Source: an uncultured Polaribacter sp.
GTDB taxonomy: Bacteria; Bacteroidota; Bacteroidia; Flavobacteriales; Flavobacteriaceae
Assembly: GCA_964477255.1 (NCBI GenBank)
Contig: CAYZDK010000001.1
Coordinates: 28,539-92,538, forward strand
Reading direction: 5' to 3'
Length of the DNA: 64,000 bases
Part shown: one piece after another, positions 1 through 64,000 of the stretch
Layout: the number at the start of each line of letters is the position of its first letter
Position numbering within the stretch: the first letter of the stretch is position 1
Translations under genes and position numbers: made by a program
Notes under the pieces: model-generated
Seen by the model: the letters and a program-made list of their open reading frames with translations, nothing else
Database searches by the model: none
Told to the model about the DNA's origin: nothing

Positions 1-73
1 GCAAAATCAATACTAAATATTCTAGAAAAAAAATTATTGTAAAACGTAAGAAATATCATTCTTGCAATATTAC

Positions 74-111
74 AAAAAAAGGCTGTTTTATTCAAAAAAA
101 CAGCCCTTTTT
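74..111 (-). terminator. Intrinsic terminator downstream of the TonB-dependent receptor gene
   Basis: GGCTGTTTT/AAAACAGCC 9-bp stem (81-89 with 97-105), followed on the minus strand by a T7 tract, 60 nt past the stop codon. Confidence 0.7.
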
Positions 112-170
112 AATTGAAAATGCATCAAAAATGCTTAAATTTTACCAAAAACTTAACAAAATAGAACTAT

Positions 171-2519
171 TTAAAATCGTAGCGTAGCACCTATTAAGAA
201 GTTTCTCGTAGCTTGTGGGTAATATCCTGCACCATCAACAGTAACTTCTGTACCTGGATTAGAGTAATCATCAATAAAAGTAAAGTAGTACCCCCTATCT
301 ACATATTCAACATTAAAAATATTATTCACAAGCGCAGTAAATGTAATCGATGTAAAGATATTTTTTGGTTTAATTTGATAGACAATATTTAAATCGTTTA
401 TAAAAAAACTATCTAAAACATCGGTAGTAGAAATTGCACTACTAAAATTGCTCATAAACTGCTCGCCAACATATTTAGACAAGAATGTAAATTGTAAATT
501 ATTACTTGCATTATATACAAACATGTTTCCTATAACAACATTTGGAGAAAAAGATAAATTGGTATTGCCTAAAGCTTGTGGTTCTTCTATACCATCTCTT
601 GTAATAAAAAAGTCTCTATTTTTATTTTGACTAAAGGATGCATTTGGTCTTAACATAAATTTATTAGAAAGTGTAATTTCTGCATCTAGCTCTAAACCTA
701 AACGATAACTACTTCCAGAAGTTGCTCTAATTGGTTGCCCAACATCATCTATTGCACCAGTTAGTACTAATTGATTTTTGTAGTTCATGTAATAGATGTT
801 AGTATTTAATTTTACGTTTTCAGATTTAAACCTCCAACCAACTTCTAAATCTTGAAGCGTTTCGTAATCGTTAACACCATTTTCAAAATCGTTTCTATTT
901 GGCTCTCTATTGGCAATTGCAAAAGATGCATATAAATTATTTGACGTATTTAATTCGTAGGTTAGACCAAACTTCGGATTAAAAAAGTTAAAATTTCTAT
1001 CTACATTAATTGGTACAATATCATTAGTAATACCTTCTGTTTGGTAACTTATAAAACGCCCTTGTAAGTCTGCATAGGCAGATAAATTTTCTGAAAGTGA
1101 AAAATTAGCTTTTGCAAAAATGGAAAAATCGTTTTTGGTAGCATCAGAAAAGTAATAACGGTCACGTATTGAGACGTTTGGTGCTAAATTAGACCCCCAT
1201 ATTACTTCACCAAAATGATCTCCAGTATAATTAGAATATGATATTCCAGTTATAAAATTTATATTTTCGTTTTGGTAATTTGCATTAAAATTAACCACAT
1301 AAAAGTTGTTATCTAACCATCTTCTAACTATAACATCGCTTTCGTCTTCTATTAGGTTTGCAAAATCTGCAGCATCTTCTTCTTCACCAAATTGTTCGAA
1401 AAAACCAGCTCCTTTTGTATAATTTAACCCAAGATTTGTAGACCATTTTTCAGACCATTGTTCGTTCCAATGAAATTGAAAATGATCTTGTTGGTAATCG
1501 TCAACTTCATTATCATACGTATACGGATTTTGTCTTCTGTCTTCTTCTAATTGTTCTGCAGTAAGGCCAAACCATGCTTGATAGGTTCTTTCTTTTCCTC
1601 CAAAAGTTATGGCTTTAATAAGGGTATTATCATCAGAGTAAGTTGCTTGTAAGAAATACGATTTTAAATCTGCAAAGGCTCTATCTACATAACCATCAGA
1701 ATAAATATTAGATAATCTTCCTGCAATTTCTATACGATCGTTTATTTTTCCGGTACTAAATTTTATGGTATGTTTTCTGGTGCCAAAAGAACCAAAAGAG
1801 TTTGCAATTTCTCCATAACTTTCTTCAGAAACAGCATCTGTTAAAATGTTTAAACTGGCACCAAAAGCTGCTGCTCCATTTGTAGAGGTTCCTACACCTC
1901 TCTGCAATTGCAAACTTTCTGTAGAAGAAGCAAAATCGCCTAAATTTACCCAAAATGTTCCTTGGCTTTCTGCATCATTATAAGGTATACCGTTAATGGT
2001 TACATTAATACGTTCGCTATTAGAACCACGAACATTCATGTATGTATACCCAATTCCTGCACCTGCATCTGAAGAAGAAACAACGTTTGGTAAATAATTC
2101 ATTAAGATTGGAATGTCTTGCCCTAAATTTCTTTTGGCTATTTCTTTTTTAGATAAATTAGAAAAAGTTACAGGTATGTCTGCATTTACACGAACAGCAG
2201 ATACTAATACTTCATCTAACATGGTGTTGTTTGGCGATAAAGTAATAGACAAATCTTCGTTTTTAGTAATCGTAATAACTTTAGTAACGGAGTTGTATCC
2301 TAAATAAGAAAATACTAAGGTATACGTTCCTTTGGTAAGTTTGATACTAAATTTACCATCAAAATTGGTGGAGGTTCCTATTTTAGTTTCTTTAACTAAA
2401 ATACTTGCATTTGGCAATGCTTCTTTGTTTTCATTAGCAACTTTCCCAGTAATCGTAAATTGTTGGGCAAAACTTTGAAGCCCTACAAAAAGTGTTAAAA
2501 AAAAGAATATTTTTTTCAT
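171..2519 (-). CDS. TonB-dependent receptor, probably thiamine uptake (OMthi-like)
   Basis: Signal peptide, CarboxypepD_reg-like N-domain, plug motif (RGSNSERINVTINGIP; LQRGVGTS..GAAAFGASLN), C-terminal GATLRF aromatic end; TPP riboswitch directly upstream. Confidence 0.9.
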   Translation of the reverse strand: MKKIFFFLTLFVGLQSFAQQFTITGKVANENKEALPNASILVKETKIGTSTNFDGKFSIKLTKGTYTLVFSYLGYNSVTKVITITKNEDLSITLSPNNTMLDEVLVSAVRVNADIPVTFSNLSKKEIAKRNLGQDIPILMNYLPNVVSSSDAGAGIGYTYMNVRGSNSERINVTINGIPYNDAESQGTFWVNLGDFASSTESLQLQRGVGTSTNGAAAFGASLNILTDAVSEESYGEIANSFGSFGTRKHTIKFSTGKINDRIEIAGRLSNIYSDGYVDRAFADLKSYFLQATYSDDNTLIKAITFGGKERTYQAWFGLTAEQLEEDRRQNPYTYDNEVDDYQQDHFQFHWNEQWSEKWSTNLGLNYTKGAGFFEQFGEEEDAADFANLIEDESDVIVRRWLDNNFYVVNFNANYQNENINFITGISYSNYTGDHFGEVIWGSNLAPNVSIRDRYYFSDATKNDFSIFAKANFSLSENLSAYADLQGRFISYQTEGITNDIVPINVDRNFNFFNPKFGLTYELNTSNNLYASFAIANREPNRNDFENGVNDYETLQDLEVGWRFKSENVKLNTNIYYMNYKNQLVLTGAIDDVGQPIRATSGSSYRLGLELDAEITLSNKFMLRPNASFSQNKNRDFFITRDGIEEPQALGNTNLSFSPNVVIGNMFVYNASNNLQFTFLSKYVGEQFMSNFSSAISTTDVLDSFFINDLNIVYQIKPKNIFTSITFTALVNNIFNVEYVDRGYYFTFIDDYSNPGTEVTVDGAGYYPQATRNFLIGATLRF

Positions 2520-2607
2520 TTTAAATAAATTAAAACGAATAAAAAGAGGTAATTATTCTTGTTGTTATTTTTTGAATAATTAGTTAATAAAAGAATGTAA
2601 AACATTC

Positions 2608-2722
2608 ACAATCCCTAAACAGCATTACCTGTTCTAGGTTCATTGGGTATGATCTCAGCCTGAATTTCATTATGACTACGAATTTTTCATTCATAATTCA
2701 AAAAAGGCACCCCTTTATGAGA
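2608..2722 (-). promoter_or_regulatory. TPP (thi-box) riboswitch
   Basis: Minus strand reads GGGGTGCC...GGCTGAGATCATACCCAATGAACCTAGAACAGGTAATGCTGTTTAGGGA, containing the hallmark CUGAGA, AUACCC, GAACCU, GGUAAUGC and AGGGA elements; AU-rich extended P3. Confidence 0.93.
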
Positions 2723-2728
2723 ACGGTG

Positions 2729-2736
2729 CAAAGATA
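2729..2736 (-). promoter_or_regulatory. Bacteroidetes housekeeping promoter -7 box (TATCTTTG) for the riboswitch-TBDT transcript
   Basis: Matches TAnnTTTG immediately upstream of the aptamer 5' end. Confidence 0.75.
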
Positions 2737-2771
2737 AAGCAAAATTTTAATCGAAAACTAAAATAAAAGCT

Positions 2772-3173
2772 TTAAAGTTTAGGCTTTTTTCTTAGTTCTT
2801 TTTTAAGAGACTGTTTTTGTTTAGTTTCTAATCTTTTTTTTACGGCAGATTTGGTGGGTTTTGTTGGCTTTCTCTTTTTTGGTTTTTTAAGATTTTCTTT
2901 TAAAAGTGAAACACATTTCTTTATTGCAATTTCTTTGTTTTTATGTTGCGATCGTGTTTGTTCGCAATAAATAGTTAAGATGTTTGCATTACTTAATTTC
3001 GATTTCAGTTTTTGTTTTAACAGCTCTTTTTCTTGTTCTGATAAAGCACTAGAGTTCTCCAAGTCAAAAGTTAATTCTATTTTAGAAGACACTTTATTTA
3101 CATGTTGACCACCAGCGCCTGAACTGCGTATGGCTTTAAATTGAAACTCAGATTGCACTACTTTACTGTTCAA
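2772..3173 (-). CDS. arfB: Alternative ribosome rescue aminoacyl-tRNA hydrolase
   Basis: RSSGAGGQHVNKVSS GGQ motif, QxxRSQxxN, basic C-terminal tail. Confidence 0.93.
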   Translation of the reverse strand: MNSKVVQSEFQFKAIRSSGAGGQHVNKVSSKIELTFDLENSSALSEQEKELLKQKLKSKLSNANILTIYCEQTRSQHKNKEIAIKKCVSLLKENLKKPKKRKPTKPTKSAVKKRLETKQKQSLKKELRKKPKL

Positions 3174-3182
3174 AATATTTTA

Positions 3183-3773
3183 TTATTGTGAATAAGAATA
3201 TAAATGCTTTTTCTCTACTAGAATTGCATTAATTGCTGCAGTTGCAGTTTTAAGACGAATTTTCTTATCTCCTTTTAATACAATATAGTTTTTTTTGTTT
3301 TCTATTAAAGCTTTTTCAAAAGCAGTAAACATTTCTAAACGTTGTTCTGGTCTATCTCTTAAATCGTCTTCTTCCCAAGGTGTATCTATGTAGGTTAGTA
3401 AGTACAAATCGTATTCGTTTTTTAAAGTAGCTTTGTGTAGATCTTCATCTACAAAACCATTGTAAAATTCTTGCGAATATACTTTTGTTTCAAGCAAATC
3501 TGTATCGCAAATAAGAATCCTATCTGCTTTTTTAGCTAACTTATTTTCTAATTCCATTTGTCCGTATGCAATTGGCATCATGTCTTTTTGTTCACAAGTT
3601 TTACGTTCTATATTCCACTTTTCTTGAAGGTAATTTCTTGCATATTCAGGTACCCAAACTGTATTGTAAAATCTTGCCAATTGTCTGGATAACGTAGTTT
3701 TTCCAGAAGATTCTGGACCAAAAAGTACAACTTTTACTAAGTTGATTGGGTCTTGTTCAAGCTTTTTTTCCAT
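3183..3773 (-). CDS. NadR-type P-loop kinase (AAA_28, ribosylnicotinamide kinase-like)
   Basis: Walker A GPESSGKTT, WVPEYAR, CDTD, PWEEDDLRD motifs; start moved to ATG 3773 (MEKKLEQ), overlapping the pnuC 3' end. Confidence 0.85.
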   Translation of the reverse strand: MEKKLEQDPINLVKVVLFGPESSGKTTLSRQLARFYNTVWVPEYARNYLQEKWNIERKTCEQKDMMPIAYGQMELENKLAKKADRILICDTDLLETKVYSQEFYNGFVDEDLHKATLKNEYDLYLLTYIDTPWEEDDLRDRPEQRLEMFTAFEKALIENKKNYIVLKGDKKIRLKTATAAINAILVEKKHLYSYSQ

Positions 3774-4366
3774 GATAAATAACCTTGTATGGCTAATATT
3801 GTAAAGATAAGGTACTGCAAAGATAACATTCCTAAGCCACGATATGCGTATAGAGGAACTGTTATGATATCTGCAAAAATCCAAAGTGTCCAATTTTCAA
3901 TTTTCTTATTTGCCATAAAGTACATCGCTGTAAAGAAAATACCTGAAGTAAAAATATCTATGTAATTTTCTGTTGCTATTTCAGTTCCAAAATAGGTATA
4001 AACACCATAGGTTATAATCATGGTTAGAATTACTAGAAATGTACCAATAAGTTTTTCTTTTGCGTTTGTTCTAGAAATTGGAATTACATATTTATCTCCT
4101 TTCTTTCTACTCCAATTCCACCAGCCATAAATGCTCATTACAGAGTAGTAGAAGTTCATCATCATATCTCCAAAATATCCAGCTTGGTAAAGTAGATAAA
4201 CGGTTATAATAGTAGCAACTAATCCTGTTGGATACACTAAAATATTTTCTTTTTTGGCATACCAAACACTGGCAATTCCAAAAATAAAAGCAATACCTTC
4301 TAAAATGATAAATAAAGTAGAAGTGTTTTTGTAAGCTTCTATAAAAAAGTCTAGGAATTCGGTCAT
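3737..4366 (-). CDS. pnuC: PnuC-family vitamin/nicotinamide riboside transporter
   Basis: Multi-pass membrane protein with YGWWNW and KIENWTLWIFAD (WxxW) motifs; adjacent NadR-like kinase. Confidence 0.9.
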   Translation of the reverse strand: MTEFLDFFIEAYKNTSTLFIILEGIAFIFGIASVWYAKKENILVYPTGLVATIITVYLLYQAGYFGDMMMNFYYSVMSIYGWWNWSRKKGDKYVIPISRTNAKEKLIGTFLVILTMIITYGVYTYFGTEIATENYIDIFTSGIFFTAMYFMANKKIENWTLWIFADIITVPLYAYRGLGMLSLQYLIFTILAIQGYLSWKKSLNKTQST

Positions 4367-4376
4367 CTATTTTACC

Positions 4377-4595
4377 TTAGTTGGTTTCATGAATATTCTT
4401 AGAAATAGGTTTATATAAAATGATAAATGGCATCAATAAAAGAACAAGTAATGCTATTATGTTTATGGATCTTCCATACAATAGATTGGAAGCAACAAAA
4501 GCACCAAAGATTATTCCATCTATAAATAAGGAAAGTAAAATTAATGAAAGTGCCTTTTTAGTAATTACTAAAGCACCAATTTTTAAATCTTTCAT
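4377..4595 (-). CDS. Small hypothetical membrane protein (2 TM)
   Basis: 72-aa ORF with two hydrophobic segments filling the gap between co-oriented genes with 10-nt spacers. Confidence 0.55.
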   Translation of the reverse strand: MKDLKIGALVITKKALSLILLSLFIDGIIFGAFVASNLLYGRSINIIALLVLLLMPFIILYKPISKNIHETN

Positions 4596-4605
4596 TTGTA
4601 TTTAA

Positions 4606-5232
4606 TTAATACGCAAAAACGCAAGTAAAATCTTCAAATTCTAAATAATTTATACAATAGGTTTCTTCTTCACCATCAAAACGTATGTCTCCTGTAGTTT
4701 TACCATCTGTTAGTCTAAAATCGGCAATAAATATATCTCTCAAAAAAAGCAATTGCTTTTTACCATAAACTTTGTATAGGCTTTCTTTTGCTCCCCAAAC
4801 AATCGTAAGTTTTCTAATTAAGGCATCTGTATTAGCTATGGTTCTGTATTCTTGTAACGGAGTAAATTTATGTGCTATTCTTAAGATTTTTTCTCTTTGT
4901 TTTTCAATATCAATTCCAACTTTACAGTCAGAAGAAATAATAATACCTGTAAATTGAAACGAATGCGTTATCGAAATGAAGCGACCATCTTTAAGGTGTG
5001 GTTTTCCAAATTCATCATACACTAAATCACTATCTGAAAGATTAGCTATCGCTAATAAATGGCGAATAGAAAGAAATCCTTTTTGATGAATTTCAGATTT
5101 CATAGAGAGCAAACGATTTTCGCTATTTTTAGAAAGCGTAATTCCCTCATGTAACTCGTTTATAGACTCTTCTATCTTCCAAATGAGTACGTTAGTAGTT
5201 TCGTTAACCGTTAAACTTTTATAAAGCGCCAT
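4606..5232 (-). CDS. 4'-phosphopantetheinyl transferase (Sfp-like)
   Basis: FDEFGKP-like YDEFGKPHL, SITHS, VGIDIE and WGAKESLYK motifs. Confidence 0.9.
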   Translation of the reverse strand: MALYKSLTVNETTNVLIWKIEESINELHEGITLSKNSENRLLSMKSEIHQKGFLSIRHLLAIANLSDSDLVYDEFGKPHLKDGRFISITHSFQFTGIIISSDCKVGIDIEKQREKILRIAHKFTPLQEYRTIANTDALIRKLTIVWGAKESLYKVYGKKQLLFLRDIFIADFRLTDGKTTGDIRFDGEEETYCINYLEFEDFTCVFAY

Positions 5233-5253
5233 AGTTTTTTAAAATTGATGTTG

Positions 5254-5261
5254 TACCTTTG
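5254..5261 (+). promoter_or_regulatory. -7 promoter box (TACCTTTG) for ahcY
   Basis: TAnnTTTG consensus 35 nt upstream of the ATG. Confidence 0.65.
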
Positions 5262-5296
5262 CTGCTCGCAAAAAATTTGATATAAAGATACATAAT

Positions 5297-6604
5297 ATGA
5301 GCACAAAAACAGCTTACACACCTTTTAAAGTAAAAGATATTTCCTTAGCAGAGTGGGGAAGAAAAGAAATTGAACTAGCAGAAGCAGAAATGCCAGGTTT
5401 AATGAGCTTAAGAGAAGAATATGGAGAAAGTCAACCGTTAAAAGGCGCAAGAATTGCAGGTTGTTTACACATGACCATTCAAACTGCGGTATTAATTGAA
5501 ACTTTACAGGCATTAGGTGCAGAAGTAACGTGGAGTTCTTGTAACATATTTTCTACCCAAGACCAAGCTGCTGCTGCTGTTGCTGCAAACGGAACTGCAG
5601 TTTATGCATGGAAAGGAATGACAGAAGAAGAGTTTGATTGGTGTATAGAGCAAACCTTATTTTTTGGAGAAGAAAGAAAACCACTAAACATGATTTTAGA
5701 TGATGGTGGAGATTTAACAAACATGGTTTTAGATAAATATCCTGAATTAGCAGAAGGAATTAACGGTCTTTCTGAAGAAACTACTACAGGAGTGCATAGA
5801 TTGTACGAACGTGTTAAAAAAGGTACACTTCCAATGCCTGCTATTAATATTAATGACTCTGTTACTAAGTCTAAGTTCGACAATAAATACGGTTGTAGAG
5901 AATCTGCTGTAGATGCAATTCGTAGAGCTACAGATGTAATGTTGGCAGGTAAACGTGTTGTAGTTTGTGGCTATGGAGATGTTGGTAAAGGAACAGCTGC
6001 ATCTTTTAAAGGAGCAGGATCTATTGTAACTGTTACAGAAATAGACCCTATTTGTGCTTTACAAGCTGCAATGGATGGTTTTGAAGTAAAGCGCTTAGAA
6101 ACTATTTTAAGCACTGCAGATATCGTAATTACTACAACAGGGAATAAAGATATTGTAAGAGGAGAGCATTTTGAAATGATGAAAGACAAAACTATTGTTT
6201 GTAACATAGGCCATTTTGATAATGAAATTGACGTGGCTTGGTTAAATGCAAATAGTGAAAAGATAGAAATTAAACCTCAGGTTGATAAGTATAACATCAA
6301 CGGAAATGATATTATCTTATTAGCAGAAGGTCGTTTGGTAAACTTAGGTTGTGCAACAGGTCATCCAAGTTTTGTGATGTCTAATTCATTTACAAACCAG
6401 ACTTTGGCCCAAATGGAACTTTGGAATAATGCAGATAAATACGAGAACAAAGTATATATGTTGCCAAAGCATTTAGATGAAAAAGTAGCAAAACTACACT
6501 TAGAGAAGATTGGTGTAGAATTAACAGAGTTAAGAAACGATCAAGCAGAATATATTGGTGTAACTGTAGAAGGACCATTTAAACCTGAGCATTACAGATA
6601 CTAG
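5297..6604 (+). CDS. ahcY: Adenosylhomocysteinase
   Basis: [59 protein letters not shown] motifs. Confidence 0.98.
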
Positions 6605-6622
6605 AATAAAGTAAATCTAGAT

Positions 6623-6653
6623 AAAAAACCTCTCTTTTTAGAGAGGTTTTTTT
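6623..6653 (+). terminator. Intrinsic terminator after ahcY
   Basis: A6-CCTCTCT-tttt-AGAGAGG-T7 hairpin. Confidence 0.85.
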
Positions 6654-6674
6654 ATTTTAGAAGAAAATTATTAC

Positions 6675-8105
6675 ATGCAAATCTCCAAAAAAATAGGTCT
6701 AATACTTGGTCCGCTTTTATTCTTTGCAGTACTAAGTTTTCCTACAAATTTGGTTTCCGAATTGGGAGATAAAGTAATTGCTGTTGCACTTTGGATGGTT
6801 ATTTGGTGGATTACAGAAGCTGTTCACATCGCAGTTACAGCATTATTGCCTATTTTACTTTTTCCATTACTTGGCATTATGACGCCATCAGACGTGGGTG
6901 CAAACTACGGAAGTCCCATTATCTTTTTATTTTTTGGAGGATTTGTTTTGGCGTTAGCACTAGAGAAGGTAAACCTTCATAAACGAATAGCACTAACCAT
7001 AATAAATTTTACGGGAACTACGCCCAATAAAGTGGTGCTTGGTTTTATGATTGCAACTGCATTTATGAGTATGTGGATTAGCAATACAGCAAGTACAGTT
7101 GTCATGTTACCCATTGCCATTTCTGTGATAAAATTATTAATAGATGATGAAGATGGGTTTACAAAAAAAGATAAAAATTTCGCGTTAAGTGTTATGCTTG
7201 GTATTGCTTTTGCAGCTAATGCAGGAGGAATAGCAACAGTTATAGGAACACCACCAAATTCCGTTTTAATTGGGTTGCTAGAAAATGAATATCAAACAGA
7301 GATTTCCTTTGTTAGATGGATGAGTATGGGGTTGCCATTTTCTATTGTAATGGTCTCCTTTTGTTATCTGGTTTTGGTAAAATGGATGTTTCCTTGTAAC
7401 GATATTCAGTTTGCAACTTCTACCAATCTTATTCAATCAGAATTAAAAAAATTAGGAGCAGTTTCTAAGGAAGAAAAGATGGTTCTAGTAATATTTGGCG
7501 TCACTGTTTTTTTATGGGTTACAAGAACAATTCTTAATTCTATATTTCCAGAGTTAAGACTAACAGATACCATTATTAGTATTTTTGGAGCAATTGCATT
7601 ATTTGCGTTTCCTTTAGAAATAAAATCAAGTACTTTTATTCTACATTGGAAAGACACTAGTAAGTTAGCTTGGGGTATTTTATTGCTTTTTGGAGGTGGT
7701 TTGGCATTGGCAAAAGGCATGGCATCATCTGGTTTGGTAGATGTAATCACAGAAACCATAAAAAACGGAAACTTTCCTGTTTTTTTAACAGTTGCATTTT
7801 TAGTGATATTTATGTTATTTATGACAGAATTGATGAGTAATGTTGCTTTGGTAGCTGTTTTAGCGCCTGTTGTAGCAGGAATAGCTATAGGTTTAGAAAT
7901 TCCTATGTTATATGTATTAATACCAGTAACTATGGCCAGTAGTTGCGCATTTATGTTACCTATGGCAACACCACCAAATGCAATTGTATTTGCAAGCGGT
8001 TATGTAAAAGTAAACCAAATGGTTAAGGCAGGTGTAATTTTAAATTGTATTGCTGTAATTTTACTGCTACTATTCTACCAATTTGTTATTCCGTTTTTCT
8101 TTTAG
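6675..8105 (+). CDS. SLC13/DASS family sodium:dicarboxylate or sulfate symporter
   Basis: SMWISNTAS, GTPPN, TELMSN and MATPPN signature motifs; many TM helices. Confidence 0.92.
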   Translation: MQISKKIGLILGPLLFFAVLSFPTNLVSELGDKVIAVALWMVIWWITEAVHIAVTALLPILLFPLLGIMTPSDVGANYGSPIIFLFFGGFVLALALEKVNLHKRIALTIINFTGTTPNKVVLGFMIATAFMSMWISNTASTVVMLPIAISVIKLLIDDEDGFTKKDKNFALSVMLGIAFAANAGGIATVIGTPPNSVLIGLLENEYQTEISFVRWMSMGLPFSIVMVSFCYLVLVKWMFPCNDIQFATSTNLIQSELKKLGAVSKEEKMVLVIFGVTVFLWVTRTILNSIFPELRLTDTIISIFGAIALFAFPLEIKSSTFILHWKDTSKLAWGILLLFGGGLALAKGMASSGLVDVITETIKNGNFPVFLTVAFLVIFMLFMTELMSNVALVAVLAPVVAGIAIGLEIPMLYVLIPVTMASSCAFMLPMATPPNAIVFASGYVKVNQMVKAGVILNCIAVILLLLFYQFVIPFFF

Positions 8106-8488
8106 AAAGGAACCACACCATAAGCTTCATTTAAAAGAAATATACCTAAGAAAAAGATTAAAATATACATAGCTTGTACAAATTTAATGTTAAGCTTGGT
8201 AATTTTTTTAGTGGTTGTTTTTGGAAAGGTAAATAACATCATCCCTTTTAATAAAGCTAACCAACCAAATAAAGTAACAACAATACTAATGTTAGGTTCC
8301 CAAATATTGTGAACAAGTATATTAAGTAAACCAATAATAATTGCCAAAAAAGATACAAGAATGGTAAATTTTTAATCTTGCAAATCCTCAACAATTTGTT
8401 TGATACGTTTTGGGTTAAAACTTAAAATAAAAAAGAAAACTACACAGTACCAGCCCCAAAATTTTAATAAGAAAACAGTTGTATCCAT
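8102..8488 (-). pseudogene. Four-TM-type membrane protein interrupted by an in-frame TAA
   Basis: ATG at 8488 gives MDTTVFLLKFWGWYCVVFFFILSFNPKRIKQIVEDLQD*KFTILVSFLAIIIG...; a single stop at 8372-8374 separates it from the 81-aa ORF in the same frame. Confidence 0.7.
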
Positions 8489-8575
8489 AACGTAGAATTT
8501 AGTTCTTCTAAATTACACGCTTTTATATTTCTTTGGTATGATTTTTATCATGTAAGCCGCTAAAAAACAAATAGT

Positions 8576-9073
8576 TTAGAAGCTCCAGCCAACATTTACA
8601 CCAACTCTAGGAACAATAGCAGGAGAAATATCGCTAAAGAAATTTCTACCAGCACCTGCATGTATGTCAATTACAAAACCTCCATTAGATACGTATTTAA
8701 GCCCAAAGGCTACACCTAAAGCAGCATCTGTATAGTCTAAATCAAAATTTTCAGAATCTGCTATAGACTCTTCTTTACCAGAATTTATACCTAAAAATAA
8801 TTCACCAAAAAAGTTCCATTGGTATTCTGTAGTAAAGAAATGACGCACATAAGGCGTTAACATAAAGTTTTCATTATACTGAAAATCTGTTGTTTCGTCA
8901 TTAAGATTAAATAGCACAGACAAGCCTAAAGAGGTATCTTCAGACACAAATTTTTCGTAAGAAATATCAATGGTTTTCATTCCTATACCATCAGCAATAT
9001 CTAGCTTTAATTCTTGTTGTGCTTGTAAGGAGCAAACAAGTAGTACAAAAACGATAAACATCCATTTTCTCAT
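8576..9073 (-). CDS. Outer-membrane beta-barrel protein (DUF3575-like)
   Basis: Signal peptide, alternating hydrophobic strands, LTPYVRHFF, C-terminal VNVGWSF. Confidence 0.7.
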   Translation of the reverse strand: MRKWMFIVFVLLVCSLQAQQELKLDIADGIGMKTIDISYEKFVSEDTSLGLSVLFNLNDETTDFQYNENFMLTPYVRHFFTTEYQWNFFGELFLGINSGKEESIADSENFDLDYTDAALGVAFGLKYVSNGGFVIDIHAGAGRNFFSDISPAIVPRVGVNVGWSF

Positions 9074-9113
9074 TTCTTTTTCTATGAATAGTTACTTTAA
9101 AAGTATGAAAAAT

Positions 9114-9674
9114 TTAAAAACGATATCCTAAAGAAATTCCACCTCTAGAAACTAGTTCATTATCTATAAAATTATCTGCATCACCATTGAATAAGTTTCT
9201 ACCTACACCAATAAAAATCTCTGCTGTAAACCCACTTCGAATTACAAATTTACCACCTACAGAAACTCCAAGAGCAAAATTGGTTTCTCTTTCTACATCA
9301 AAATTATTTGAATTAAAAAAATACACCTCATCTTCAAACGTATTTAGCATTCCAAAACCCTCTACAAAAAAACCTCTAGCATATCTTGTATCGGAAAAAA
9401 ACCAACGATAAAAAGGCGTAATTGAAAAGGTTTTAGGAAAATAAACGTCTGAAGAAATATCATTAAAATTGTAAAAAACAGAAACTCCCAAAGAAGTATC
9501 TTTATTTAATAATCTTTCATAGGTTACATCAAAAGATGAAAAAACAATGAGGCTAAAAGCATCTAGTCTTAGTTCGTGTTTTTTATCTATGTCTTGAAGG
9601 TATTGCTTATCGGAGTTCTGCCCTTTAACAGACAAAACGGTAAGAAGAATAATGGTAAAAATTGTTTTTTTCAT
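9114..9674 (-). CDS. Outer-membrane beta-barrel protein (DUF3575-like), paralog of the neighbour
   Basis: Signal peptide, ITPFYRWFF, C-terminal ISLGYRF; same motif layout as 8576..9073. Confidence 0.7.
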   Translation of the reverse strand: MKKTIFTIILLTVLSVKGQNSDKQYLQDIDKKHELRLDAFSLIVFSSFDVTYERLLNKDTSLGVSVFYNFNDISSDVYFPKTFSITPFYRWFFSDTRYARGFFVEGFGMLNTFEDEVYFFNSNNFDVERETNFALGVSVGGKFVIRSGFTAEIFIGVGRNLFNGDADNFIDNELVSRGGISLGYRF

Positions 9675-9725
9675 TGGTATATAACTTTTGTGTAAAAATA
9701 TGTAAAAACGAAATGTAATTCGAAT

Positions 9726-10829
9726 TTATAACATAAAACCTCCTGCAATTAGTATTGTTTTATCTGCTAATACTTCTTGCTCTTTAACTTGTACATGAGT
9801 ATCGTCAGAATTTACAATAGTAATGTGTTGTTTTACAAAGATGTAATTCTTTTCTTTTTCTTCTTTTTTAATTAAGATATAATCAACCTCTCCATCATTT
9901 ATTAGAGCAGTCTTAGGAACTGCTAAAGCTTCTTTCTTCTCAAAAATTATATTCGATTCTACAAACATACCAGACAAGAAGTTTTGTTCTTTTTCTTCTA
10001 CATGACCGTGAACTTTAACGGTTCTGTTTTCCTCGATATTGGTACCAACTAAATATACTTCTCCTTTAAAAATTTTAGTTGATGCTTCTGGCACTGTAAA
10101 CGTAATTTCTTGTCCTTTTTTAACCTGTAAAATATCTTTTTCAAAAACATTTAACTCTAAATGAATATGATTGGTATTTATAATTTCTAATACATTGTTT
10201 TGATCGGAAACATAAGCTCCTTTATTTGTAAAAATTTTTGTTACGTAACCACTAATAGGGGCATGTAATGCTATGGTTTCTGAGATAACTCCTTTTTTTA
10301 CTTCTACAATGTTAATTTTCATCATGCGAAGTTTTTTTTCCAAACCTTGATATTTAGCTACCATACTTTTATAATCGCTTTCTGCTTTTATAAACTTTTT
10401 TTCGGAACTTATTTTTTGGGCAAATAGTTTTTGCTGTCTTTTGTATTCGTTTTGTAGGTATTTTAATTGTGCATCTACCTCAAGAAATTCTTGCTGTAAT
10501 TCTACAAAAGAAGTATTGGTTAAAGTTGCAATAACTTCGCCTTTTTTTACTTTATCTCCAATTAGTAAAGGTATTTCTTTTATGTATCCTCCTGCAAAAG
10601 AACTAACCATAGCTCTGCTATCTGGTGGAACATCTATTATTCCAGTTGTTTTTAAAGACGATAAAAAAGAATGCTTTTTTAACGTTCCTAATTGCATATT
10701 TTCGCTTTTAAATTGCTCTTTTTGTATAACAATTTCATTCGGATTTATAGCCTCAATTTTTTCTAATTCTGTAGTTTTTCCACAGGATAGAAGTGCTAAA
10801 AAAACAAGACTTATGTAGATAGTTTTCAT
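9726..10829 (-). CDS. czcB: RND efflux periplasmic adaptor (CzcB/CusB-like) lipoprotein
   Basis: Lipobox LLSC, lipoyl halves (GDKVKKGE, APISG), long alpha-hairpin; follows the RND pump. Confidence 0.85.
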   Translation of the reverse strand: MKTIYISLVFLALLSCGKTTELEKIEAINPNEIVIQKEQFKSENMQLGTLKKHSFLSSLKTTGIIDVPPDSRAMVSSFAGGYIKEIPLLIGDKVKKGEVIATLTNTSFVELQQEFLEVDAQLKYLQNEYKRQQKLFAQKISSEKKFIKAESDYKSMVAKYQGLEKKLRMMKINIVEVKKGVISETIALHAPISGYVTKIFTNKGAYVSDQNNVLEIINTNHIHLELNVFEKDILQVKKGQEITFTVPEASTKIFKGEVYLVGTNIEENRTVKVHGHVEEKEQNFLSGMFVESNIIFEKKEALAVPKTALINDGEVDYILIKKEEKEKNYIFVKQHITIVNSDDTHVQVKEQEVLADKTILIAGGFML

Positions 10830-10831
10830 GA

Positions 10832-13800
10832 TTATATTAGGTTTATCAAAAGGTGATTGATTTGTATGCTAGTTTGGTTATAGTTGTTTAGATTTTCTAT
10901 ATATGTTAGTTCTATTTCTTGCGCGACTTCTAAACTCTGAATGTATTGGAAAAAATCTAGTTCTCCTTCTTCATACGATTTATTAGCTGTTGTAATAATT
11001 TCTTTTTTTAGCATTTTACCTTGCGAATTGTAGTAGCTAATAGCCGCTTCGTATTTTTTTAAAGTTGCAAGTAATGCTTTATACTTACTGTTTAAAACGC
11101 GAGTATATTGTTGTTTTTCTTCTATCATTCTTTCTGTTACAATTTTAGAAGCTTTTATTTTAGACTTATTTCCAGAGAATAGAAGAGGTATTTTTAATCC
11201 AACTCTAAATCCATAAAGAGAATTATTTAGTTGGTTATTAGTGCCTTGAAAATACTCTAAATTAACATCTGGCAATAGGCTTTGTTTTTCTCTTTGTACT
11301 CTTCTATTTTGAAGGTCTAAAAGTTCTTCATAATATGCAACTCCTAAATTATCTAGCGTTGAGAAGCGCTCTAAACCTATCTGTTCTAGAGATACTTCTG
11401 CTATGGTAAAGTTTTCTATTTGTACCAAGCTTTTTAATTCTTCTTTTGCTAATTCAACCTCATTTTTTGCTTGTAATAATTTAGTTCCTATCTTTTTTTG
11501 TTTAGATTTTGCAGTTATCATTTCTAGGTAGTTAGTTTCACCGTATTCGAATTTTTTTTCTGACTTTTCTGCAAAATCTTGGTATAAACTATCTAAGTAT
11601 TGGTAAGTTTTTGCTTTTCTTCTATTATAAAGAAGTTGATAATATTTAGAGTACACTTCTTTTTTTAAGTTGTTAACTTTTATTTTAAAATTAACTTGTT
11701 CTAAGTTTATCTCTTTTTCTTTTATCTTTTTATCTGCAAAGTATATTGTAGGAAACTTAAAATCTTGGCTTACACCAAAAACACGAATTGGCAAATCATT
11801 AATAGCCAAGTTGTTTTCATCGAAACTGTAATAAACAGAAGTTTTATCAAAATTAAAAGCACTTGTAACTATGGCTTTCTTTTCTTCTACTTTTAGTTTT
11901 GCCGATTTTAGTTTTGCATTATTTTCTAAAGCTAGTTCTAAAGTTTGTTGCAATGTTAAATTCTCTTGTGCATTGGTATTTGCAATTCCAATTGTAAAAA
12001 ACACAAGCATGAAACTCAATTTAGTTACTTTTATTTTTTTTCGTTCTTCGAACCAAGCATATAGAGCAGGTAAAACAATTAACGTTAGTAAAGTAGCAGA
12101 TACAAGACCACCAATAACTACAGTTGCTAAAGGTCTTTGTACTTCTGCACCTGCATTTGTAGAAATGGCCATTGGTAAAAACCCTAATGCTGCAGCTGAA
12201 GCAGTTAGTAAAACTGGCCTTAAACGTTCTAGAGTTCCTCTTGTGATTCTTTCAGTAATATCTGAAACGCCTTCTTTTTTTAACTCTTTAAAATGTTCTA
12301 TAAGTACAATACCATTTAAAACAGCAATTCCAAAAAGGGCAATAAATCCAACACCAGCAGAAATACTAAAAGGTAAATCTCTAAGCCACAATAAAAATAT
12401 GCCACCAACAGCAGATAATGGTATAGCAGAATATACAAGTAACGCTTCTTTAACGGATTTAAATGCAAAGTATAACAGTACAAATATTAATAACAAAGCT
12501 ACTGGTATAGCAACCAGTAAGCGGTTTTTTGCATTTTGAAGATTTTCAAATTGCCCACCATAAGAAATTCGGTATCCTACAGGTAGATTTAGTTTGTTGG
12601 TTAATACTTTTTTTACATCGTCTACAACAGATTGTAGGTCTCTATCTCTAACATTAATTCCAATAACAATTCTTCTTTTTGTATCGTCTCTAGAAATTTT
12701 AGCAGGGCCTTTGGTATACCTTACTTCTGCCAATTCATGTAAAGGCACTTTTTCTCCGTTAAAAGTATCTATAAGTAAGTTTTTAATATTAGAAATATTT
12801 TGACGTTGCGATTTGTTAAATCGTACAACTACATCAAAGCGTTTTTCTCCTTCAAACACACTTCCAACTTCGCCTCCAGCAAATCCCATAGATATTATTT
12901 TATTTATATCTGCAATGTTTAATCCATAACGTGCAATTTTATGCCTATTAAAAAGAATACTAATTTGTGGTAAACCTTCTACTTTTTCTACAATTATATC
13001 TGATGCTCCTTCAATATCTTGAATTAAAAATTTTACTTGGTCTGCCTTTTGTGCCAATATAGATAAGTCTTCTCCAAATATCTTTATTGCTACATCTGCT
13101 CTAACACCGGTAATTAATTCATTAAATCTCATTTCAATTGGTTGGGTAAATTCAACTTCCATATTTGGTATGATAGACAATGCCTCTTTAAACTTACTAG
13201 CTAATTGGTTTTTAGTGCTAGCATTAACCCAACTAGATTTTGGTTTTAGTTTAATAATTACGTCACTTTCTTCCATAGACATTGGGTCTGTTGGTACTTC
13301 TGCAGCACCTATTCTACTTATTACTTGTTCTACTTCTTCGAAATTATCTAGAAGAGTTTTTTCAATTTTAGTCGTAATTTTTATGGTTTTATCTAAAGAA
13401 GTGCCTGTTTTTAATACGGGTTGAATCACAAAATCTCCTTCATCTAATGTTGGTACAAATTCTCCTCCCATTCTGCTAAATAGTCCAAGGCTTACCAAAA
13501 ACAAGATAGTAGCTAAAGAAATAACCATTTTCTTGTTTGTTAAACCCCAATGTATTGCTGGAGAGAAAATTTTATGAATAAAATTTAATATACGTGTTGT
13601 AATATTGTTTTTTTTCTGTTGTTGCGGTTTTAGAAATAATGAGGATACTACTGGTATATATGTTAAACAAAGAATAAGTGCACCTATTAAAGCAAAACTA
13701 AAAGTAAGAGCCATTGGCCTAAACATTTTGCCCTCAATACTACTTAAAGATAATATGGGTATAAAAACTATTAAAATTATGAGTTGTCCGAAAATGGCTG

Positions 13801-15151
13801 AATTCATCATTTTTGTAGCACTTTTTTCAGTGATGAAATCCATTTCCTTTTGTTTCTCACTTTTAGAAATTCCTATTATTTTATTACGCTGTCTGGTAAT
13901 TTGAAAAGCGATAAACTCAACAATAATAACAGCACCATCTATAATTATACCAAAATCTATTGCTCCTAAACTCATTAGGTTTGCATCTACTCCAAAAAGA
14001 GACATAAGAGAAATTGCAAATAGTAAACTTAAAGGAATTACAGAGGCAACAACCAAACCTGACCTGAGATTACCAAGTAATAAAACCACAACAAAAATTA
14101 CAATAAGTGACCCAAGAATAAGATTTTCTGAAATAGTTCTGGTAGTTTTAGCTATAAGTTCACTGCGTTCTAAGAAACCGTTTATAAAAACACCTTCTGG
14201 CAGTGATTTTTGAATTTCTGCTACTCGCGCTTTTACGTCACTTATTATCTGATTAGAATCGCCACCTTTTAGCATTAAAATTTGTCCCAAAACTTTTTCT
14301 CCTTCACCATTTCCTGTAATAGCTCCAAATCGAGTTGCTTTGCCATAACTTACTTCTGCAATATCTTTTATATAGATTGGTGTTCCATTATTTTTTACAA
14401 CAATTTTTTCTAAATCGCTTAATGACGTAATTAAGCCTTCTCCTCTAACAAAATATGCTTGACTATTTTTTTCTATGTAACCACCACCAGCAATACTGTT
14501 ATTTTTTTCTAGTGCATTTAATATTTCAGATACACTAATTTTCATAGCTGTTAGTTTTTCTGGACTTATGGCAACTTCATATTGTTTTAAATAACCTCCC
14601 CAAGTATTAATCTCTACCACACCAGGAATACCAGAAAGTTGTCTTTTAACAATCCAGTCTTGTATGGTTCGTAACTCCATTATAGAATACCTGTTTTTAA
14701 ACTCAGGCTTAACATCTAAAATGTATTGGTAAATTTCTCCTAATCCTGTAGAAATTGGCCCCATTTGCGGTGTTCCAAACTCTTGCGGAATTTTTTCTGC
14801 AGCAAGTTTAATTTTTTCTGCTATTAACTGTCTGGGTAAATAGGTGCCCATATTGTCATTAAAAACAACAGTAACCACAGATAAACCAAATTTAGAAATA
14901 GATCTTATTTCTTCTACACCAGGAAGATTGGCCATTTCTAATTCTACAGGATATGTAATAAATTGTTCTACATCTTGTGTAGATAAATTGCGAGAAGTAG
15001 TAATAACTTGTACTTGGTTATTGGTGATGTCTGGTACTGCACCAATTGGAATTTTGAATATTGAATAGCCTCCAAAACCAATAATAAAAGCTATACCTAT
15101 AAATACGATTAGCTTATTTCTTAAGCTAAACTTAATAATGGATTGTAACAT
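10832..15151 (-). CDS. czcA: CzcA/CusA heavy-metal RND pump fused to a C-terminal TolC-like outer-membrane factor
   Basis: GAVPDITNNQVQ, AIDFGIIIDGAVIIVE proton-relay motif, RPVLLTA; about 380 extra C-terminal residues with OEP-like helical repeats (LLPDVNLEY, GFRVGLKIPL). Confidence 0.9.
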   Translation of the reverse strand: MLQSIIKFSLRNKLIVFIGIAFIIGFGGYSIFKIPIGAVPDITNNQVQVITTSRNLSTQDVEQFITYPVELEMANLPGVEEIRSISKFGLSVVTVVFNDNMGTYLPRQLIAEKIKLAAEKIPQEFGTPQMGPISTGLGEIYQYILDVKPEFKNRYSIMELRTIQDWIVKRQLSGIPGVVEINTWGGYLKQYEVAISPEKLTAMKISVSEILNALEKNNSIAGGGYIEKNSQAYFVRGEGLITSLSDLEKIVVKNNGTPIYIKDIAEVSYGKATRFGAITGNGEGEKVLGQILMLKGGDSNQIISDVKARVAEIQKSLPEGVFINGFLERSELIAKTTRTISENLILGSLIVIFVVVLLLGNLRSGLVVASVIPLSLLFAISLMSLFGVDANLMSLGAIDFGIIIDGAVIIVEFIAFQITRQRNKIIGISKSEKQKEMDFITEKSATKMMNSAIFGQLIILIVFIPILSLSSIEGKMFRPMALTFSFALIGALILCLTYIPVVSSLFLKPQQQKKNNITTRILNFIHKIFSPAIHWGLTNKKMVISLATILFLVSLGLFSRMGGEFVPTLDEGDFVIQPVLKTGTSLDKTIKITTKIEKTLLDNFEEVEQVISRIGAAEVPTDPMSMEESDVIIKLKPKSSWVNASTKNQLASKFKEALSIIPNMEVEFTQPIEMRFNELITGVRADVAIKIFGEDLSILAQKADQVKFLIQDIEGASDIIVEKVEGLPQISILFNRHKIARYGLNIADINKIISMGFAGGEVGSVFEGEKRFDVVVRFNKSQRQNISNIKNLLIDTFNGEKVPLHELAEVRYTKGPAKISRDDTKRRIVIGINVRDRDLQSVVDDVKKVLTNKLNLPVGYRISYGGQFENLQNAKNRLLVAIPVALLLIFVLLYFAFKSVKEALLVYSAIPLSAVGGIFLLWLRDLPFSISAGVGFIALFGIAVLNGIVLIEHFKELKKEGVSDITERITRGTLERLRPVLLTASAAALGFLPMAISTNAGAEVQRPLATVVIGGLVSATLLTLIVLPALYAWFEERKKIKVTKLSFMLVFFTIGIANTNAQENLTLQQTLELALENNAKLKSAKLKVEEKKAIVTSAFNFDKTSVYYSFDENNLAINDLPIRVFGVSQDFKFPTIYFADKKIKEKEINLEQVNFKIKVNNLKKEVYSKYYQLLYNRRKAKTYQYLDSLYQDFAEKSEKKFEYGETNYLEMITAKSKQKKIGTKLLQAKNEVELAKEELKSLVQIENFTIAEVSLEQIGLERFSTLDNLGVAYYEELLDLQNRRVQREKQSLLPDVNLEYFQGTNNQLNNSLYGFRVGLKIPLLFSGNKSKIKASKIVTERMIEEKQQYTRVLNSKYKALLATLKKYEAAISYYNSQGKMLKKEIITTANKSYEEGELDFFQYIQSLEVAQEIELTYIENLNNYNQTSIQINHLLINLI

Positions 15152-15207
15152 AGTTCATTAAATAGATAAAACAAAAAGAGCAGACTGCTCCGTAAAAACC
15201 TTCTATT

Positions 15208-15597
15208 TTATAGGAACTTTGGTGGTTGAAACAACGATTTCAAAACAGAATTTGTACTAGGTTCTTGGTAGAAAAAACCTACTTTATTTACAGATGAAGT
15301 TATTATTTGAGTAATCTCTATCGTTGGTGAAATGCTAAGGTAAATTAATTGAAAATTTGAATGATTTATATCTTGTTTAAATGGTAAGTTTTCATGATCA
15401 CTGTGGTGTACTATATTTTCATCATCAGATTCAGAATAATGCTCTAAAACAAATTCTATGAAGCTATCTCCATAGTTTTCTTTATGAAATTGAGCATGTT
15501 CTATGAATGTTTGTATTTTACTAAAGTCATGAACACACAAATTGCTACTTTGTAAAAGTATGAGTTGAGATAACAAAAGAGCAATAATTTTTAACAT
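15208..15597 (-). CDS. His-rich accessory protein preceding czcA (DUF6660-like)
   Basis: HAQFHKENY, HHSDHENLPFK and C-terminal LFQPPK, typical of small ORFs leading Bacteroidetes metal-efflux operons. Confidence 0.65.
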   Translation of the reverse strand: MLKIIALLLSQLILLQSSNLCVHDFSKIQTFIEHAQFHKENYGDSFIEFVLEHYSESDDENIVHHSDHENLPFKQDINHSNFQLIYLSISPTIEITQIITSSVNKVGFFYQEPSTNSVLKSLFQPPKFL

Positions 15598-15620
15598 ACT
15601 AATAAAGATACAAAATTCTT

Positions 15621-18600
15621 TTAAAATAGTGCTCTTAACTGCACATTACCAGAGTGTATAGCACTAGAAGTTTCGCTTTTTCTCCCAAAATAGCTTAGAT
15701 TTAAGTTAAGAAACGAGTTTATTTTCTTGGTATAAACTAAGTTCCACGTATAGTTTGTGCCACTTTGTAACCCTTCTAACATTTGATACGCAACTGGGCT
15801 ATTTGTATTTCCTACAAAATCGTTAAAAAACATATTGAAATTAATAGAAAATTGATTGTTTTTTTTGTCCATAAAAAAATATTCTACTCCATACTGTTGC
15901 TGCTGTAGTTTTTCTAAATTCCCTATTTGATTCTCTTTAGAATTGAACTCAAAAAAAGCAGAAAATCTATTGTTTTTAGAATAAAGAAAACTAATTTTTG
16001 GATGCAAACCATAAGAGATAACCTTAAAATTTCTGTTGTTAAAGTTTTCTGTTTTTAATTCGGTTAACGCATTATTTGCAGAAAAATTAACTAGCCAAAA
16101 TTTTGCAAATTTATGGGTGTAATCTACTTGATGTATGGTATTTGTATTCTCTTGGTTACCAACTAATAATTGTTGTTTTAGTTGGTTATTTGCATACAGG
16201 TAAGTAATACTATGCTTTTGTAAATCTTTATTAAAAAAAAGATTATTTCTAATCCCTAAGTTTAAACTAACCAATCTATCTTCATTAATAGAAAAAGGAT
16301 TAAATTGAAACGAATCTCCTTGCCTTTCTTGTTCATTTTCTGCAGTTAAAAATGTTTGGTTATACAATTTAGACACAAAACCTAGAACCCCTTTCTTATT
16401 TCGCCATTGATAAGGATTAATTGTTATATTTTGTTGAAATTTAGCACGCTGGGTTGCTATAAAAGTTAGGTTAGGTTTAGGTAATCGTAAATAATTTGCT
16501 TGATCTTGAAATAGTGCTACTTCAAACTCATTAAAGTCTTTAACACCATCATTATTATAATCTATCCAAGTATAAAAACCCAAACCAGGTTCGGTTTCAA
16601 TGTAAAAGAAATCCTGACGTGCAACATTTCCAGAAGACGTTTCATAAGTGCTATTTAGGTTTATGAAGTTATTCCAAAGTCGTTTTCTAAAAAACACCCT
16701 TGAGTTAATTGTTTTTTCATCTTTAGTGAAGTTGTTTTGGGTTGTTCTGTAATTTGCATAAATAGATAAACTTGTATTTTTAGAATCTATAAGTTTACTT
16801 TGAAAATATATTGTTTTACGATTGTTTATTTCTTGAAATCGATTGTTTCTAATACTATCATTATTTCTAAAGTTAACCCCTATTTTAGCATATATTTTAG
16901 TGCTATCCCCAACTCCAAAAAAGGCTTCATAATCCTGATATTTGTGTGATGTATTTGCAAAAGAATTTGTTTTAATATTTTTTCTTGAATTATCTTCTAT
17001 GTCTATCTTGCCTCCAAGCCAAGAACTTTTAAATTTTTGAATGATTCTTCCGTTTAAGCGAAAAAAGTAGTTGTCTTCTATATTGGATGTATTTGTTAAA
17101 TAACTACCATTAAAATTTAACAGAGTGTTATGGATTATAAAATGAGAAGTAAGCGTATGTTTACTTCCTGCAAATCCATTGTCATAACTTAGATTATTAA
17201 AACGATAAGAGAGAAAACTTTCTTTTTTATTGTTTAATTGAATACTTGTAGTTAAGTAATTTTTTGTAGCTCTATTGGTTAAAATATTCCAATCTCTATT
17301 AAACTCTACAGGTTCCCATCTCTGAAGAGTTCTAAAGTTTTTATGTGCATACTCATGACTAATTTCTGAACGTAACTGCCAATCTTTATCAAAAACGATC
17401 TGTTTCCAATTAAATTTGGCTGCTAGCGCTTTGTTTTGATCATCATCAAGAGATGAAAATAAATTTGCATCATTATTACTCAGGGCAACTTCTGTATTTA
17501 TAGATGTTTTTTCATTCGGAGAATAATCTGATTGAACAATAAAATACTGTGCTTTAGTTGGGGCAATTAAACGAATAACTGGACTAAAATTTCCTTGATT
17601 TTGCCCAACATACACATAAATATTACCAACGGTTGTTGTACGATCTAATTGATAATCTCCTTGGTTTTCGCCAACATTACTAAAAGAAACTGTAAATAAT
17701 TCTTCATTCTCATCTGTAGAGTATTCAAAGATTTCTATGTTGTTCTGGTTTACTTTTCTATACAAAACCTTGTTTTCGCTAAATGTATCTGCAAAAGCAC
17801 TTTCTGCAAACATTTCTTCTGTATTGTTACCTGCATTTGCAAGTATTTCTATTTGTTCGTTAGAGAGGCTTTGTTGTAAAGGTTGATTTTTCACATCATT
17901 TTCGCTGTAAAAATAGCCAGCAACTTTTAGTTTTTCTGAAGTGTACGTAGCTTCTTCATAAGTTATAAATCTTGTATAATTTCTTTCTGCGTATTGAAAT
18001 TCTACCCAAATTCGCATATCGTTATTGATTGGAAAAGTGGTGTTAAATGTAATTTCACCTAAGTTGTAATCTATGGTGTAATCTTTATCTTCTCCACGCT
18101 CTATTTTATTTCCATTAACAAAAACAGCGTCACTACCTTCTATTATTAGAATTACGGCTTCATTATTTGCGCCAAATAACTTGTAAGGCCCTTGATTTCC
18201 TTCTAAACCAACAAAATTGAATCTATTAAACTTACCACGTACAATGGCGCCAGAAGCAGAAATATTTACATTATCTAATTTTACTTCTGCTTCTAAACCA
18301 GATACTTGTTTTTTAAAAGGCAAAAAGAAAGAGCTTGTATTTTCTAAAGATAAATCACCAGCTTTAACACGCCAAGAATCACTTTCCATTTCTAAAAATA
18401 TACGATCAAAATCTGTTAGGTTTTGCGAATATCCATTTTGTTGAATTGGAATATTTGTATCAAAAATATTTGCATTGAGGGTGATGTTATTAGAAATTTT
18501 CCCTGAAATTTTTAAGTCTAATGCAGAATTAGTTACTGCATTCTGATTATTACCTGTTGTTATTCCTCTTGAAATAAAACCACGCGTTTTTAATCCATCA

Positions 18601-18995
18601 AAAAGTTGTACCTCATTTTTCTTCTTATTGGTTGTTAAACTATATAAGGTGCCATTTGTTGTTCTTGATTTTAAGATAATACTTTTATTTAGTGGTGCAT
18701 AAGTTTTTGTAATAAAAGCTGGATATATAAAATAGGCTACTGTAATTTTTGGATATTTCTTTGCGTTAATTATCAACCTAGCTGTTTTAAAATTCATTTG
18801 ATATTCAGTAGCTGAAATCAGCTTATTTTTAGCATTAAAAATTTGAAATTTTTGCGGATTGATAGAAACCGAATCTAATTGTATGGTATCGCTTTTAACT
18901 TCGATAATTTTTTTTCTAAAGTCTGTAGATTTTACTTGAGTTTGTGCAAAAAACCCAATAAAGAAAAAACATAAAAACAATACTCTTGTTAGCAT
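15621..18995 (-). CDS. Large conserved hypothetical outer-membrane protein
   Basis: Signal peptide, extensive amphipathic beta strands, C-terminal VQLRALF. Confidence 0.7.
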   Translation of the reverse strand: MLTRVLFLCFFFIGFFAQTQVKSTDFRKKIIEVKSDTIQLDSVSINPQKFQIFNAKNKLISATEYQMNFKTARLIINAKKYPKITVAYFIYPAFITKTYAPLNKSIILKSRTTNGTLYSLTTNKKKNEVQLFDGLKTRGFISRGITTGNNQNAVTNSALDLKISGKISNNITLNANIFDTNIPIQQNGYSQNLTDFDRIFLEMESDSWRVKAGDLSLENTSSFFLPFKKQVSGLEAEVKLDNVNISASGAIVRGKFNRFNFVGLEGNQGPYKLFGANNEAVILIIEGSDAVFVNGNKIERGEDKDYTIDYNLGEITFNTTFPINNDMRIWVEFQYAERNYTRFITYEEATYTSEKLKVAGYFYSENDVKNQPLQQSLSNEQIEILANAGNNTEEMFAESAFADTFSENKVLYRKVNQNNIEIFEYSTDENEELFTVSFSNVGENQGDYQLDRTTTVGNIYVYVGQNQGNFSPVIRLIAPTKAQYFIVQSDYSPNEKTSINTEVALSNNDANLFSSLDDDQNKALAAKFNWKQIVFDKDWQLRSEISHEYAHKNFRTLQRWEPVEFNRDWNILTNRATKNYLTTSIQLNNKKESFLSYRFNNLSYDNGFAGSKHTLTSHFIIHNTLLNFNGSYLTNTSNIEDNYFFRLNGRIIQKFKSSWLGGKIDIEDNSRKNIKTNSFANTSHKYQDYEAFFGVGDSTKIYAKIGVNFRNNDSIRNNRFQEINNRKTIYFQSKLIDSKNTSLSIYANYRTTQNNFTKDEKTINSRVFFRKRLWNNFINLNSTYETSSGNVARQDFFYIETEPGLGFYTWIDYNNDGVKDFNEFEVALFQDQANYLRLPKPNLTFIATQRAKFQQNITINPYQWRNKKGVLGFVSKLYNQTFLTAENEQERQGDSFQFNPFSINEDRLVSLNLGIRNNLFFNKDLQKHSITYLYANNQLKQQLLVGNQENTNTIHQVDYTHKFAKFWLVNFSANNALTELKTENFNNRNFKVISYGLHPKISFLYSKNNRFSAFFEFNSKENQIGNLEKLQQQQYGVEYFFMDKKNNQFSINFNMFFNDFVGNTNSPVAYQMLEGLQSGTNYTWNLVYTKKINSFLNLNLSYFGRKSETSSAIHSGNVQLRALF

Positions 18996-19044
18996 ACGTA
19001 CAGGTATCTAAATAACGAAAAAATATGAGTTTCTGTATATTTTT

Positions 19045-19524
19045 TTAGAAAAGAGATTGCTGTTTTACTGGGTTTTCGTGTTCTAACAGCCATTTTTTTC
19101 TCCAAATACCTCCTGCATACCCAGTTAAGGAGCCATCAGAGCCAATAATTCTATGGCAAGGAATAATAATCCAAATCGGATTTTTACCATTTGCAGAGGC
19201 AACTGCACGTATGGCTTTAGTATCTCCTAAGTATAAGCTTTGTTCTTTGTATGAAAGGGTTTTGCCAAATGGTACTTGTAATAAACTCTTCCATACTTTT
19301 AGTTGAAAATTGGTGCCTTTTGGGTTTATTGTTAATTCAAAATCTTTACGTTTACCCACAAAGTATTCTTCTAGCTGCGTAATACAATTTTGCAAACATT
19401 TTGCAATAGTTTTACTTGTTTCTATTTTATCTTCTAAAACAGATACTTCTTGTATCCCATTTATACTGCCAACAATTTTTGCAGTGCCAATAGGAGTTTT
19501 TAAGTAGGCAACCTCTGTTTTCAT
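19045..19524 (-). CDS. ogt: Methylated-DNA--protein-cysteine methyltransferase
   Basis: IIPCHRII active site, GT.FQ.KVW, RAVASA, GYAGG motifs. Confidence 0.95.
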   Translation of the reverse strand: MKTEVAYLKTPIGTAKIVGSINGIQEVSVLEDKIETSKTIAKCLQNCITQLEEYFVGKRKDFELTINPKGTNFQLKVWKSLLQVPFGKTLSYKEQSLYLGDTKAIRAVASANGKNPIWIIIPCHRIIGSDGSLTGYAGGIWRKKWLLEHENPVKQQSLF

Positions 19525-20288
19525 TATACGCCAAATACAGCTTTAGAGTTATCTGTTGTTATTTTTGCTATTTCTTCTGGAGTTTTTTCATATAACTCTG
19601 CTAATTTTTCTACAACTTTAGTAATGTAAGCACTTTCATTTCTTTTACCACGAAAAGGTTTTGGAGCAAGATAAGGTGAGTCTGTTTCTAACACTATGTG
19701 TTGCAAATCTATTTCATTTATAAATTGGTCTATCTTTCCATTCTTAAACGTTACAACACCACCTATCCCTAATTTCATATTAAATGAAATGGCACGTTCT
19801 GCTTGTTTTTTTGTGCCAGTAAAACAATGAAAAATTCCAAAAAGAGTGTCGTCTTTTTCAGATTCTAATACTTCAAAAATTTCATCAAATGCATCTCTAC
19901 AATGAATTACAATAGGGACGTTTTTTTGTTTAGCCCATTTAATCTGAGTTCTAAAAGCATCTTGCTGTTGTTTTAAAAAGCTTTTGTCCCAATATAAATC
20001 AATACCAATTTCTCCAATGGCTATAAAATTACGTTTGTCAATCCAACTTTTTACATGATTTAACTCTTCTTTATAGTTTTCTTTAACAGAGGTAGGATGC
20101 AATCCCATCATCAAAAAAACATCTTCTGGAAATTGTTCTTCTAATTGAAACATGCTTTCCGAATACGAAGAGTCTATAGCAGGAATAAAAAACCTAGATA
20201 CACCAGCTTCTTTTGCACGTTTCATCATGGCTTGTCTATCTTCATTAAACTGCTCAGAGTATAAATGAGTATGGGTGTCTGTAATCAT
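19524..20288 (-). CDS. tatD: TatD family DNase
   Basis: DTHTH, GLHP, GEIGID, IHCR, FHCF, ETDSPY motifs. Confidence 0.95.
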   Translation of the reverse strand: MITDTHTHLYSEQFNEDRQAMMKRAKEAGVSRFFIPAIDSSYSESMFQLEEQFPEDVFLMMGLHPTSVKENYKEELNHVKSWIDKRNFIAIGEIGIDLYWDKSFLKQQQDAFRTQIKWAKQKNVPIVIHCRDAFDEIFEVLESEKDDTLFGIFHCFTGTKKQAERAISFNMKLGIGGVVTFKNGKIDQFINEIDLQHIVLETDSPYLAPKPFRGKRNESAYITKVVEKLAELYEKTPEEIAKITTDNSKAVFGV

Positions 20289-20305
20289 TATTATTTTTTA
20301 AGTCG

Positions 20306-20313
20306 CAAAATTA
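20306..20313 (-). promoter_or_regulatory. -7 box (TAATTTTG) for the tatD-ogt operon
   Basis: TAnnTTTG consensus just upstream of tatD. Confidence 0.55.
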
Positions 20314-20351
20314 CAAATAGTTTATGGTATTGTTCACTTCTATTTAAAACG

Positions 20352-20359
20352 TAACTTTG
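20352..20359 (+). promoter_or_regulatory. -7 box (TAACTTTG) for the DEAD-box helicase
   Basis: TAnnTTTG consensus 15 nt upstream of the ATG. Confidence 0.6.
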
Positions 20360-20374
20360 TAGAAAATAAATGAA

Positions 20375-21727
20375 ATGACTTTTAAGGATTTAGACCTGTC
20401 TAATCAATTGAATTATGCGTTAGAAGATTTGGGGTTTGAAAAACCAACACCAATTCAATCAGAGGCGTTTTCTGTGGTAAGATCTGGAAAAGATGTTGTA
20501 GGAATTGCACAAACAGGAACAGGAAAAACCTTTGCATATATGTTGCCAATTCTTAGAGATTTAAAATTTTCTAAGCAAATGCACCCAAGAGTTTTGGTTT
20601 TGGTACCAACTAGAGAATTGGTTTTGCAAGTTGTAGAAGAAATAGAAAAATTAGCAAAATATATAAATGTTCGTGTTTTAGGCGTTTATGGTGGTACTAA
20701 TATCAATACGCAAAAACAAGCCATTGTGCAAGGTCAGGATATTATTGTTGCAACTCCTGGAAGATTGTATGACCTTGGTGTAAGCAATGCACTAAAGCTA
20801 AAATCTATTCAAAAATTGGTAATAGATGAGGTAGATGTAATGTTAGATCTAGGATTTCGTTTCCAGTTGATGAATATTTTTGATTTAATTCCTGAACGTA
20901 GGCAAAATATACTTTTCTCTGCAACAATGACAAGTGAAGTTGATGCCTTAATCTACGATTTCTTTAAAAGTCCAGAAAAGATATCAATAGCAGTTAGCGG
21001 AACACCATTAGACAACATTTCTCAAAAATCATACAATGTACCTAACTTCTTTACAAAGGTTAATTTATTAAAGCATTTGTTATATGATAAGAATACTTTT
21101 ACAAAGGTTTTAATTTTTGTAGCCTATAAGAGAACAGCAGATTTTTTATTTAAATATTTAGAAGAAGATTTTAAAGAAGAAATCTGTGTTATTCATTCTA
21201 ACAAAACACAAAATTATAGAGTTCGTTCTATAAGACAGTTTGAAGAAGGTGTAAATCGTATTTTGTTAGCTACAGATGTTATGGCAAGAGGATTAGATTT
21301 TGATAATGTTAGTCATGTTATAAATTTCGATACGCCAGATTTTCCGGAAAACTATATGCATAGAATAGGAAGAACAGGAAGGGCAGAACAAAAGGGAGAA
21401 ACCATTTTATTTTCTACAGAAAAAGAAATAGAAGCAAAAAGACAAATAGAAGCTCTTATGCATTACGAAATTCCTTTAATTTCTTTACCTGAAGAAGTAG
21501 AAATTTCTAAAGAACTTACAGAAGACGAAAGGCCTAAAGAAGAATCTATACAGTCTAGAAATAGAACTGGTTTATTATATGAACCAGGACCTGCTTTTCA
21601 TGAAAAGAGCGATAAAAATAAAAAAGTAAATCTTGGTGGAAAATACAGAAGAGAAATTGCTAAAAAATATAAAAAACCAAAAACCAAAGGAGACAAAAAC
21701 TATAACCGAAGAAATAAAAAGAAATAA
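20375..21727 (+). CDS. DEAD/DEAH-box RNA helicase
   Basis: Q motif PTPIQ, AQTGTGKT, PTRELV, TPGR, DEVD, SAT, ARGLD, HRIGRTGR; basic C-tail. Confidence 0.96.
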   Translation: MTFKDLDLSNQLNYALEDLGFEKPTPIQSEAFSVVRSGKDVVGIAQTGTGKTFAYMLPILRDLKFSKQMHPRVLVLVPTRELVLQVVEEIEKLAKYINVRVLGVYGGTNINTQKQAIVQGQDIIVATPGRLYDLGVSNALKLKSIQKLVIDEVDVMLDLGFRFQLMNIFDLIPERRQNILFSATMTSEVDALIYDFFKSPEKISIAVSGTPLDNISQKSYNVPNFFTKVNLLKHLLYDKNTFTKVLIFVAYKRTADFLFKYLEEDFKEEICVIHSNKTQNYRVRSIRQFEEGVNRILLATDVMARGLDFDNVSHVINFDTPDFPENYMHRIGRTGRAEQKGETILFSTEKEIEAKRQIEALMHYEIPLISLPEEVEISKELTEDERPKEESIQSRNRTGLLYEPGPAFHEKSDKNKKVNLGGKYRREIAKKYKKPKTKGDKNYNRRNKKK

Positions 21728-22092
21728 TGCAGATTTTAACAGAACAAGAACTACATAATTTAGCAATGAATATTGTAGGAGAAAAGTTAGAAAAAATGGG
21801 CTATGAGTTTCAAGCTATAAATAGCCAACTAAAAAGGCACCCTCAGTTTGTATTGTTTAAAAAAGGAGAACCCACAATTTTTGTATTGGTAAAAGCAACT
21901 AATAATTTGCAAAACCCTAACGAATATGACACTATTTGGATGGAGACTTTTGTACAGCACGCCAAAAAGAATAATGCAAAAGTTTGGTTTGCAGGCGTGG
22001 GTATTGCCAATGCAGAGAGTATAGAAAATCCTGTGTTTAAAAATCAGCCATATTATGTGGCATTCGAAGATTTTCTTAAAATTGTTGAATAA
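21727..22092 (+). CDS. Conserved hypothetical protein coupled to the helicase
   Basis: 121-aa ORF with TAATG stop/start overlap; alpha/beta pattern. Confidence 0.75.
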   Translation: MQILTEQELHNLAMNIVGEKLEKMGYEFQAINSQLKRHPQFVLFKKGEPTIFVLVKATNNLQNPNEYDTIWMETFVQHAKKNNAKVWFAGVGIANAESIENPVFKNQPYYVAFEDFLKIVE

Positions 22093-22119
22093 AATACATT
22101 TACAATAGTTTCTAGTAAT

Positions 22120-22153
22120 AAAAAAGGCTACCAATATTTTGGTAGCCTTTTTT
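22120..22153. terminator. Bidirectional intrinsic terminator
   Basis: A6-GGCTACCAA-tatt-TTGGTAGCC-T6 between convergent genes. Confidence 0.88.
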
Positions 22154-22171
22154 GTTTAATTTAATATAAAA

Positions 22172-23017
22172 TTATTTAGCATCTTGCTCTAATAAGTTAA
22201 AGAACTGGTCTAACTTAGGCATGATAATAATTTTTGTTCTTCTGTTTTTAGCTTTATTTTCTGCTGTATCGTTTGGCGCTAAAGGAATGTACTGACTTCT
22301 ACCTGCAGCAATTAAACGCTCTGGCTTAACACCAAACTTGTATTGTAAAATTCTAGTAATAGAAGTAGATCTTAGAACAGATAAATCCCAGTTATCTTGA
22401 ATTACAGTTCTCTTAATTGGGTTAGAATCTGTATGTCCTTCAATCATAACCTCCATCTCTGGTTGGTCTTTAATTACTGTTGCAATCTTCTCTAAAACAG
22501 AATAAGCTTTATCATTTACATTATAGCTACCGCTTTTAAATAATAATTTATCAGAAATAGAAATCATAACCACAGTTTTTTCTACATTTACTTCTATGTC
22601 TTCGTCCTGAATACCTTCAGTTAAGTTTTTCGTTAAATGGTATTTAATAGCTAAATTAATAGAATCTTTCTGCGTCATTGCTTCTCTAATTCCATTAATG
22701 TACTTGTCTTTTTCACTTAATTGAGAAATAACTTTGTTAATTCCTTCAGAAGAAGATTTAGACAATACAGTTAAGTTTTCTACTTGTTTTAAAGCATTTC
22801 TTTTATCGTCTTGTAAAGAAGCAACTTGGTCTGATAAAGAAGCTACTTTACTATCTTGTCTTTCTTTTTCTATCATTAACTTCTGTAGAGAAGTTTCCAC
22901 TTTAAGTAACTCTTCTTTGGTCTGAGCTTGCTCCGTTTCTAATTCAGTATATTTCTTTTTAGACACACACGAAGTTGTTACAACTATCGATAATAAAATT
23001 AATACTAGTTTCTTCAT
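22172..23017 (-). CDS. OmpA/MotB-family peptidoglycan-binding lipoprotein with coiled coil
   Basis: Lipobox TTSC, coiled coil, EGHTD, NWDLSVLRS, NRRT motifs. Confidence 0.88.
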   Translation of the reverse strand: MKKLVLILLSIVVTTSCVSKKKYTELETEQAQTKEELLKVETSLQKLMIEKERQDSKVASLSDQVASLQDDKRNALKQVENLTVLSKSSSEGINKVISQLSEKDKYINGIREAMTQKDSINLAIKYHLTKNLTEGIQDEDIEVNVEKTVVMISISDKLLFKSGSYNVNDKAYSVLEKIATVIKDQPEMEVMIEGHTDSNPIKRTVIQDNWDLSVLRSTSITRILQYKFGVKPERLIAAGRSQYIPLAPNDTAENKAKNRRTKIIIMPKLDQFFNLLEQDAK

Positions 23018-23046
23018 ATTTTACTTTTATAGTTTATATTGAACTA

Positions 23047-23054
23047 CAAATTTA
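23047..23054 (-). promoter_or_regulatory. -7 box (TAAATTTG) for the OmpA/MotB-family gene
   Basis: TAnnTTTG consensus upstream of the ATG. Confidence 0.55.
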
Positions 23055-23110
23055 AAAAATTACTGATACTATATAGCGTATTTAAGACTTTTTATGAAAA
23101 ATTTTAATAG

Positions 23111-23118
23111 TATTTTTG
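23111..23118 (+). promoter_or_regulatory. -7 box (TATTTTTG) for apbE
   Basis: TAnnTTTG consensus 15 nt upstream of the ATG. Confidence 0.55.
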
Positions 23119-23133
23119 TAAAAAATTAGTTCG

Positions 23134-24111
23134 ATGAATGCTAGATTCTTTATAATTGTTTTCTCCATATTACTTATTACAGCGTGTAGTAAGCAAGAAA
23201 AAACCAAAGATTTCGAGTTAACTGGAAATGTCTTTGGAACAACTTACAAGATTGTTTACTTAAATGGGAATGTAAATTATCAAAAGGAATTAGATAGTAT
23301 TTTCGGTGCTTTTAACAAATCTGTTTCTACTTATTTAGACAACTCCTTAATAACGCAGATAAATAATGGAGACACTTTAGTAAAAGTTGATCCTATTTTT
23401 AAAGAAGTTTTTAAAAAGTCAAAAAAAATTCACAAAGAAACTAATGGTTATTTCGATCCTACTGTTGGTAATTTGGTAAATGCATATGGTTTTGGTCCTG
23501 AAGACAAAGAAATTAACCTTAGTAAAGAAGAAGTGTCTTCCTATATGGAGTTTGTTGGTTTAGATAAAGTTACTTTAGTAAACAATACATTGAGAAAAGA
23601 AAAAAAAGGCATTTATTTAGATTTTAATTCCATTGCAAAAGGTTTTGGAATTGACGCAGTTGCGCGTTTTTTTGATTCTAAAAATATTAATAGTTATTTA
23701 ATTGAAATTGGTGGAGAAATAAGAGCGAAAGGTGTTAAAGGTAATGAAGATCCTTGGGTTATTAAGTTGGTAAATCCAGTAAATGTAGATTCTGGATTTA
23801 GAATTATCAACCTATCTAATAAATCTATGGCAACTTCTGGGAATTATAGAAAGTTTAGGGTAGATAATGCTGGCAATAAATACGTACATACTATAAATCC
23901 TAAAACAGGTTTAGCACAAGAAAGTAACTTATTAAGTGCATCTGTTATTGCAGAATCAGACTGTGCAGATGTAGATGCTTATGCAACTGCATTTATGGCA
24001 ATGGGGTTAGAAAAAACCAAAGCATTTCTAGAAGATAGACCAGATTTAAAAGTTATTCTAATTTATATTAATGATAAAGGTTTGTTAGAAGAGTATACAA
24101 CCTATAAATAA
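23134..24111 (+). CDS. apbE: FAD:protein FMN transferase
   Basis: Lipobox TAC, FDPTVG, DFNSIAKGF, EIGGE, ATSGNYR, HTINPKTG, DAYATA motifs. Confidence 0.94.
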   Translation: MNARFFIIVFSILLITACSKQEKTKDFELTGNVFGTTYKIVYLNGNVNYQKELDSIFGAFNKSVSTYLDNSLITQINNGDTLVKVDPIFKEVFKKSKKIHKETNGYFDPTVGNLVNAYGFGPEDKEINLSKEEVSSYMEFVGLDKVTLVNNTLRKEKKGIYLDFNSIAKGFGIDAVARFFDSKNINSYLIEIGGEIRAKGVKGNEDPWVIKLVNPVNVDSGFRIINLSNKSMATSGNYRKFRVDNAGNKYVHTINPKTGLAQESNLLSASVIAESDCADVDAYATAFMAMGLEKTKAFLEDRPDLKVILIYINDKGLLEEYTTYK

Positions 24112-24879
24112 TTACTTAAAACAAACTGGTAATAATTCTCCTGGAGTTAAGCAATATTTTTTTATAGAATTAGGGCTAAGTTCTTTTGAGTATTCTATAG
24201 CTTTTACGCGAAAGCCAATATTTTGTAGTTTATCAAAATAATCTAAACCATATACCCTAACATGATCGTATTGCCCAAAAATTTTGGTTCGTTCTTCTTT
24301 ATCAACAATAGAATTATCTTCAAAAGTTACGTCTCTAGATAAATCTTGGGGTATCTGAAAAATACCATAACCTCCTTTTTTTAGCACTCTAAACAATTCT
24401 TGCATCGCTTTTTTATCATCAGGAATATGTTCTAATACATGATTGCAAAAAATAACGTCAAATTCTTCATCTTTAAAAGGTAAATTGCAAATATCTGCTT
24501 TTACATCTGCGATTGGCGATTCTAAATCTGCAGTGATATACTCTAGATTTTTTTGCTGCTTAAACTTTTTTAAAAAACACTGTTCAGGTGCAATGTGCAA
24601 CACTTTTTGGACTTTTTTAGTGGTAAAAAAGTTAGTTTCGTTTTGCAAGTACAACCATAATAAACGATGTCTTTCTAAAGATAAAGTTGATGGTGATAAT
24701 GCATTTTCTCTTTGTTTTGCATAACCATAAGGTAAAAGCTTACGAAATGATTTTCCGTCTATTGGATCTGTATAGGTGTTGCCTTTAAGATAAAGCGTTA
24801 GTATAGGTCTTACCCAAAAACTTATTTTTATAAGCCATGGTCTTGGAACCGCATTTAGTATGCTTTTAAAAATAAACAT
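24112..24879 (-). CDS. Class I SAM-dependent methyltransferase
   Basis: LHIAPE, ADICNLPF, CNHVLEHIPDD, GQYDHVR motifs; start moved to ATG 24879. Confidence 0.85.
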   Translation of the reverse strand: MFIFKSILNAVPRPWLIKISFWVRPILTLYLKGNTYTDPIDGKSFRKLLPYGYAKQRENALSPSTLSLERHRLLWLYLQNETNFFTTKKVQKVLHIAPEQCFLKKFKQQKNLEYITADLESPIADVKADICNLPFKDEEFDVIFCNHVLEHIPDDKKAMQELFRVLKKGGYGIFQIPQDLSRDVTFEDNSIVDKEERTKIFGQYDHVRVYGLDYFDKLQNIGFRVKAIEYSKELSPNSIKKYCLTPGELLPVCFK

Positions 24880-24883
24880 AGTG

Positions 24884-25705
24884 TTAAACAACTAAAGGTT
24901 GTTCACGAAACTCATCTTCTCTATTTGTTTCATTACCAAGTGCTTTATCTATGTATTTAAAGGTAGATAACAATTCTGGTTTTCCATTTACAATTGCTAC
25001 ATCATGCTCAAAATGTGCAGATGGTTTACCGTCTAAAGTAGTAATAGTCCATCCATCTGAATGTTGACGAATTTTATGCGTACCTAAGTTTGTCATTGGC
25101 TCTATGGCTACAACCATGCCTTCTACAAACTTTTTTCCTCTTCCTCTTTTGCCGTAATTAGGCATTTCTGGATCTTCATGCATCTTTCTGCCCAAACCAT
25201 GCCCTACTAATTCACGCACAACTCCATAACCGTGTTTCTCTGTGAAATTTTGAATTGCAAAGCCTACATCTCCAACACGATTTCCTGCTTTAAATTCACG
25301 AATTCCAACATATAAACTTTCTTTAGTTATTTCTAGTAATTTTTTTGTTTCTTCATCAATTTCACCAACGGCAAAAGTGTATGCATGATCTCCATAAAAA
25401 CCATTTTTTATAGCACCGCAATCTATAGAAATAATATCTCCTTCTTGTAAGGGCGTATTGTTTGGAATACCATGAACCACTTGCGAGTTCGGACTCATGC
25501 AGAGTGTATTTGGAAAGTCATATAAACCTAAAAACCCAGGAACTGCGTCTTGCGAACGTATATACTCTTCTGCAAGTTTATCTAAATAGAGTGTTGTTAC
25601 TCCTGGTTTTACTTCAGAGGCTAACATGCCAAGTGTTTTAGATACCACTAATGCACTTTCGCGCATTATTTCTATTTCTTCTCTAGTTTTTGTTTTAATC
25701 ATCAC
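24884..25705 (-). CDS. map: Methionine aminopeptidase type I
   Basis: HGIP, DCG...GFYGD, GHGLG, AIEPM, AHFEH metal-binding motifs. Confidence 0.96.
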   Translation of the reverse strand: MMIKTKTREEIEIMRESALVVSKTLGMLASEVKPGVTTLYLDKLAEEYIRSQDAVPGFLGLYDFPNTLCMSPNSQVVHGIPNNTPLQEGDIISIDCGAIKNGFYGDHAYTFAVGEIDEETKKLLEITKESLYVGIREFKAGNRVGDVGFAIQNFTEKHGYGVVRELVGHGLGRKMHEDPEMPNYGKRGRGKKFVEGMVVAIEPMTNLGTHKIRQHSDGWTITTLDGKPSAHFEHDVAIVNGKPELLSTFKYIDKALGNETNREDEFREQPLVV

Positions 25706-25719
25706 TAAAAATTAGGGCA

Positions 25720-25727
25720 CAAAGGTA
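25720..25727 (-). promoter_or_regulatory. -7 box (TACCTTTG) for map
   Basis: TAnnTTTG consensus upstream of the start. Confidence 0.55.
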
Positions 25728-25745
25728 CTTAAAATCGCAAGAAAT

Positions 25746-26288
25746 TTAGGAACGTTTAATGCTTACCTTTTTTTGTTTTTGAAATGGCTCACCGATAATT
25801 GTTTTTAATAAGTATTTTTCAATATTTCCCATTGGGTACTTTGTTAGCCTGCCTAATTCTTTACCGTTTTTAGTAAATATAAACTCAGGAACAGTACCTA
25901 TTTTATCTCCTTTATTTTTTCCAACAGGAAGAGTTCTGCTTCTATCTACAGAAATTAATTCTAGATTGTTAAAATCAAAACCTATTTCTTCTAAGATTTT
26001 ATAGAGTCGTGGAACATCTCTTCTGCTTTCCCAACACCAAGTAGCGATGTATCCTTTAATTTTTACACCTTTAGAAACAGCTTTTAATTGCTTAATTACT
26101 TCTTTTTCTGTATTGTAACTGCCATAATAGTCTGCAAACCATTTTTCATAATTTTTATGTTGAAAAGATTTTTTTGTAGCATAACCTACTAAGTAGCCAT
26201 CGTTATCAATTATTGTTTTTTCTTTTTTCTGAGAGAATGAAAATTGTACTACAAAAGCAATCAGGATGTATAAAAAGTGTTTTCTCAT
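25746..26288 (-). CDS. Exported thioredoxin-fold protein (single Cys)
   Basis: Signal peptide; TWCWESRRDVP at the CxxC position; VPEF cis-Pro loop; ELGR. Confidence 0.75.
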   Translation of the reverse strand: MRKHFLYILIAFVVQFSFSQKKEKTIIDNDGYLVGYATKKSFQHKNYEKWFADYYGSYNTEKEVIKQLKAVSKGVKIKGYIATWCWESRRDVPRLYKILEEIGFDFNNLELISVDRSRTLPVGKNKGDKIGTVPEFIFTKNGKELGRLTKYPMGNIEKYLLKTIIGEPFQKQKKVSIKRS

Positions 26289-27808
26289 AAGTTTAGTAAG
26301 GATTTTTGCGTCATTTCTTCTGGTTGTTCTACTCCCATTAAATCTAATATTGTTGGGGCAATATCTCCTAGTATTCCACTTTTTACAGAGCTAATATCTT
26401 TATCAATTAGTATAAATGGTACTGGATTAGTAGTATGTGCTGTGTGTGGTGTACCATCTGGATTCATCATAGTTTCACAATTTCCATGATCTGCAATTAG
26501 TAATGTAGAGTACCCATTTTTTAATCCTGTTTCTATAACATCTTTTGCACAAATATCAACAGCTTCACAAGCTTTTATTGCAGCTTCCATAACTCCTGTA
26601 TGCCCTACCATGTCTCCATTTGCAAAATTTAAACATACAAAATCAGTTTTTCCTTTTTCCAAGTTTTTGCAAAGTGCATCTCTTAGTTCAAAGGCAGACA
26701 TTTCTGGTTTTAAATCGTATGTAGCTACTTTTGGCGAGTTTTTTAAGATTCTTTTTTCTCCGTCAAAAGGTTCTTCTCTTCCTCCAGAAAAGAAAAAAGT
26801 TACATGAGGATATTTTTCAGTTTCAGCAATTCTAATCTGAGTTTTTCCTGCCTTTGAAAGAACTTCTCCTAAAGTGTTCTTTATATTTTTGTTAGTATAA
26901 ATAACCTGAATGTTCTTAAAGGTTTCATCATAAAGCGTCATTGTTGTATAGTACAAATCTAACTTTTTCATTTCTTGTTCAGGGATATCTTTTTGAGATA
27001 GTGCATAGGTTAATTCTCTACCTCTATCAGTTCTGTAATTAAAAAATAGAACCACATCTCCTGATGTTATTTTTGCTTTGGGTTCTCCATCTGAACCTGT
27101 AATTACTATCGGTTCTAAGAACTCATCAGTTACGTTGTTTTGGTAAGAATTTTCTATTGCTTCTTTTACATTGGTAGTTGCTTTTCCTTTACCATGAACT
27201 AGACAATCATATGCTTTTTTAATTCTTTCCCAACGATTATCTCTATCCATGGCATAATAACGACCAGTAACTGTGGCAAGTTTGCCAGTTGTTTTATCCA
27301 TATGCTCTTGGATATCATTAATGAAATAACTTCCAGATTTTGGGTCACAATCTCTACCGTCTGTAAAGGCATGTACAAACACATTAGGCACTTCATTTTC
27401 ATGTGCAACATCTAAAATTCCTTTTAAATGATTGATGTGAGAATGAATTCCACCATCAGAAACCAAACCTAATAAATGTACTTTTTTATTATTTTTTTTT
27501 GCATGTTGCAATGTATCTAATAGCACCTTTTCATTACCTAATGTTTTCTCTTCAACAGCCTTGTTTATTCGTGCTAAATTTTGGTAAACAATTCTACCAG
27601 CACCTAAATTCATGTGTCCAACTTCAGAGTTTCCCATTTGTCCTTCTGGTAAGCCAACATGTTCTCCATCAGTTCGTAATTCTGCATTTGGAAATTTCTT
27701 GTACAAAGAATTTATATATGGTGTTTTTGCATTATAGATGGCAGAAACTTTAGGGTCTTGCGTAATTCCCCATCCATCTAATATCATTAGGATAACTTTC
27801 TTGTTCAT
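26285..27808 (-). CDS. gpmI: 2,3-bisphosphoglycerate-independent phosphoglycerate mutase
   Basis: LDGWG, MGNSEVGH, TDGRD, GRYYAMDRD, AETEKYPHVT, DMVGH, DHGN motifs. Confidence 0.97.
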   Translation of the reverse strand: MNKKVILMILDGWGITQDPKVSAIYNAKTPYINSLYKKFPNAELRTDGEHVGLPEGQMGNSEVGHMNLGAGRIVYQNLARINKAVEEKTLGNEKVLLDTLQHAKKNNKKVHLLGLVSDGGIHSHINHLKGILDVAHENEVPNVFVHAFTDGRDCDPKSGSYFINDIQEHMDKTTGKLATVTGRYYAMDRDNRWERIKKAYDCLVHGKGKATTNVKEAIENSYQNNVTDEFLEPIVITGSDGEPKAKITSGDVVLFFNYRTDRGRELTYALSQKDIPEQEMKKLDLYYTTMTLYDETFKNIQVIYTNKNIKNTLGEVLSKAGKTQIRIAETEKYPHVTFFFSGGREEPFDGEKRILKNSPKVATYDLKPEMSAFELRDALCKNLEKGKTDFVCLNFANGDMVGHTGVMEAAIKACEAVDICAKDVIETGLKNGYSTLLIADHGNCETMMNPDGTPHTAHTTNPVPFILIDKDISSVKSGILGDIAPTILDLMGVEQPEEMTQKSLLNL

Positions 27809-28041
27809 TTTTTAGAATTGAAATGTAAAAATAAGAAAGATTTTAGTGTTCTACTTTTTTATTTACGAAACCGTTTACATCAAAGCTTTTAAATCGAAAT
27901 ACATAATCTATTTCAATAACTATGAATTACTGATTTTATAGCAATTTGTTACTTTTAATTAGAAAGTCATTTTTAATAACAAATAGAGGTAGCAATTATT
28001 GCAAAATTCGTAAATTTACGAAGCTAATATTACTACAATTC

Positions 28042-29787
28042 ATGGAATTAAATTTTGAACTGAATGAGGTAACTAAAAAGTTGCCAGCACACTTGCATAA
28101 ATTTATTGTTAAACAGCCTTATGAAGAATATACTCCACAAAATCAAGCTGTTTGGAGATATGTAATGCGTATGAATGTAGATTATTTAACCAAGGTTGCA
28201 CATGGTTCTTATGTTGATGGATTAAAAAAAACAGGAATTTCTATTGATAGTATTCCTCATATGGAAGGAATGAATAGAATTTTGAAAGATATTGGTTGGG
28301 CAGCTGTATCTGTTGATGGTTTTATACCTCCAAATGCATTTATGGAATTCCAAGCATACAATGTTTTGGTTATTGCATCTGATATGAGAACGATAGATCA
28401 TATTCAATACACGCCAGCACCAGATATTATTCATGAAGCTGCAGGTCATGCACCTATAATTGCAAATCCAGAATATGCAGAATATTTACGAAGATTTGGC
28501 GAAATAGGTAGCAAAGCCATTTCTTCTTCAAAAGATTATGAAATGTATGAAGCCATACGTTTATTATCTATTCTAAAAGAAAACCCAAATTCTACCCAAA
28601 AGGAGATTGATGAGGCACAAGAAAAAGTAGAATGGTTACAGGAAAATATGGGAGAACTTTCTGAAATGGCTATGATTCGAAATTTACATTGGTGGACAGT
28701 AGAGTATGGTTTAATTGGCTCTGTTGAAAATCCAAAAATATATGGTGCAGGATTGCTTTCTTCTATTGGTGAAAGTGCAGGTTGTATGAAAGATGAGGTT
28801 AAAAAAATTCCATACTCTATAGAAGCTGCAACGCAAAATTTTGATATCACAAAACCACAACCTCAATTGTTTGTTACGCCAGATTTTGCCTATTTAAGTT
28901 TGGTTTTAGACGAATTTGCCAATACAATGGCTTTACGAAAAGGAGGGTTAAATGGTGTACGTAAATTAATAGACTCTAAAGATATTGGCACCATAGAATT
29001 AACTACTGGAATACAGATTTCTGGAAATTTTGATAGAGTAATTGCTACAGACGATGGAGAAGTAGCGTACATACAAACTAAAGGGTTAACTGCTTTGGCT
29101 AACAGAGATAAAGAATTGGTTGGTCATGGAACAAATGTTCATAAAGATGGTTTTGGAAGTCCAATTGGTAAATTGAAAGGAATTAATTTGCCAATTGAAG
29201 ATATGAGCCCAAGAGATTTAAAGGCTTATGGAATTTATGAAGGAGAATTTATGACATTAGAGTTTGAAAGCGGAATAATAATTAGTGGAAAAGCCATAAC
29301 TGGAACTAGAGATTTAAGAGGTAAAATTTTGCTTATTACTTTTGACGAATGTACAGTAATTTATAAAGATGAAGTACTCTTTAAACCAGAATGGGGATTA
29401 TATGACATGGCTGTTGGAAAAGATGTTATTTCTGCATTCGCTGGTCCTGCAGATCCGCTTTCGTTTCACGATTTGGGCAAAGTGTCTAAGACTAAAACAC
29501 ATAAGATAAACTATTCTGATAGTGAAAAGAAATTATACAAACTTTACCAAGAAGTAAGAGATTTACGTGAATCAAAAAAGTTTACAGAAGAAAAAGTAAC
29601 GTTTATTTATACAAAGTTAAAAGAAGATTTTCCTAATGATTGGTTGTTAAATTTAGAATTGTATGAAATTGCTTTACAAAACAATTATGCAATTAAAGAA
29701 CAATTATTGCAACGATTAGAAGAATTAAAATGTAACAAAAGCTACACAAAACTAATAGAAGATGGCTTAGCTTTGTGCCAAAATTAA
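28042..29787 (+). CDS. phhA: Aromatic amino acid hydroxylase (phenylalanine 4-monooxygenase) with C-terminal extension
   Basis: YTPAPDIIHEAAGH (HxxxxH iron ligands), WWTVEYGL, YGAGLLSS; start moved to ATG 28042. Confidence 0.9.
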   Translation: MELNFELNEVTKKLPAHLHKFIVKQPYEEYTPQNQAVWRYVMRMNVDYLTKVAHGSYVDGLKKTGISIDSIPHMEGMNRILKDIGWAAVSVDGFIPPNAFMEFQAYNVLVIASDMRTIDHIQYTPAPDIIHEAAGHAPIIANPEYAEYLRRFGEIGSKAISSSKDYEMYEAIRLLSILKENPNSTQKEIDEAQEKVEWLQENMGELSEMAMIRNLHWWTVEYGLIGSVENPKIYGAGLLSSIGESAGCMKDEVKKIPYSIEAATQNFDITKPQPQLFVTPDFAYLSLVLDEFANTMALRKGGLNGVRKLIDSKDIGTIELTTGIQISGNFDRVIATDDGEVAYIQTKGLTALANRDKELVGHGTNVHKDGFGSPIGKLKGINLPIEDMSPRDLKAYGIYEGEFMTLEFESGIIISGKAITGTRDLRGKILLITFDECTVIYKDEVLFKPEWGLYDMAVGKDVISAFAGPADPLSFHDLGKVSKTKTHKINYSDSEKKLYKLYQEVRDLRESKKFTEEKVTFIYTKLKEDFPNDWLLNLELYEIALQNNYAIKEQLLQRLEELKCNKSYTKLIEDGLALCQN

Positions 29788-29797
29788 CAACTATAAA

Positions 29798-30109
29798 ATG
29801 AGATTTTTAGATTTATTTAAAAGAAAAGACATGAGTGCAGAAATTAAAGAATATTTAAGTAACGATGCTGTAGTTTTAGATGTTAGAACTAAAATGGAGT
29901 GGGATGAAGGGCATATAGATGGAGCTAAGCATATCGTTTTGAATTTAATACCGTTAGAAATAGAGCAAATTAAATCTTGGAATAAGCCAGTTATTGCAGT
30001 ATGTAAAAGTGGTGGTAGAAGCGGACAGGCAGCACAATTCTTAAGACAAAACGGAATTGATGTCATTAATGGAGGACCTTGGCAAAATGTTGCACAGTAT
30101 TTAGATTAA
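29798..30109 (+). CDS. Rhodanese-like domain protein
   Basis: LDVRT..EW..GHI.GA and CKSGGRS active-site loop. Confidence 0.9.
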   Translation: MRFLDLFKRKDMSAEIKEYLSNDAVVLDVRTKMEWDEGHIDGAKHIVLNLIPLEIEQIKSWNKPVIAVCKSGGRSGQAAQFLRQNGIDVINGGPWQNVAQYLD

Positions 30110-30751
30110 ATTATTTTTTTGCGCTTTTAAAACCGCTTCCATTTTACTGTGAACTTGTAACTTTTTGTAGATATTTTCTATATGTTTTCTTACCGTAGCT
30201 GGAGAGATAATTAAGTTTTTTGAAATACTAGTATAATTTAACCCTTTACTTAACTGAACCAATATTTGCGATTCTCTTTTAGTTAATAAAATCTTCTCTT
30301 CTTCGTTTTTTAAAAACTCAATTTTTGGTTTTCTAAGAAGGTTAAGGGTTTTTAGCGCAATACTTGGGGTCATAGGAGCGCCACCTTCTACTACCTCTAA
30401 AATGCTTTTGTACAGTTTCTTAGGATTAACTTCTTTTAATAAATAACCATTTGCACCTGCTTTAATAGCCTTAAAGACAAACTCATCATCATCTATAACT
30501 GTAAGCATTATTATTTTTATTTGAGGATATCTGTTTTTTATTAATTCTGTAGCCTTAACACCATCTATAACAGGCATTTGAATATCCATTAAAATTACAT
30601 CAATATTGCTATCTTCTTCTAGCTTACCTATTAGCTCTGCACCATTTAGCGCATGGTATTTTAAATTTATCTCTTCAAAAAAAGATAATTTCTCTTTTAT
30701 AGCTTTGTATAAAAAGTAATTATCTTCTGCAATACAAACTTTTAAATTCAT
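30101..30751 (-). CDS. NarL/LuxR-family response regulator
   Basis: ED...DIQMP..DG receiver, GANGYLLK, HTH LTKRE...TVRKHIENIYKKL. Confidence 0.95.
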   Translation of the reverse strand: MNLKVCIAEDNYFLYKAIKEKLSFFEEINLKYHALNGAELIGKLEEDSNIDVILMDIQMPVIDGVKATELIKNRYPQIKIIMLTVIDDDEFVFKAIKAGANGYLLKEVNPKKLYKSILEVVEGGAPMTPSIALKTLNLLRKPKIEFLKNEEEKILLTKRESQILVQLSKGLNYTSISKNLIISPATVRKHIENIYKKLQVHSKMEAVLKAQKNNLI

Positions 30752-30767
30752 AATTTCATAGTTAGAT

Positions 30768-32717
30768 TTATATAGGCACCTCTAATTTTACTTCTGTTCC
30801 ATTTTTTTCTGAAGAATTAATTGTTGCTTTTCCAACAATTTCACTCATTCTTTTTTCAATATTACTGAGTCCGTTTCCTAAAGAAACTTTTTTCATATCA
30901 AAGCCTTTACCATCGTCTTTTATAGAAATTAAAAGAAACTGTTTGTCTTTTACAACAGTAATTGATATGTTGTTAGCTTCTGCATATTTTAATGCATTAT
31001 TTATTGCTTCCTGAATTGCCCTAAAGCTATTCATACCTTTTAAAGAGTCTAAAGAGATCTCTTTATCTACTTTGTTTGTTATTGTAAAGTTTACATTATT
31101 TGTTGCATTTTTTGCTTTTTCAACGAAAGATAAAATTCGGGCGTGTAAATCTTCTACAGAGATTTCACTTTTATTCATTGCCCAAATGGTATCTCTTAAT
31201 TGGTGAATGGTGTCTCCTGTAAAAACGCTTATTTCAGTTAATTTCTCTTTTAATTTCTCACTTGTGTTTTTAGAGATATATTTTAGGTTGTCTATAGATG
31301 AGATTATAAAAGTTAGCTGTGAGCCAATATTATCATGCAAATCTCTAGAAATTCTAAGTCTTTGTTCTTGTAGTCTGTTTTGAGTAGTAATTGTTGCAAG
31401 AGCATCTTTAAGGTCAATTTCTTTTTTTAATTGTTTTCTCTTAAGTTGATTTCTCTTGTAAATAGCAAAGAAGATTATAGCTAAAATAAGTAATGCAGAC
31501 CCTAAAAGGAGTGCATATAGATTTCTGTTCTTTATTTTTAACTCTTGCTCTAATAGTAGTTCTTTTTGTTTAAGTATTTCTTTTTCCTTTTTTTCTGTGT
31601 CGTATTTTGTTTCTATTTCTTTTATAGATTTTATTTTTTCATCATTTAAAATGCTGTCATTATAACGGATATATTTTTTTAAGTATTTATTTGATAAATA
31701 ATAATTTTTGTTTTTATCATGAATTTTTGATAACAAGATAGAGATATCTGCAATGTATTCTTTTGTATCTACTTCTCTAGCTAAGGTTAGTGCTTTCATA
31801 CCTTTTTCAAGTGCTAAATCATATTTTTTTTGTTTGTAATATAAATTTGCTAATGAGTAATTTAAGAAAGTAAGTTCAAAAGGTTCTCTATTTTCTGTAT
31901 GTAACTTTATAGCCTCTACATAATTTTTTTCAGCAATAGTATATTGCTTTAAACTATCTTGAGCTACTGCAATTACACTTATTGGGTATGCTGTAAACCT
32001 TTTAAATTTTAACTTTAAAAAATACTGTTTAGATTTTAAGGCATATTGTATTGCGTTTTTATACTTACCTAATTCGTTTTGAGTACCAGCAATATTGTTG
32101 TTTACCATTGCAATTCTCAAAGAATCTCTTATACTTTTATAAATTTCTAGAGACTTTAAGTTGTATGCTAAAGACTTATTAAATTCTTTTAATTTTCTAA
32201 AATCCCAAGCAATGTTCATTAAAGAATTTCCAATTCCAAGACTATCTTTTAGTTTTTCATAGACGGCAAGCGTTTTAAATTGATAATCAATAGACTCTTT
32301 TAAGTTACCTTGTTTAGAATATACAATTGCAAAACCATTATACATATCAGCTATAGAGGTGCTATCATTTAGAATAATACTTTTTGCTAATGCTTCTTCA
32401 AATTTTAGAAGTGCAGCATCATAATCACCACTTTCAAAATTTCGAAAACCAAGTATTTTTAGTGCTTGTAACTTTAATGTATCATTTTTTAATTGTATTG
32501 ATAAATCATAAGCTTTATTTGCATACTTTTTCGCACTATCTAAGTCAATTCCTACAAACTCTTTAGAAAGATTAGTGTAGGTATAAAACTTATTTTTTCC
32601 TGTGTGTGTTTTTAAATTGTTTTTTAAGCTATCTATTCTTTTAGATTCTGTTTGAGAGTAAGTATTGAATGAGAAGATAAAAGTTAGTAGAAATACTAGT
32701 ATAAAGTGTATTTTCAT
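30768..32717 (-). CDS. TPR-containing sensor histidine kinase (HisKA_3)
   Basis: Signal/TM, TPR repeats, second TM, RISRDLHDNIG H-box, QEAINNALKYA, DDGKGF, GNGL. Confidence 0.93.
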   Translation of the reverse strand: MKIHFILVFLLTFIFSFNTYSQTESKRIDSLKNNLKTHTGKNKFYTYTNLSKEFVGIDLDSAKKYANKAYDLSIQLKNDTLKLQALKILGFRNFESGDYDAALLKFEEALAKSIILNDSTSIADMYNGFAIVYSKQGNLKESIDYQFKTLAVYEKLKDSLGIGNSLMNIAWDFRKLKEFNKSLAYNLKSLEIYKSIRDSLRIAMVNNNIAGTQNELGKYKNAIQYALKSKQYFLKLKFKRFTAYPISVIAVAQDSLKQYTIAEKNYVEAIKLHTENREPFELTFLNYSLANLYYKQKKYDLALEKGMKALTLAREVDTKEYIADISILLSKIHDKNKNYYLSNKYLKKYIRYNDSILNDEKIKSIKEIETKYDTEKKEKEILKQKELLLEQELKIKNRNLYALLLGSALLILAIIFFAIYKRNQLKRKQLKKEIDLKDALATITTQNRLQEQRLRISRDLHDNIGSQLTFIISSIDNLKYISKNTSEKLKEKLTEISVFTGDTIHQLRDTIWAMNKSEISVEDLHARILSFVEKAKNATNNVNFTITNKVDKEISLDSLKGMNSFRAIQEAINNALKYAEANNISITVVKDKQFLLISIKDDGKGFDMKKVSLGNGLSNIEKRMSEIVGKATINSSEKNGTEVKLEVPI

Positions 32718-32731
32718 AGCGCTTTATAAAT

Positions 32732-33031
32732 TTATTTGGTTGATGAAATAGAATAAATAAGTATCTCTTCTAAGGAGAAACCGATATTAAATATATTAAT
32801 TTTTAGATAAGCCAGTTTTTTTTGCGTCTGTTTCTCTAATACCTGCAGTTCTTTTTCTTTTAAATGAAGCGATTTCTGCAGTTCTATTTCATTATTTAAT
32901 TTCAGTTCTAATTTTCTAAGTTTAGATGCGCCTTTAACTGAAGTTTTAAAGCAATAAAAATAACACCAAATACTTATTGCAATAAGTATTGGTGTTAATA
33001 ACAAGATGATATTTAAGTTGTTTAATACCAT
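32732..33031 (-). CDS. Small membrane-anchored coiled-coil protein
   Basis: N-terminal TM helix then a heptad-rich segment; tightly packed in the operon. Confidence 0.6.
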   Translation of the reverse strand: MVLNNLNIILLLTPILIAISIWCYFYCFKTSVKGASKLRKLELKLNNEIELQKSLHLKEKELQVLEKQTQKKLAYLKINIFNIGFSLEEILIYSISSTK

Positions 33032-33041
33032 GCTTCATTTA

Positions 33042-33479
33042 TTACTTAAATTGTCCTAAAAACTGAAAATTTGTAGTTCCTAAATTGATTTCATTAAATT
33101 CTCCATTTTGATTTTGTGAAATTCCATAGATATAATTATCTCTACAATCATCAATAAATGTCCACTCGCTTGTGCCAGTTTGTATTGGGTTTTCTAAAGT
33201 AATGCATGCTTCACCAGAAATTTCAACTGTTAAAACGTTGTTAGTCAGTGTAAAAGTTGCAGCTGTACCTTCTGGAAAAGGAGATTGAGCAGTTGCAAAA
33301 TCTAAAACTACATTGTAAGTACCTTCTAAAGAAGAGGGTGCAATACCCGCTGTTTCATTAGATTTTGGAGTATAAGTACAAGTTTCGCAATCACTTAGAT
33401 TTTCATCTTCATCATTAGAGTTGCAAGCTAGAATTGTTAGAGTCATAAATGCGATTAAAACATATTTTAGATTTTTCAT
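33042..33479 (-). CDS. Hypothetical surface lipoprotein
   Basis: MKNLKY...ILAC lipobox followed by acidic NSNDEDE; CETC motif; start moved to ATG 33479. Confidence 0.75.
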   Translation of the reverse strand: MKNLKYVLIAFMTLTILACNSNDEDENLSDCETCTYTPKSNETAGIAPSSLEGTYNVVLDFATAQSPFPEGTAATFTLTNNVLTVEISGEACITLENPIQTGTSEWTFIDDCRDNYIYGISQNQNGEFNEINLGTTNFQFLGQFK

Positions 33480-33483
33480 ACTA

Positions 33484-33963
33484 TTAATTTTTTGGAGCAT
33501 TAAATTTTCCTACAGTTATTGTTTTTGAAGTTGTGTTGCCATCAGAATTAATTCCTGTAAAAGAAAACGTTCCTTTTATTGTTGTGTCTGTTTCTTCTGT
33601 AACCTCTATAGTTCCTGATCCAATATCAAAAGTAGATACCCAAGCAATTACTGGATTAACTGATCCATACATAGCAGAGCTTACGTTAGAAATAGAGTTG
33701 CCTGTAGTGTAGGTTCCAACGCCATTGTAATTCGAAATATTTAAACGAATATATTCTCCATCAGAATTAGACCCTTGTATAGCAGCTACATTATTACTTA
33801 TTGTTGCACCAACAGCAACAGAAAGTGCTTCAAAATTAGAACCATCTACTTTTGCAGTTAACGTTCCTTCTCCTGATAATCCTAAATCTTCGTCTGACGA
33901 ATCTGAACAAGATAAGAGTCCTAAGATTATGGTGAATGCAAATAGTAATTTTAGTGTTTTCAT
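33484..33963 (-). CDS. DUF6252-like lipoprotein
   Basis: Lipobox LLSC + acidic SDSSDED; LTAKVDG, GTIEVT, IKGTFSF, GKFN pattern. Confidence 0.7.
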   Translation of the reverse strand: MKTLKLLFAFTIILGLLSCSDSSDEDLGLSGEGTLTAKVDGSNFEALSVAVGATISNNVAAIQGSNSDGEYIRLNISNYNGVGTYTTGNSISNVSSAMYGSVNPVIAWVSTFDIGSGTIEVTEETDTTIKGTFSFTGINSDGNTTSKTITVGKFNAPKN

Positions 33964-33993
33964 AGTTGTGAATTTTTTAAGTTGATTGAATGA

Positions 33994-35898
33994 TTACTTT
34001 TTTAGATTATAAGCATAGATAGTTTTGTCGTTGGCTTTGTAGTACAAATACCCACCAAATTCGTCTACTTTATACTCTGGTTTTTTGTCTTTAAGGGCTA
34101 TTTCTTTTTCTAGTTTACCTGTATCTTTTGATACCTTAGCTAAACCTACACCATTACTTAATTTGGTAAGTATAAATTGCGAATCTTCTGTGGCAGCTGT
34201 TGCTTTAAATCGCTGAGACATCATTTTAAAAGAAGCGCTAGCAATTCCAGAAAACATGTCTGCTGCGCGTTTAGCATCTTTACCATAATCATTGTAACTG
34301 TCTAAATCATTCATATTAGATCCAGTTCTATTTGCACCTGCAGATGCTGATGTAGCAACCATTGCTAAAGTTGAAGCAGCTGCTACAACACCACCTACTA
34401 CTTTCATAAAACCACTTTTACCTGGAGATTTGTAATAGCTATGGTATAATTCTTTACCATTACTATCTACAGCCATTAAGTTTTGTGAAGCACTTACAAA
34501 GATGTTACCATCTCTTACCTGAATACTATTGGGGGATTCTTTTTCATCGAATTTAATTTTAGACAACTCAGAAACTTTTCCAGAGCTTGCAGCAACAGCG
34601 TATAACACATCTCCAGCAGCTATTAAATACCTATCATTTTCCGAATCGAAAGTAGATGCAACAGATGCTGCTTTTTTGTATTTAAGAGGTTTATTCCAAA
34701 CAGATTCTCCTGTTTCTAAATTAACAATATTGGCATCAGAACTGGTAATATAGATTAAACCTTGCGGAGTTTTTGCCATTGTTAAAATGTTTTCTCCGGT
34801 TTTTAATGGTTTTTTAAAGAGTGTTTTTCCATCATAAGAAATTTTATTTACTCCTCCAGAATACATGCCAAACAAAATTCCATCATTCATAGTATAGAAG
34901 TGTTGCACATATCCTTTTGTTTTTGGGGCTTTATCCCAAAGATCTTCACCATTTTTTGCATTAAACATGGTTATTTTAGATTCTGATTTTGCTGCTAGAG
35001 CTCCTTTTCCTCCAGTAACATTACTAACAACAGCTAATCCTTGAGGTAAAATTTCGAATTTAGAAACCACACCTTTTACTTTTCTGTCATCTTTCCAAAG
35101 TTCTTCGCCATTGGCTCCAATTTTATGAATTCTGGTGTTCTTTTTGTTTGCAGAAACTTCAAAACCATAAATTTCTTTTTCTGTAGCATCTGCTACCAAC
35201 CAATTAATGCCTTTTATTTTATTTTTCCATAGCTCTTCTCCCGAATGTGATTTTGCAATTAACCCCTGTGCAGTAGGAATTATTAAAGATTTTTTAAGTA
35301 ATATAGGTGTACCTGTAACACTAAAATCTTTTGAAATACCTACTCTTCCTGGTTTGTCTAAAAAGAAATTATAGTCTAGTTTTCCAGAGTTTAAATCGTA
35401 AACAGCGACTTTAGGAGTCATCTTTTCAGCTTTAGATCCTATTTTTTGAATTCCACTGATTACTAATTTGTTTTCTGGTAGCATAACATCACAAGTATAT
35501 ATTTGGTTCCAGTTATCGCTATCAGACCTAAAAAGTACTTTTCCTTGCACAAAGTCTATAACAGCTCTTTTAGTTTTTGTAATACCTGCGAATTTAGAGT
35601 TAGTACCTTGTGAGATTACGATATATGGCGAATTTGGAATTAGTTGTGTTTCTTCAGGTTTTAATTTTCCAAAGTCGTTAAATGTAAAAACAGGTTCGTT
35701 TTCAGAGGGCATTATACCAACCAAACCTTCATTAGTAGCTACAATTAAAACGCCTGCTTTAGTAAGTGTCATTTCGTTAACTTTTGCCCCTAATTCGTAG
35801 TTTTTATCTGGCGAATCTTGTGCAATTACAACAGTTTGAGCTGTAAGAAAAAGTGTAAATGCAAGAATGAGTTCAATTTGAAATATTCGTGTTTTCAT
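33994..35898 (-). CDS. Exported PQQ-like beta-propeller repeat protein
   Basis: Signal peptide; repeated GEELW/GEDLW/GESVW/GKLDY blade motifs. Confidence 0.8.
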   Translation of the reverse strand: MKTRIFQIELILAFTLFLTAQTVVIAQDSPDKNYELGAKVNEMTLTKAGVLIVATNEGLVGIMPSENEPVFTFNDFGKLKPEETQLIPNSPYIVISQGTNSKFAGITKTKRAVIDFVQGKVLFRSDSDNWNQIYTCDVMLPENKLVISGIQKIGSKAEKMTPKVAVYDLNSGKLDYNFFLDKPGRVGISKDFSVTGTPILLKKSLIIPTAQGLIAKSHSGEELWKNKIKGINWLVADATEKEIYGFEVSANKKNTRIHKIGANGEELWKDDRKVKGVVSKFEILPQGLAVVSNVTGGKGALAAKSESKITMFNAKNGEDLWDKAPKTKGYVQHFYTMNDGILFGMYSGGVNKISYDGKTLFKKPLKTGENILTMAKTPQGLIYITSSDANIVNLETGESVWNKPLKYKKAASVASTFDSENDRYLIAAGDVLYAVAASSGKVSELSKIKFDEKESPNSIQVRDGNIFVSASQNLMAVDSNGKELYHSYYKSPGKSGFMKVVGGVVAAASTLAMVATSASAGANRTGSNMNDLDSYNDYGKDAKRAADMFSGIASASFKMMSQRFKATAATEDSQFILTKLSNGVGLAKVSKDTGKLEKEIALKDKKPEYKVDEFGGYLYYKANDKTIYAYNLKK

Positions 35899-35971
35899 AA
35901 AAAAAAATTTAAATTCCCTAATTTAGAGTTGATTAGTACAATTCAAAATTCTTTAAAATGAGAGAGTTATG

Positions 35972-35993
35972 AAATACGGCAAATGACGTATTT
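35972..35993. promoter_or_regulatory. 7-8-7 inverted repeat, candidate operator of the propeller/TCS operon
   Basis: AAATACG-gcaaatga-CGTATTT, 74 nt upstream of the 35898 ATG; no U-tract on the minus strand. Confidence 0.5.
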
Positions 35994-36944
35994 TTAAAAT
36001 TTTAGGTGAGGAAACTGCTTTACAAGAGCATCTTGTTGTGTCTGAAGTTTTTCTAAAAATTTTGTGTGCGCTTCAGATTTCTCGTCAAAAGGTTTGTGTT
36101 GTAAACCTTTTTGAATTGTTTCTACTTTATGCATTGTTGCATATGCGTCTTTAGAAATCCAACACTCTTTAAATTTCTCCCAAATGTAGTTTATTGCTGT
36201 TTTGTTAGGATGAATCATGTCTTCTTTATAAAAACGGTAATCGCGCAATTCATCCATTTGAATTTCATAAGACGGAAAATAAAAAGTATTTTTAAGACCC
36301 TCTATACATTCGTGAATTGCTGCAAGAAGATGTGCTTTACTTCTTGTGTTTTCTACAAAACCATCTTTTAAATGACGAATAGGAGAGACAGTAAAAATGA
36401 TTTTTACATTGGTATTAACGCTTTGAATTTGCTGAACAGTTTCTTGTAAACTTTTCTTAATTATTGCAATAGATAGAAGTTCTTTCTGAAATTTTTTTTG
36501 AGGGATTTTATGACAATTAGAAACTATTTTTTGATTTTCTAGGTAACGATACACCCATGAAGTTCCTAACGTTATAATTATATGTGAAGCATTTTTTATA
36601 CTACTATTCGTAATATTGTTAGCTTCATTAAGATTTTGCAAAGTTTCTTCTATTCTGGATGAGCTTAATAAAGAATGCGTATCTAACGAGTGGTATTTAT
36701 TGTTGTGAAAAACGAGATCTTTTTCCGTAAAATGATAGTTGTTTAACGCCTTTTTAATGCAATTTTTTATTCCCCAAGGATGAAACAGAATTCCGTAAGG
36801 ATTAATGGTATTTTCAAATTTATAATACGCCAGTTTTTTGCCAATATTTTCGGTAAAACATGAACCCAAAAGTAAAACCTTTGCTTCGTAATTTATGGCT
36901 AATTCTGTTTGTGGATTTAGCTTTATTTTAGTTTGAAGATCCAT
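35994..36944 (-). CDS. GSCFA domain protein (SGNH-hydrolase-like)
   Basis: LLGSCFTENI, ITLGTSW, TVSPIRH, YFPSYEI, DMIHP motifs. Confidence 0.9.
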   Translation of the reverse strand: MDLQTKIKLNPQTELAINYEAKVLLLGSCFTENIGKKLAYYKFENTINPYGILFHPWGIKNCIKKALNNYHFTEKDLVFHNNKYHSLDTHSLLSSSRIEETLQNLNEANNITNSSIKNASHIIITLGTSWVYRYLENQKIVSNCHKIPQKKFQKELLSIAIIKKSLQETVQQIQSVNTNVKIIFTVSPIRHLKDGFVENTRSKAHLLAAIHECIEGLKNTFYFPSYEIQMDELRDYRFYKEDMIHPNKTAINYIWEKFKECWISKDAYATMHKVETIQKGLQHKPFDEKSEAHTKFLEKLQTQQDALVKQFPHLKF

Positions 36945-36961
36945 GTATTTAATATTATCTC

Positions 36962-36969
36962 CAAAATTA
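36962..36969 (-). promoter_or_regulatory. -7 box (TAATTTTG) for the GSCFA gene
   Basis: TAnnTTTG consensus upstream of the ATG. Confidence 0.5.
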
Positions 36970-37082
36970 CATTAAAATTAAAAGAGCAGCAATTTCTACT
37001 TTAATCTATTTCTTTATTAAACAGCTTACAAAAAAATCCGTAGTTTATTAACTAATGAACTTATTATTAGGTTAAAATCTAA

Positions 37083-39704
37083 TTAATGGATATATTTTTT
37101 TACTGTTTCTAATACTTCAGGAATACCTTTAGGGTTTTTACCACCTGCAGTAGCAAAGAAAGGTTGACCACCACCACCACCTTGAATGTATTTGCCTAAT
37201 TCTCTTACTACTTGCCCAGCATTGTATCCTTTTTCTTTTACTAACTCTTTAGATATGTAACAAGTTAGAAGAGCTTTGTCATTTGTAGGTTCTGCTGCGA
37301 ATAATAAAAAAAGATTGGTAAACTTATTTCCTAATTTAAAGGCTAAATCTTTAATTCCCCCTGCATCTAAATCCACCTTTTTAGCTAAGAATTTTACGCC
37401 ATTAATCTCTTCTAATTCGCTTTCTATATCTTTAGAAAGGTTGCTTGCTTTTTCTTTAAGTAAATCTTCTACTTGCTTTTGTAATGCTGCATTTTCATCT
37501 TTTAATTTCTGTACAGCGTTAACTGGGTTTTGGGTATTGTTTAAAAGATCTTTTATTTCAAAAAGTGTTCTATTGTTTTCAAAATAGAAGTCTTTAACTG
37601 CTTCATTTGTTATGGCTTCTATTCTACGTATACCAGAGGCTACTGCACCTTCTGATGTAATTTTAAAATGCCAAATATCTGATGTGTTTTTCACATGAGT
37701 TCCACCACACAACTCCATAGATTTTCCAAACTTAATTGCTCTAACAGTATCGCCGTATTTTTCTCCAAATAAAGCTATAGCTCCTTCATCTAAAGCTTGT
37801 TGCATAGAGATATTGCGTTTTTCCTCTAAAGGGATCTTTCCTGAAATTCTTGCATTTACAAAATTTTCTACATCTCGTAACTCCTCTCTAGTTAATTTAG
37901 AAAAATGAGAAAAATCGAAACGTAAATATTTAGAATGTACTGCAGACCCTTTTTGTTCTACATGTGTGCCTAAAATTTCTCGTAAAGCTTGATGAAGTAA
38001 GTGTGTTGCTGTATGATTGCACTCAGTTCTTGCACGTTGTTTTGCATCTACAATAGCTTTGAAATTTTCATTTACATTTTCAGGAAGTGTTTTTGAGAAG
38101 TGAATGATAACATTATTTTCTTTTTTGGTATCTACAATATAGATTACATCACCTCTTTCGTTTTCTAAGTATCCTTTGTCTCCAACTTGACCTCCTCCCT
38201 CTGGATAAAAAGGAGTACTATCTAAAACCAATTGGTACATTTCGCCTTCTTTTTTTGAGGTTACTTTTCTAAAACGAGTAATTTTTGTTTTTGTTTCTAA
38301 TTGGTCATAACCAACAAAATCTTCTTTAGAATCCTTGATTACTATTGTCCAATCATCTGTAGACATTTCACTTGCTGCACGAGATCTATCTTTTTGTTTT
38401 TGTAATTCTTTTTTAAACCCTTCTTCGTCTAATGAGAATCCTTTTTCAGATAAAATAAGACCTGTTAAATCTATAGGAAAACCATAAGTGTCGTACAATT
38501 CAAAAGCTTTTTCTCCGCTAATTTCTTTTGTAGGTGAAGCTTCAATAATATTCTCCAACAAAAGAAGTCCTTGCTCTAAAGTTCGTAAAAAAGATGCTTC
38601 TTCCTCTTTAATAACACTCTCAATAAGTTGTTTTTGCGCTTTAATTTCTGGAAATGCTTCTCCCATTTTTTCACTTAAAACCCCTACTAAACGATAAATA
38701 AAAGGTTCTTTTTTATCTAAAAATGTAAAGCCATAACGCACAGCTCTTCTTAAAATTCTTCTAATTACATAGCCAGCACCGTTATTACTAGGTAATTGTC
38801 CGTCTGCAATAGAAAAAGCAACTGCTCTTACATGGTCTGAAATTACACGAATAGCAACATCTTGTTGCTCGTTATTGCCATATTTGGTTTGTGTAATAGT
38901 TTCAATTTCTCTAATAATTGGGGTAAAAATATCGGTGTCATAGTTAGATTGTACGCCTTGTAAAACCATGCAAAGACGCTCAAAACCCATACCTGTATCT
39001 ATGTGTTTGCTTGGTAATTCTACCAAACTACCATCTGCTTTTCTATTGTACTGCATAAAAACCAAGTTCCAAATTTCTACAACTTGTGGATGGTCTTCAT
39101 TTACTAATGTTTTGCCATCTATTTTTGCCTTTTCTTCATCAGATCTAATATCCACATGAATTTCCGAGCAAGGTCCACAAGGTCCTTGATCTCCCATTTC
39201 CCAGAAGTTATCTTTCTTGTTTCCTTTTAAAATTCGGTCTTCATCGATAAACTGTTTCCAAATAGCATAGGCTTCTGTGTCCATTTCTAAATTATCTTTG
39301 TCAGAAGATCCTTCAAAAACAGTAACATAAAGCATGCTTTTATCAATTTTATACACTTCTGTTAACAACTCCCAAGCCCAAGCAATGGCTTCTTTTTTAA
39401 AGTAATCTCCAAAAGACCAATTTCCTAGCATTTCAAAAAGTGTATGATGGTAGGTATCATAACCAACTTCTTCTAAATCGTTATGTTTGCCAGAAACACG
39501 TAAACATTTTTGAGAGTCTGTAATGCGATTACTTTTAGGTTTTCCGTTTCCTAAGAAATATTCTTTAAAAGGCGCCATTCCAGAGTTTACAAACATCAAA
39601 GTAGGGTCATCTTTTGTAACCATTGGGGCAGAAGGCACTATTAAGTGCGATTTTTCACTAAAGAATTTTAAAAAAGTAGATCGAATGTCTTGAGATTTCA
39701 TCAT
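37083..39704 (-). CDS. alaS: Alanine--tRNA ligase
   Basis: [70 protein letters not shown]. Confidence 0.98.
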
Positions 39705-39766
39705 AATAAATGACCAAAAAATTAGTTAAAAAAGTACCCTAAAAAAGGCAGTTGTAAAACATTTTG

Positions 39767-39774
39767 TAAATTTG
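39767..39774 (+). promoter_or_regulatory. -7 box (TAAATTTG) for the M23-merR operon
   Basis: TAnnTTTG consensus. Confidence 0.5.
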
Positions 39775-39819
39775 CGAGTTATTGTAATTAACGATTCAAA
39801 AGAATCTTCTAATAACAAA

Positions 39820-39827
39820 CAAAAATA
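39820..39827 (-). promoter_or_regulatory. -7 box (TATTTTTG) for alaS
   Basis: TAnnTTTG consensus on the minus strand. Confidence 0.45.
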
Positions 39828-39841
39828 GTATAATTAAAAAC

Positions 39842-40804
39842 ATGGCAAAAGTAAAATATTATTATGATGAGGACACGCTTTCTTACAGGAAAATTTCTGT
39901 AAGTAAAAGCGACTATTATAAGCGCATATTATTTACTTTATCGGGAATTATTCTAGTGGCTTTTTTAGGTTTTATTGGGTTTAGTCAGTTCATCATGTCA
40001 CCAAAACAAAAAGCACAACAAAGAGAGTTAGAAAATTTAAAACTTAACTACGAAGTTCTCTCAAAAAAGTTAGACGAAAGCTCAAGCATTTTAGCTCAGA
40101 TTCAAGAGAGAGATAACAATATTTATAGAAGTTATTTTGAAGCCAATCCTATACCAGAAGAGCAACGAAAAGCAGGTTTTGGAGGAGTAAATAGATATAA
40201 ATACTTAGACGGATTTGATAATTCTGACATGATTAAGAATTTAACAAGAGAAGTAGATATTCTATCTAAGCAAATTGTTGTACAGTCTAAATCTTTTGAT
40301 GAAATAGTTGCTTTAGCAAAAGAAAAAGAAGATATGCTGGCTTCTATACCTGCTATCTTACCAGTAAAAAAAGGAGATTTTTATGTGGCTTCTGGTTTTA
40401 AAATGCGAATGCACCCAATTTTAAAGATAAATAAGTTTCATAAAGGAATGGATTTTACTGCTCCAAAAGGGACACCTATTTATGCTTCTGGAAATGGTAA
40501 AGTTTATGCCGCTCAACGTAGTAGTACATTTGGTAAAGTTGTAGTTATAAAACATGGTTATGGTTATAAAACCATTTATGCGCACATGAGTAAATACGTT
40601 GTAAAAAGAGGGCAAACTGTAAAAAGAGGAGATTTAATAGGCTATGTTGGGAATACTGGTCTTTCTGTTGCGCCACATTTGCATTATGAGGTGCATAAAA
40701 ATGATATAGCTGTAAACCCAATTAACTTTTATTACGGAGACTTAACTTTAGATGAATTTGCAGCACTACAACAAGATTCTGAAGATAGCCAATCTTACGA
40801 TTAA
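39842..40804 (+). CDS. M23 family metallopeptidase
   Basis: N-terminal TM, coiled coil, HKGMD (HxxxD) and PHLHYEV (HxH) zinc motifs. Confidence 0.93.
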   Translation: MAKVKYYYDEDTLSYRKISVSKSDYYKRILFTLSGIILVAFLGFIGFSQFIMSPKQKAQQRELENLKLNYEVLSKKLDESSSILAQIQERDNNIYRSYFEANPIPEEQRKAGFGGVNRYKYLDGFDNSDMIKNLTREVDILSKQIVVQSKSFDEIVALAKEKEDMLASIPAILPVKKGDFYVASGFKMRMHPILKINKFHKGMDFTAPKGTPIYASGNGKVYAAQRSSTFGKVVVIKHGYGYKTIYAHMSKYVVKRGQTVKRGDLIGYVGNTGLSVAPHLHYEVHKNDIAVNPINFYYGDLTLDEFAALQQDSEDSQSYD

Positions 40805-40812
40805 CTAACGCT

Positions 40813-41142
40813 ATGTTTATAGATTTACCAGAGAAACGATATTACAAAATGGGCGAAGTAGCAAAAGCTTTTCAAGTAAACCCATCTCTTCTTCGTTTCT
40901 GGGAGAAGGAATTCGATATCATTAAACCCAAAAAAAACAAGAAAGGAAATAGATTATTTACCCAAGAAGACATAAAGAATTTAAAACTTATTTATAACCT
41001 TGTTAAAGAGCGCGGTTTTACCTTAGAGGGAGCTAAACAAAAGCTCAAGAAAAACCCGGAAGGAATTTTTAATAATCACGAAATAATTAGTAGATTAGAA
41101 GCAGTCAAAGCAGAACTGCTCAAAATTAAAAATTCACTTTAA
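40813..41142 (+). CDS. MerR family transcriptional regulator
   Basis: YKMGEVAK, LRFWEKEF, GNRLF, GFTLEGAK wHTH motifs. Confidence 0.92.
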   Translation: MFIDLPEKRYYKMGEVAKAFQVNPSLLRFWEKEFDIIKPKKNKKGNRLFTQEDIKNLKLIYNLVKERGFTLEGAKQKLKKNPEGIFNNHEIISRLEAVKAELLKIKNSL

Positions 41143-41152
41143 ACTTCACCAA

Positions 41153-42967
41153 ATGTCTAAAAAGTATGTAGATCTAGAAACTTTAAAATACATACTTTAT
41201 GATATTCATAAATTAGAAAATATTCTAGAAAACGAACGATTTCAAGACCATGATATTGAGTCTTTAAATTTGTTTATAGATTCCGTTAAAGAATTTTCTG
41301 ATAGAGATTTATATCCTTTTTTTAAAGAAATGGATGAAACTCCTGCATATCATAAAGATGGGACTGTTTATGTACATGATCAAGTAAAAAAAGTTATGGA
41401 GAAATCAGGCGAATTAGGCGTGATTTCTGCTTGTTTTGATTACGATGATGGTGGACTACAAATTCCTTTTTCTGTTCTGCAAGCTGCCGTTTTTATTATG
41501 GATGCTGCTAACAATCATTTGCCAGGTTATCCTAGTTTAACACAAGGAGCAGCAGAATTATTGGTAGAATTTGGGAATGAAGCGCTGAAAGAGACCTACG
41601 TTCCTAAAATGTTATCTGGAGAATGGGGAGGAACTATGTGCTTAACAGAACCACAAGCAGGAAGTTCATTGTCGGACATTGTTACAAAGGCTACACCAAC
41701 AAATGAGGGATACTATAAAATTTCTGGTCAAAAGATATTTATATCTGGAGGAGATTACCAAAATGCGAATAATATCATACACTTGGTATTGGCAAGAATA
41801 GAAGGTGCACCTAAAGGCACAAAAGGGATTTCTTTATTTGTAGTTCCTAAAAAAAGATTGGATAAAAAAGGTGAATTAACATCTAATAATGTAACAACTG
41901 TTGCAGATTTTCAGAAAATGGGACAACGTGGGTATTGTACTACACATTTAGGATTTGGAGATCAAGACGATTGTAGAGGCTGGCTAGTTGGTGAAGCAAA
42001 TAAAGGATTAGCGCAGATGTTTTTAATGATGAATGGGGCTAGAATTGCTGTTGGTAGAGGTGCTGCTGCAATTGCCATGGCTGCCTACAGAAGTTCATTA
42101 CAATACGCGAACGAAAGACCACAAGGAAGAAAGTTAACAAAAAATGGTAAAAAGAATCCATCAGAAAAGCAAAACTTAATTATTGAACATCCAGATGTAA
42201 GACGAATGTTATTATTACAAAAGTCTATTGCAGAAGGTTCTTTAAGTTTAATTCTGCTCGCATCAAAATACCAAGATATTATACATTCTTCTGCATCAAA
42301 AGAAGAAAAAGAGAAGTATCATTTGTTGTTAGAAATGATAATTCCTATAGTAAAAACATATCCTTCAGAGGCAGGTTTACAAGCAGTTAACAATGGCTTA
42401 CAAGTGTTAGGTGGGTATGGATTCTGTTCCGATTACCTCTTGCAACAGTATTTTAGAGATATCCGTATTTTTTCAATATATGAAGGTACTACAGGCATAC
42501 AATCTCAAGATTTATTAGGTAGAAAAGCAACCATGCAAAATGGTAAAGGGTTAGAGTTATTATCTGTTGAAATAATGAAAACGACAGCTCTAGCGAATAA
42601 AAACGAACCATTTACACAGTACGCTACAACCTTGTCAAAAAAACTAGAACAAACTAAAAAAATTATGCAGTCGTTAATGCCTTTTGCAATGAAAGGTAAT
42701 TACGAACGCTTTTTAGCAGATGCAAATTTGTTTATGGAATATATGAGCATTGTAGTTGTTTCTTGGTTATGGTTAGAAATGGGCTTAGATGCAAACAGAA
42801 AACTAAATAGTAAGCATAAAAAATATAATGATGTCTTTTATGAAAGTAAAATAGAAACCATGAAATTTTACTTTAAATACGAACTTCCAAAAACAGAAGC
42901 TCTTGCTATATCTTTACTAGATAAAGAAGAAATTACAATTAAAAAAGATAGAGAATTTATTATTTAA
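41153..42967 (+). CDS. Acyl-CoA dehydrogenase (long, FadE5/DmdC-like)
   Basis: GTMCLTEPQAGS, ISGQKIFISGG, LQVLGGYG, IYEGTTGIQ with catalytic Glu. Confidence 0.92.
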   Translation: MSKKYVDLETLKYILYDIHKLENILENERFQDHDIESLNLFIDSVKEFSDRDLYPFFKEMDETPAYHKDGTVYVHDQVKKVMEKSGELGVISACFDYDDGGLQIPFSVLQAAVFIMDAANNHLPGYPSLTQGAAELLVEFGNEALKETYVPKMLSGEWGGTMCLTEPQAGSSLSDIVTKATPTNEGYYKISGQKIFISGGDYQNANNIIHLVLARIEGAPKGTKGISLFVVPKKRLDKKGELTSNNVTTVADFQKMGQRGYCTTHLGFGDQDDCRGWLVGEANKGLAQMFLMMNGARIAVGRGAAAIAMAAYRSSLQYANERPQGRKLTKNGKKNPSEKQNLIIEHPDVRRMLLLQKSIAEGSLSLILLASKYQDIIHSSASKEEKEKYHLLLEMIIPIVKTYPSEAGLQAVNNGLQVLGGYGFCSDYLLQQYFRDIRIFSIYEGTTGIQSQDLLGRKATMQNGKGLELLSVEIMKTTALANKNEPFTQYATTLSKKLEQTKKIMQSLMPFAMKGNYERFLADANLFMEYMSIVVVSWLWLEMGLDANRKLNSKHKKYNDVFYESKIETMKFYFKYELPKTEALAISLLDKEEITIKKDREFII

Positions 42968-43740
42968 TGAATGCAATAAAACAGTTTAATTTAAAAGAAA
43001 AAGTAGCCATTGTAACAGGTTCTAGCAAAGGAATAGGTTTAGCTATTGCCAAAGGTTTGGCAGAACAAGGTGCAAAAGTTGTAATTTCTAGTAGAAACCA
43101 AGAGGCATGTGAACAAGTTGTAAATCAACTTAATGAAGAAGGTTTAGAAGCAAAGGCAATTTCTTGTCATATTGGAGATGAAAATCAAAGAAAACAGCTA
43201 GTAAAACAAACTATAGAGGCTTTTGGAAGAATTGATATTTTGGTAAATAATGCCGCAATTAATCCAGTTTTTGGACCTATTGAGGAAGTAGATCCTTCAA
43301 TTTTTGATAAAATTATGGATATAAATGTAAAAGCACCTTGGGCATTATCTAATCTAGTTTTACCGCATTTTAAAAATAATAACAAAGGAAGTATTATAAA
43401 TATAGCTTCTGTAGAAGCACTTACTCCAGGCTTTGGGTTAGGCCTATATAGTACAAGTAAAGCAGCAATATTAATGCTTACAAAAAATCAGGCAAAAGAA
43501 TGGGGAAGATATGGTGTAAATGCAAACGCTATTTGCCCTGGTTTAATTAAAACAAAGTTTAGTGCTGCATTATGGCAAAATGAAAATCTATTACATCGTC
43601 TAGAAAAATCTATTCCATCAGGAAGAATGGGAATGCCAGAAGAGATGGTTGGGTTAGCATGTTTGTTAGCTTCAGATGCTGGAAGTTATATGACAGGTGG
43701 CGTTTACACTGCTGATGGTGGTTATATGATTTCAGGATAA
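42967..43740 (+). CDS. SDR oxidoreductase (DHRS4-like)
   Basis: [26 protein letters not shown]. Confidence 0.92.
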
Positions 43741-43751
43741 TAAAAAGATTT

Positions 43752-44966
43752 ATGAATTTTCAATACACTCAAAAATCAATCGATTTACAAAATAGGCTTA
43801 ACAAGTTTATAAATGATGAAATAGTACCTGTAGAAGCAGAATATCTAGATTTTCAGTCAAAAAACATAAACAAATGGAAGCGATTTCCAAAGATTGAAGT
43901 ATTAAAAAATAAAGCAAAAGCTGTTGGTCTGTGGAATCTGTTTTTACCCAAAGATCATGGCGAATTAAGTCCAGGTTTAACCAATTTAGAGTACGCGCCT
44001 TTAGCAGAAATAATGGGAAGAAGAATATGGATATCAGAGATTTTTAATTGTTCTGCACCTGATACTGGAAATATGGAAGTCTTAGCCAAATATGGTAGTA
44101 ATTCTCAAAAGAAGAAATGGTTAACACCTTTGATGAATGGCGAAATTCGTTCCGCATTTTTAATGACAGAGCCACAAGTTGCTTCTTCGGATGCAACCAA
44201 TATTGAAACTTCTATACAATTAGATGGAGAAGAATATGTTATTAATGGCCAAAAATGGTGGTCTTCAGGAGCTATGGACCCTCATTGTAAAATTGCCATA
44301 GTTATGGGAAAAACAGATGCTGAAAAACCAAGACATCAGCAACAAAGTATGATTTTAGTTCCTTTAGATACTGAAGGAGTAGAAATTGTTCGTCCACTTT
44401 CTGTTATGGGGTATTATGATTCTCCTGAAGGACATGCAGAAATTAAACTGAATAATGTTCGAGTTCCAAAAGAGAATTTAATTTTAGGAGAAGGAAGAGG
44501 TTTTGAAATAGCGCAAGGACGTTTAGGTCCAGGAAGAATTCACCATTGTATGCGACTAATAGGAATGGCACAATATGCCTTAGAACTTATGTGTAAAAGA
44601 GCACAAGAGAGAAGAACTTTTGGAAAATATTTTTATGAATATAGTAGCATTCGTCAAGAAATAGCAAAATCACAGTGCGAAATAGAACAGGCAAGACTTT
44701 TAACCTTATCAGCGGCAGATAAAATGGATAGGTTTGGAAACAAAGAGGCCAAAGATATAATTGCCATGATAAAAATAGTTGCGCCAAAAATGGCTTATAC
44801 AGTTATAGATAGAGCAATTCAAATTTTAGGCGGAAAAGGTGTTGGTCCAGATACTTATTTAGCCCATTATTTAGCTATCGCTAGAATGTTACGTTTAGCA
44901 GATGGCCCTGATGAAGTGCATATGTATCAACTTGGTAAAAGTTGTATCAAAAAATATGGAAAGTAA
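43752..44966 (+). CDS. Acyl-CoA dehydrogenase, ACAD10/11/LvaC type
   Basis: [48 protein letters not shown] (Asp in the catalytic base position). Confidence 0.9.
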
Positions 44967-46024
44967 TGCGTGCACAAAAAGTAAGAAAAGGAGAAGAATT
45001 ACCTGAGTTAGCCTTAAAAACGCATTTAAAAAACGAACAACTAATTCAAGATGTTTCTAGTGATTTAACTATAGAACAATTTACGCATGGTTACTCTAAC
45101 TTAACGTATTTGTTATCTATTGAAGAAAAACAATTTGTACTAAGAAAACCGCCAAAAGGAGCCATTAAAAGAGGTCATGATATGCATCGTGAATTTAGTG
45201 TGCAATCTGCACTTTATGAGCAGTATAAAAAAGTACCAAAAATGTATGCCTATTCTAATGACACCACTGTTTTAGGTAGTGAATTTTACATCATGGAAAA
45301 GGTAGATGGTGTTATTTTGAATTATGCTGAAGCTAAAAGGCGAAATATTTCACCAGAAAAGTATCTTACCATTTCAAACCAATGGTTAGAAACTTTAGTT
45401 GCTTTACATAAAGTAGATTACAAAGAGGTTGGATTAGCAGCATTAGGAAAACCAGAAGGTTATGTAGCTAGGCAAGTTACCAATTGGGGAAAACAATACC
45501 TTAAGGCAAAGACCGAAGAAGTTATAGAGGCAAGCAAAGTGATGCAATGGATGGAAGAAAATCAGCCAAAAAGTTACAAACACTGCTTAATTCATAATGA
45601 TTATAAGTACGATAATGTCGTTTTTAAAGATAATTCTTGGCAAGAAATAGTTGCAGTTTTAGATTGGGAAATGGCTACTCTGGGAGATCCACTAATGGAT
45701 TTAGGAACTTCTTTAGGCTATTGGACAGTAGCTTCAGATCCAGAGTTTATAAAACAAGGTATTCCTTCACCTACCATTTTTGAGGGAAATCCTTTACGAA
45801 GTGAAATTGTTCATAATTATGCAATAAAAACAGGAACAACTATCCAAGATTTTGTGTTTTACTATGTGTATGGACTATTTAAAATTGCAGTAATTGCGCA
45901 ACAGATTTATTTTAGATACGAAAAAGGATGGACAACAGACCCTCGTTTTTCTCAATTAAATAAAGCTTCTCAATTATGTTGTAAATTAGCACTACAGGCA
46001 ATTCAGAAAAATAGAATTGATTAG
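44966..46024 (+). CDS. APH-family phosphotransferase, ACAD10/11 kinase/LvaA type
   Basis: GYSNLTY, VLRKPP, HDMHREF, HNDYKYDN (HxDxxxxN), VLDWE, GDPLMDL; TAATG overlap with the upstream ACAD. Confidence 0.9.
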   Translation: MRAQKVRKGEELPELALKTHLKNEQLIQDVSSDLTIEQFTHGYSNLTYLLSIEEKQFVLRKPPKGAIKRGHDMHREFSVQSALYEQYKKVPKMYAYSNDTTVLGSEFYIMEKVDGVILNYAEAKRRNISPEKYLTISNQWLETLVALHKVDYKEVGLAALGKPEGYVARQVTNWGKQYLKAKTEEVIEASKVMQWMEENQPKSYKHCLIHNDYKYDNVVFKDNSWQEIVAVLDWEMATLGDPLMDLGTSLGYWTVASDPEFIKQGIPSPTIFEGNPLRSEIVHNYAIKTGTTIQDFVFYYVYGLFKIAVIAQQIYFRYEKGWTTDPRFSQLNKASQLCCKLALQAIQKNRID

Positions 46025-46035
46025 AAATTCATCTT

Positions 46036-46788
46036 ATGCAAGTAAAAGATAAAGTAGTAATCGTAACAGGAGCAGGTTCTGGTATTGGTAAAGCAACTGC
46101 AATTCACTTTGCCAAACACGGAGCAAAAGTTGTTGTTTCTGATATAAATACCGAAAAAATGCAAAATGTTGCAGATGAAATTGTAACAAATTTTGGAAAA
46201 GCACTACCTATAAGTGCAGATGTTTCCGATTATGAAGATGTAGAGCACTTAATAACACATACTGTAGCAGTTTATGGTAAGTTAGATGTTTTGGTGAATA
46301 ACGCAGGTATTGGACCAAATTATTTGAAAACACATGAATCTAGACTTAAAGATTGGGATAAAGTAATAGCGGTAAATCAAACAGGAGTTTATTATTGTAT
46401 GAAAGTTGCTTTGAATCAGTTTATAGAACAAGGTTATGGTAACATTGTAAATATTGCATCTTTGGCTGGTTTAAAGGCATCACCAAATAATATTAGTTAT
46501 AGTGCTAGCAAATTTGCAGTTGTTGGGATGACAAAATCTGCAGCTTTAGAATATGCCTCAAAAAATATTAGAATTAATGCAATTTGTCCTGGGTATACAG
46601 AGTCTGCATTACTAGATTTGTTGCTTAGTGCAAAACCAGAGATGGATAGTATTTTAAAAAATATAATACCTATGAAACGTTATGGTAAAGCAAAAGAAAT
46701 TGCAGAGGCTGTTGTTTGGTTAGCATCAGATAATACAAAATTTATTACAGGCCAAACCATCACTTTAGATGGTGGGACATCCTTATAA
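46036..46788 (+). CDS. SDR oxidoreductase
   Basis: TGAGSGIG, NNAGI, YSASK, PGYTES. Confidence 0.92.
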   Translation: MQVKDKVVIVTGAGSGIGKATAIHFAKHGAKVVVSDINTEKMQNVADEIVTNFGKALPISADVSDYEDVEHLITHTVAVYGKLDVLVNNAGIGPNYLKTHESRLKDWDKVIAVNQTGVYYCMKVALNQFIEQGYGNIVNIASLAGLKASPNNISYSASKFAVVGMTKSAALEYASKNIRINAICPGYTESALLDLLLSAKPEMDSILKNIIPMKRYGKAKEIAEAVVWLASDNTKFITGQTITLDGGTSL

Positions 46789-46826
46789 ATTCAATTAATA
46801 ATCAACGTAAAATAAAAATAGAAATT

Positions 46827-47435
46827 ATGAAAAAATGGTTAATTCCAGTAATTGTTATTGTAGTTATTGTATACGCTATGTATAGTTGGGCAAAAGGTTT
46901 TAATAACCAAGCTGTAGTGCTCCAAGAAGATGCAAAAACAACTTGGTCTAATGTAGAAAGTGCTTACCAAAGAAGAAACGATTTAATAGGTAACTTAGTA
47001 AAAACCGTACAAGGTGCTGCAGATTTTGAGAAAAGTACACTTACAGAAGTTATTAATGCAAGAGCAAAAGCTACCTCTGTAAATATAAACGCAGGAGATT
47101 TAACAGCTGCTAATATGGCTCAATACCAACAAGCACAAGCTGGTTTATCTGGTGCATTATCTAAATTATTGGTTTCTGTAGAACGTTATCCAGAATTAAA
47201 AGCAAACCAAAACTTTTTAGAGTTGCAAAGTCAATTAGAGGGTACAGAAAATAGAATAAATGTAGCTAGAGATCGTTTTAATGAGGGTGTAAATCAGTAC
47301 AACAAGCACATCAAAATATTTCCAAATTCATTATTGGCAGGAATGTTTAATTTCGAAGAAATGGATAGATATCAAGCTAATCCTGGATCTGAAAATGCAC
47401 CAGACGTAAATTTTGATTTTAATAAAAACGAATAA
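46827..47435 (+). CDS. lemA: LemA family protein
   Basis: N-terminal TM; YQRRNDLI, ERYPELKANQNF, EGTENRINVAR motifs. Confidence 0.95.
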   Translation: MKKWLIPVIVIVVIVYAMYSWAKGFNNQAVVLQEDAKTTWSNVESAYQRRNDLIGNLVKTVQGAADFEKSTLTEVINARAKATSVNINAGDLTAANMAQYQQAQAGLSGALSKLLVSVERYPELKANQNFLELQSQLEGTENRINVARDRFNEGVNQYNKHIKIFPNSLLAGMFNFEEMDRYQANPGSENAPDVNFDFNKNE

Positions 47436-47872
47436 TGTCTGAACTCGAAGATTTTCTTACCAAAAAAGACGAGCAAGAAGTTATAGAAGCGATACAAAAG
47501 GCAGAAAAGAATACTTCTGGAGAAATACGTGTACATATTGAAGCGCATACAGATGAAGATCATTTTGAGCATGCTGCACACATTTTTCATGAACTAGGTA
47601 TGGATCAAACAGCCTTAAGAAATGGGGTGTTAATTTATATTGCTGTTCGCGATCATCAGTTTGTAATTCTAGGAGATAAAGGAATTAATGAAGCTGTGCC
47701 AAACAATTTTTGGAATACTACAAAAGATGTAATGCAAGAATCTTTTAAGAAAGGTGATTTTAAGAAAGGAATTATAGACGGAATTTTAAGAGCAGGAGAA
47801 GAGTTAAAAACCCACTTTCCTTATCAAGAAGATGATGAAAATGAACTGAGTAATGAGATTTCTAAAGGATAA
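47435..47872 (+). CDS. TPM domain protein
   Basis: EKNTSGEIRVH, RNGVLIY, LGDKGIN motifs. Confidence 0.88.
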   Translation: MSELEDFLTKKDEQEVIEAIQKAEKNTSGEIRVHIEAHTDEDHFEHAAHIFHELGMDQTALRNGVLIYIAVRDHQFVILGDKGINEAVPNNFWNTTKDVMQESFKKGDFKKGIIDGILRAGEELKTHFPYQEDDENELSNEISKG

Positions 47873-47876
47873 GAAT

Positions 47877-48695
47877 ATGAAAAGCCCTTTTTTTATGCAA
47901 AAACGCTATCAATTGCTTTTTTTGGCATTATTATTTTCGATTTCTTTAGTCGCGCAAGGTTTTCAAATTCCTGAAAAACCAAAATATCAGACCAGTGTTT
48001 ACGATTACATCAACTTACTTTCTGCCAATGAAAAGAAAAGTTTAGAAAGAAAACTAATAAAGTATTCAGATACAACTTCTACCCAAATAGTAGTGGCTAT
48101 AATTTCGTCTACTGAAGGAGAAAATATTAATTATCTGGCTGCAAATTGGGGAGAAGCTTGGGGAATTGGACAAGCTAAAGAAGATAATGGTGTTTTGATG
48201 CTTTTAGCAAAAGACGATCGAAAAATTGCAATACAATCTGGAAAAGGAGTTGAATACTTGCTAACCGATTTTCAAGCCAAACGAATTATAGATCGCGTAA
48301 TAATTCCTGAATTTAGGAAAGGAAATTTTTATAGTGGATTAAACAAAGGTTCAGACTATATTTTTAGAACACTTCAAGGAGAGTTTAAAGGAACTAGAAA
48401 AGAAGGAAGAAAAGAATCTAACGGAATTTCTTTTGGTAAAATCATTTCTATTGTAGTATTTATTCTCATTTTTCTACTTATTTCTAGAGGAAATAGAGGT
48501 GGAGGAAGAGGAGGTAAAAGAAGTGCTGCTGGAGATATTTTAACTGCTATTTTGCTTAGTAATGCTGGCAGAAGAAGTGGTGGCTTTGGAGGAAGTTTTG
48601 GCGGTTCGTCTGGAGGTTCCTTTGGAGGAGGAGGCTTTGGTGGTGGTTTTGGTGGAGGCTCTTTTGGAGGAGGAGGTGCTTCTGGAGGTTGGTAA
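47877..48695 (+). CDS. TPM domain protein (YgcG-like) with Gly-rich tail
   Basis: TSTQIVV, WGIGQ..EDNGVL, C-terminal GGGFGGGFGGGSFGGGGASGGW; start moved to ATG 47877. Confidence 0.9.
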   Translation: MKSPFFMQKRYQLLFLALLFSISLVAQGFQIPEKPKYQTSVYDYINLLSANEKKSLERKLIKYSDTTSTQIVVAIISSTEGENINYLAANWGEAWGIGQAKEDNGVLMLLAKDDRKIAIQSGKGVEYLLTDFQAKRIIDRVIIPEFRKGNFYSGLNKGSDYIFRTLQGEFKGTRKEGRKESNGISFGKIISIVVFILIFLLISRGNRGGGRGGKRSAAGDILTAILLSNAGRRSGGFGGSFGGSSGGSFGGGGFGGGFGGGSFGGGGASGGW

Positions 48696-48712
48696 TTGTT
48701 TTAAGAATTCTT

Positions 48713-49561
48713 ATGAAAAAATATGTAGTTATTTTAAGTTTGTTTATTTTTTCTACATGTCAAAATTTTGGGCAACTTAACTTTGAAGCAGATTTGCCTT
48801 TTACTTTAAGCGAAGTTTCTGGAATTACCACGGTGCCAAATTCAGATTTAATTTGGATGATTAACGATAGTGACAATCGTCCAATTTTGTTTGGTGTAAA
48901 CAATCTAGGTAAAACAGAACGAGAAATTCTGGTTAATGCCAAAAATATAGACTGGGAAGATTTAACCTCTGATGCAGAAGGAAATATTTATATTGGAGAT
49001 TTTGGAAATAACAACAATGAAAGAAAGAACCTTAGAATTCTTAAAATAGATAAAAAATACCTAGACAAAAAAACGGCAGAAGTTGAAGAAATAGAGTTCG
49101 AATACGAAGATCAAGATGACTTTCCGCCCAAAAAGAAGAAACGCTTTTTTGATGCTGAGTCTTTCTTCTATTTCAAGAATCATTTTTACATTTTCACCAA
49201 ATCTAGAGTAAATAAAAAGTATGGCGAAACCAATGTGTACAGTGTTCCAGCCAAAAAGGGGAAACATAAAGCAAAACGTATAGATAATTTTGACAATGGG
49301 AAAAAAGATAAATCTTGGATAACCTCTGCATCAATTTCTCCAGATGGCAATAAAGTGGTACTACTTTCGCAAAAAAATGTTCTAATTTTTTCCGACTTCA
49401 AAAAAGATATGTTTTTTAAAGGTAAGCGAAAAGAAATTGATTTCAAGTTCTATTCCCAATTAGAAGCAATATGTTTTAAAGATGCAACTACTGTATTTAT
49501 TACAGACGAACGTAATAAAGATGTAGGAGGAAATTTGTATACACTTAACCTAGAAAATTAA
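48713..49561 (+). CDS. Exported hypothetical protein, probable beta-propeller
   Basis: Signal or lipoprotein N-terminus, EVSG, DWEDL, YIGDFGNN, DAES, QLEAI repeats; start moved to ATG 48713. Confidence 0.7.
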   Translation: MKKYVVILSLFIFSTCQNFGQLNFEADLPFTLSEVSGITTVPNSDLIWMINDSDNRPILFGVNNLGKTEREILVNAKNIDWEDLTSDAEGNIYIGDFGNNNNERKNLRILKIDKKYLDKKTAEVEEIEFEYEDQDDFPPKKKKRFFDAESFFYFKNHFYIFTKSRVNKKYGETNVYSVPAKKGKHKAKRIDNFDNGKKDKSWITSASISPDGNKVVLLSQKNVLIFSDFKKDMFFKGKRKEIDFKFYSQLEAICFKDATTVFITDERNKDVGGNLYTLNLEN

Positions 49562-49922
49562 GGAAAAGCAATAACCAACCAGCCACTAAAAATAAACCTC
49601 CAATTGGTGTTATTGGCCCTAAAAACGTAAGTTTTTTATTTTTAGCAGAAGATAATACCAAACCATAAATAGAAAAACTAAATAAAATAGTACCAATTAC
49701 AAGACCAAACACAGCATAGGTTTCTATATTGGAGCTGAAATCTAGATTTAGTCCAAGAGCCACTAATAGAATAGCGTGGTACATTTGATACTTAATACCT
49801 GTTTCATAACTTGCTAGTTGATCTGTAGATAGGGTCTTTTTAAGAAGATGCGCTCCAAAAGCACCAAAAATAATGGCTGTTATGCCAAAAAAACTTCCGA
49901 AAAGTAAAGTAAATTGAGTCAT
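49545..49922 (-). CDS. DUF423 family membrane protein
   Basis: GAFGAH, YQMYH, LFSFSIY, GPITPIGG motifs; start moved to ATG 49922. Confidence 0.88.
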   Translation of the reverse strand: MTQFTLLFGSFFGITAIIFGAFGAHLLKKTLSTDQLASYETGIKYQMYHAILLVALGLNLDFSSNIETYAVFGLVIGTILFSFSIYGLVLSSAKNKKLTFLGPITPIGGLFLVAGWLLLFLNFLG

Positions 49923-49923
49923 T

Positions 49924-52900
49924 TTATAAATTAAATCCAAAATTAAACGTAATTCTAGGGCCATCCACACTGTTGAAAACGCCAAGCCTACCAGCTACCA
50001 TATTAGCAGCACTAACTAAAATACCACCACCAACGGATGTATTTAAAGATGTTGCTCCGTTAGGAATGTTTAGTAAACTCTCTGGAGTTCCCCAAACCAT
50101 TCCATAATCAAACCCACCAAAAAGCCCTATTGTTAAAGGAACCATTTGTGTTTTAAATTGCGTGAGATTTAATCGGATATCAGAACTGTGATAGAAAGCA
50201 TTTTTACCAGTAAATCTTTCGTTTCTAAATCCTCTTAAACCTCTATTTCCTCCAATATTTGGTGCTTGAAAGAATTCGAATGCATTACTAAATAAAAAAT
50301 GTGCAGAAGCTTTTGTTGCAAAAACAAGCAGGCCATTAGACACTAATTTATGGGTAAATCCAATACTTGTTTTATTGTAGGTAAAGTCTCTTTTTTTAGT
50401 AATATTAGAAGTTACGCCAAAAGCAGTTGCAAACTCAAAACCTAGTGTTGGAAACCCTACATTGTCAATATTAGAAAAAGAATAGCTTAATTCTGAGTTA
50501 AAAAATTGCTGCGAATTAAAAAGGCGATTATTTTCATTGTATAGGGTTTCTAAAAATCTGCCAGGAGTTCTTTCCACATCAAAATTTTGATAGTTTGCTG
50601 CTAATTTAACTGATGCACCAAGTCTTCCTCTCCATTTTAAAAAGGCCCCTAAATTAATTTTTCCAATTCTTACCCTATTAAAATCTCTGTTTTCTTCATC
50701 TTTAAATGCTTCTGGATTTGCAGAATTATTTCCAAAGCCAAAAAAGTTTCTAGCAAAATTAGGACTATTTAAATCTGCTTCAATTCCTAAGTTCCAATTT
50801 CTAAGTACTTTTGCAAATTCACCATTATAGTTAAGTTCAAACCCTTCTGTTGCAAAATAATAGCTACCAGAAATATTGTGCTGGTTGGTAAAAGGATTTC
50901 GCTTAAATCCGTTGTGAGTAGATCTAAAGAGAAACCCTAATTTTACGCCATCGTCTGGATTGTACCCGATTGCAGGGTAAATGGCATTTGCTGTTTTTTT
51001 TAATTTTAAATAATTATAAGTATTGGTTTTATAATCATCCGTAAACTTTGTTCTGACTTTAGAGGTTGTAGAAAAGGTGTTTTTCTTACTTTTTTGGTCA
51101 TAAACTACAATATTTTTGCCTGTAGGAATGTCGTAATAATCATTATTTAAACCACCAATTAGAATTAGTTTTATCGATTTTTTTTCTGGTACTCCAGTAA
51201 CTTTAAAAGTATCTTTATCATCTAAACCATACAGCCAAATTTCTTTGGTTTCTTTATTAGAGTACGTTTTATCATGAATTTTTACCCCTTTTTCGCCATC
51301 TTTTATTCTATAGATTTTAATATTTGTAAATCCATTTGGCAATCTTTCTATATCAAACCAATCGTCTTTATTAGTTCCTTTTACCACCTGAAATCTAGAA
51401 AAGTACTGGTAGTATCTGTCAGAAATCTGTTGTAAATTATTTCTACGTTCTATTAATTTTTTTCGAATAGATGTTATTGTTTCGTCTTTTACTTCACTTG
51501 GAAAATTTTGAAAAGCTTTATCTATAATATTATTAGATATTGTAGTTTGTAAGAGTTGTGCCTGTTGGTTCCAGTCTTTTTTAGAAGCTTCTGCTATGAT
51601 TAACATGTCTAAAGGATAAGCAGAATAATTAAAGTGTTCTGGCTTTTTCAAATCTTCACTATAAGATCGCATACCTTGCAAAGCAGGAATAGTTTTCGTT
51701 AAATAGTTTAATAGAAATCCATCGCTGTACATAGAGAAAGCTTGGTCTCTATCTCTAGGTACAGGTTTATACACTACTTTTTTACCTTCTTTAAATTCTG
51801 CCCAACGCCACTGATCTTGATGTCTATCCCAATCTCCAATTAGCATATCAAATAATCGCGCTCTGATATAACTATTTTCATCTACAACATACTTTTCATC
51901 TTTAGCTAATTTTTTTCTAAAATCGTCTGTACTTATCAATTCGTTAGAATACCCAAAATTAGCTTTATCTCCGTGTCCAGAATCTGTTCTTTCTTCTATC
52001 ATGTATAACGCATTGCCATAATTTTCGTTGTACTGCCCAAGTGCATTTTGCTTTGGTACATAATACAATGTTGGTTTGGTATGATATATATCTGCAGCGG
52101 CTGCCAATTCTGCAATTGTGAACGGGGCATAAGGATGTGAGCCTGTAAATACATCTAGCAGTAATTTTTCTGGAAATGTTTTATCGTATTGCCCTTCTAT
52201 ATATTGGTCTTTAAAAACCACAGCTTGTAAATACTGTACTGCACTTTTTCTTAAAGCTCGCATTACATACTGTCTTCCTTGCTTGTCTTCTAACCGTAAT
52301 GATTTGGATTGATGGCCACCACCTTTTCGTATAGGTTTTAGTCCGCCAAAAAGGGTATCTAAGTTTACTGTAGGTGCGTTTACTTTGGTGCCAAAATATT
52401 TTCGATATCTTTTACCCCAGAGGAATTCAAAAAACTTTCCTTTAGACACTTCTTCTTCGGTATAAATCGAAGCTTTTTTAGAGGGTAACTCTATATTTTT
52501 AAATTGTTGAAAAGAAGGGATGCTATCTGCATCTAGAACATTTGCTTTAAAAATGGCATCTTTAGTAAAAGCATCAAAAAAGTGAACAGTAGAAGATCCG
52601 TTTTCATAAATATCTAATCGTGCATATCCATTGGTTCCGTATCCAAATACTGCGCCATCACCATTTTTTACTGCAGATTTTTTAGATCCAGAACCACTTA
52701 CAATTTGATGTAAGTTGTCTTTAATTATGTATTGTAAACTATGTTCGTGACCTGAAACAAAAATTACTTTTTCATTGCTTTGTGCAATTGTTATTAATCT
52801 TTTTTGCAACTCATTATATTTCTTATTTTGTATGTCTACATTAGCAATACCTGTAGTTTTACGTAGTAGATTTTTTAGAGTTCCAAGTACAGGAAAAGGT

Positions 52901-53622
52901 TTTAAGTGGCTTTTAAACGAATATTTACCTCCATGAGAACCATTGGTAAACATTGGGTGATGAAGGGCTACAATAGTTGTTTTACCTCTAGATTTTTTAA
53001 TATCACTTTCAAATTCTTCTAAGAATTTTTCTCTCGTTTTTATTTCACATTTATCATTTATACCTGGGTGTTTATTCCAGTTAGTAATATACCAATGTGT
53101 GTCTACAATAATTAAATTAATCTTGTCATTAATTTCTTCTTTTTTTAAAGGACAACCATTTTCTGGTAGAAAAGAATTCTTTCCTAGTTTGTCGTCTACC
53201 AGATCTTCTTGTCTTTCCAATCCTTTTAAACCACTATACCAATCATGGTTTCCAGGAATCATAATTGTTCTTCCAGGAAACTGTTCTCCTATTTCTGTTT
53301 GTACTCTAAGTTTATGCTTTGCTAATTGGTATTCTTTTTTCTTCTTTTTATTAGGAATTCCTTTTTCGTAAACGTTATCTCCTAAAAACAAAAGTGTAGC
53401 ATCCTTTGGAGCTTTTTTAATATCCTTTGCTAACCTTTGAAGTGCGATGTCTTTTTTCCCTAATTCAGAACCACCTGCATCTCCCATTAAATAAAAGGAG
53501 TGTAAGATTTTACTATTTGGTTTTTCATATTTCACAGATTCATCTACTTGCATTTTAAATGTTGCACACGAATAAAAAAGAAAAAAGCTACAAATAGAAA
53601 CTGCTAAATTGAGATGTCTCAT
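49924..53622 (-). CDS. Lipoprotein metallophosphoesterase fused to a kinase-like domain and an Omp85/BamA-type beta-barrel
   Basis: Lipobox FYSC; calcineurin-like GDAG, GDNVY, GNHDW, HHP, GHEH; central GGGHQS...DRHQDQ...RDRDQ; C-terminal barrel with GLRGF loop-6 motif; start moved to ATG 53622. Confidence 0.85.
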   Translation of the reverse strand: MRHLNLAVSICSFFLFYSCATFKMQVDESVKYEKPNSKILHSFYLMGDAGGSELGKKDIALQRLAKDIKKAPKDATLLFLGDNVYEKGIPNKKKKKEYQLAKHKLRVQTEIGEQFPGRTIMIPGNHDWYSGLKGLERQEDLVDDKLGKNSFLPENGCPLKKEEINDKINLIIVDTHWYITNWNKHPGINDKCEIKTREKFLEEFESDIKKSRGKTTIVALHHPMFTNGSHGGKYSFKSHLKPFPVLGTLKNLLRKTTGIANVDIQNKKYNELQKRLITIAQSNEKVIFVSGHEHSLQYIIKDNLHQIVSGSGSKKSAVKNGDGAVFGYGTNGYARLDIYENGSSTVHFFDAFTKDAIFKANVLDADSIPSFQQFKNIELPSKKASIYTEEEVSKGKFFEFLWGKRYRKYFGTKVNAPTVNLDTLFGGLKPIRKGGGHQSKSLRLEDKQGRQYVMRALRKSAVQYLQAVVFKDQYIEGQYDKTFPEKLLLDVFTGSHPYAPFTIAELAAAADIYHTKPTLYYVPKQNALGQYNENYGNALYMIEERTDSGHGDKANFGYSNELISTDDFRKKLAKDEKYVVDENSYIRARLFDMLIGDWDRHQDQWRWAEFKEGKKVVYKPVPRDRDQAFSMYSDGFLLNYLTKTIPALQGMRSYSEDLKKPEHFNYSAYPLDMLIIAEASKKDWNQQAQLLQTTISNNIIDKAFQNFPSEVKDETITSIRKKLIERRNNLQQISDRYYQYFSRFQVVKGTNKDDWFDIERLPNGFTNIKIYRIKDGEKGVKIHDKTYSNKETKEIWLYGLDDKDTFKVTGVPEKKSIKLILIGGLNNDYYDIPTGKNIVVYDQKSKKNTFSTTSKVRTKFTDDYKTNTYNYLKLKKTANAIYPAIGYNPDDGVKLGFLFRSTHNGFKRNPFTNQHNISGSYYFATEGFELNYNGEFAKVLRNWNLGIEADLNSPNFARNFFGFGNNSANPEAFKDEENRDFNRVRIGKINLGAFLKWRGRLGASVKLAANYQNFDVERTPGRFLETLYNENNRLFNSQQFFNSELSYSFSNIDNVGFPTLGFEFATAFGVTSNITKKRDFTYNKTSIGFTHKLVSNGLLVFATKASAHFLFSNAFEFFQAPNIGGNRGLRGFRNERFTGKNAFYHSSDIRLNLTQFKTQMVPLTIGLFGGFDYGMVWGTPESLLNIPNGATSLNTSVGGGILVSAANMVAGRLGVFNSVDGPRITFNFGFNL

Positions 53623-53623
53623 T

Positions 53624-54229
53624 TTAGTTAAGTTTGTTAAATTGAGCGATATAATTCGTATAATCTTCAAGAGTATCAATATCAATTAAATTAGCAGTAA
53701 AGGTACTTAAAATAGTGTTTTTTTGATTTTTAAGCATCATATTTTTAGCGCCTTTATCTCCATTTATATGTGCTAACTCGTTCCAATAGATTCTTGGAAA
53801 TATTGCTGGTACTCCAGGACTGTTATTGTAGGATGATGCAATAATTTTCTGACGATTTTGATTCCAAAGCGCTCTTAGTTTTTTTAGGTACTTCATTTCA
53901 ATAGCTGGTTGATCACCCAAAAGAACAAATACTGCTTTAAAAGGAGCGTTAACAGATTTAAAATATGCGATACCAGATTTAATACTTTCGCTAAGACCTT
54001 TATGATAATTGGTATTGTGAATGTAATTTATATTTGATAATCGGATACTTTTTTTTACTTCTTTGAAATTTTCGCCAAGTGTACAAAAAGTTGCTTTTGG
54101 GGCAATTTCTAGCGCTTTTTCTAAGACAACTTGAAGCATGGGTTTATCTGCTATTTTTAGCAATTGCTTATCGGTTTTCATACGCGATGATTTTCCTGCA
54201 GCAAGCACTAATATTGCAATTTCACTCAT
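53624..54229 (-). CDS. MocA-like nucleotidyltransferase (NTP_transf_3)
   Basis: LAAGKSSRM, GLSESI, LGDQP, GDKGAK, DIDT motifs. Confidence 0.88.
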   Translation of the reverse strand: MSEIAILVLAAGKSSRMKTDKQLLKIADKPMLQVVLEKALEIAPKATFCTLGENFKEVKKSIRLSNINYIHNTNYHKGLSESIKSGIAYFKSVNAPFKAVFVLLGDQPAIEMKYLKKLRALWNQNRQKIIASSYNNSPGVPAIFPRIYWNELAHINGDKGAKNMMLKNQKNTILSTFTANLIDIDTLEDYTNYIAQFNKLN

Positions 54230-55248
54230 TATTTAGAATGAATTTTTCCAGTTAATTCTCTAAGATAAAACGGTTCTTTATTCCTAAAGACAGACAGAAT
54301 TTCTGCAATTATAGAAATGGCAATTTCTTCTGGTGTACGAGCACCTATGTGTAAGCCAGCTGGAGTATAAATGCTTTCAAGAAATGCATCAGAAACATCA
54401 GGAACATAATTAAATAAGTCGTTAAAAAGCTGTTCTCTTCTCTTTGGGGCTCCTAAAATACCTATGTAGGTTGCTTTGTGCTTGCTTAATTCAATTACAT
54501 ATTTTAAATCTCGTACAAAACTGTGGTTCATGATAACAACAGCAGTATTATTCTCTATTTCATTGAATGAAAAAGTTTCAGGTTCTGCACCTTGCATGCT
54601 ATTTGCACCTGGAAAATCTGTTAGTTTTTTTTGTTCTTTTGCAGGAGTAACTACATCTACTTGCCAACCTAAATTACTTGCAATACTGCATAACTTAACA
54701 GCATCGTGTTCACCTCCAATTATTAACAAGCGGAAACATGGAGAAAGAGTTTGTTCCAATAAAAGAGAATCTTTTGATTGTTGCGTGTGGTAATTCTCAG
54801 AAAATGTAAATTTTTCTTGATTTATTATAATTTCTGACCCAAAATTACCCTTTGCTTCATCTTCTTTTTGATAGGAAGAAATTATTTTTACTGCTTTTCT
54901 ATTTCGATAGTTTTGTAAGAAAACAGCATTTAATTTATCAGAAACCAGAAAAGGTTCTATTAAAATGTATAAAATACCTTCACAACCTAGTCTGTACCTG
55001 CCATCGTAAGTAATAATTTTAGCTTTATTTTCTTTAAAAACAGATGCAGCTCTAAGAATTATTTCTTTTTCTACACAACCACCACTAACAGCACCAACAA
55101 TGCTTGAATCTTCAGCAATAAGCATGCGTACACCTGGCTTTCTATAAGAAGATCCATCTAAATGAACCACTGTAGCTAAAACATTTTTTAACCCTTTTTT
55201 TTGATTGCTAATGGCTTTCTTGAAAATTTCTTTTACTTCGTGAATCAT
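54229..55248 (-). CDS. XdhC/CoxI family molybdoenzyme maturation protein
   Basis: GSSYRKPG, GAVSGGCVE, LGCEG, YIGILG, PAGLHIGARTPEEIAISI; start moved to ATG 55248. Confidence 0.9.
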   Translation of the reverse strand: MIHEVKEIFKKAISNQKKGLKNVLATVVHLDGSSYRKPGVRMLIAEDSSIVGAVSGGCVEKEIILRAASVFKENKAKIITYDGRYRLGCEGILYILIEPFLVSDKLNAVFLQNYRNRKAVKIISSYQKEDEAKGNFGSEIIINQEKFTFSENYHTQQSKDSLLLEQTLSPCFRLLIIGGEHDAVKLCSIASNLGWQVDVVTPAKEQKKLTDFPGANSMQGAEPETFSFNEIENNTAVVIMNHSFVRDLKYVIELSKHKATYIGILGAPKRREQLFNDLFNYVPDVSDAFLESIYTPAGLHIGARTPEEIAISIIAEILSVFRNKEPFYLRELTGKIHSK

Positions 55249-55278
55249 AGAAAATCTAAAGTACACTTTTTTATGCAA

Positions 55279-56835
55279 TTAAGAACTACAAGACAACATG
55301 GAACACCCTACTTTGTCCCTTGCCCATTCAGGTCTTTTTGCATACCATTTTTCAAATATAGGTTGTTCTTGGTACGGTTTTTTTAGTAGTGTATAAAGCT
55401 CATCAATTAATTCATATTGTCCTCTATTTGCAGCATCAATAGCTAATTGTGCCATATAATTTCGTAATACATATTTCGGATTTACCGAATTCATTTTATT
55501 TTGTCTTTCTAATTGCGATAGTTTTTCTTTTTTTAACCTTTCTGCATATAATCTAAACCAATTTTCCCACTCGTCTTTATTTTTTTGACCTATATTTTCT
55601 GCATCATAAAAGGCTTTTTCAATCAATTCTAATCCATTTTTATCTTCAGAAAACTTACTTAATTCGCGAAAAAAAATGGTCATATCTATTTCTTCTAAAA
55701 GCAAGCAATCTTCTAATTTACTAATTAAGTTTTTATCTTCTTTCTGGTTTTCGTAAAATCCTAGTTTAGACTGCATCATGGTTAACGATTTTGTTTCAAA
55801 ATCAATTTTATATTGATTTAGAATTTCTTCTAATGGAGCAGCATCTTCTATAATAGGGTATAAGGCATTTGCCAATTGGTACAAATTCCAAAGTCCAATA
55901 TTTGGTTGATTTCCATACCTATAGCGTCTTTGTTGCCTATCTGTTGTGTTTGGAGTCCATCCAAAATCAAAACCTTCTAACCAGCCATAAGGGCCATAAT
56001 CTATAGTTAATCCTAAGATAGACATGTTATCGGTATTCATTACACCATGTACAAAACCAACTCTTTGCCAATGAATTATTAGGTCTAGGGTTTTGGTAGT
56101 TACTTCTTTAAAAAACTGAATGTAAGTTTTTTTAGATGGTTTACCTAAATGACTAAAATGATGTTTTATAGTATAATCTACTAATAACTTTAAATTGGCA
56201 ACATCTTTTCTAGCAGCAAAAATTTCAAAACTTCCAAAGCGTAAAAACGAAGGAGAAACTCTACAAACAATTGCACCTTTTTCGTAAGCAGGATTTCCAT
56301 CGTACATAACATCACGTAAAACCTTATCTCCAGAAAGACATAAAGACAAAGCACGAGTTGTAGGAACACCCAAATGATACATAGCCTCACTACAAAGGTA
56401 TTCTCTAATCGAAGAACGTAATACTGCTAATCCGTCTGCGGTTCTAGAATATGGAGTTTCTCCTGCACCTTTTAATTGTAATTTCCAGTTTTTTTTATTT
56501 TGCGCAACTTCAAAAAGGTTTATTGCTCTGCCATCTCCTAATTGTCCTGCCCAATTGCCAAATTGATGCCCAGCATAACACATAGCATAAGGATTGGTAT
56601 TTGGATATATTTCTTGCCCTGAAAAAATGGCTTTAAACTTTTCTGAGTTACTTTCTTCTTTAGAGATGCCTAATTCATTAAGCATTTCATCAGAGGTATG
56701 AATCAATTGTGGGTTTTTTGGAGCTTTCGGATTTACATAAGAATACATAGCACCAAAAACTTGCCTTCTACTATTCTCTAAATTTGGATCTGAAGGTAAC
56801 TCGTCAGTAAAATTATTTGTGATATTAAGCTTCAT
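55279..56835 (-). CDS. selO: Protein adenylyltransferase SelO (YdiU)
   Basis: YAGHQFG, LGDGRA, QLKGAG.TPYSR.ADG, GFVHGVMNTDN, IDYGPYG, C-terminal CSMLSCSS. Confidence 0.96.
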   Translation of the reverse strand: MKLNITNNFTDELPSDPNLENSRRQVFGAMYSYVNPKAPKNPQLIHTSDEMLNELGISKEESNSEKFKAIFSGQEIYPNTNPYAMCYAGHQFGNWAGQLGDGRAINLFEVAQNKKNWKLQLKGAGETPYSRTADGLAVLRSSIREYLCSEAMYHLGVPTTRALSLCLSGDKVLRDVMYDGNPAYEKGAIVCRVSPSFLRFGSFEIFAARKDVANLKLLVDYTIKHHFSHLGKPSKKTYIQFFKEVTTKTLDLIIHWQRVGFVHGVMNTDNMSILGLTIDYGPYGWLEGFDFGWTPNTTDRQQRRYRYGNQPNIGLWNLYQLANALYPIIEDAAPLEEILNQYKIDFETKSLTMMQSKLGFYENQKEDKNLISKLEDCLLLEEIDMTIFFRELSKFSEDKNGLELIEKAFYDAENIGQKNKDEWENWFRLYAERLKKEKLSQLERQNKMNSVNPKYVLRNYMAQLAIDAANRGQYELIDELYTLLKKPYQEQPIFEKWYAKRPEWARDKVGCSMLSCSS

Positions 56836-56836
56836 C

Positions 56837-57370
56837 TTATTTTAGTTTACTAGCATGTAGTTCTCTAAGCTTAGCCAATTTTGGCTCAATAACAAAGCTA
56901 CAGTAACTGTTTTGTGTATTTTCTTTATAAAAATTTTGGTGTTCTTTTTCTGCTTCATAAAAAATTGGAGCTTCACTAATCTCTGTTACAATAGGATTAT
57001 TGTAGTAAGGCTGTAACTTCTTAACAACTTGATGTGCAATCTCTTTTTGTTCGTTAGAATGGTAAAAAATAACAGATCTATATTGGGTTCCTCTATCTGC
57101 ACCTTGTCTATTTAAAGTAGTAGGATCATGCGTTGTCATGAAAATAATTAATATGTCTTGATAGGAAATAATATCTGCATTGTACGAGATTTGAATTACT
57201 TCTGCATGACCTGTTAACCCAGAACATATTTCTCTGTAGGTTGGTTTTCCAGGAGCATTTCCACCAGAATACCCAGAAATTACTTTTTCTACTCCTTTCA
57301 CTTCTTGAAAAACTGCTTCTGTACACCAAAAGCATCCTCCACCAACAGTAGCAATTTTAGTATTAGGCAT
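56837..57370 (-). CDS. msrA: Peptide methionine (S)-sulfoxide reductase
   Basis: GGGCFWCTE, TGHAE, DRGTQYRS, AEKEHQ, YC motifs. Confidence 0.96.
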   Translation of the reverse strand: MPNTKIATVGGGCFWCTEAVFQEVKGVEKVISGYSGGNAPGKPTYREICSGLTGHAEVIQISYNADIISYQDILIIFMTTHDPTTLNRQGADRGTQYRSVIFYHSNEQKEIAHQVVKKLQPYYNNPIVTEISEAPIFYEAEKEHQNFYKENTQNSYCSFVIEPKLAKLRELHASKLK

Positions 57371-57821
57371 TTTCAGACGATTTTTCTAGTTGAAGCGAAG
57401 CTGAGTTGATGCAATAACGTAATCCACTTGGTTCTGGTCCATCAGGAAAAATATGTCCTAAATGAGCATCACAAGTATTGCAGAGTACTTCTACTCTGAC
57501 CATTCCAAAAGTGGTATCTTTTATATATTTAATTGCGTTTTCTTTAATAGGCTGTGTAAAACTTGGCCATCCAGATTTCGAATCGTATTTAATAGTAGAG
57601 TCAAATAGAGGGGTGTTGCAGCACTTGCAGTTGTATCTGCCTTTTTCATAAGTGCTACATAATTCACCTGTATGAGGTCTTTCTGTACCTTTTAAACGGG
57701 TTACTCTAAACTCTTCTTCTGTTAATTGTTTCTTCCATTCTGCATCTGTTTTTTCTACCCTTTTATCTGGAGCAGGATTTCCGTTAACGCTAAAATTTAT
57801 AATATCTTTCCAAGTAAGCAT
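57363..57821 (-). CDS. msrB: Peptide methionine (R)-sulfoxide reductase
   Basis: GTERP, CKCC and CNTC zinc pairs, GWPSF, HLGHIF, RYCINS. Confidence 0.96.
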   Translation of the reverse strand: MLTWKDIINFSVNGNPAPDKRVEKTDAEWKKQLTEEEFRVTRLKGTERPHTGELCSTYEKGRYNCKCCNTPLFDSTIKYDSKSGWPSFTQPIKENAIKYIKDTTFGMVRVEVLCNTCDAHLGHIFPDGPEPSGLRYCINSASLQLEKSSENA

Positions 57822-58004
57822 CTGTTTTTTTATTTAAATTGATTATAATTTTATAGGTATTTAAAGTAGATAACATTCTTGTAGCCTTACAATTATTTAG
57901 TACTTTGTAACCTATTTAATTTACAGTTAAATTTACAACGAAATATAAGACCAAGAATAAGGGTTGTATAGTTTCTAACTATCATTTTATAAAACAAGTT
58001 GAAT

Positions 58005-59207
58005 ATGTCAGAATTGGTTTCTTTAGTAGAAAAGCATGTTACTCATTTGCTAAACACACAATTAGATTCTAATTATTTGTACCATAATTTGGTGCATACA
58101 CAACGTGTAGTTAAAAAAGCAGAAGAGTTATTGGATAAAGCAGCACTATCAGATAAAGATAAAGAAGCTGTTTTAATTGCTGCATGGTTTCATGACACTG
58201 GTTTTGTTGTAACCCCTAATAATCATGAAGAGCAAAGTGTTCTTAAAGCAAAGTCGTTTTTAGAATCACAACAAGTTAGTGAAGCGCTTATTACTAAGGT
58301 TTCTGATTTAATTTTAGCAACTCAGCTAAGCCATCAACCAAAAAACGAGGCAGAAAAAGTGATAATTGATGCTGATTGTGCCCATTTGGCCTCTAAAAGT
58401 TTTTTTGATACCAACAGACTTTTACGAAAAGAATGGGAATTGTTAGGACTAAAAACCTACACTGATAAAGAATGGATATTAGAGAATATCAATTTTTTTA
58501 CAGAAGGGCATAAATACCATACTGAATACGCTCTAAAAGATTGGATAAAATCTAAGGAGAAAAACTTAGCTAAATTGATGAAAAGCTTGAAGAAGCATAA
58601 GGAGAATCAGAAAAAATTTAAGCAAAAACAAGAGTCTTTAAAGATTAAAAAAGAGAAAAAAGAACTTCCTGAACGTGGTGTAGAAACGATGTTTCGTGTT
58701 GCTTTAAAAAATCATATGGAGTTAAGTAATATAGCAGACACTAAAGCTAACATTTTGCTTTCTGTAAATGCTATTATTATTTCATTGGCGCTCTCTAATT
58801 TATTACCAAAGTTAGATAATCCATCTAATGCTCATTTAATAATACCAACTGTGATTTTTGTGATTTTTACAGTAGCTTCTATAATACTTTCCATCTTGGC
58901 AACGCGCCCTAATGTAACAGAGGGTACATTTACCAAAGAAGATGTAGCTAATAAAAAAGTAAATTTACTGTTCTTCGGAAACTTTCATCAAATGAAACTA
59001 GATGAATTTGAGTGGGGCATTTCTGAGGTAATGAAAGACAAAGATTACTTGTATAGTACATTAACCAAAGATTTGTATTTCTTGGGATTGGTTTTAGACA
59101 AAAAATATAAGATATTAAGAGTAACCTACACTGTTTTTATGTTTGGCATAATAATAAGTGTAATTGCTTTTGCATTATCTTTTAGAGTATATGGTGGTGT
59201 TTCTTAA
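58005..59207 (+). CDS. HD-domain phosphohydrolase fused to a Pycsar-type transmembrane effector (DUF5706-like)
   Basis: YHNLVH, AAWFHDTG, HEEQS, DADCAH; Lys-rich linker; IADTKANILL, LLFFGNF, YLGL-like FLGLVLDKKY and three hydrophobic helices. Confidence 0.85.
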   Translation: MSELVSLVEKHVTHLLNTQLDSNYLYHNLVHTQRVVKKAEELLDKAALSDKDKEAVLIAAWFHDTGFVVTPNNHEEQSVLKAKSFLESQQVSEALITKVSDLILATQLSHQPKNEAEKVIIDADCAHLASKSFFDTNRLLRKEWELLGLKTYTDKEWILENINFFTEGHKYHTEYALKDWIKSKEKNLAKLMKSLKKHKENQKKFKQKQESLKIKKEKKELPERGVETMFRVALKNHMELSNIADTKANILLSVNAIIISLALSNLLPKLDNPSNAHLIIPTVIFVIFTVASIILSILATRPNVTEGTFTKEDVANKKVNLLFFGNFHQMKLDEFEWGISEVMKDKDYLYSTLTKDLYFLGLVLDKKYKILRVTYTVFMFGIIISVIAFALSFRVYGGVS

Positions 59208-59210
59208 AAG

Positions 59211-61598
59211 TTACACTTCTAACTCTTTAAGTAAATCTTTGTAGGTTATTGCTTTGTTTTCTTCTGTAAACTCTTGGTATTTTACCTCAACCCTTAATGC
59301 TTTTAAACCTGAAATACCTTGTAAATCTTCTATTTCTAAAAACTCTAATTTACCTAGTTTGTTTTTAGATTGTAAGAATTTAATGTACTTCACATATTCT
59401 TCTGCATCTGCTTCTTGCGAATATACAATTGCAATTTTACCTGGTGTTGTAAGTCTTTCAGTTGTTCCTTTTATGTTAGCCTTGTCTATTCTTTTCTTTA
59501 TTATTTCGTATCTAATATTGTAAGCACCATCAACATCAAACTGTTTTTCATCCATCCTAAATTTAATAGACATTGCATTACCATGAACAAGAATTAGAGA
59601 TGCAACTTCTAGCTTAAAAGGCATATTTTTTTGTTCGTGATACACAATATTTTCTAGTTCGCAAGTAGTTTTAAGTTGCCAAATTCGTAAATTATGAAAG
59701 TATAAAGGATTAAATTTTTTTGTTTTTGTAATAGATTGCCCTATATACATGTTGTACTCAATTCCATCTGTTTTGTAACGCTCAAAATAGTGCGGAAACA
59801 TAGCTTGGGCTTCTTTTTGTCTGCTATCTATATGTTGGGCTAACTTATCATTAATGTGATTTACACTTTGTTCATAATCTTTTCGTTTTTCATATACCAC
59901 ATCTAATTCTTTATCTAATCTTTTGGTGTAAATACCAACTTTTTCAAATAGCTCTTTGTTAATCTCTTTTATATGACGAAATACAGGATATATTTCCCTT
60001 TTCAGGAAATCTATAATGGTGATTTCATCTCCTGCGTTTAATCCTTTTTTTACATTATTTAAAAAGCCAGTAACTCTAAACATCAATTCGTTATAAATAG
60101 GAAGAGGTTCGTTTGTACAGGCACTTTCTAGAACAGAGATGGCTAATGTTAGTTGCGTAATTAGGTCTTCTTTAATGGCGTTATTTCTTGCTTCAGAAGA
60201 CCCTTTTATATCTGTTTGCCCAAACAAAGGAAATACATCTTTAAAAACAATTTCGTCTAATTTAGCATTACTATTAGAAGCTTTATTAAAATAATATTTT
60301 TCTGCAGCCTCATAAAATCGCCATTTTACTGAGTTATGAATAGAGGTGTAATTTTCTTGTATGGTTGCTTCTAAGTTATTTTGTCTTTCTTCAAAGACCC
60401 TGTTAACTGCAGCTTCAAAAACAGGAATTATATCCTTTAATTTGTTAATGTTAACAGAGTTTAAATCGTAAGCATTTGGTGAAGATATTTCTAATAAAGC
60501 CAAATCTTCAGAGGAGTTAGCTTGAATAGGAATAAGAACAATACTTTTTAAGTTTTGTTTTTTTAAATTTTTATACAATTGATTTTCGTTAGAAAACTCT
60601 CCATATTTATCAATATCAGAAATAACAAAGGTTTCTTTATTTTCAAAAACTTTTGTCATTATATCTTCGCAGAAAAAGTCTTTATCACACTTTACTTCAT
60701 GGTTATGGTTTAAAATTATACTATCTACACTTTTAATTATTGTTTCATAAGCACTACTATGTGCATTATGTAACAAAGAGTAGCCTAGTTTTAGGTCTTT
60801 TATGCCATAAAAATCTTTTAAATTACTTTCTAAACTTTCTATTAAATTGTCTTCTTCTGCAAGTAAGTTTGCTTTTATGGAAGAAATCATTTCTTCTGCA
60901 GTAACATCGAATAAGTTTATGATACCAAATCCTTTAAATATGTAACTATTTGGCGGAAATTTTTCTCTCCATAAATCTATATTATCATAATTATTTAATA
61001 GCTCTTTAAAGTCCTCTTGGTTAAGTTTTGGAGCTTTATCTGTTCTAGATATTTCTGTAAAATCTGCATTAAAAGCAGCTCTATAATATTTCATTGTTCC
61101 AGTAGTTTTATCTGGAATATTAAAATAAAATGGACGTTTAACATCTGCTTTAATACCATAACAAAAACCTAAGATATAGGTGCATGCCATGATATACATG
61201 CTGTCTTCTTCAAAGTTTCTTACCTTTAACTCAAAGTCTGATCCTGCGTTATTTAAAATATTTTGAAATCTATCTGTAAGTTTAAAAGAAGTAAATGTGA
61301 AAGGAATACTGGCTGCTTTAATTTCATTTAAAAGTAAAGCTTCTGGGAAAAGAGGGTCTAATAATAAATTTATTTCTTCGCTGTATTTTTCTATTAAACT
61401 TAAGTCTGTAAAACCAGAGATTAACTCAGGAGTTTTACTTAAGTGTGCTACAATATTTTTAGCAGATGCATGAAATGGATGCGTTTCATAGCTGTCTTTG
61501 GCATATTTTTCAAACATATCATATACCTTTCTAAAAGATATATTTAGTTGTAATGGTAGATCTAATTCTTCATTAAAATCTTTTCCTATAATCTTCAT
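59211..61598 (-). CDS. GAF-domain protein with a putative divergent class III nucleotide cyclase domain
   Basis: GAF-like segment (VISDID...KSIVLIPI...LLEISS); C-terminal FGQTDIKGSS, RYKTDGI, FDVDG, KKRIDK, PGKIAI, LQGISG motifs in cyclase order. Confidence 0.7.
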   Translation of the reverse strand: MKIIGKDFNEELDLPLQLNISFRKVYDMFEKYAKDSYETHPFHASAKNIVAHLSKTPELISGFTDLSLIEKYSEEINLLLDPLFPEALLLNEIKAASIPFTFTSFKLTDRFQNILNNAGSDFELKVRNFEEDSMYIMACTYILGFCYGIKADVKRPFYFNIPDKTTGTMKYYRAAFNADFTEISRTDKAPKLNQEDFKELLNNYDNIDLWREKFPPNSYIFKGFGIINLFDVTAEEMISSIKANLLAEEDNLIESLESNLKDFYGIKDLKLGYSLLHNAHSSAYETIIKSVDSIILNHNHEVKCDKDFFCEDIMTKVFENKETFVISDIDKYGEFSNENQLYKNLKKQNLKSIVLIPIQANSSEDLALLEISSPNAYDLNSVNINKLKDIIPVFEAAVNRVFEERQNNLEATIQENYTSIHNSVKWRFYEAAEKYYFNKASNSNAKLDEIVFKDVFPLFGQTDIKGSSEARNNAIKEDLITQLTLAISVLESACTNEPLPIYNELMFRVTGFLNNVKKGLNAGDEITIIDFLKREIYPVFRHIKEINKELFEKVGIYTKRLDKELDVVYEKRKDYEQSVNHINDKLAQHIDSRQKEAQAMFPHYFERYKTDGIEYNMYIGQSITKTKKFNPLYFHNLRIWQLKTTCELENIVYHEQKNMPFKLEVASLILVHGNAMSIKFRMDEKQFDVDGAYNIRYEIIKKRIDKANIKGTTERLTTPGKIAIVYSQEADAEEYVKYIKFLQSKNKLGKLEFLEIEDLQGISGLKALRVEVKYQEFTEENKAITYKDLLKELEV

Positions 61599-61617
61599 CT
61601 TATGGAACTTTATGTTA

Positions 61618-61625
61618 CAAATTTA
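61618..61625 (-). promoter_or_regulatory. -7 box (TAAATTTG) for the GAF-domain gene
   Basis: TAnnTTTG consensus 19 nt upstream of the ATG. Confidence 0.6.
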
Positions 61626-61724
61626 CAAAAAAGAAAAGGGAGTAGTTACTTTATTAAAATTGGGGCATAAAATCACACAAAAAAATAACTACAGGAACGG
61701 CTATTTTAATTATGCATTTTAAAT

Positions 61725-61774
61725 AAAAAAAAGTTGTATTGTGAAATTATGAATTTTACAATACAACTTTTTTT
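61725..61774 (-). terminator. Long AT-rich hairpin terminator of the GT2-GH26 unit
   Basis: AAAAAAAGTTGTATTGTGAAATT / AATTTTACAATACAACTTTTTTT, 23-bp stem with one mismatch, 18 nt after the GH26 stop. Confidence 0.75.
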
Positions 61775-61792
61775 GTTAGAAATATTATTTTT

Positions 61793-62989
61793 TTAAGGCT
61801 TAACAATACTGTCTTTAGGCTGTTTTAAGTAATCTGGCCATAATTCTATTTGCCTTTTTATTTCAGAAGTAACTTCTGTATCGTCTTTTATGTACCAATC
61901 TACATTTTTATAGGTTATGGTACCATCACTAGAATAGTGGAAAAACACTATGGCATTTACATAAGGATACTTTTCATTAAAATTATTTAAAGCATCTCCA
62001 AACCATTTGGCTCTATCACCACCTGGTTTTAGAGAACCAAATTCTGCAATCATAATTGGTTTTTCAAATCCAGATAGTGTTGTATAATATTTACCAAAGA
62101 TTTCTTCAAAAGACCACCAATCGCTCCAACTTGTACTTGTTCCATAATTTAAAACTCCAGTTGCTAGTATATCAACATAATCTGGGCCAGGATAATATTC
62201 ATAAAATTTTTCATAGGATAAATGTGGGCTCCAAACCCAAATTATATTTAATGCACCTGCTTCATCAAAAACATCTTTAACATGTTTAAAAGCAGCAACA
62301 AATTCTTCTGGATCGTTATTTTGAGGGCCCCAAGGGTACCTATAAGGATCATTCATTTCGTGCCCAACTCTTAAATAAATTGGGTAGTTAACTTTTGCAG
62401 CCTCTGTTGCCCATTCCTTTAAATAAGCATCGTAATCTCCGTTTGCTACTGATGCTAAACCATGATTATCTCTTTGTTCTAAGGGTTTAATATTTGGGAA
62501 GTTTTCTTGTGTGAATTTACCTAACCAAGGTTCCCAAGTAATCATGGGAACAGAACCAATTCTAACAATTGCATCTACTTCATCTCTTGGGAATTCGAAT
62601 TCTTTGCCTTCACCCCAAGCTTTATAAATATGAATAATAGGAAAAGTTATGTTTAAAGAATCTTCTAAGTTTATGATTTTTTCATACGAAGTTCCATTAT
62701 CTTCATCTGCAGCACCAAAAAGAATATATTTTGATTTTAGAAGTGCAAATTTATTATCTCTTTGGTCGTCAAACCATTTTAGCTTTTTTTCTCTATTTTG
62801 TTCTCTATTACCAAGAATGTTTTCATGTTCAATGTCTTTAACTAAGTTACCCAAACTCTCTAGTATACCTCCTAGAGGTCCTTTAGAACTTTTACTAACA
62901 GCAGATAAGCCATAAATAATAAAGTAGCCAATAGCCAATGCTAGTAACACATTAAAAAGTCTTTTATACTTGTTTTTAGATGATGACAT
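61793..62989 (-). CDS. Membrane-anchored glycoside hydrolase family 26
   Basis: N-terminal TM; PMITWEPW, RVGHEMND (acid/base), WVWSP, YYPGPDYVD, IMIAEFG (nucleophile). Confidence 0.88.
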   Translation of the reverse strand: MSSSKNKYKRLFNVLLALAIGYFIIYGLSAVSKSSKGPLGGILESLGNLVKDIEHENILGNREQNREKKLKWFDDQRDNKFALLKSKYILFGAADEDNGTSYEKIINLEDSLNITFPIIHIYKAWGEGKEFEFPRDEVDAIVRIGSVPMITWEPWLGKFTQENFPNIKPLEQRDNHGLASVANGDYDAYLKEWATEAAKVNYPIYLRVGHEMNDPYRYPWGPQNNDPEEFVAAFKHVKDVFDEAGALNIIWVWSPHLSYEKFYEYYPGPDYVDILATGVLNYGTSTSWSDWWSFEEIFGKYYTTLSGFEKPIMIAEFGSLKPGGDRAKWFGDALNNFNEKYPYVNAIVFFHYSSDGTITYKNVDWYIKDDTEVTSEIKRQIELWPDYLKQPKDSIVKP

Positions 62990-63030
62990 AGTCTAAGGTT
63001 TTTACAATATTAGTTGTTTTTTGTGTTCTT

Positions 63031-64000
63031 TTATTCTTTAATCTTAAATTTTTTATTTGCAGATATAATTATTCTATCCCAAGCATTTTCTGTTTTAATG
63101 AAAAGCGATTGATAGGCAGCAGCAATTCCGCCAACAAACTGTAAAAAAGCTATTAAAGCAAACCCAAACATTGCCCAAGTTCTTTCTGCAGTTAGTATTA
63201 ATTCTGATTCAGAAACATAATATCTTCTTTCAATATAAACTCCTGTTATCATTAGAATAAAAATTAAACAATAGATTAAAAGAGGTTTAACAAAAGGGCT
63301 CATAAATTTCTTATCGGCAACTTTTGCAGTAGGAATGTATGGTACTTTCTTATTAATAATGGCCAAATAGAATGCATAGGTATATATTGGCCAACAAGAA
63401 TACTTTAAAACCATTCCTCTCCAATGTATGCCTTTTTCTGTTTTTCTATCACAGAAAAAGTTTTGAGCGTAGGCATATATTAGAATAGCAATTACAAGTA
63501 TTGGTGTTCCTACAGCTATAAACTCTCCAAAATCCATACTTGCAGGAATAATTTTTGTAGCAAAAAATAGCAGAGGTATAAAAACAAAAAACGCTGTCAT
63601 TGGGCCAACCAAGTAGTAAGTACCTATAGAGATGTAAGAAACTTTTTGCCAAAAAGTAAGGCCTTTTGATGCTTTTGGGAATTCATCAAATAACATTTCA
63701 TAAACTCCTCTTGCCCATTTTAGTTGTTGTTTACAGTACGAAGAAAAATCTTCAGGCACCAATCCTCTACTCACAATTACCGGGTTGTAAATAGATTTCC
63801 AGCCTTTTGAGTGAATACGAATGGATGTATTTAAATCTTCTGATAAACCAGTTGCATGTCCTCCTATACTTTCTAGCGCTTTTCTTCTAAAGGTACAATT
63901 TGCACCTATAGCAACAGCACCTCCATAACCATATAAACCCATTTGCGTTGGGCCATAAAAGGTATAAGTTTGTTCTGCTGCACCTTGTGCTGTTAAAGAC
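63031..64000 (-). CDS. Processive GT2 glycan synthase (BcsA/CesA-like), 5' part outside the window
   Basis: GANCTFRR, GLSEDL (catalytic ED), GLVPED, QQLKWARG (QxxRW variant), C-terminal TMs; frame stays open upstream of 63942 to the window edge (SLTAQGAAEQTYTFYGPTQ). Confidence 0.88.
   Translation of the reverse strand, partial: SLTAQGAAEQTYTFYGPTQMGLYGYGGAVAIGANCTFRRKALESIGGHATGLSEDLNTSIRIHSKGWKSIYNPVIVSRGLVPEDFSSYCKQQLKWARGVYEMLFDEFPKASKGLTFWQKVSYISIGTYYLVGPMTAFFVFIPLLFFATKIIPASMDFGEFIAVGTPILVIAILIYAYAQNFFCDRKTEKGIHWRGMVLKYSCWPIYTYAFYLAIINKKVPYIPTAKVADKKFMSPFVKPLLIYCLIFILMITGVYIERRYYVSESELILTAERTWAMFGFALIAFLQFVGGIAAAYQSLFIKTENAWDRIIISANKKFKIKE

Follow-up and report, generated by a model that had tools for sequence, protein, structure and literature searches.

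A five-gene ACAD10/11- and Lva-like cassette in Polaribacter and its probable role in 4-oxo/4-hydroxyacyl-CoA catabolism

Mammals use the fused proteins ACAD10 and ACAD11 to burn 4-hydroxy fatty acids (PMC12440821, PMC11342911), and split orthologues from B. pseudomallei can stand in for the domains of ACAD10 in vitro (PMC11342911). A compact gene cluster in a Polaribacter genome raises the question of whether a comparable route exists in Bacteroidota with kinase and flavoenzyme as separate genes, and of how this cluster came to lie between merR and lemA. The observations presented below, namely homology, signature residues, gene order and phyletic pattern, lead us to predict the enzymatic steps, the substrates and the transcription of the locus.

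Layout of the cassette

The window, a stretch of 64,000 nucleotides from an uncultured Polaribacter, carries five tightly packed, co-oriented genes on the + strand at 41153-46788, listed here with their neighbors:

39842-40804, + strand: context, M23 peptidase gene (Pfam Peptidase_M23 2.5e-35)
40813-41142, + strand: context, merR, 109-aa MerR-family regulator (Pfam MerR_1 5.4e-21)
41153-42967, + strand: gene 1, ACAD_L, 604 aa (Pfam Acyl-CoA_dh_N/M/1 plus PF12806)
42967-43740, + strand: gene 2, SDR1, 257 aa (Pfam adh_short 1e-59)
43752-44966, + strand: gene 3, ACAD10/11/LvaC-type flavoenzyme, 404-aa ACAD (match to ACAD11, PDB 2wbi/8v3u)
44966-46024 (alternative start 44942), + strand: gene 4, APH-fold kinase of ACAD10/11/LvaA type (Pfam APH PF01636 1.1e-42)
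46036-46788, + strand: gene 5, SDR2, 250 aa (Pfam adh_short 2e-62)
46827-47435, + strand: context, lemA, downstream border of the insertion (Pfam LemA 2e-55)

As read from the sequence, ACAD_L starts 10 nt past the merR stop, and the genes of the cassette are joined either by TAATG overlaps, at 42963-42967 (ACAD_L/SDR1) and 44962-44966 (gene 3 stop/kinase start), or by 11-nt gaps, at 43741-43751 (SDR1/gene 3) and 46025-46035 (kinase/SDR2). The initial annotation had described this arrangement, which is confirmed here, and its statement that the cassette has no regulator, CoA ligase or LvaB of its own is borne out by gene calls and a domain search, which found no such gene or LvaB-sized ORF inside it; genes for a hydratase, thiolase or transporter are likewise absent from the cassette. 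The kinase most likely begins at the ATG at 44966 rather than at the TTG at 44942, because its orthologues align from there.

Besides nine further Polaribacter genomes, the identical five-gene order recurs across 19 more genera of Flavobacteriaceae and in another family of Bacteroidia, with 55-83% identity, confirming that the cassette is more than a chance arrangement. In those other genera the five genes head a cluster of 11-12 genes that includes a CurA/PTGR1-type double-bond reductase and, in some of them, opens with a Crp-type regulator and closes with an AMP-binding ligase; merR was not found beside the cassette in these genera. The Polaribacter cassette is a shortened copy of this longer Flavobacteriaceae cluster.

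The kinase-flavoenzyme pair and the accompanying enzymes

The product of gene 3 matches the ACAD11 structures (PDB 2wbi/8v3u) with an E-value of 3e-132, the next ACAD, MCAD, following at 3e-40, and is 55% identical to human ACAD11. A catalytic Asp base, an HCMR motif and an upstream Arg facing the active site are features of ACAD11, and four residues of the mouse enzyme, R626, H634, R637 and D753, have been tied to 4-phosphoacyl-CoA turnover (PMC12440821). All four are kept in gene 3: its LADGPDEVH, already recognized in the initial annotation, places an Asp at the position of D753 where ACADs usually have Glu, and its segment spanning the upstream Arg (R626) and the HCMR motif (H634, R637) is identical to that of ACAD11 and conserved in 25 related loci. 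These features place gene 3 in the ACAD10/11/LvaC subfamily, as the initial annotation had proposed, and apart from the ordinary beta-oxidation ACADs.

The kinase encoded by the adjoining gene 4 aligns with the kinase domain of mouse ACAD11 (E 7e-46, 35% identity) and more closely still with PDB 9o56 (E 2e-78, 41% identity), its closest solved relative. In the kinase alignment (A1) R60, E76, H210-N-D212-Y-K214, N217 and D233-W234-E235 are invariant; these supply a beta-3 Arg, an alpha-C Glu, the HxDxK catalytic loop, a metal-binding Asn and the DWE motif, and correspond to those given as catalytic in bioRxiv 10.1101/2025.09.10.675409. In a set of 80 loci spanning many phyla, the kinase gene in most cases adjoins an ACAD gene, and the neighboring ACADs mostly carry the Arg/HCMR-region motif together with DG[PA]DEVH. 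By these sequence criteria gene 4 is an ACAD10/11-type kinase, in keeping with its first description as ACAD10/11/LvaA-like.

This kinase family is credited in a 2026 preprint with a further activity, that of a 1-O-alkylglycerol kinase: ACAD10 and several prokaryotic homologues are reported to phosphorylate 1-O-alkylglycerols, and the crystallized C. thermarum kinase phosphorylates chimyl alcohol, stimulated by acetyl-CoA (bioRxiv 10.1101/2025.09.10.675409). This activity did not figure in the initial annotation. The PDB table entry for 9o56 reads ‘Aminoglycoside phosphotransferase’, 355 aa, with no further name; presumably it is the kinase from C. thermarum that the preprint describes as an ACAD10-kinase homologue. 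On this basis the window kinase, in which all residues required for the activity are conserved, could act mainly as a 1-O-alkylglycerol (or monoacylglycerol) kinase in ether-lipid salvage, making the 4-hydroxyacyl-CoA reading secondary or wrong. We consider this improbable, as translational coupling ties the gene to an ACAD in which the phosphate-handling residues are kept, and acyl-CoA enzymes surround the kinase in every Bacteroidota locus examined. Moreover, an AGPS route to ether lipids is not evident, since the only FAD-oxidase_C protein of the genome is a 972-aa FAD-oxidase/Fe-S fusion that is not AGPS-like. The two kinase activities, in any event, need not exclude each other.

The remaining three genes are given putative roles from family resemblance and cofactor motifs. 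ACAD_L, at about 600 aa with a PF12806 C-terminal domain, finds its best PDB matches in 8pns (2e-99), 6ijc (5e-89) and FadE5 6kse (2e-72), and is an ACAD of FadE1/FadE2/FadE5/DmdC type whose catalytic base is Glu; the Glu predicted for this first ACAD lies in a YEGT motif that aligns with the same motif of 8pns. It is the sole ACAD of its type in the genome, only ~28% identical to any other ACAD there, and is present in 10/10 cassette-bearing Polaribacter genomes and absent from the rest. Both SDRs carry, in their translations, the TGxxxGIG, NNAG and Ser...YxxxK set of motifs. SDR1 (best PDB match DHRS4 3o4r, 5.5e-58) has an SSR motif after beta-2 that is invariant in all orthologues and is a classical, DHRS4-like SDR of the NADPH type. 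Because of this cofactor type and the recurrence of SDR1-like genes (51-71% identity) beside ACAD-kinase pairs in other lineages, we propose it as a candidate 4-oxoacyl-CoA reductase for an LvaD-like step. SDR2 (best PDB match 2et6, the (3R)-hydroxyacyl-CoA dehydrogenase of yeast MFE-2, 2.4e-63) has an Asp at the end of beta-2 that is invariant in orthologues and is a classical SDR of the NAD type; we propose it as a candidate 3-hydroxyacyl-CoA (or 4-hydroxyacyl-CoA) dehydrogenase.

History and expression in Polaribacter

The cassette lies between merR and lemA in 10/25 Polaribacter genomes, that is this one and nine further genomes with the same order, whereas merR directly abuts lemA in 13/13 cassette-free Polaribacter genomes examined, so that the adjacency of the two genes in relatives, as suggested in the initial annotation, proves correct. 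Each of the 22 Polaribacter loci examined has the M23 gene beside merR. M23-merR-lemA-TPM-TPM, with M23 as first gene, is the ancestral run that received the cassette, and merR is an ancestral neighbor of lemA that was not brought along with it. In the tree, the cassettes of Polaribacter group as a single clade (SH-aLRT 100) with a topology congruent with the flank tree; together these data indicate one acquisition between merR and lemA followed by at least three losses in the genus, and the trees thus fit the acquired module suspected earlier.

In a separate locus, a CurA/PTGR1-type double-bond reductase is found in 10/10 cassette-bearing and 0/15 cassette-free Polaribacter genomes (Fisher p = 3e-7, uncorrected for phylogeny), and cassette and reductase were lost jointly on three independent occasions.

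In five relatives the merR-ACAD_L spacer measures 96-209 nt and contains a TAnnTTTG box as well as a palindrome; in this genome it measures 10 nt, and a promoter and palindrome of the cassette's own are absent. A TAAATTTG box at ~39769-39776, upstream of the M23 gene, fits the Bacteroidota -7 motif and may act as a promoter. Because the cassette is without the promoter and palindrome of its relatives, it is probably read through from this putative M23-merR promoter; the spacing and overlaps, together with a + strand free of terminator-like sites from 39842 to 49561, fit such an operon. In addition, most relatives have a gene of ~124 aa, DUF1330-like, between the kinase and SDR2, which is missing here. 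With this gene, the promoter and the palindrome all missing, activity of the cassette in this particular genome is less certain.

These absences, along with a cassette terminal branch longer than any other in the genus (0.26) and the repeated loss of the cassette from the genus, might be taken to mean that this copy is a remnant, decaying or poorly expressed, without metabolic contribution. We regard this as quite unlikely: all five reading frames are intact with catalytic and cofactor motifs kept, the layout is that of a readable operon, other species (G012, G008 and G002) likewise are without the small gene, and this genome still has the unlinked reductase. Here the flank genes, too, are long-branched (0.15), and therefore evolution of the cassette is not unusually rapid.

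Proposed route and comparison with known systems

We propose that the cassette probably brings 4-oxo- and 4-hydroxyacyl-CoA into beta-oxidation via a 4-phospho intermediate, as a split-gene counterpart of ACAD10/11 and LvaA/LvaC with three helper enzymes. The substrates would arise directly or once fatty acids that bear oxygen at even-numbered carbons have been shortened, and gamma-oxidized fatty acids, lactones and oxylipins suggest themselves as the class concerned; 4-oxo or 4-hydroxy precursors with an alpha,beta double bond might be saturated by the co-inherited NADPH double-bond reductase. SDR1 would then reduce 4-oxoacyl-CoA to 4-hydroxyacyl-CoA, the kinase would, by homology, phosphorylate its 4-hydroxyl, and the translationally coupled ACAD11-type flavoenzyme would eliminate the phosphate from 4-phosphoacyl-CoA to yield 2-enoyl-CoA. 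ACAD_L and SDR2 may supply ordinary dehydrogenation steps on these chains, and canonical beta-oxidation genes elsewhere, such as those on contig C49 of the same genome, would complete the breakdown. That the cassette is instead a generic auxiliary beta-oxidation operon, in which an unrelated small-molecule or antibiotic APH kinase is present by accident, is very improbable: Pfam and NCBIfam names are generic (APH, ACAD, SDR) and no curated equivalog scores above its cut-off, but the gene 3 ACAD lies ~90 orders of magnitude in E-value from ordinary ACADs and has the subfamily motifs, kinase-ACAD adjacency is kept across many phyla, and the NCBIfam APH(3') model gives the kinase 32 bits against a cut-off of 205.

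A more specific version of the proposed route, which we offer tentatively and hold to be rather unlikely, is that the five-gene core and the unlinked reductase serve Bacteroidota as a pathway dedicated to algal oxylipins and to lipid-peroxidation products of the alpha,beta-unsaturated 4-oxo/4-hydroxy kind, e.g. 4-hydroxy-2-hexenal or 4-hydroxy-2-nonenal derivatives. The ene-reductase would saturate C2=C3, SDR2 and SDR1 would pass both C4 enantiomers via a 4-oxo intermediate into a form acceptable to the kinase, and ACAD_L would be specialized for oxygenated chains. If true, this would be a bacterial equivalent of mammalian 4-hydroxy acid disposal.

The pathway as such is already known; the five-gene Bacteroidota form and its history are the new details. 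At beta-3, PDB 9o56, taken as the C. thermarum enzyme, has Arg in place of Lys just as the window kinase does, and the two share the HxDxK, N and DWE motifs, although the C. thermarum enzyme was assayed as a 1-O-alkylglycerol kinase. The P. aeruginosa-type 600-aa ACADs (8pns, 8r1e), DmdC (6ijc) and FadE5 (6kse) share the length, PF12806 domain and YEGT Glu of ACAD_L (E 2e-99 to 2e-72), which, unlike them, is found only together with the cassette.

The levulinate operon of P. putida, lvaABCDE(FG) with lvaR (Rand et al. 2017, via PMC6692424, PMC12440821), is likewise a catabolic operon feeding beta-oxidation and, by the lva descriptions, similarly combines a split kinase, an ACAD-type eliminase and an SDR making the 4-hydroxyl from the 4-oxo group. 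However, it has the ligase LvaE and the sigma-54 regulator LvaR, neither of which occurs in the window, and a 12-kDa LvaB adjoins its kinase, where here only 11 nt separate kinase and SDR2; the gene order also differs, and the window adds the 604-aa ACAD and a second, NAD-type SDR.

Mammalian ACAD10 and ACAD11 (mouse ACAD11, PDB 8v3u/8v3v; human ACAD domain, 2wbi; PMC12440821, PMC11342911) have in common with the cassette both the APH-fold kinase and the atypical Asp-base ACAD modules, with the same predicted chemistry from 4-hydroxyacyl-CoA through 4-phosphoacyl-CoA to 2-enoyl-CoA. In contrast to the mammalian fusion, in which the kinase is N-terminal, the modules are here separate genes, ACAD then kinase, coupled through TAATG and without the HAD domain, and the pair belongs to a conserved unit of five genes that also encodes two SDRs and an ACAD of the FadE type.

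Gene run and junctions of the cassette

The five genes of the cassette are embedded in a longer co-oriented run, whose members in the window are as follows.

Genes of the run (window coordinates, strand, product)
39842-40804, +, M23 peptidase, head of the co-oriented run
40813-41142, +, MerR
41153-42967, +, ACAD_L, a 604-aa ACAD
42967-43740, +, SDR1
43752-44966, +, 404-aa ACAD11-type ACAD
44966 (likely ATG) to 46024, +, APH-fold kinase
46036-46788, +, SDR2
46827-47435, +, LemA; two TPM-domain genes and a 290-aa ORF come next

The window sequence has the junctions just as the initial annotation described them: ACAD_L starts 10 nt after the end of merR, ACAD_L and SDR1 share a TAATG overlap, as do the ACAD11-type gene and the kinase gene, and 11-nt gaps separate SDR1 from the ACAD11-type gene and the kinase gene from SDR2. 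The ATG at 44966 is most likely the start of the kinase, because the alignment of its orthologues begins at that Met. No terminator-like sites were detected on the + strand across the gene run (39842-49561), and the GC content and composition of the cassette are no different from those of its flanks. A sigma-70 promoter scan returned 39 sites against 41 expected, using a consensus that does not fit Bacteroidota. Within 39842-49561 the M23 peptidase-MerR-LemA-two TPM-domain genes-290-aa ORF run is kept across the genus with very short spacers; in one Polaribacter subclade (loci L018, L019 and L020 of genomes G020, G013 and G019) the lemA-TPM-TPM trio is absent from the cassette site and the cassette leads directly to the homologue of the 290-aa ORF.

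Affinities of the five proteins and their predicted chemistry

The 404-aa ACAD matches the ACAD11 structures 2wbi and 8v3u with an E-value of 3e-132, as against 3e-40 for the next ACAD family, MCAD, and is 55% identical to human ACAD11. A 13-residue segment and the LADGPDEVH motif hold the equivalents of R626, H634, R637 and the catalytic D753, the ACAD11 residues tied to handling of the 4-phospho substrate (PMC12440821). The kinase in turn matches PDB 9o56 (E 2e-78, 41% identity) and the kinase domain of mouse ACAD11 (E 7e-46, 35% identity). We infer that 9o56, a 355-aa entry named just 'Aminoglycoside phosphotransferase' in the PDB table, is the Caldalkalibacillus thermarum ACAD10-kinase homologue whose crystal structure is described in a preprint (bioRxiv 10.1101/2025.09.10.675409). 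The beta-3 Arg, alpha-C Glu, HxDxK loop, Asn and DWE motif, which that preprint describes for the C. thermarum kinase, are invariant in an alignment of 14 sequences.

ACAD_L belongs to the ACADs with a PF12806 C-terminal domain (8pns, 2e-99; DmdC 6ijc, 5e-89; FadE5 6kse, 2e-72) and carries the YEGT Glu. We rejected it as the general FadE of the genome: it does not occur apart from the cassette, and the canonical beta-oxidation genes lie in a separate cluster. The nearest solved relative of SDR1 is the peroxisomal carbonyl reductase DHRS4 (E 5.5e-58), while those of SDR2 are the (3R)-hydroxyacyl-CoA dehydrogenase of yeast MFE-2 and FabG-like enzymes. In classical SDRs the residues at or after beta-2 tell NADP(H) from NAD(H) types; given the Ser-Ser-Arg after beta-2 in all SDR1 orthologues and the Asp at the end of beta-2 in all SDR2 orthologues, this rule predicts that SDR1 uses NADP(H) and SDR2 NAD(H).

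ACAD10 and ACAD11 phosphorylate 4-hydroxyacyl-CoA and then release 2-enoyl-CoA (PMC12440821, PMC11342911), and the split orthologues of B. pseudomallei do the same (PMC11342911). The predicted assignment of this kinase/eliminase step to the cassette follows from family membership combined with the published biochemistry. SDR1 might then act as a 4-oxo reductase in an LvaD-like step, SDR2 and ACAD_L might be ordinary dehydrogenases for these chains, and a double-bond reductase encoded elsewhere in the genome would saturate alpha,beta-unsaturated precursors; the canonical beta-oxidation genes would carry the product onward. Homologues of this kinase are also shown in the same preprint to phosphorylate 1-O-alkylglycerols (bioRxiv 10.1101/2025.09.10.675409), from which an ether-lipid kinase could be envisaged as its main role. 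We regard this as improbable, given that the kinase gene overlaps that of an ACAD retaining the phosphate-handling residues, that the cassette context is one of acyl-CoA enzymes and that the genome is without an AGPS-like gene. We favor the action of the kinase on 4-hydroxyacyl-CoA.

Conservation and probable acquisition and loss of the cassette and a co-inherited reductase

Among 25 genomes of the genus the kinase is present in ten, and ACAD_L in the same ten and no other; all nine fetched Polaribacter loci have an identical gene order in the same M23-merR context. Three Polaribacter species have same-strand extra genes between SDR1 and the ACAD11-type gene (L013:11593-12171(-), L014:11453-12163(-) and L016:11760-12374(-)), which are unrelated and code for a 192-aa membrane-anchored protein, a member of the VIT1 iron-transporter family and a 204-aa protein; the operon tolerates interruption at this junction. 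Two Polaribacter genomes, and genomes of other Bacteroidia families, have a second, simpler locus type (L021 of G007, L123 of G525, L106, L122 and L124-L126), with an ACAD11-type gene of 52-56% and a kinase of 40-45% identity, short SDR-like genes and, at some loci, a Crp-like regulator; the five-gene cassette is confirmed absent from G007.

In a family survey with one genome per genus, the ACAD11-type gene was found in 26 of 301 genomes, and 19 of 20 fetched loci from other genera have all five genes arranged as in the window (60-78% identity), without merR or lemA. Carriers include Polaribacter, Aquimarina, Spongiimicrobium, Muriicola and Maribacter. In those other Flavobacteriaceae genera the five genes head an 11-12-gene cluster, in which a Crp-type regulator precedes them and a crotonase, an ADH_N_2 double-bond reductase, a PIG3-type MDR, a third SDR, a MaoC hydratase and an alpha/beta hydrolase or AMP-binding ligase follow in that order. 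The five-gene core, with the reductase and MDR close by, also occurs in one more family of this class, and a partial form in one Saprospiraceae MAG. Beyond the Bacteroidota the kinase is widespread, usually beside an ACAD with the same motifs and often also an SDR1-like gene; none of the kinase loci surveyed there showed the complete five-gene core, and the Pseudomonas species returned by the contig scan have the kinase-SDR pair only. Two subtypes of partner ACAD occur, ASSDATN (that of the window) and xGSNPxx (loci including L137, L139, L140, L146, L150, L154 and L159). The former, ACAD11-like subtype is 48-82% identical to the ACAD of the window, the latter (MTEPxxxGSNPxx with IYDG[PA]DEVH) about 40%, and both retain a common 12-residue motif segment.

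In the genome of the window the Crp-type regulator, ECH, MDR and SDR3 of the long cluster have no orthologue elsewhere; we rejected the idea that the remainder of the cluster resides at another site, as just the double-bond reductase has an orthologue (73%). This ADH_N_2 protein belongs to the NADPH double-bond reductases of CurA/PTGR1 type (PDB 4b7c, E 5e-126). Its relatives include 2-alkenal reductases and prostaglandin reductases 1 and 2, and it scores 380 bits against the NCBIfam CurA model, under its cut-off of 440. In Polaribacter its gene is a single-gene insert between those for a fused branched-chain keto-acid dehydrogenase E1 and a pseudouridine synthase, far from the cassette (0.63 Mb and 1.98 Mb are the positions of the two loci in genome G012). 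All ten cassette-bearing genomes have the gene, with the window genome's copy (C85:2016-3002, on a 3-kb contig) and one further copy cut by contig ends. None of the 15 cassette-free genomes has it, and three of the secondary losers have no remnant of it (Fisher p = 3e-7 for co-occurrence, not corrected for phylogeny; the three independent pairs are too few for a sign test). That the reductase was gained, and repeatedly lost, jointly with the cassette at two loci is the strongest new evidence for its acting in the cassette pathway.

The initial annotation had suggested an acquired module, with merR and lemA as neighbors in relatives; this adjacency is confirmed, merR directly adjoining lemA in all 13 cassette-free genomes examined, and the trees fit the suggestion. 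The flank-gene tree has two clades, one of nine genomes, all without the cassette, and one of 13, nine with it and four without. In the congruent cassette tree all Polaribacter copies group as a single clade (SH-aLRT 100), which lies within the other Flavobacteriaceae. Most simply, a shortened copy was acquired once and then lost at least three times. The lengths of the merR-lemA spacers agree with this: in the all-cassette-free clade eight of nine genomes have 21-32 nt and the ninth has 89 nt, and in the other clade the four genomes without the cassette have 100-142 nt. We saw no mobile-element marks around the insert, nor any convincing direct or inverted repeats.

The merR-ACAD_L spacer of five Polaribacter species contains the palindrome ACTATGCATGCATAGT, perfect or with one mismatch (L013:14855-14868, L014:15051-15064, L015:5493-5506, L016:15033-15046 and L019:1936-1949), just upstream of a TAnnTTTG box; together they look like a putative operator and promoter of the cassette. 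The palindrome is absent from other genera, cassette-free loci and the window (a single two-mismatch match elsewhere in it is at chance level), where the spacer is only 10 nt. We infer that transcripts from the M23-merR promoter read through into the window cassette. That the cassette is instead a silent remnant, inactive in this genome, seems unlikely, as its reading frames and motifs are intact and the double-bond reductase has been kept.

Relation to known systems

We found no paper on this flavobacterial cluster. The five-enzyme unit, the co-inherited reductase and the cassette-free sister species together offer a cheap route to learning which oxygenated lipids marine, algae-associated flavobacteria remove, and allow testing of the disputed substrate of the kinase family, 4-hydroxyacyl-CoA versus alkylglycerol. 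Many relatives, often with the long cluster, have a conserved gene for a protein of about 124 aa that separates the kinase gene from SDR2 (L013:8821-9186(-), L017:8383-8757(-), L018:10790-11155, L087:10330-10713, L089:10371-10757 and others), absent at window positions 46025-46035 and from the window's genome. The product resembles DUF1330 proteins (Pfam 8.6e-5 for one copy; PDB 3dca RPA0582, 8e-9), and the gene holds the same position as the LvaB gene of P. putida, which published accounts of lva place downstream of the kinase (PMC6692424, PMC12440821, PMC11342911). The core kinase/eliminase chemistry is not new, being established in mammals, Pseudomonas and Burkholderia. What is particular here is the fixed five-gene unit, maintained across Bacteroidota lineages, along with the insertion of a shortened copy into the merR-lemA operon, the co-inherited reductase, gained and lost together with the cassette though about 1 megabase apart, and the cassette-free sister species, ready-made natural knockouts within one genus.

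Follow-up and report, generated by a model that had tools for sequence, protein, structure and literature searches.

Does a pair of convergent genes in an uncultured Polaribacter genome, one joining a GAF sensor to a cyclase-like domain and the other an HD domain to a Pycsar-type membrane domain, belong to a phage defence system or to a signalling pathway of the cell itself? Our analysis of the window, the 64,000-nucleotide stretch of DNA that carries the pair, and of homologous loci favours an as yet undescribed cyclic-nucleotide circuit of the core genome over a phage-defence island.

Gene order at the locus

The HD-PycTM gene lies at 58005..59207 on the (+) strand, as supported by open reading frame calls, Pfam, PADLOC and homologue alignment, and the GAF-cyclase-fold gene, encoding 795 aa, lies at 59211..61598 on the (−) strand. 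In its database form the HD protein is 400 aa long and begins at the ATG at 58005, not the TTG at 57999. The original prediction placed the two stops 3 nt apart with no hairpin between them, and both observations held: the TAA of the HD gene ends at 59207, the reverse-strand stop codon of the GAF gene occupies 59211–59213, and the 3-nt spacer (59208..59210) is without a terminator, the only repeats between the stops being 9-nt, AT-rich and imperfect. The genes around the locus are housekeeping genes, GC content is uniform, and no defence gene was found among the flanking genes. One housekeeping block of MobA-like, XdhC, SelO, MsrA and MsrB ORFs (53624..57821, (−) strand) is an insertion outside the module.

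An HD hydrolase domain fused to a PycTM membrane domain

In the HD-PycTM protein, a coiled, Lys-rich linker joins a cytosolic HD phosphohydrolase domain to a PycTM membrane domain of three helices. Pfam identified the HD domain as PF01966 (E 2.8e-6, aa 32-127), and matched PF18967, formerly DUF5706, over its full model at aa 273-383 (E 4e-38), bearing out the original prediction that an HD domain and a DUF5706-like membrane domain reside in one protein. The three-transmembrane (3TM) PycTM domain as a whole spans aa 234-393 (58698..59177, (+) strand). Among PADLOC models, both PycTM (7e-18) and the CBASS 2TM effector match the protein, and NCBI names its homologues 'Pycsar system effector family protein'. 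The metal-site residues of the HD domain (H29, H33, H65-D66, H76, D124 and D126 in 402-aa numbering; 58083..58376, (+) strand) are kept in an alignment of 24 diverse homologues, and the metal site is intact. The HD domain had also been labelled 'PDE-type', and this label fails by sequence: in profile comparisons with the PDB its nearest solved relatives are HD hydrolases of the YedJ/2pq7 type (1e-6) and a Cas10 HD domain, whereas similarity to class I cyclic-nucleotide phosphodiesterase chains is not significant (E ~0.5), and Pfam found no match to PF00233, the class I PDE catalytic domain.

A cryptic cyclase homology domain behind GAF inputs

No Pfam, NCBIfam or PADLOC model matches the cytosolic, 795-aa GAF protein directly. 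We found that its full-length AlphaFold2 model (pLDDT 91.6) has best fold matches that include soluble guanylate cyclase and the phytochrome-cyclase fusion 6fht, and that in Foldseek it also matches the PAS-GAF bidomains of phytochromes. By this model and the phytochrome bidomain matches, the protein is predicted to begin with a PAS/GAF-like alpha/beta domain (aa 16-231; 60906..61553, (−) strand). The GAF domain itself (aa 233-400; 60399..60902, (−) strand) was recovered by three routes: the family profile matches PDB GAF chains (E 2e-4), Foldseek returns GAF folds at target-normalised TM-scores of 0.6–0.69, and Pfam finds GAF/GAF_2 in homologues. In the model secondary structure, two long linker (signalling) helices follow (aa 391-441; 60276..60428, (−) strand).

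The original prediction of a class III cyclase-like C-terminus was borne out at the level of the fold. The C-terminal 351 aa (aa 445-795; 59214..60266, (−) strand) were modelled by AlphaFold2 with a pLDDT of 95.0 and a pTM of 0.88, and ranks 1–49 of the Foldseek matches in the PDB were all class III cyclases, headed by Cya2 (2w01; E 7e-5, target-normalised TM-score 0.63) and including the Pycsar-type uridylate cyclase 8jsz at rank 47, with no GGDEF protein among the top 50. Confirmation of the cyclase fold comes solely from structure prediction and Foldseek: PF00211 misses the protein in both protein and genome scans, and hhalign against canonical cyclases is not significant (P 0.017–0.18). 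This failure of sequence profiles is attributable to a helical insertion of ~135 aa (aa 467-600; 59799..60200, (−) strand), which in the model secondary structure follows strand beta1 and precedes the beta2-beta3 hairpin.

Two aspartates had been singled out for mutation. Both are invariant among 75 diverse homologues of 31–61% identity, and in the model both lie on the structural elements that carry the metal-binding Asp pair of class III cyclases: D463 (codon 60210..60212, (−) strand) stands where beta1 ends, within the motif (S/T)DI(K/R)xSS, and D611 (codon 59766..59768, (−) strand) belongs to the motif YKTDG at the turn from beta2 to beta3. G612, predicted to share that turn, is likewise invariant, and N694, predicted on helix alpha4, is nearly so and sits inside FDVDGAYN, which resembles YDxWGxxVN. 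D611, as part of a 'DG' motif, precedes the canonical 'GD' position by two residues, and the canonical position of the transition-state Arg (Asn +4) is Glu, with a nearly invariant Arg (R696) at Asn +2 instead; R696, K701, K702 and R703 are all invariant or nearly so. The shifted second Asp and the Glu at the transition-state position suggest that the domain could be inactive or of different chemistry. By the structural model, the C-terminus is a class III cyclase homology domain that has diverged far from the known ones, and a putative catalytic domain.

The two genes are gained and lost together

The co-occurrence and synteny proposed as a check of the pairing proved strict within Flavobacteriaceae, whose 151 genera divide into 111 with both genes, 40 with neither and 0 with a single one. 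The genes are adjacent in 98 of the 111 genera, and the gap has a median of 34 nt; the adjacent pair is convergent in 93 genera and co-directional in five. The GAF gene is single-copy in all 111, and a few genera carry a second copy of HD-PycTM; such second copies with an Omp85 gene are not matched by a second GAF gene.

In other families the pair forms co-directional operons, and in one lineage a single GAF-cyclase-HD protein is followed by a solo PycTM gene, a metallophosphatase-Omp85 gene and PPK1 (five contigs, the three examined representing three samples). The linkage outlasts orientation change, operon formation and domain fusion, and the pairing originally proposed is supported. Families without the GAF protein have a canonical PF00211 cyclase, intact-looking, in the cyclase slot; at locus L034, for instance, this cyclase gene and HD-PycTM converge with 6 nt between them. 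HD-PycTM is commoner across genomes than either cyclase neighbour, and just 8 of the 26 HD-PycTM loci examined outside Flavobacteriaceae have a cyclase of any kind within 7 kb. Near these 26 loci we found genes for Omp85-type proteins (15), phytase-like propellers (12), SixA-like phosphatases (10), PPK1 (8) and PAP2 (5). Across 301 genomes, in counts uncorrected for phylogeny, a class III-type cyclase occurs in 114 of 116 PycTM-bearing genomes (98%) versus 89 of 185 without PycTM, and the GAF-cyclase occurs in 47 PycTM-bearing genomes versus 0 without. In 18 of the 47 genomes that carry it, the GAF-cyclase is the sole class III-type cyclase.

A linked metallophosphoesterase-Omp85 gene

A nearby metallophosphoesterase-Omp85 gene (49924..53622, (−) strand) had been guessed to be a third component, and the guess holds: 103 of the 111 genera have it linked to the HD gene. 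Its likely start is the ATG at 53622 (MRHLNL..., lipobox FLFYSC), the mechanical ORF extending to a TTG at 53685. The product is predicted to be an exported protein of lipoprotein type that joins a purple-acid-phosphatase-like metallophosphoesterase to an outer-membrane barrel of the Omp85/ShlB kind (Pfam Metallophos 1.3e-10 and ShlB 5.9e-5; NCBIfam Omp85_fam). All of the metallophosphoesterase motifs GDAG, GDNxY, GNHD, HHP and GHEH are invariant, and the domain profile matches purple acid phosphatases at 6e-11. The expectation that this gene would be divergent from the HD gene were it not for the inserted block is seen directly in 67 genera, where the Omp85-HD gap is 40–276 nt; in 31 genera, as here, inserts of 0.3–7.5 kb intervene (here an msr-selO-xdhC-type block), and the linked set includes five three-gene operons in the order HD, GAF, Omp85. 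Other families encode the enzyme and the barrel in separate genes.

Comparison with known systems

In Pycsar systems, reportedly described by Tal and colleagues in 2021, a PycC cNMP cyclase is coupled with a PycTM effector. Pycsar effectors may also be of the CNBD-TIR type, and the systems make cCMP or cUMP and protect against phage; their cyclases, the PycC clade, are recognised by PF00211 or by PADLOC and DefenseFinder cyclase models. Recent work finds cNMP cyclases recurrently paired with this 3TM effector family, among them Pucsar, in which a PucC cyclase accompanies the 3TM effector PucTM, and reports that EcPucTM assembles as a hexameric cylinder (bioRxiv 10.64898/2026.08.12.744502). Pycsar, Pucsar and the present locus all show genetic coupling between a class III-fold cyclase and a PycTM-family membrane protein (PF18967, 'pJV1-spdB3 3TM'); by PF18967 (E 4e-38) and the PADLOC PycTM model (7e-18) the effector here belongs to that family. 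The cyclase differs from theirs in being invisible to PF00211 and PADLOC, in its length of 795 aa, in its PAS/GAF-like and GAF inputs and in its 135-aa insertion. Further differences are the N-terminal HD hydrolase on the effector, the mostly convergent orientation, and the additional conserved outer-membrane phosphatase gene and polyphosphate gene links. Instead of the patchy distribution of mobile defence islands, we found the pair among housekeeping genes in 111 of 151 genera with fixed synteny across the family. Unlike Pycsar, the present locus is not known to have a phage phenotype.

Cyanobacterial CyaB1 and CyaB2, the phytochrome-cyclase fusion 6fht and soluble guanylate cyclase are examples of GAF- or PAS-regulated class III adenylyl and guanylyl cyclases, and the GAF protein shares their order of sensor domain, coiled signalling helix and cyclase homology domain. 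It departs from them in its shifted motifs ((S/T)DIxxSS; KTDG for KTIGD; Arg at Asn +2, not +4) and in the large helical insertion between beta1 and beta2, and homology is undetectable at the sequence level. In c-di-GMP signalling, GGDEF writers are paired with EAL or HD-GYP erasers; the present module likewise couples a palm-fold cyclase to a phosphohydrolase, fused as GAF-cyclase-HD in one lineage, but its cyclase has the class III fold, not that of GGDEF, and its HD domain is of the YedJ/2pq7 type rather than HD-GYP. Type Vd autotransporters and two-partner secretion systems combine a PlpD-like passenger, a POTRA domain and an Omp85/ShlB barrel. The third gene has the same arrangement of N-terminal enzyme domain and C-terminal Omp85/ShlB-type barrel; in contrast to the patatin lipase of PlpD, its passenger is a purple-acid-phosphatase-like metallophosphoesterase, whose secretion is predicted.

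A candidate signalling module and its alternatives

Taken together, we lean towards the view that the locus is a chromosomal, core-like signalling module of Bacteroidota of the cyclic-nucleotide type, and not a mobile defence system. Its catalysis, messenger and output we infer. A ligand bound by the GAF module would switch on the cyclase, presumably a dimer, and the activated cyclase would make some 3',5'-cyclic nucleotide. We propose as the sensor of this messenger PycTM, the module that serves as the cNMP-associated membrane effector of Pycsar and Pucsar; binding would alter either the conductance of the membrane or how active the attached HD domain is. By analogy with EAL or HD-GYP domains beside GGDEF, the HD domain would most likely hydrolyse the messenger and so limit the signal, and the output would probably concern the cell envelope, through phosphate scavenging or the storage of polyphosphate. 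Against the signalling module stand several observations: no sequence model, PF00211 included, recognises the cyclase (profile-profile P 0.017–0.18), the HD domain lacks significant similarity to known cNMP phosphodiesterases, a cyclase lies within 7 kb at just 8 of 26 HD-PycTM loci outside Flavobacteriaceae, and second HD-PycTM copies with an Omp85 gene come without a second GAF gene. A fuller version, which we offer only tentatively and hold to be rather less probable, is a housekeeping cyclic-mononucleotide circuit of Bacteroidota: the GAF-cyclase would sense a metabolite and gate HD-PycTM, itself a hexamer, and the circuit would control surface phosphate scavenging and polyphosphate storage. 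Were this so, the 3TM 'suicide' effectors of Pycsar and Pucsar would have branched off for immunity from an ancient cNMP receptor or channel with a physiological role, or descent would have run the other way, and the GAF-protein cyclase would be a new, sequence-cryptic branch of the class III cyclases.

The same genes could instead form a phosphate and polyphosphate metabolism cluster without any cyclic-nucleotide signal, which we regard as fairly unlikely. The cyclase-fold domain would then be either a pseudo-enzyme or a regulator that binds nucleotides or polyphosphate, and HD-PycTM a membrane-anchored phosphohydrolase or channel working with the surface acid phosphatase, propeller, PAP2, SixA-like protein and PPK1. 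Such a cluster fits the recurrence of phosphoesterase and polyphosphate genes beside HD-PycTM in several families (26 loci), the resemblance of the metallophosphatase domain to purple acid phosphatases, the non-canonical cyclase motifs (DG for GD; no Arg at Asn +4) and the wider spread of HD-PycTM than of either cyclase neighbour. It sits less well with the invariance, in 75 homologues of 31–61% identity, of the residues in the canonical positions for metal and ribose, with the replacement of the GAF protein by an intact-looking PF00211 cyclase in the same slot, with the presence of a class III-type cyclase in 98% of PycTM-bearing genomes, and with the role of PycTM relatives as cNMP-cyclase effectors in Pycsar and Pucsar.

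The original prediction had left open whether the genes form a domesticated second-messenger pathway or a thresholded abortive-infection system; its cyclase fold, HD-PycTM fusion, linkage and third gene were supported, its PDE-type HD and abortive infection were not, and the domesticated pathway is the better fit of the two. A core-genome, Pycsar-like abortive infection, in which phage activates the GAF-cyclase, the cNMP opens a PycTM pore, the cell dies and the HD domain sets the threshold, would explain the PycTM-family protein with its PADLOC PycTM and CBASS 2TM effector matches, the cyclase-fold partner and the NCBI name 'Pycsar system effector family protein'. We nevertheless judge it improbable: it fits poorly because the locus is single-copy, of fixed synteny and set among housekeeping genes, with recurrent polyphosphate and phosphatase links. 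The occurrence in 111 of 151 genera, the single-copy GAF gene, the lack of nearby defence genes, the uniform GC content, the failure of PADLOC cyclase models to match the GAF protein, its metabolite-sensor-type GAF inputs and the conserved outer-membrane phosphatase and polyphosphate gene partners all weigh in the same direction. That adjacency is merely inherited synteny without a functional link is the least credible reading, and we disfavour it strongly; most of the evidence does come from one family with generally conserved gene order, yet the linkage survives inversion from convergent to co-directional, insertions, operons in other families and domain fusion, and gain and loss are strictly joint (both 111, neither 40, single 0).

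Candidate transcription signals

The region upstream of the HD-PycTM gene (57822..58004) contains a TTTGTAA-type promoter-like element, which appeared weak in comparison with 20 other genomes. On the far side of the pair, a strong hairpin with a T-run (61729..61771, (+) strand) separates the GH26 gene upstream from the GAF gene's promoter region, so that the GAF gene is probably transcribed from a promoter of its own.

Arrangement of the HD-PycTM and GAF genes

The positions originally predicted for the HD-PycTM gene (57999–59207, (+) strand) and the GAF gene (59211–61598, (−) strand) match the ORF calls exactly, and the HD-PycTM product in public databases is a 400-aa protein starting at ATG 58005. 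The HD-PycTM gene stops with a TAA at 59205–59207 and the stop codon of the GAF gene lies at 59211–59213, so that three bases separate 59207 from 59211, as had been predicted for these convergent genes. Scans for terminators and for inverted repeats found no G+C-rich hairpin between the two stops, again in line with the prediction. GC content is uniform, at 0.28–0.35, over the window's final 14 kb. Between the GAF gene and a GH26-like gene (61793–62989) is an AT-rich hairpin with a 20-bp stem and a T-run (61729–61771), which probably terminates the GH26 transcript. This glycoside hydrolase gene (PF02156, 8.6e-10) sits beside a cellulose-synthase-like family 2 glycosyltransferase gene that leaves the window's end (61793–63999 for the two).

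The HD-PycTM protein combines a PycTM domain with an HD domain

The DUF5706-like membrane domain of the original prediction was confirmed by a Pfam scan, in which PycTM (PF18967, formerly DUF5706) matched aa 273–383 over the whole model (E 4e-38) and HD (PF01966) matched aa 32–127 (E 2.8e-6). PADLOC models for PycTM and for the CBASS '2TM effector' likewise match the segment aa 234–393. Aligning 24 homologues with identities as low as 29% showed conservation of the HD metal residues (YHN..H, HD, HE, DAD) and of the PycTM blocks RGIETMFR, ADxKANI, TRPNVT, NLLFFGNF and RKYxLLR. Searched against PDB sequences, the HD-PycTM family profile matched the uncharacterised HD hydrolases 2pq7 (1e-6), E. 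coli YedJ (6e-6) and BH2835, and the HD domain of type III-D Cas10 (1e-5), whereas class I phosphodiesterases scored only E ~0.5. The earlier designation of the HD domain as 'PDE-type' corresponds to a short YHNxxH resemblance and, given the phosphodiesterase score, is therefore unsupported.

The GAF protein has a predicted class III cyclase fold

The 795-aa GAF protein gave no match in Pfam, NCBIfam or PADLOC scans, and a phmmer search against PDB sequences returned only noise. Its precomputed Pfam label is PF27174, for which a literature search found no citing paper. The family is uniform in length (~790 aa) and large, with at least 3976 matching database proteins and 710 members at E <1e-30 in a search of 50%-identity cluster representatives; its members appear at NCBI as 'GAF domain-containing protein'. 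Built from 75 diverse sequences of the family, a profile weakly detected solved GAF domains at aa 240–405 (E 2e-4). Using hhalign, we compared the C-terminal domain, either whole, as two halves or with a helical insertion spliced out, with six canonical cyclase domains and with the family of CHD379, a membrane-anchored PF00211 cyclase adjoining HD-PycTM in other Bacteroidota families. These alignments were never significant, but still paired (S/T)DI(K/R)xSS with the canonical tDfxxfT, and YKTDGVEY with IKTIGDAY.

With the 75-member alignment as input, the AlphaFold2 model of the full-length protein (pLDDT 91.6, pTM 0.75) comprises an alpha/beta domain (aa 16–231), the GAF domain (aa 233–400), two long helices (aa 391–441) and a C-terminal alpha/beta domain, and its best matches are soluble guanylate cyclase, a phytochrome-cyclase fusion and PAS-GAF phytochrome modules. 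When the C-terminal 351 residues were folded alone (pLDDT 95.0, pTM 0.88), ranks 1–49 of the PDB fold matches were all class III adenylyl, guanylyl or uridylyl cyclases, headed by the guanylyl cyclase Cya2 (2w01; E 7e-5, probability 1.00, target-normalised TM-score 0.63), and no GGDEF protein appeared in this match list. Relative to canonical cyclases, the model places a helical insertion of ~135 residues (aa 467–600) between strand beta1 and the beta2–beta3 hairpin, which accounts for PF00211 missing the protein and for the lack of significant profile-profile alignments.

Diverse homologues share D463, D611 and G612 without exception and N694 almost without exception, and the basic residues R471, K701, K702, R703, K706, R715 and R769 are likewise invariant. 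The GAF profile match bears out the GAF sensor of the original prediction, which had also named D463 and D611, and the fold ranking bears out a class III cyclase-like C-terminus. Unlike in canonical class III cyclases, however, the second Asp lies two residues before its usual position, and a Glu occupies the Arg site four residues after the Asn. On these models we consider it very probable that the C-terminus has a cyclase fold; because of the shifted Asp and the Glu for Arg, the catalytic competence of the predicted domain is plausible only.

Linkage of the module within Flavobacteriaceae

To follow up the proposed pairing we examined co-occurrence and synteny in 151 genera of the family, each represented by a single genome. 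Full-length HD-PycTM was present in 111 genera and the GAF protein in the same 111, with no genus having one gene alone; the genera without both mostly have small genomes. The two genes adjoin in 98 of the 111 (gaps 3–165 nt, median 34 nt), 93 of these pairs being convergent and those of a divergent clade of five genera co-directional, HD then GAF. In 8 further genera they are convergent around 0.4–3.7 kb inserts.

The metallophosphoesterase-Omp85 gene, which in the window lies at 49924–53622 on the (−) strand, had been put forward as a possible third component, and its linkage pattern supports that guess. It occurs in 113 of the 151 genera. In 67 of the 111, it and the HD gene are immediate divergent neighbours (gaps 40–276 nt). 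In another 31 of the 111 it is divergent across a 0.3–7.5 kb insert; the window is among these, with a 4.4-kb insert. Where the pair is co-directional, in five genera, it forms the third gene of an operon. We consider it highly likely that these genes are functionally linked. The only candidate for a shared regulator site in the Omp85/HD divergent promoter was a TTTGTAATTTG-type element, found in about half of the genomes, which looks like an ordinary Bacteroidota promoter element.

The window's insert (53624–57821, (−) strand) encodes MobA-like, XdhC-like, SelO (protein adenylyltransferase), MsrA and MsrB products, with names assigned on the basis of the ORF translations; in other genera this position is empty or holds a different insert. 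Some genomes carry the Omp85 gene as two or three tandem paralogues by HD-PycTM (for example G075:C5:105009-116118, G016:C21:86489-97531 and G101:C1:2651604-2662686), and others a second HD-PycTM and Omp85 pair without a second GAF gene (G117:C2, G098:C5 and G019:C1). A complete 2.6-Mb genome from the window's own genus (G204) has neither GAF-cyclase nor PF00211 cyclase, and so the module can be lost within the genus; its only match to the HD-PycTM query is divergent (36% identity over query aa 8–321).

Linkage outside the family points to a probable cyclase role

Among 301 genomes surveyed across Bacteroidota, the GAF protein was found in 47, all 47 of which also encode a PycTM protein. PycTM is commoner (116 of 301) and takes the form of HD-PycTM or of a solo protein of ~200 aa. 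We examined 26 HD-PycTM loci outside the family and counted neighbours within 7 kb: 15 had an Omp85-type barrel with or without the metallophosphatase, 12 an SdiA-regulated/phytase-like propeller, 10 a SixA-like histidine phosphatase, 8 polyphosphate kinase PPK1, 8 a cyclase of either kind and 5 a PAP2 phosphatase. Four of the eight cyclases are GAF-cyclases, which in two loci (L004 and L005) belong to a co-directional operon; the order in L005 is HD-PycTM, PPK1, propeller, metallophosphatase-Omp85, GAF-cyclase. The remaining four are membrane-anchored canonical PF00211 cyclases of ~370 aa, one of which (L034) faces HD-PycTM in convergent orientation, 6 nt away. We regard this replacement of the cryptic cyclase by a recognisable one at the same position as the strongest indirect evidence for a cyclase role of the cryptic domain.

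Domain fusion supplies a second line of argument. The 968-aa representative protein P0147 is a GAF-cyclase with a C-terminal HD domain 40% identical to the window's HD (E 4e-43), and the fusion occurs on five contigs, the three examined being from three samples. In a metagenomic flavobacterial lineage (L058:6001-14907) it heads an operon continuing with a solo PycTM, a metallophosphatase-ShlB gene, a 291-aa gene and PPK1, spaced 1–4 nt apart. A third argument is the distribution of cyclases: a PF00211 or GAF-type cyclase is present in 114 of the 116 PycTM-bearing genomes vs 89 of the 185 others (Fisher odds ratio 61, P 1e-23, not corrected for phylogeny), and in 18 of the PycTM-bearing genomes GAF-cyclase is the only class III-type cyclase. 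A 1383-aa open frame around the GAF gene of genome G185 was not counted as a fusion because long ORFs overlap one another throughout the locus, on either strand, as is usual for high-GC DNA. In L058 a fused msrB-msrA lies 4.6 kb upstream of the operon; msrA and msrB flank the module in the window too.

The third gene and its phosphate context

At its N-terminus the third gene's product carries a signal of lipoprotein type (FLFYSC) together with intact metallophosphoesterase motifs, and its C-terminus matches Omp85/ShlB barrels. A CpdA- or Rv0805-type class III cNMP phosphodiesterase was considered as an identity for the metallophosphatase and rejected, since the enzyme-domain profile instead matches purple acid phosphatases (6e-11). 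From its sequence, the product appears to be an acid phosphatase with a type Vd-like design, either secreted or displayed at the cell surface. From gene neighbourhood only, we infer that this gene, together with PAP2, the propeller, the SixA-like phosphatase and PPK1, would serve a phosphate/polyphosphate economy at the envelope. In the window's own assembly (94.5% complete), a tblastn search at E 1e-5 detected no homologue of the PPK1, PAP2 or SdiA-regulated-like type; a SixA-like histidine phosphatase gene followed by a Ppx/GppA-type gene lies at C24:861-2252.

Comparison with Pycsar and Pucsar

In Pycsar (cCMP, cUMP) and the newly reported Pucsar (cGMP), cNMP cyclases are paired with members of this 3TM family, of which EcPucTM is reported to form a hexameric cylinder (bioRxiv 10.64898/2026.08.12.744502). 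Like Pycsar, the module, by its inferred function, resembles a writer and receiver pair; unlike Pycsar, it has no recognisable PycC-type cyclase and no defence-island distribution. Literature searches found nothing on DUF5706, PycTM with HD or the relevant Pfam accessions and no paper describing the HD-PycTM/GAF-cyclase/Omp85 module, and the searchable Pycsar/Pucsar literature mentions neither an HD fusion, a GAF-cyclase partner nor a core Bacteroidota locus. On sequence and model evidence the module is best filed as a putative sensor-regulated, sequence-cryptic class III cyclase accompanied by a PycTM receiver that bears an HD domain and by an outer-membrane phosphatase, and we lean slightly towards its being a cNMP-signalling module of this composition. 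The original prediction was thus largely right in architecture and linkage and wrong in the 'PDE-type' label, and its suggestion of abortive infection is probably wrong.

NCBI records of several Polaribacter species label the two genes 'Pycsar system effector family protein' and 'GAF domain-containing protein'. Many flavobacterial and other Bacteroidota genomes carry both labelled genes, the GAF one without a known output; our analysis suggests that they are writer and receiver of one nucleotide signal, and that defence-system annotation of such loci is misleading. Bacteroidota cyclase counts are too low because this predicted class III branch is invisible to Pfam. The tie between PycTM-type membrane modules and phosphate/polyphosphate genes offers a testable physiological role outside immunity, and the module is a tractable case for studying how parts pass between immune effectors and core signalling.

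PycTM proteins and cyclases also occur away from the module. The window's own assembly encodes a second, canonical class III cyclase (C32:1574-2674, locus L012; 366 aa, N-terminal membrane helices, PF00211 E 2e-14), 30% identical to CHD379 and located away from the module. In one Bacteroidota family (f27), nearly every sampled genome has a solo PycTM of ~190–200 aa, 42–47% identical to the window's PycTM domain, and these genomes also hold several PF00211 cyclases. At L036 (G305:C1:762800-775400), where no module gene was found nearby, the solo PycTM lies 0.4 kb from a thioredoxin-like gene.

Follow-up and report, generated by a model that had tools for sequence, protein, structure and literature searches.

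An HD phosphohydrolase joined to a Pycsar-type membrane module is a widespread Bacteroidota gene with links to class III cyclases

The window analyzed here, a 64,000-nucleotide stretch of DNA from an uncultured Polaribacter sp., carries a gene in which an HD phosphohydrolase is joined to a three-helix membrane module of the kind found in Pycsar effectors, and this HD-PycTM fusion is a widespread, vertically inherited gene of the Bacteroidota. Sequence analysis and comparison with related genomes established the architecture, conserved residues, topology, distribution and gene contexts of the fusion, and from these we infer a phosphodiesterase activity, a ligand, pore formation and an oligomeric state that together would make it a self-limiting, cyclic mononucleotide (cNMP)-responsive membrane effector, a reading that we hold at a probability of roughly 0.45. 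The open reading frame at 58005-59207, which had been proposed from the letters of the DNA in an earlier note, is confirmed as real, with a TTG at 57999 as an alternative start. No paper found in the full-text literature describes the HD-PycTM architecture. To our knowledge, PycTM had been described solely as the membrane-killing effector of anti-phage systems that are built on a cyclase; here it occurs with a conserved HD enzyme, predicted to be active, in a chromosomal gene that is stable throughout a phylum. The features of the fusion and of two genes near it are as follows.

49924..53685, - strand: 1253-aa metallophosphoesterase with an Omp85-like outer-membrane protein part (gene context)
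58005..59207, + strand: HD-PycTM fusion open reading frame, 400 aa plus stop, ATG start
58005..58529, + strand: HD phosphohydrolase domain, residues 1-175 (Pfam HD, profile matches, AF2, conservation)
58080..58097, + strand: YHNLVH motif (Y26, H27, N28 and H31), H27 invariant and H31 at least 90% conserved
58191..58196, + strand: H63-D64, the eponymous HD metal-ligand pair (conservation)
58224..58229, + strand: H74-E75, a conserved second His/Glu pair with an aligned counterpart in the small HD hydrolase 2pq7
58368..58376, + strand: D122-A123-D124; D122 is invariant and supplies the distal Asp in H...HD...D (conservation)
58530..58670, + strand: Lys-rich helical linker, residues 176-222 (composition and AF2 model)
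58671..59204, + strand: complete PycTM (PF18967 / pJV1-spdB3-type 3TM) module, residues 223-400 (Pfam, PADLOC)
58734..58748, + strand: ADTKA motif directly before TM1, D245 and K247 invariant
58749..58811, + strand: TM1, residues 249-269 (hydropathy)
58836..58901, + strand: TM2, residues 278-299 (hydropathy)
58971..58985, + strand: FFGNF motif, with G325 invariant, in cytoplasmic loop 300-373, which is rich in Lys/Arg
59124..59186, + strand: TM3, residues 374-394 (hydropathy)
59211..61598, - strand: convergent 795-aa protein with a PAS/GAF-like fold, a neighbor in 74 of 80 Flavobacteriaceae loci

The fused architecture and the conservation of its motifs lie far beyond chance. Pfam PycTM (PF18967) matches residues 271-381 at 130.5 bits (cut-off 27.2, E 4e-38) and the PADLOC PycTM model matches residues 234-391 (E 6.9e-18, model positions 13-152 of 160); together with the PADLOC '2TM effector' model it covers residues 232-391, a whole PycTM-sized module. 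The NCBI name for relatives of the fusion is 'Pycsar system effector family protein'. At the other end of the protein, Pfam HD (PF01966) matches residues 30-125 at 28 bits (cut-off 22) and the domain is modeled by AF2 with a pLDDT >90. The linker between the two halves (residues 176-222) has Lys or Arg at 18 of its 47 positions and belongs to a single long helix (174-220) in the AF2 model. Among 136 representatives with 33-56% identity to the window protein, H27, D122, E143, D245, K247, P302 and G325 are invariant, and conservation is at least 90% for H31, D64 and FFGNF. The earlier description of an HD domain, a Lys/Glu linker, a PycTM-like set of three transmembrane helices and a cytosolic FFG loop is thus borne out by Pfam, PADLOC and hydropathy, and the strings quoted for it (LYHNLVHTQRV, AAWFHDTG, IIDADCAH, ADTKA and FFG) all occur in the translation and could be located in nucleotide coordinates.

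The membrane half fits an N-in topology with three transmembrane helices and a cytoplasmic FFGNF loop, as suggested by the three hydrophobic segments and the distribution of Lys/Arg between the loops (0 in loop 270-277 and 12 in loop 300-373); AF2 places its helices at residues 224-271, 273-300 and 346-396. As in the PycTM and PucTM effectors, three transmembrane helices are combined with a conserved cytoplasmic face, residues 223-400 match the whole ~160-aa effector, and close relatives of the fusion also include genes adjacent or fused to a cyclase. K247-A248 is retained in cyclase-linked standalone PycTM proteins, and the FF of FFGNF is common to cyclase-linked PycTM proteins. In contrast to these effectors, the fusion has an N-terminal HD enzyme and no adjoining cyclase in the window genome; it is inherited vertically, keeps its synteny and occurs almost throughout the Flavobacteriaceae rather than patchily, with a defence role that is putative. 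The PycTM effectors of Pycsar systems reportedly go back to Tal et al. (Cell, 2021). PucTM forms a hexamer with a channel lined by TM2 (bioRxiv 10.64898/2026.08.12.744502), and by analogy TM2 of the fusion may be its pore-lining helix. A PDB sequence search with the transmembrane half returned no match, in a copy of the PDB that did not hold the PucTM structure of the preprint.

Judged by sequence profiles, the closest solved relatives of the fused HD domain are the small YpgQ/YedJ-type HD hydrolases. The family profile matched 3b57 (E 1.5e-9), 3dto (5.4e-8), 2pq7 (6.3e-8), 3djb (9.5e-8) and 3gw7 (4e-7) in the PDB; these relatives emerged with the profile and not with the single sequence, for which a PDB search with the HD half gave noise alone (JmjC proteins at E>0.1). 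Foldseek with the full-length model as query ranked 2pq7 and 2pjq at the top, with all matches at E>1e-3, and its list also holds an exopolyphosphatase and, at E ~0.1-0.2, HD-GYP structures. The YpgQ/YedJ-type proteins (3b57, 3dto, 2pq7, 3djb, 3gw7, 5dqv and 2pjq), best in both sequence profile and fold, have the same H...HD...HE...D layout as the fusion but are soluble, stand-alone proteins of ~200 aa with GHDWxH where the fusion has YHNxxHT. YpgQ is an NTP pyrophosphohydrolase, and we know of no link between this type of HD protein and cyclases or membrane modules. The H...HD...D ligands of the fusion (H31, H63-D64 and D122) are each either invariant or kept in at least 90% of the 136-149 family members compared, and the domain continues into a helical stretch that is also conserved (W157, H169, H172 and T173).

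The resemblance to class I phosphodiesterases raised in the earlier note holds at the level of the superfamily, where PDE4, PDE5 and PDE10, like the fusion, have their metal and acid residues arranged as YHNxxH...HD...D and give weak Foldseek matches over ~260 columns (PDE4D and PDE5A at ranks 4-40, target-normalized TM 0.41-0.48 and E 0.01-0.1, with the full-length model as query). It does not extend to the class itself. The class I catalytic domain spans ~320 aa and bears an HDxxH signature, whereas the fused domain spans ~175 aa and lacks it; class I chains reach E ~0.2-0.4 when the family profile is run against the PDB; and Pfam PDEase_I has no match in the window protein at E<=1. The class I signature, which we take to be HD[LIVMFY]xHx[AG]xx[NQ]x[LIVMFY], occurs in 0 of the 431 collected proteins, including the window protein, which reads HDTGFVVTPNNH at that site. 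Membership of class I was therefore rejected on the absent PDEase_I match and the failed signature. Hydrolysis of cyclic nucleotide signals by HD domains is known from PgpH, a 7TM receptor with an HD c-di-AMP phosphodiesterase, and from HD-GYP proteins. PgpH provides a precedent for such hydrolysis on a membrane-embedded protein, but the domain order and membrane module of the fusion differ from those of PgpH and HD-GYP proteins and there is no significant sequence match to them.

The full-length fusion is present in 111 of the 151 sampled Flavobacteriaceae genera, mostly as a single copy, and also occurs across the Bacteroidota. Synteny around it is kept in 71-74 of 80 Flavobacteriaceae loci, its divergence is about that of the neighboring housekeeping genes, and in the window its neighbors are housekeeping genes and its base composition is unremarkable. 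The search for related loci was run with an alignment of 23 sequences, the 136-sequence alignment having no stretch that was conserved enough. A patchy, mobile distribution of the kind seen in defence islands does not agree with the breadth, copy number and synteny of the gene, and a canonical Pycsar locus in the window was rejected because no cyclase is nearby and the neighbors are housekeeping genes. Given its single copy, its synteny and its vertical inheritance across the Bacteroidota, the gene more likely serves a lasting physiological or stress response, or an immune response fixed long ago, than a mobile defence island. The 'Pycsar system effector' label that automatic annotation assigns in thousands of Bacteroidota genomes is probably no marker of defence islands.

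The connection to cyclases is found outside the immediate locus. There is no cyclase among the neighbors of the fusion in the window genome, and none lies within 8 kb at any of the 80 Flavobacteriaceae loci. The only PF00211 (class III) cyclase of the window genome is a membrane protein of ~366 aa on contig C32 (G000:C32:1574-2671), matched by the PADLOC PycC model at E 8.5e-16 and by Pfam Guanylate_cyc at E 8.4e-14. Cyclases of this type (L002-type) occur in 62 of the 151 Flavobacteriaceae genomes, 62 with the fusion and 0 without, as raw counts without correction for phylogeny or genome size. PF00211 cyclases are absent from 30 of the 111 fusion-bearing Flavobacteriaceae genomes, and L002-type cyclases from 49. 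The same type of cyclase is a neighbor of the fusion in other families: an orthologue lies within 5 kb of it in 5 of 20 other Bacteroidota genomes and is directly adjacent in 2.

Standalone relatives of both halves show the same connection. Standalone HD proteins, 28-34% identical to the fused domain, retain all of the residues that are invariant in the fused family. Twelve such genes were found in the 151 Flavobacteriaceae genomes, of which 7 directly follow a class III cyclase gene and another 2 lie within 3 kb of one, and the cyclase-linked Flavobacteriaceae proteins form one well-supported clade of an HD tree that is otherwise largely unresolved. At two loci (L085 and L086) the genes form operons in the order cyclase, PycTM, HD. 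The closest standalone PycTM proteins, 42-46% identical to the module of the fusion, are those of the Balneolaceae; in this family 18 of 38 genomes carry the PycTM orthologue as the next gene downstream of a conserved 646-aa cyclase, 2 have it fused to a cyclase domain and 11 have it 7-17 kb from the cyclase on the same strand. Most of these Balneolaceae cyclase-PycTM pairs have no HD, which argues that the HD domain is an accessory; in Rhodohalobacter the gene order is Omp85-like, cyclase, PycTM, HD. The arrangements among relatives comprise cyclase-PycTM fusions, cyclase-PycTM pairs, cyclase-PycTM-HD operons and HD-PycTM fusions. Every intermediate arrangement between cyclase-PycTM and HD-PycTM is seen among them.

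These gene contexts lend real comparative support to the suggestion that the effector removes its own nucleotide, specifically through the cyclase-HD and cyclase-PycTM-HD operons, the Balneolaceae pairs and fusions, and the 62-to-0 nesting of the cyclase within fusion-bearing genomes. As a self-limiting effector, the protein would sit in the inner membrane with its N-terminal HD domain, predicted to be a catalytically competent, metal-dependent phosphohydrolase, in the cytoplasm. The 3TM module may oligomerize after the manner of the related PucTM hexamer, and a cyclic mononucleotide would bind the conserved cytoplasmic face (ADxKA, RP, NxxFFGNF and DxKY) and change the permeability of the membrane. 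The attached HD domain would then hydrolyze the activating nucleotide, such that the response has a threshold or a timer. A class III cyclase would supply the signal in trans, and the membrane cyclase on contig C32 is the candidate for it here. Enzymes that degrade an activator, attached to an effector or encoded beside it, include Csm6 and Crn1-3 of type III CRISPR and the phage anti-Pycsar protein Apyc1; their logic is alike, but their folds (CARF, MBL) are unrelated and their ligands differ, and the comparison is an analogy only. Should the HD domain prove to hydrolyze cNMPs, it would add a new HD-type cNMP phosphodiesterase to those of bacteria, the fusion would be the first self-limiting Pycsar-like effector, and both would offer a handle on cyclic-nucleotide signaling in the Bacteroidota, which is poorly understood.

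Several observations pull the reading away from cyclic nucleotides, as the HD sequence is nearest to the YpgQ/YedJ type and not to any known cNMP phosphodiesterase, a cyclase is missing from the vicinity of the Flavobacteriaceae loci, 30 fusion-bearing genomes have no class III cyclase and phosphate-related genes recur beside the fusion elsewhere. A PPK1 paralogue, with all four PPK1 domains confirmed, lies immediately downstream and mostly co-directional in 7 of 20 non-Flavobacteriaceae Bacteroidota genomes; His_Phos_1 (histidine phosphatase), PAP2 and phytase-like genes are also near the fusion in other Bacteroidota genomes; and homologues of the 1253-aa metallophosphoesterase-Omp85 protein are encoded beside HD-PycTM or PycTM in several families of the Bacteroidota. 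The PPK1, histidine phosphatase and PAP2 neighbors point to polyphosphate or phosphoester metabolism. The fusion could on these grounds be a membrane-tethered phosphohydrolase in which the HD domain acts on polyphosphate or nucleoside polyphosphates, as a YpgQ- or PPX-like enzyme, and the 3TM module serves as an oligomeric anchor or anion channel instead of a cNMP-gated toxin. The weak match of a paralogous HD to Ppx-GppA_III and the exopolyphosphatase in the Foldseek list agree with this, as do the nearest solved sequences. We consider it unlikely overall, since no PPK1 homologue turned up in the window genome at E<=1e-40 and a PPK1 is missing from the vicinity of all 80 Flavobacteriaceae loci, and since it leaves the cyclase-PycTM-HD operons, the cyclase-PycTM fusions and the 62-to-0 nesting unexplained, along with the motifs that the module keeps in common with cyclase-linked PycTM proteins.

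Somewhat less probable still is a true Pycsar abortive-infection effector, for which the distal PycC-like cyclase would sense phage and the HD domain would only curb leaky activation. The PADLOC PycTM models and the NCBI family name fit such a role, the single cyclase of the genome scores slightly better against PycC than against Guanylate_cyc, and TPR-cyclase-PycTM-HD operons resemble defence systems. Defence genes are, however, typically patchy and mobile, and the fusion is a single-copy, syntenic, widely conserved gene with housekeeping-like divergence, unremarkable base composition, housekeeping neighbors and no adjoining cyclase. Very improbable, in our estimation, is a non-catalytic HD domain that senses the ligand or merely caps the pore as a structural element without turnover of nucleotide. 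Canonical PycTM proteins require a cytosolic ligand-sensing element and non-catalytic HD-like domains have a precedent, as PPX domain III is one; against this, H27, H31, H63-D64, H74-E75, D122 and E143 are invariant or nearly so in the family and in the standalone paralogues, and the Balneolaceae cyclase-PycTM pairs function as units without an HD.

A broader and speculative extension, about as doubtful as the role in phosphate metabolism, would regard PycTM-type 3TM pores not solely as phage-defence toxins but also as the output of an ancient, phylum-wide housekeeping module of the Bacteroidota envelope. A membrane class III cyclase would signal to the HD-PycTM channel and the HD domain would reset the signal; the channel would have the Omp85-metallophosphoesterase protein and, in many lineages, a dedicated PPK1 paralogue as partners, cyclic-nucleotide signaling would be coupled to the traffic of phosphate or polyphosphate across the envelope, and mobile Pycsar systems would have derived from such a module.

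The convergent 795-aa gene beside the fusion was considered as a GAF-cyclase and as an obligate partner. Searched whole and as separate halves, its protein matches no Pfam or NCBIfam family; profiles gave weak GAF matches alone, and hhalign against class III cyclase domains gave a probability <1%, leaving the cyclase reading unsupported. An obligate partnership was rejected, as the gene adjoins the fusion solely within the Flavobacteriales; in 15 of 20 other genomes it is missing or lies far away. Foldseek matched the 795-aa protein to sensors of the PAS/GAF kind (TM ~0.2), among them a phytochrome-cyclase chimera and soluble guanylate cyclase, and a PAS/GAF-like sensor is a plausible identity for it.

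The open reading frame at 58005-59207 was read in an earlier note, from the sequence alone, as an HD domain joined by a Lys/Glu-rich linker to a PycTM-like module of three transmembrane (TM) helices. Profile matches, hydropathy and an AlphaFold2 model all bear out this composition, and every string quoted in that note is found in the translation at the position assigned to it.

58005-59207, + strand: reading frame of the HD-PycTM fusion, 400 aa, ATG start
Residues 30-125: HD domain (Pfam PF01966, 28 bits, cut-off 22)
Residues 271-381: PycTM domain (Pfam PF18967, 130.5 bits, E 4e-38)
Residues 249-269, 278-299 and 374-394: TM segments by hydropathy

An alternative TTG start two codons 5' of the ATG (57999) is less likely because the homologues begin at the ATG. 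Residues 232-391 are covered by nearly the whole length of the PADLOC PycTM and 2TM-effector models, which makes the C-terminal half an entire effector module of the PycTM type rather than a fragment. Lys and Arg are absent from the short loop (270-277) and number 12 in the long loop (300-373), a distribution that implies an N-in topology and a cytoplasmic location for the HD domain, the ADTKA motif and the FFGNF loop, in agreement with the cytosolic FFG loop proposed previously. The model, built with 149 homologues, has a mean pLDDT of 86.3, exceeds 90 over nearly the whole HD domain, and renders the linker as a single long helix (residues 174-220).

More than 7,900 proteins matched the fusion in a word-indexed search, the best of which are all ~400 aa Polaribacter proteins (65-72% identical) named as 'Pycsar system effector family protein', 'HD domain-containing protein', 'DUF5706' or 'predicted metal-dependent HD superfamily phosphohydrolase'. 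The domain combination is thus already visible in database annotations; no description of it was found in the searched literature, and HD partners are unmentioned in a recent comparative survey of Pycsar-related cyclases. When representatives at 50% identity were searched exhaustively, 611 clusters emerged (E<=1e-30), nearly all of the best 150 being full-length fusions, and the named profile-search matches include Cytophagales, Chitinophagales, Sphingobacteriales and Flavobacteriales. Among 136 representatives (33-56% identical to the window protein), H27, D122, E143, D245, K247, P302 and G325 are invariant, and conservation is 90% or more at H31, F62, D64, G66, T106, P112, FFGNF, D356 and K367. 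Thus the HD metal site looks catalytically intact, and the cytoplasmic face of the TM module is strongly constrained.

The proposed likeness to class I phosphodiesterases (PDEs) stands for the YHNxxH motif and does not extend to class membership, such that the resemblance is at the superfamily level only. Of 375 members, 237 carry YHNxxH and 361 carry [YFW]HxxxH; the likeness in motif is real but not diagnostic. The PDEase_I profile did not match the window protein at E<=1, and the class I signature, HD[LIVMFY]xHx[AG]..., is matched by no family member, the window protein reading HDTGF. Against PDB sequences, the family profile matched small YpgQ/YedJ-type bacterial HD hydrolases (3b57, E 1.5e-9; 3dto, 2pq7, 3djb and 3gw7, with E values up to 4e-7) and, weakly, 5dqv, while PDE10A, PDE5 and PDE4 chains reached only E 0.04-0.4; the PDE10A and PDE5 matches span the YHNxxH...HD stretch and that of PDE4B covers residues 146-244. 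Foldseek with the full-length model likewise ranked 2pq7 and 2pjq first (TM 0.56-0.66, normalised by target), followed by many PDE4D and PDE5A entries (TM 0.41-0.48 over ~260 columns), all at E>1e-3.

The fusion lies among housekeeping genes, and its base composition is unremarkable.

59211-61598, - strand: convergent 3' neighbour, 795 aa, without a Pfam or NCBIfam family; GH26 and GT2 genes lie beyond it
53624-57821, - strand: msrB-msrA-SelO-XdhC-MobA block, 5' of the fusion, between it and the 1253-aa gene
49924-53685, - strand: 1253 aa, N-terminal calcineurin-like metallophosphoesterase and C-terminal Omp85/ShlB-like barrel

A full-length fusion, mostly in single copy, is present in 111 of the 151 sampled Flavobacteriaceae genera, and the genomes without it are mainly below 3 Mb. 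The more distant the taxon, the lower the identity to the window protein (62% in a same-genus genome, 36-49% in the phylum's other families), and the divergence of the fusion resembles that of adjacent housekeeping genes (at one locus, L007, 65% for the fusion, 75% for SelO, 67% for XdhC and 49% for MobA). Of 80 related Flavobacteriaceae loci, 71 have the 795-aa gene as convergent 3' neighbour, 59-62 have the 1253-aa gene upstream and 65 have a homologue of it as a flanking gene. Most other genera have just 40-100 bp between the fusion and the 1253-aa gene, and so the two look like an older divergent pair that took up the msrB-MobA block as a lineage-specific insertion; the block separates them likewise in relatives from Polaribacter and Tenacibaculum. 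Homologues of the 795-aa protein (41-71% identical, 68 Flavobacteriaceae loci) share many invariant residues, such as FDVDG.YN and HYFERYKTDG. Its AlphaFold2 model (pLDDT 85.6) has PAS/GAF-like N-terminal and middle parts, long helices and an alpha/beta C-terminal domain, with fold matches to DosP, a phytochrome-cyclase chimera, soluble guanylate cyclase and many phytochromes; by profile, it resembles no class III cyclase. Collectively, the fusion has the pattern of a vertically inherited gene, unlike a mobile defence island. No cyclase domain occurs within 8 kb in any of the 80 loci, and the fusion does not form a Pycsar locus in this genome, which has one PycTM gene and one class III cyclase, the latter on a separate contig.

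G000:C32:1574-2671 (937-2037 of extracted locus L002): the only class III cyclase of the genome, 366 aa, cyclase domain at the C-terminus and ~four hydrophobic helices at the N-terminus

This cyclase matches PADLOC PycC (E 8.5e-16) slightly better than Pfam Guanylate_cyc (E 8.4e-14), and is the orthologue of a cyclase that adjoins the fusion in other families. Among 20 Bacteroidota genomes from outside Flavobacteriaceae, five have a membrane cyclase of ~360 aa, 31-43% identical to the one on C32, within 5 kb of the fusion; in two of them it is directly adjacent and convergent. All 62 of the 151 family genomes with this cyclase type also carry the fusion; 49 have the fusion only, none the cyclase only and 40 neither (Fisher p 7.6e-12, with no correction for phylogeny or genome size). 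For any PF00211 cyclase the corresponding counts, kinship ignored, are 81, 30, 9 and 31. The 27% of fusion-bearing family genomes that lack a class III cyclase count as a misfit to a cyclic-nucleotide link.

Relatives of both halves occur as separate genes beside cyclases (adjacency counts were compiled by hand from gene tables). The names Balneolaceae and Lutimonas were assigned through identical sequences in the databases.

L085 (Lutimonas) 3444-6470, + strand: cyclase -> PycTM -> HD operon, PycTM 168 aa (PADLOC PycTM E 5e-26)
L086 1668-4823, - strand: cyclase -> PycTM -> HD operon, PycTM 186 aa (PADLOC PycTM E 9e-24)
L094 (G178:C1:827000-837500): example of the Balneolaceae cyclase(-TPR) -> PycTM pair
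G210:C4:229214-230302 and G349:C261:8360-9469: Balneolaceae cyclase-domain-PycTM fusions, ~381 aa

Standalone HD paralogues (~200 aa, 28-34% identical to the fused HD) keep all residues that are invariant in the fused family, among them those of the C-terminal W157...H169xxH172-T173 extension. Of 12 such genes in the 151 family genomes (E<=1e-35), seven have a class III cyclase domain immediately 5' and two more within 3 kb; the cyclases in question carry TPRs and are 625-670 aa long (PF00211 E 1e-55 to 1e-62). L085 has two TPR-cyclases in tandem upstream, and L083, L084 and L087 are further Flavobacteriaceae loci with such operons or cyclase -> HD pairs. The closest standalone PycTM proteins of Balneolaceae are 42-46% identical to fusion residues 215-400. 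A conserved cyclase (646-654 aa, N-terminal cyclase domain, C-terminal TPR), found in all 38 Balneolaceae genomes, lies directly 5' of PycTM in 18; PycTM is 7-17 kb off on the same strand in 11 and fused to a cyclase domain in two. The pair has the look of core chromosomal genes, unlike a mobile defence system. The genes of Rhodohalobacter run Omp85-like -> cyclase -> PycTM -> HD and are separated by 152, 81 and 35 bp.

Our preferred reading, at a probability of roughly 0.45, is that the fusion is a cNMP-responsive, oligomeric membrane effector that limits its own response. The TM module would respond to a cNMP supplied in trans by the membrane cyclase on contig C32, and the fused HD would hydrolyse this activating nucleotide. 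The related effector PucTM forms a hexamer whose ~15 Å channel is lined by TM2 (bioRxiv 10.64898/2026.08.12.744502). The HD is accessory because cyclase-PycTM pairs occur without it, in keeping with a regulatory role in signal removal. A true abortive-infection Pycsar effector served by a distal cyclase is improbable; the distant PycC-like cyclase is what such a system would use, and the vertical inheritance of the fusion is set against it. That the HD is a non-catalytic sensor is very improbable given its conserved metal site.

An unlikely reading, though one with more in its favour than these two, is a phosphohydrolase that acts on polyphosphate or nucleotides and is carried by a membrane anchor or channel. 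A PPK1 paralogue is the immediate 3' gene of the fusion in 7 of the 20 non-Flavobacteriaceae genomes (L101 3559-5616, +; L100 2607-4688, -; L099 8569-10578, -; and in G328, G322, G383 and G166), mostly co-directional, with gaps of 33-635 bp and all four PPK1 domains confirmed; another PPK1 is encoded elsewhere in five of these seven genomes. Histidine-phosphatase (His_Phos_1), PAP2 and phytase-like genes recur nearby, one paralogous HD has a weak Ppx-GppA_III match, and homologues of the 1253-aa metallophosphoesterase/Omp85-like protein accompany HD-PycTM or cyclase-PycTM genes not only in Flavobacteriaceae but also in Balneolaceae (L090, L094) and other families (L095, L097-L099, L101). A phosphate or polyphosphate connection thus competes seriously with the preferred reading or adds a further layer to it. 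The genome of the window (94.5% complete) has no PPK1 homologue at E<=1e-40, and one or two copies are present in 19 of the 20 other Bacteroidota genomes searched.

Follow-up and report, generated by a model that had tools for sequence, protein, structure and literature searches.

At one end of the window, the whole 64,000-nucleotide stretch of DNA analysed here, a Polaribacter-like flavobacterium carries two adjacent genes on the minus strand. The first encodes a GT2 synthase whose ORF runs off the window end, so that only its C-terminal 322 codons (63031-64000) lie inside; the full gene encodes 536 aa and ends at window-equivalent position 64641. It is followed, after a spacer at 62990-63030 that measures exactly the 41 nt given in an earlier note on this DNA, by a gene for a 398-aa GH26-family glycosidase (61793-62989), identified from its ORF and PF02156. 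The long terminator said by that note to close the unit was located directly 3' of the GH26 stop, again on the minus strand (61722-61771), as a hairpin with a 20-bp stem and a 3-nt loop (61729-61771) followed by a T-run; a flanking A-run makes it potentially bidirectional. The note had also placed the operon start beyond the window, and retrieval of the upstream sequence yielded a gene for a TPR plus β-barrel protein (the porin), whose stop shares 1 nt with the GT2 start. The three genes, porin-GT2-GH26, probably form a synthase-dependent exopolysaccharide operon, of which the window holds the distal two. A scan for sigma-70 promoters did no better than on shuffled sequences, and such a scan is ill-suited to Bacteroidota. 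By eye, TAnnTTTG-like motifs were seen 5' of an LRR gene, and only an imperfect one 5' of the porin gene.

Re-translation of the GT2 gene recovered both motifs from which it had been described as a processive, CesA-like synthase. The SED catalytic motif lies within GLSEDLNT at 63826-63849 (catalytic D269) and QQLKW at 63715-63729, and they are accompanied by a DxD motif (DPDH), GAKAGK, a gating-loop-like YIPTAK and two N-terminal TM helices. The protein matches PF13632, PF13641 and PF03552, aligns with BcsA structures in phmmer (E 1e-36), and its AF2 model (pLDDT 89) has BcsA (4p00/9b8v) as best Foldseek match with a TMq of 0.77-0.78, and a BcsA-type assignment is thus supported by both sequence and fold. 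The TIGR03030 score of 177.6 bits stayed far below the cut-off of 699, and TIGR03937, used as a model of the PNAG system, reached 61 bits where 422 are required. Three BcsA motifs are altered, the acceptor-site FFCGS to VAIGA, TED to SED and QxxRW to QxxKW, and the donor or the linkage may therefore differ from that of cellulose synthases; the changes run throughout a large GT2 clade. A PilZ domain is absent from the protein, which stops ~35 residues past the last TM helix. JGI labels homologues of this GT2 as cellulose synthase.

A structural model of the porin (pLDDT 90) shows a TPR region at 47-196, comprising ~5 TPR helix pairs, and a barrel at 199-502. Its top Foldseek matches were BcsC (9b8a/6tzk), PelBC (9h80) and PgaA (4y25), with BcsC first at E 1e-16. 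No sequence-level match was found, the likeness to BcsC being structural, and the porin is thus predicted from its model to be a BcsC-type TPR protein with an outer-membrane barrel of ~16 strands.

The 398-aa glycosidase scored 38.9 bits against PF02156 (cut-off 20.2). As the earlier note had described, it carries both catalytic glutamates and a TM anchor: E211 lies in HEMN (62351-62362) and E316 in IAEF (62039-62050), both invariant among 28 homologues, and the hydrophobic anchor (62891-62962, residues ~10-33) is preceded by K/R-rich residues. The two glutamates align with the acid/base E109 and the nucleophile E222 of CtLic26A (Clostridium thermocellum CelH; 2bv9, 2cip), which assigns the protein by alignment to the clan GH-A retaining glycosidases, a (β/α)8 group whose two catalytic Glu stand on strands 4 and 7, with E211 as predicted acid/base and E316 as predicted nucleophile. 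The soluble catalytic domain (residues ~110-398) is predicted to face the periplasm. A family profile built on GH26 gave 158.8 bits for CtLic26A, 41.9 for the best mannanase and ~30 for β-1,3-xylanase and MLXase, and the single-sequence match to CtLic26A had an E of 2e-34. By these scores CtLic26A is the best match by far, and GH26 is placed in the lichenase (CtLic26A) branch, outside the mannanase branch. Lichenases (EC 3.2.1.73) cut the β-1,4 bonds next after a β-1,3 bond in mixed-linkage glucan, and CtLic26A is a strict mixed-linkage glucanase, but transfer of this specificity is weak, as only one lichenase has been characterised in GH26. The acid/base HE, the nucleophile AEF, TWEPW, YPW and other aromatics of CtLic26A are conserved. 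However, CtLic26A is secreted and serves catabolism as a module of a cellulosome, whereas GH26, a predicted glycosidase, is membrane-anchored, stands in a biosynthetic context, and has in addition a conserved juxtamembrane segment of ~75 residues (residues ~35-110) and a ~20-residue insertion after TWEPW.

The pairing of GH26 with the synthase, as proposed in the earlier note, is borne out by gene order. In a synteny set of 160 related loci fetched from Bacteroidota and metagenomes, the porin-GT2-GH26 order was kept, with exceptions only at the ends of short contigs, and no conserved extra operon gene was found across 71 loci. The 150 nearest representatives include at least 45 proteins of ~1250 aa in which a GH26-like domain, matching the 398-aa GH26 with E down to 1e-50, is fused behind the GT2. 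In a fused 1256-aa relative, Pfam detects the GT2 only, the GH26-like module being recognised by blastp and phmmer. These fused proteins form a sister family that shares QQLKW, (A/S/T/C)ED and the homologous GH26-like domain, with 38-43% identity in the GT2 domains, but in them a single chain holds both synthase and hydrolase and extends into an additional C-terminal region. One fused-family locus was examined; no TPR porin gene lies beside it, and the neighbouring gene is GH158-like (E 1e-57), GH158 being a β-1,3-glucanase family. Conserved synteny together with gene fusion in the sister family indicates that GH26 is a dedicated partner of the GT2 and biosynthetic rather than catabolic, and the possibility that it belongs to a catabolic locus, considered in the earlier note, is excluded. 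The operon class is widespread in Bacteroidota, with some 600 carrier genomes, and unstudied. Its cultured carriers include Polaribacter vadi, Flavobacterium aciduliphilum DSM 25663, Ochrovirga pacifica S85, Algoriphagus spp. and Polaribacter sp. R77954, and no published description of a porin-GT2-GH26 operon was found in the literature searched, a GH26 in a Wzx/Wzy cluster of Actinoplanes (PMC13390465) standing in an unrelated context.

Between GT2 and GH26, ~30% of the related loci hold a three-gene CDP-6-deoxyhexose cassette of 2.8 kb, which encodes a glucose-1-phosphate cytidylyltransferase, a CDP-glucose 4,6-dehydratase and a 4-ketoreductase-like SDR. Among cultured carriers, the cassette is present in Polaribacter vadi B2M17, Flavobacterium aciduliphilum DSM 25663 and Ochrovirga pacifica S85 and absent from Polaribacter sp. 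R77954 and Algoriphagus boritolerans DSM 17298. The window's subclade (8 loci, 16 sequences) is nested among cassette-bearing Polaribacter loci, and the cassette was lost secondarily in this lineage. The three ORFs have nevertheless stayed intact, and comparison with a relative in the same cassette-less subclade gave dN/dS values of 0.07 for GT2, 0.11 for GH26 and 0.20 for the porin; the operon has thus been under purifying selection after cassette loss. Searches for a cytidylyltransferase and a CDP-glucose dehydratase found neither in the window's genome, nor in three of four further genomes without the cassette. A 6-deoxyhexose polymer may have been made ancestrally, and UDP-glucose is only the predicted donor today.

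The window's genome, which is 94.5% complete, was searched for precursor and regulatory genes. A ManC-type mannose-1-phosphate guanylyltransferase was found neither there nor in a complete Polaribacter genome carrying the same operon. Classical GalU was not found in the 94.5%-complete genome, and PF01704 (eukaryote-type UDP-Glc pyrophosphorylase) gave no match either, a result that carries no information, since its control was empty too. The genome does encode GalE and a UDP-glucose dehydrogenase-type enzyme, which indicates that it uses UDP-glucose, and a UDP-GlcA decarboxylase/UXS-like SDR gene adjoins the dehydrogenase-type gene. PilZ (PF07238) and GGDEF (PF00990) had no matches in the 94.5%-complete genome; BcsB was absent from the operon, and its family PF03170 had no match in the genome. 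GH8 BcsZ is also missing from the operon, where the hydrolase is GH26. The suggestion of the earlier note that this may not be a cellulose system thus holds in so far as a canonical Bcs operon, with BcsB, PilZ and GH8, is ruled out. A PgaB-type deacetylase-hydrolase and PgaD were found neither in nor beside the operon in 71 loci.

Taken together, we consider it probable (roughly 0.6) that the operon makes and exports a β-glucan from UDP-glucose, probably containing both β-1,3 and β-1,4 links. This reading is favoured by the lichenase-type score of GH26, the GH158-like neighbour, the gluco-configured chemistry of the cassette, the use of UDP-glucose and the lack of ManC. Counting against it are the missing match for a classical GalU, the altered BcsA motifs of the GT2, the descent of the lineage from cassette-bearing ancestors and the insertion that sets GH26 apart from CtLic26A. 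The inner-membrane GT2 would polymerise a β-linked glycan from a nucleotide sugar and thread the chain through its own channel, and the anchored, periplasmic, lichenase-like GH26 would trim or clear the nascent chain in the manner of BcsZ, PslG and AlgL. The TPR domain of the porin would then receive the chain, for export through the ~16-stranded barrel. Control would be independent of c-di-GMP, a reading based on the lack of PilZ, GGDEF and BcsB in the genome.

A different synthesis is conceivable with the same donor, in that the GT2 could make plain cellulose (β-1,4-glucan from UDP-glucose) and GH26 could act as an endo-β-1,4-glucanase in place of BcsZ. Among proteins of solved structure, BcsA is indeed nearest to the GT2, BcsC is the best structural match of the porin, UDP-glucose-using metabolism is present and homologues bear the JGI annotation mentioned above. 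However, CtLic26A, the nearest characterised GH26, cleaves strictly mixed-linkage glucan, BcsB, PilZ and GH8 are all missing, the FFCGS, TED and QxxRW motifs are altered across a large clade, and neither the CDP-6-deoxyhexose pathway of relatives nor the GH158-like enzyme would be expected for cellulose, leaving this as an unlikely product. The earlier note had proposed a β-mannan or glucomannan, or else a mixed-linkage glycan; it is the latter part that is favoured here, whereas mannan as the product is very unlikely. A mannan synthase of this kind would be CslA-like, with GDP-Man as donor and GH26 as mannanase, and plant CslA enzymes are CesA-like GT2s. Most characterised GH26 enzymes are, moreover, β-mannanases (PMC10470212). 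Against this stand the GH26 profile, at 159 bits on the lichenase and 42 on the best mannanase, the lack of a mannose-1-phosphate guanylyltransferase domain in both the window's genome and the complete Polaribacter genome, and the operon-linked sugar pathway of relatives, which begins at glucose-1-phosphate.

Some other homopolymer is rather improbable as the product. Candidates would be a β-xylan built from UDP-xylose, a polymer of GlcNAc, or a glycan that still contains 6-deoxyhexose and whose precursor genes fall in the 5% of the genome missing from the assembly. The UXS-like SDR gene and the inclusion of β-1,3-xylanases and mixed-linkage xylanases in GH26 would suit a xylan, but the GH26 xylanases score only ~30 bits; UDP-GlcNAc is the only donor certain in every carrier, but no deacetylase or PgaD-type partner accompanies the operon. 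Ancestors of the lineage had the CDP cassette, yet the cytidylyltransferase and dehydratase were not found in this and most of the other cassette-less genomes searched, and Ser102 of the GT2 (see below) is common to all 102 cassette-less loci. Finally, the nesting of the subclade among cassette-bearing loci and the missing precursor pathway could be taken to mean that the operon is a productless relic, decaying since the cassette was lost. This is hardly credible given three intact ORFs throughout the cassette-less subclade, intact catalytic residues and the low dN/dS values within it.

The β-glucan operon proposed here most resembles Bcs of E. coli and Cereibacter sphaeroides (4hg6, 4p00, 9b8v, 9b8a, 6tzk), with which it shares a BcsA-fold GT2 (DxD, (T/S)ED, Qxx(R/K)W and a gating-loop-like motif), a periplasmic endo-glycanase and a TPR/β-barrel exporter encoded in one operon. 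In contrast to Bcs, it lacks PilZ and BcsB, in a genome without c-di-GMP enzymes; its hydrolase is GH26 instead of GH8, its porin has ~5 TPR helix pairs where BcsC has a long TPR, and QxxKW and VAIGA replace QxxRW and FFCGS. The PgaABCD, Pel and alginate systems follow the same plan, with a polymerase in the inner membrane, a hydrolase in the periplasm and a TPR/β-barrel exporter, and the porin model has PgaA and PelBC among its best Foldseek matches, but our operon has no deacetylase and no c-di-GMP receptor of the PgaD/PelD/Alg44 type, and its GT and GH families are different. The polymer class suggested by the lichenase-type partner, (1,3;1,4)-β-glucan, has been proposed or shown for the BcsA-like GT2s BgsA (Sinorhizobium meliloti, bgsBA) and RiGT2 (Romboutsia ilealis) (PMC10374906), which were compared by description. 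RiGT2 has QxxRW and depends for its activity on a PilZ domain, while BgsA, which binds c-di-GMP, has BgsB as its partner; a GH26 or a TPR porin is mentioned there for neither (PMC10374906).

Secretion of such a glucan by marine and freshwater flavobacteria would, if true, bear on how particles aggregate and on the carbon cycle. Bacteroidota dominate the degradation of marine particles and algal blooms, and the same flavobacterial clades consume laminarin-like glucans. No biofilm-matrix machines are better understood than the synthase-dependent systems for cellulose, PNAG, Pel and alginate, which, to our knowledge, have been described mainly in Proteobacteria and Firmicutes and are all switched by c-di-GMP. 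The operon would add a stripped-down, fourth-type relative in Bacteroidota that has neither a c-di-GMP module nor BcsB, and whose GH26 hydrolase points to a mixed-linkage or β-1,3-containing glucan.

With the cassette-bearing relatives, nature has in addition provided a clean experiment on how processive GT2 synthases select their donor. GT2 residue 102, which sits after strand β1 of the nucleotide-binding domain, agrees with the presence or absence of the cassette in 143 of the 144 loci that could be judged; a contig of 2,047 bp is the single exception. It is Ser in all 102 cassette-less loci and Ala, Thr or Tyr in all 41 cassette-bearing ones. With no more than 2-3 phylogenetically independent contrasts behind this link, significance statistics are not valid for it. 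No other GT2 column, and no GH26 column, was found to track the cassette. It is possible, though we hold it as a tentative view, that donor switching characterises the family of QQLKW synthases, which would use a CDP-6-deoxy-D-hexose where the cassette is present and a housekeeping UDP-sugar where it is not. Cassette operons would then polymerise the CDP-activated 6-deoxy-D-hexose into a 6-deoxy-β-glycan, residue 102 would mark, and perhaps cause, the switch, and the GT2 of the window would be a natural revertant in which the cassette was lost and Ser regained. A BcsA-type synthase that depends on a CDP-sugar would, if this is true, be the first of its kind, and its polymer would be new as well; as cultured carriers exist, the question of the donor is directly testable. 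A lone Ser102 protein, P0088, nested in an Ala clade, is predicted to lack the cassette; a metagenome scan seeded with it did not return its own contig, the best match having 73% identity.

The gene for the membrane-anchored GH26 hydrolase (398 aa; window 61793-62989, minus strand) is separated by a 41-nt spacer from that of the BcsA-like GT2 synthase (536 aa), whose last 322 codons lie inside the window (63031-64000, minus strand), and a perfect 20-bp hairpin with a T-run is found directly 3' of the GH26 gene. Re-translation of both open reading frames placed every motif of the two proteins at the positions given in the earlier note. The upstream genes, whose retrieval had been proposed there, were recovered from the contig past the window end (L002; window position = L002 position + 59461), which yielded a 503-aa TPR/beta-barrel protein (porin) gene whose stop codon has one base in common with the GT2 start. 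Next upstream, 90 nt from the porin gene, lies a gene for a 651-aa surface-type protein with Big_9/cadherin-like and BspA-type LRR_5 repeats (L002:6782-8737, minus strand, equivalent to 66243-68198 and thus outside the window), a homologue of which occupies the same position in 12 Polaribacter-group loci, both with and without the cassette described below. TAnnTTTG motifs of the Bacteroidota type are present upstream of this LRR gene, beyond which lies a divergent gene; judging from these motifs, the LRR gene may be the first of the operon transcript.

The GT2 protein was matched by Pfam families PF13632, PF13641 and PF03552 and, far below cut-off, by the NCBIfam cellulose-synthase catalytic models (TIGR03030, 177.6 vs 699); its residues 52-500 aligned with the BcsA proteins of E. 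coli and Cereibacter at E 1e-36 in a phmmer search of PDB sequences. An AF2 model computed with 27 homologues in the input (pLDDT 88.9, pTM 0.89) found its best structural match in BcsA (TMq 0.77-0.78), followed by plant CesA and CslF6 and then by hyaluronan synthases. In the HMMER alignment with BcsA the DDG and DxD (DPDH) motifs are retained, while HAKAGN is replaced by GAKAGK, TED by SED, FFCGS by VAIGA and QxxRW by QQLKW, and the gating-loop FxVTxK reads YIPTAK. QQLKW is no one-off mutation, since it occurs in 70 of 71 GT2 orthologues (QQIKW in the other); among the 150 nearest 50%-identity representatives drawn from 1.8 billion proteins, 131 carry QxxKW and 14 QxxRW. The protein ends about 35 residues past its last transmembrane helix and thus has no PilZ domain, and searches of the genome (94.5% complete) for PilZ, GGDEF and BcsB gave no match, with positive controls.

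The hydrolase was recognised by the GH26 model PF02156 (38.9 bits, cut-off 20.2), and its only strong match to solved structures was the GH26 lichenase of C. thermocellum CelH (E 2e-34), mannanases scoring E 1e-5 or worse. E211 and E316, aligned to lichenase E109 and E222, are invariant in the family, as are TWEPW, HEMN, YPW and a number of additional Trp residues. A K/R-rich stretch at the N-terminus precedes a 20-residue hydrophobic helix, which by the positive-inside rule would place the catalytic domain in the periplasm; residues 35-110, conserved family-wide (G37, P38, E54, R62, R66, W72), suggest a putative docking segment. The porin gave TPR matches only in profile searches and no sequence match among PDB entries. 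In its AF2 model (pLDDT 90.2), a helix at the N-terminus, either signal or anchor, precedes nine helices (47-196), and residues 199-502 form a beta-barrel; Foldseek ranked the model closest to E. coli BcsC (E 1e-16), then to PelBC and PgaA, with generic porins behind. The three genes therefore supply the set of parts known from synthase-dependent exopolysaccharide systems. The operon works like Bcs, Pga and Pel, yet it lacks the PilZ, BcsB and GH8 components of Bcs and the deacetylase of Pga, and fails to qualify as a member of any of the three. Literature searches turned up no paper describing it; the class is widespread and unstudied, it lends itself to experiments, and its product is so far a guess.

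With each species represented by a single genome, a scan detected GH26 relatives in at least 587 species, the best 80 of which belong nearly all to Bacteroidota. The order porin-GT2-GH26 was kept in every genome locus with enough flank and likewise in 80 metagenome loci, and clustering of all flanking ORFs of the loci revealed no other universally conserved neighbour. The distribution of the operon is patchy: in an even sample of 401 genomes across the phylum, orthologues of at least 49% identity turned up in five, one of them the window's own genome, and the sample's two other members of the same genus had none. The other strong matches in this sample were proteins of about 1250 aa. Among the 150 nearest representatives, at least 45 carry a GH26-like domain behind the GT2 in one polypeptide, with up to 35% identity to the window GH26 (E 1e-50). 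This fused sister family, also with QQLKW, is represented by P0133-P0226 and by a gene at L169:2094-5864 (minus strand). The fusion and the conserved synteny make the GH26 part of the biosynthetic machine and exclude the catabolic locus that the earlier note had named as the finding that would overturn its proposal. A few contigs with this Bacteroidota-type operon (L050, L052, L057; also P0018) are binned as Saccharibacteria, Limnohabitans and Porticoccaceae; as they nest within Bacteroidota on the GT2 tree, these names probably reflect binning contamination and not transfer.

As to the polymer, we favour a beta-glucan other than plain cellulose, or one with beta-1,3 links, at a probability of roughly 0.55. 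Several observations speak for a gluco-configured backbone, among them the lichenase type of the GH26, the glucose-1-phosphate-based pathway found inside related operons, and a GH158-like gene (L169:5851-7185, minus strand; E 1e-57 to GH158 structures) adjoining the fused gene in the one fused locus examined, GH158 being an endo-beta-1,3-glucanase family. The beta-mannan first suggested for this locus is now very improbable. A profile of the GH26 family (28 members) scored 158.8 bits against the lichenase as opposed to 41.9 against the best mannanase, 30.1 against the beta-1,3-xylanase XYL4 and 30.0 against the mixed-linkage xylanase AlXyn26A, which places the enzyme in the lichenase branch. 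Moreover, none of the four NTP_transferase-family genes of the genome (GlgC, a GlmU/long-RmlA-like enzyme and two weak matches) is a ManC, the ManC model hitting only a 126-aa cupin fragment here and nothing in the complete genome of a Polaribacter sp. with the same operon (R77954). What remains favoured of the original proposal is its mixed-linkage option, on the strength of the lichenase-type GH26 and the GH158-like gene.

Plain cellulose was considered a less likely but still plausible product. Other sugars take up the rest of the probability. A further argument for a gluco-configured polymer comes from the genome, which encodes GalE (399 bits, cut-off 262) and a UDP-glucose-type nucleotide-sugar dehydrogenase, behind whose gene lies that for a UXS/ArnA-like SDR, indicating that UDP-glucose is a metabolite of this organism; as a reservation, a classical GalU was found neither in this assembly nor in three other carriers.

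Of the 71 genome loci, 25 have 2.8 kb of DNA between GT2 and GH26, an arrangement typified by Polaribacter vadi (L006:5235-7998) and also seen in L008-L010, L012-L015, L018, L019, L023, L024, L026, L029, L030, L033, L036, L040, L042, L043, L046, L060, L064, L065 and L082. This segment encodes a glucose-1-phosphate cytidylyltransferase (TIGR02623, 392 bits, cut-off 300), a CDP-glucose 4,6-dehydratase (TIGR02622, 483 bits, cut-off 278) and a 301-aa 4-ketoreductase-like SDR, whose best solved relative is the GDP-6-deoxy-D-lyxo-4-hexulose reductase 2pk3. A 3-dehydrase is absent from the cassette, and the three genes are predicted to form a route to CDP-6-deoxy-D-hexose. The cassette lies upstream of the porin gene instead in seven more loci, five from genomes and two from metagenomes (L047, L058, L061, L068, L080, L118, L146), so that its association with the operon has survived rearrangement. 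In all, about 30% of homologous operons carry it. The window operon falls in an eight-row cassette-less Polaribacter subclade nested (support 99-100) among cassette-bearing Polaribacter, Wenyingzhuangia and Ochrovirga, which indicates secondary loss in its lineage. The pathway was not found elsewhere in this genome; among five other cassette-less genomes, four had no CDP-glucose dehydratase, and the cytidylyltransferase was missing from each of the four in which it was sought. Purifying selection stayed in force after the loss, with dN/dS of 0.07 for GT2, 0.11 for GH26 and 0.20 for the porin.

Position 102 alone among all GT2 columns separates cassette-bearing from cassette-less loci. It lies after strand beta1 within an invariant TTS-x-PGEP loop, which corresponds in the HMMER alignment to the PTYNE segment of BcsA, presumably lining the nucleotide pocket in GT-A enzymes. 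Across 152 loci, Ser was found in 102 without the cassette, and Ala (31), Thr (7) or Tyr (3) in 41 with it; the window subclade has Ser and its cassette-bearing sisters Ala. The one locus that has Thr but no visible cassette sits on a contig of 2,047 bp, too short to judge. Residue and cassette agree in 143 of 144 judgeable loci, a pattern that comprises only two to three independent contrasts and counts as a lead only. In the GH26, none of the alignment columns follows the cassette, which fits polymers with similar backbones.

Downstream of the terminator lies a 795-aa gene (window 59211-61598, minus strand) with no Pfam match. Within Polaribacter it stands behind GH26 in loci with and without the cassette, at 62-69% identity in L003, L004, L006, L008, L009, L013 and L027, and it was not found there outside this genus; its product could conceivably have a regulatory tie to the PilZ-less synthase. 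Beyond the window end, the gene for the GTPase Der/EngA appears to be split into two overlapping ORFs (L002:9633-11074, minus strand), one of 195 aa with the first GTPase domain and one of 286 aa with the second GTPase domain and a KH-like domain, probably owing to a frameshift or assembly error in the MAG. A few genes upstream of the operon, likewise outside the window, L002:12371-15238 (minus strand) encodes a beta-helix protein of 955 aa that bears two F5/8 type C domains and, at its C-terminus, a T9SS sorting domain, a candidate secreted carbohydrate-binding or carbohydrate-active protein.
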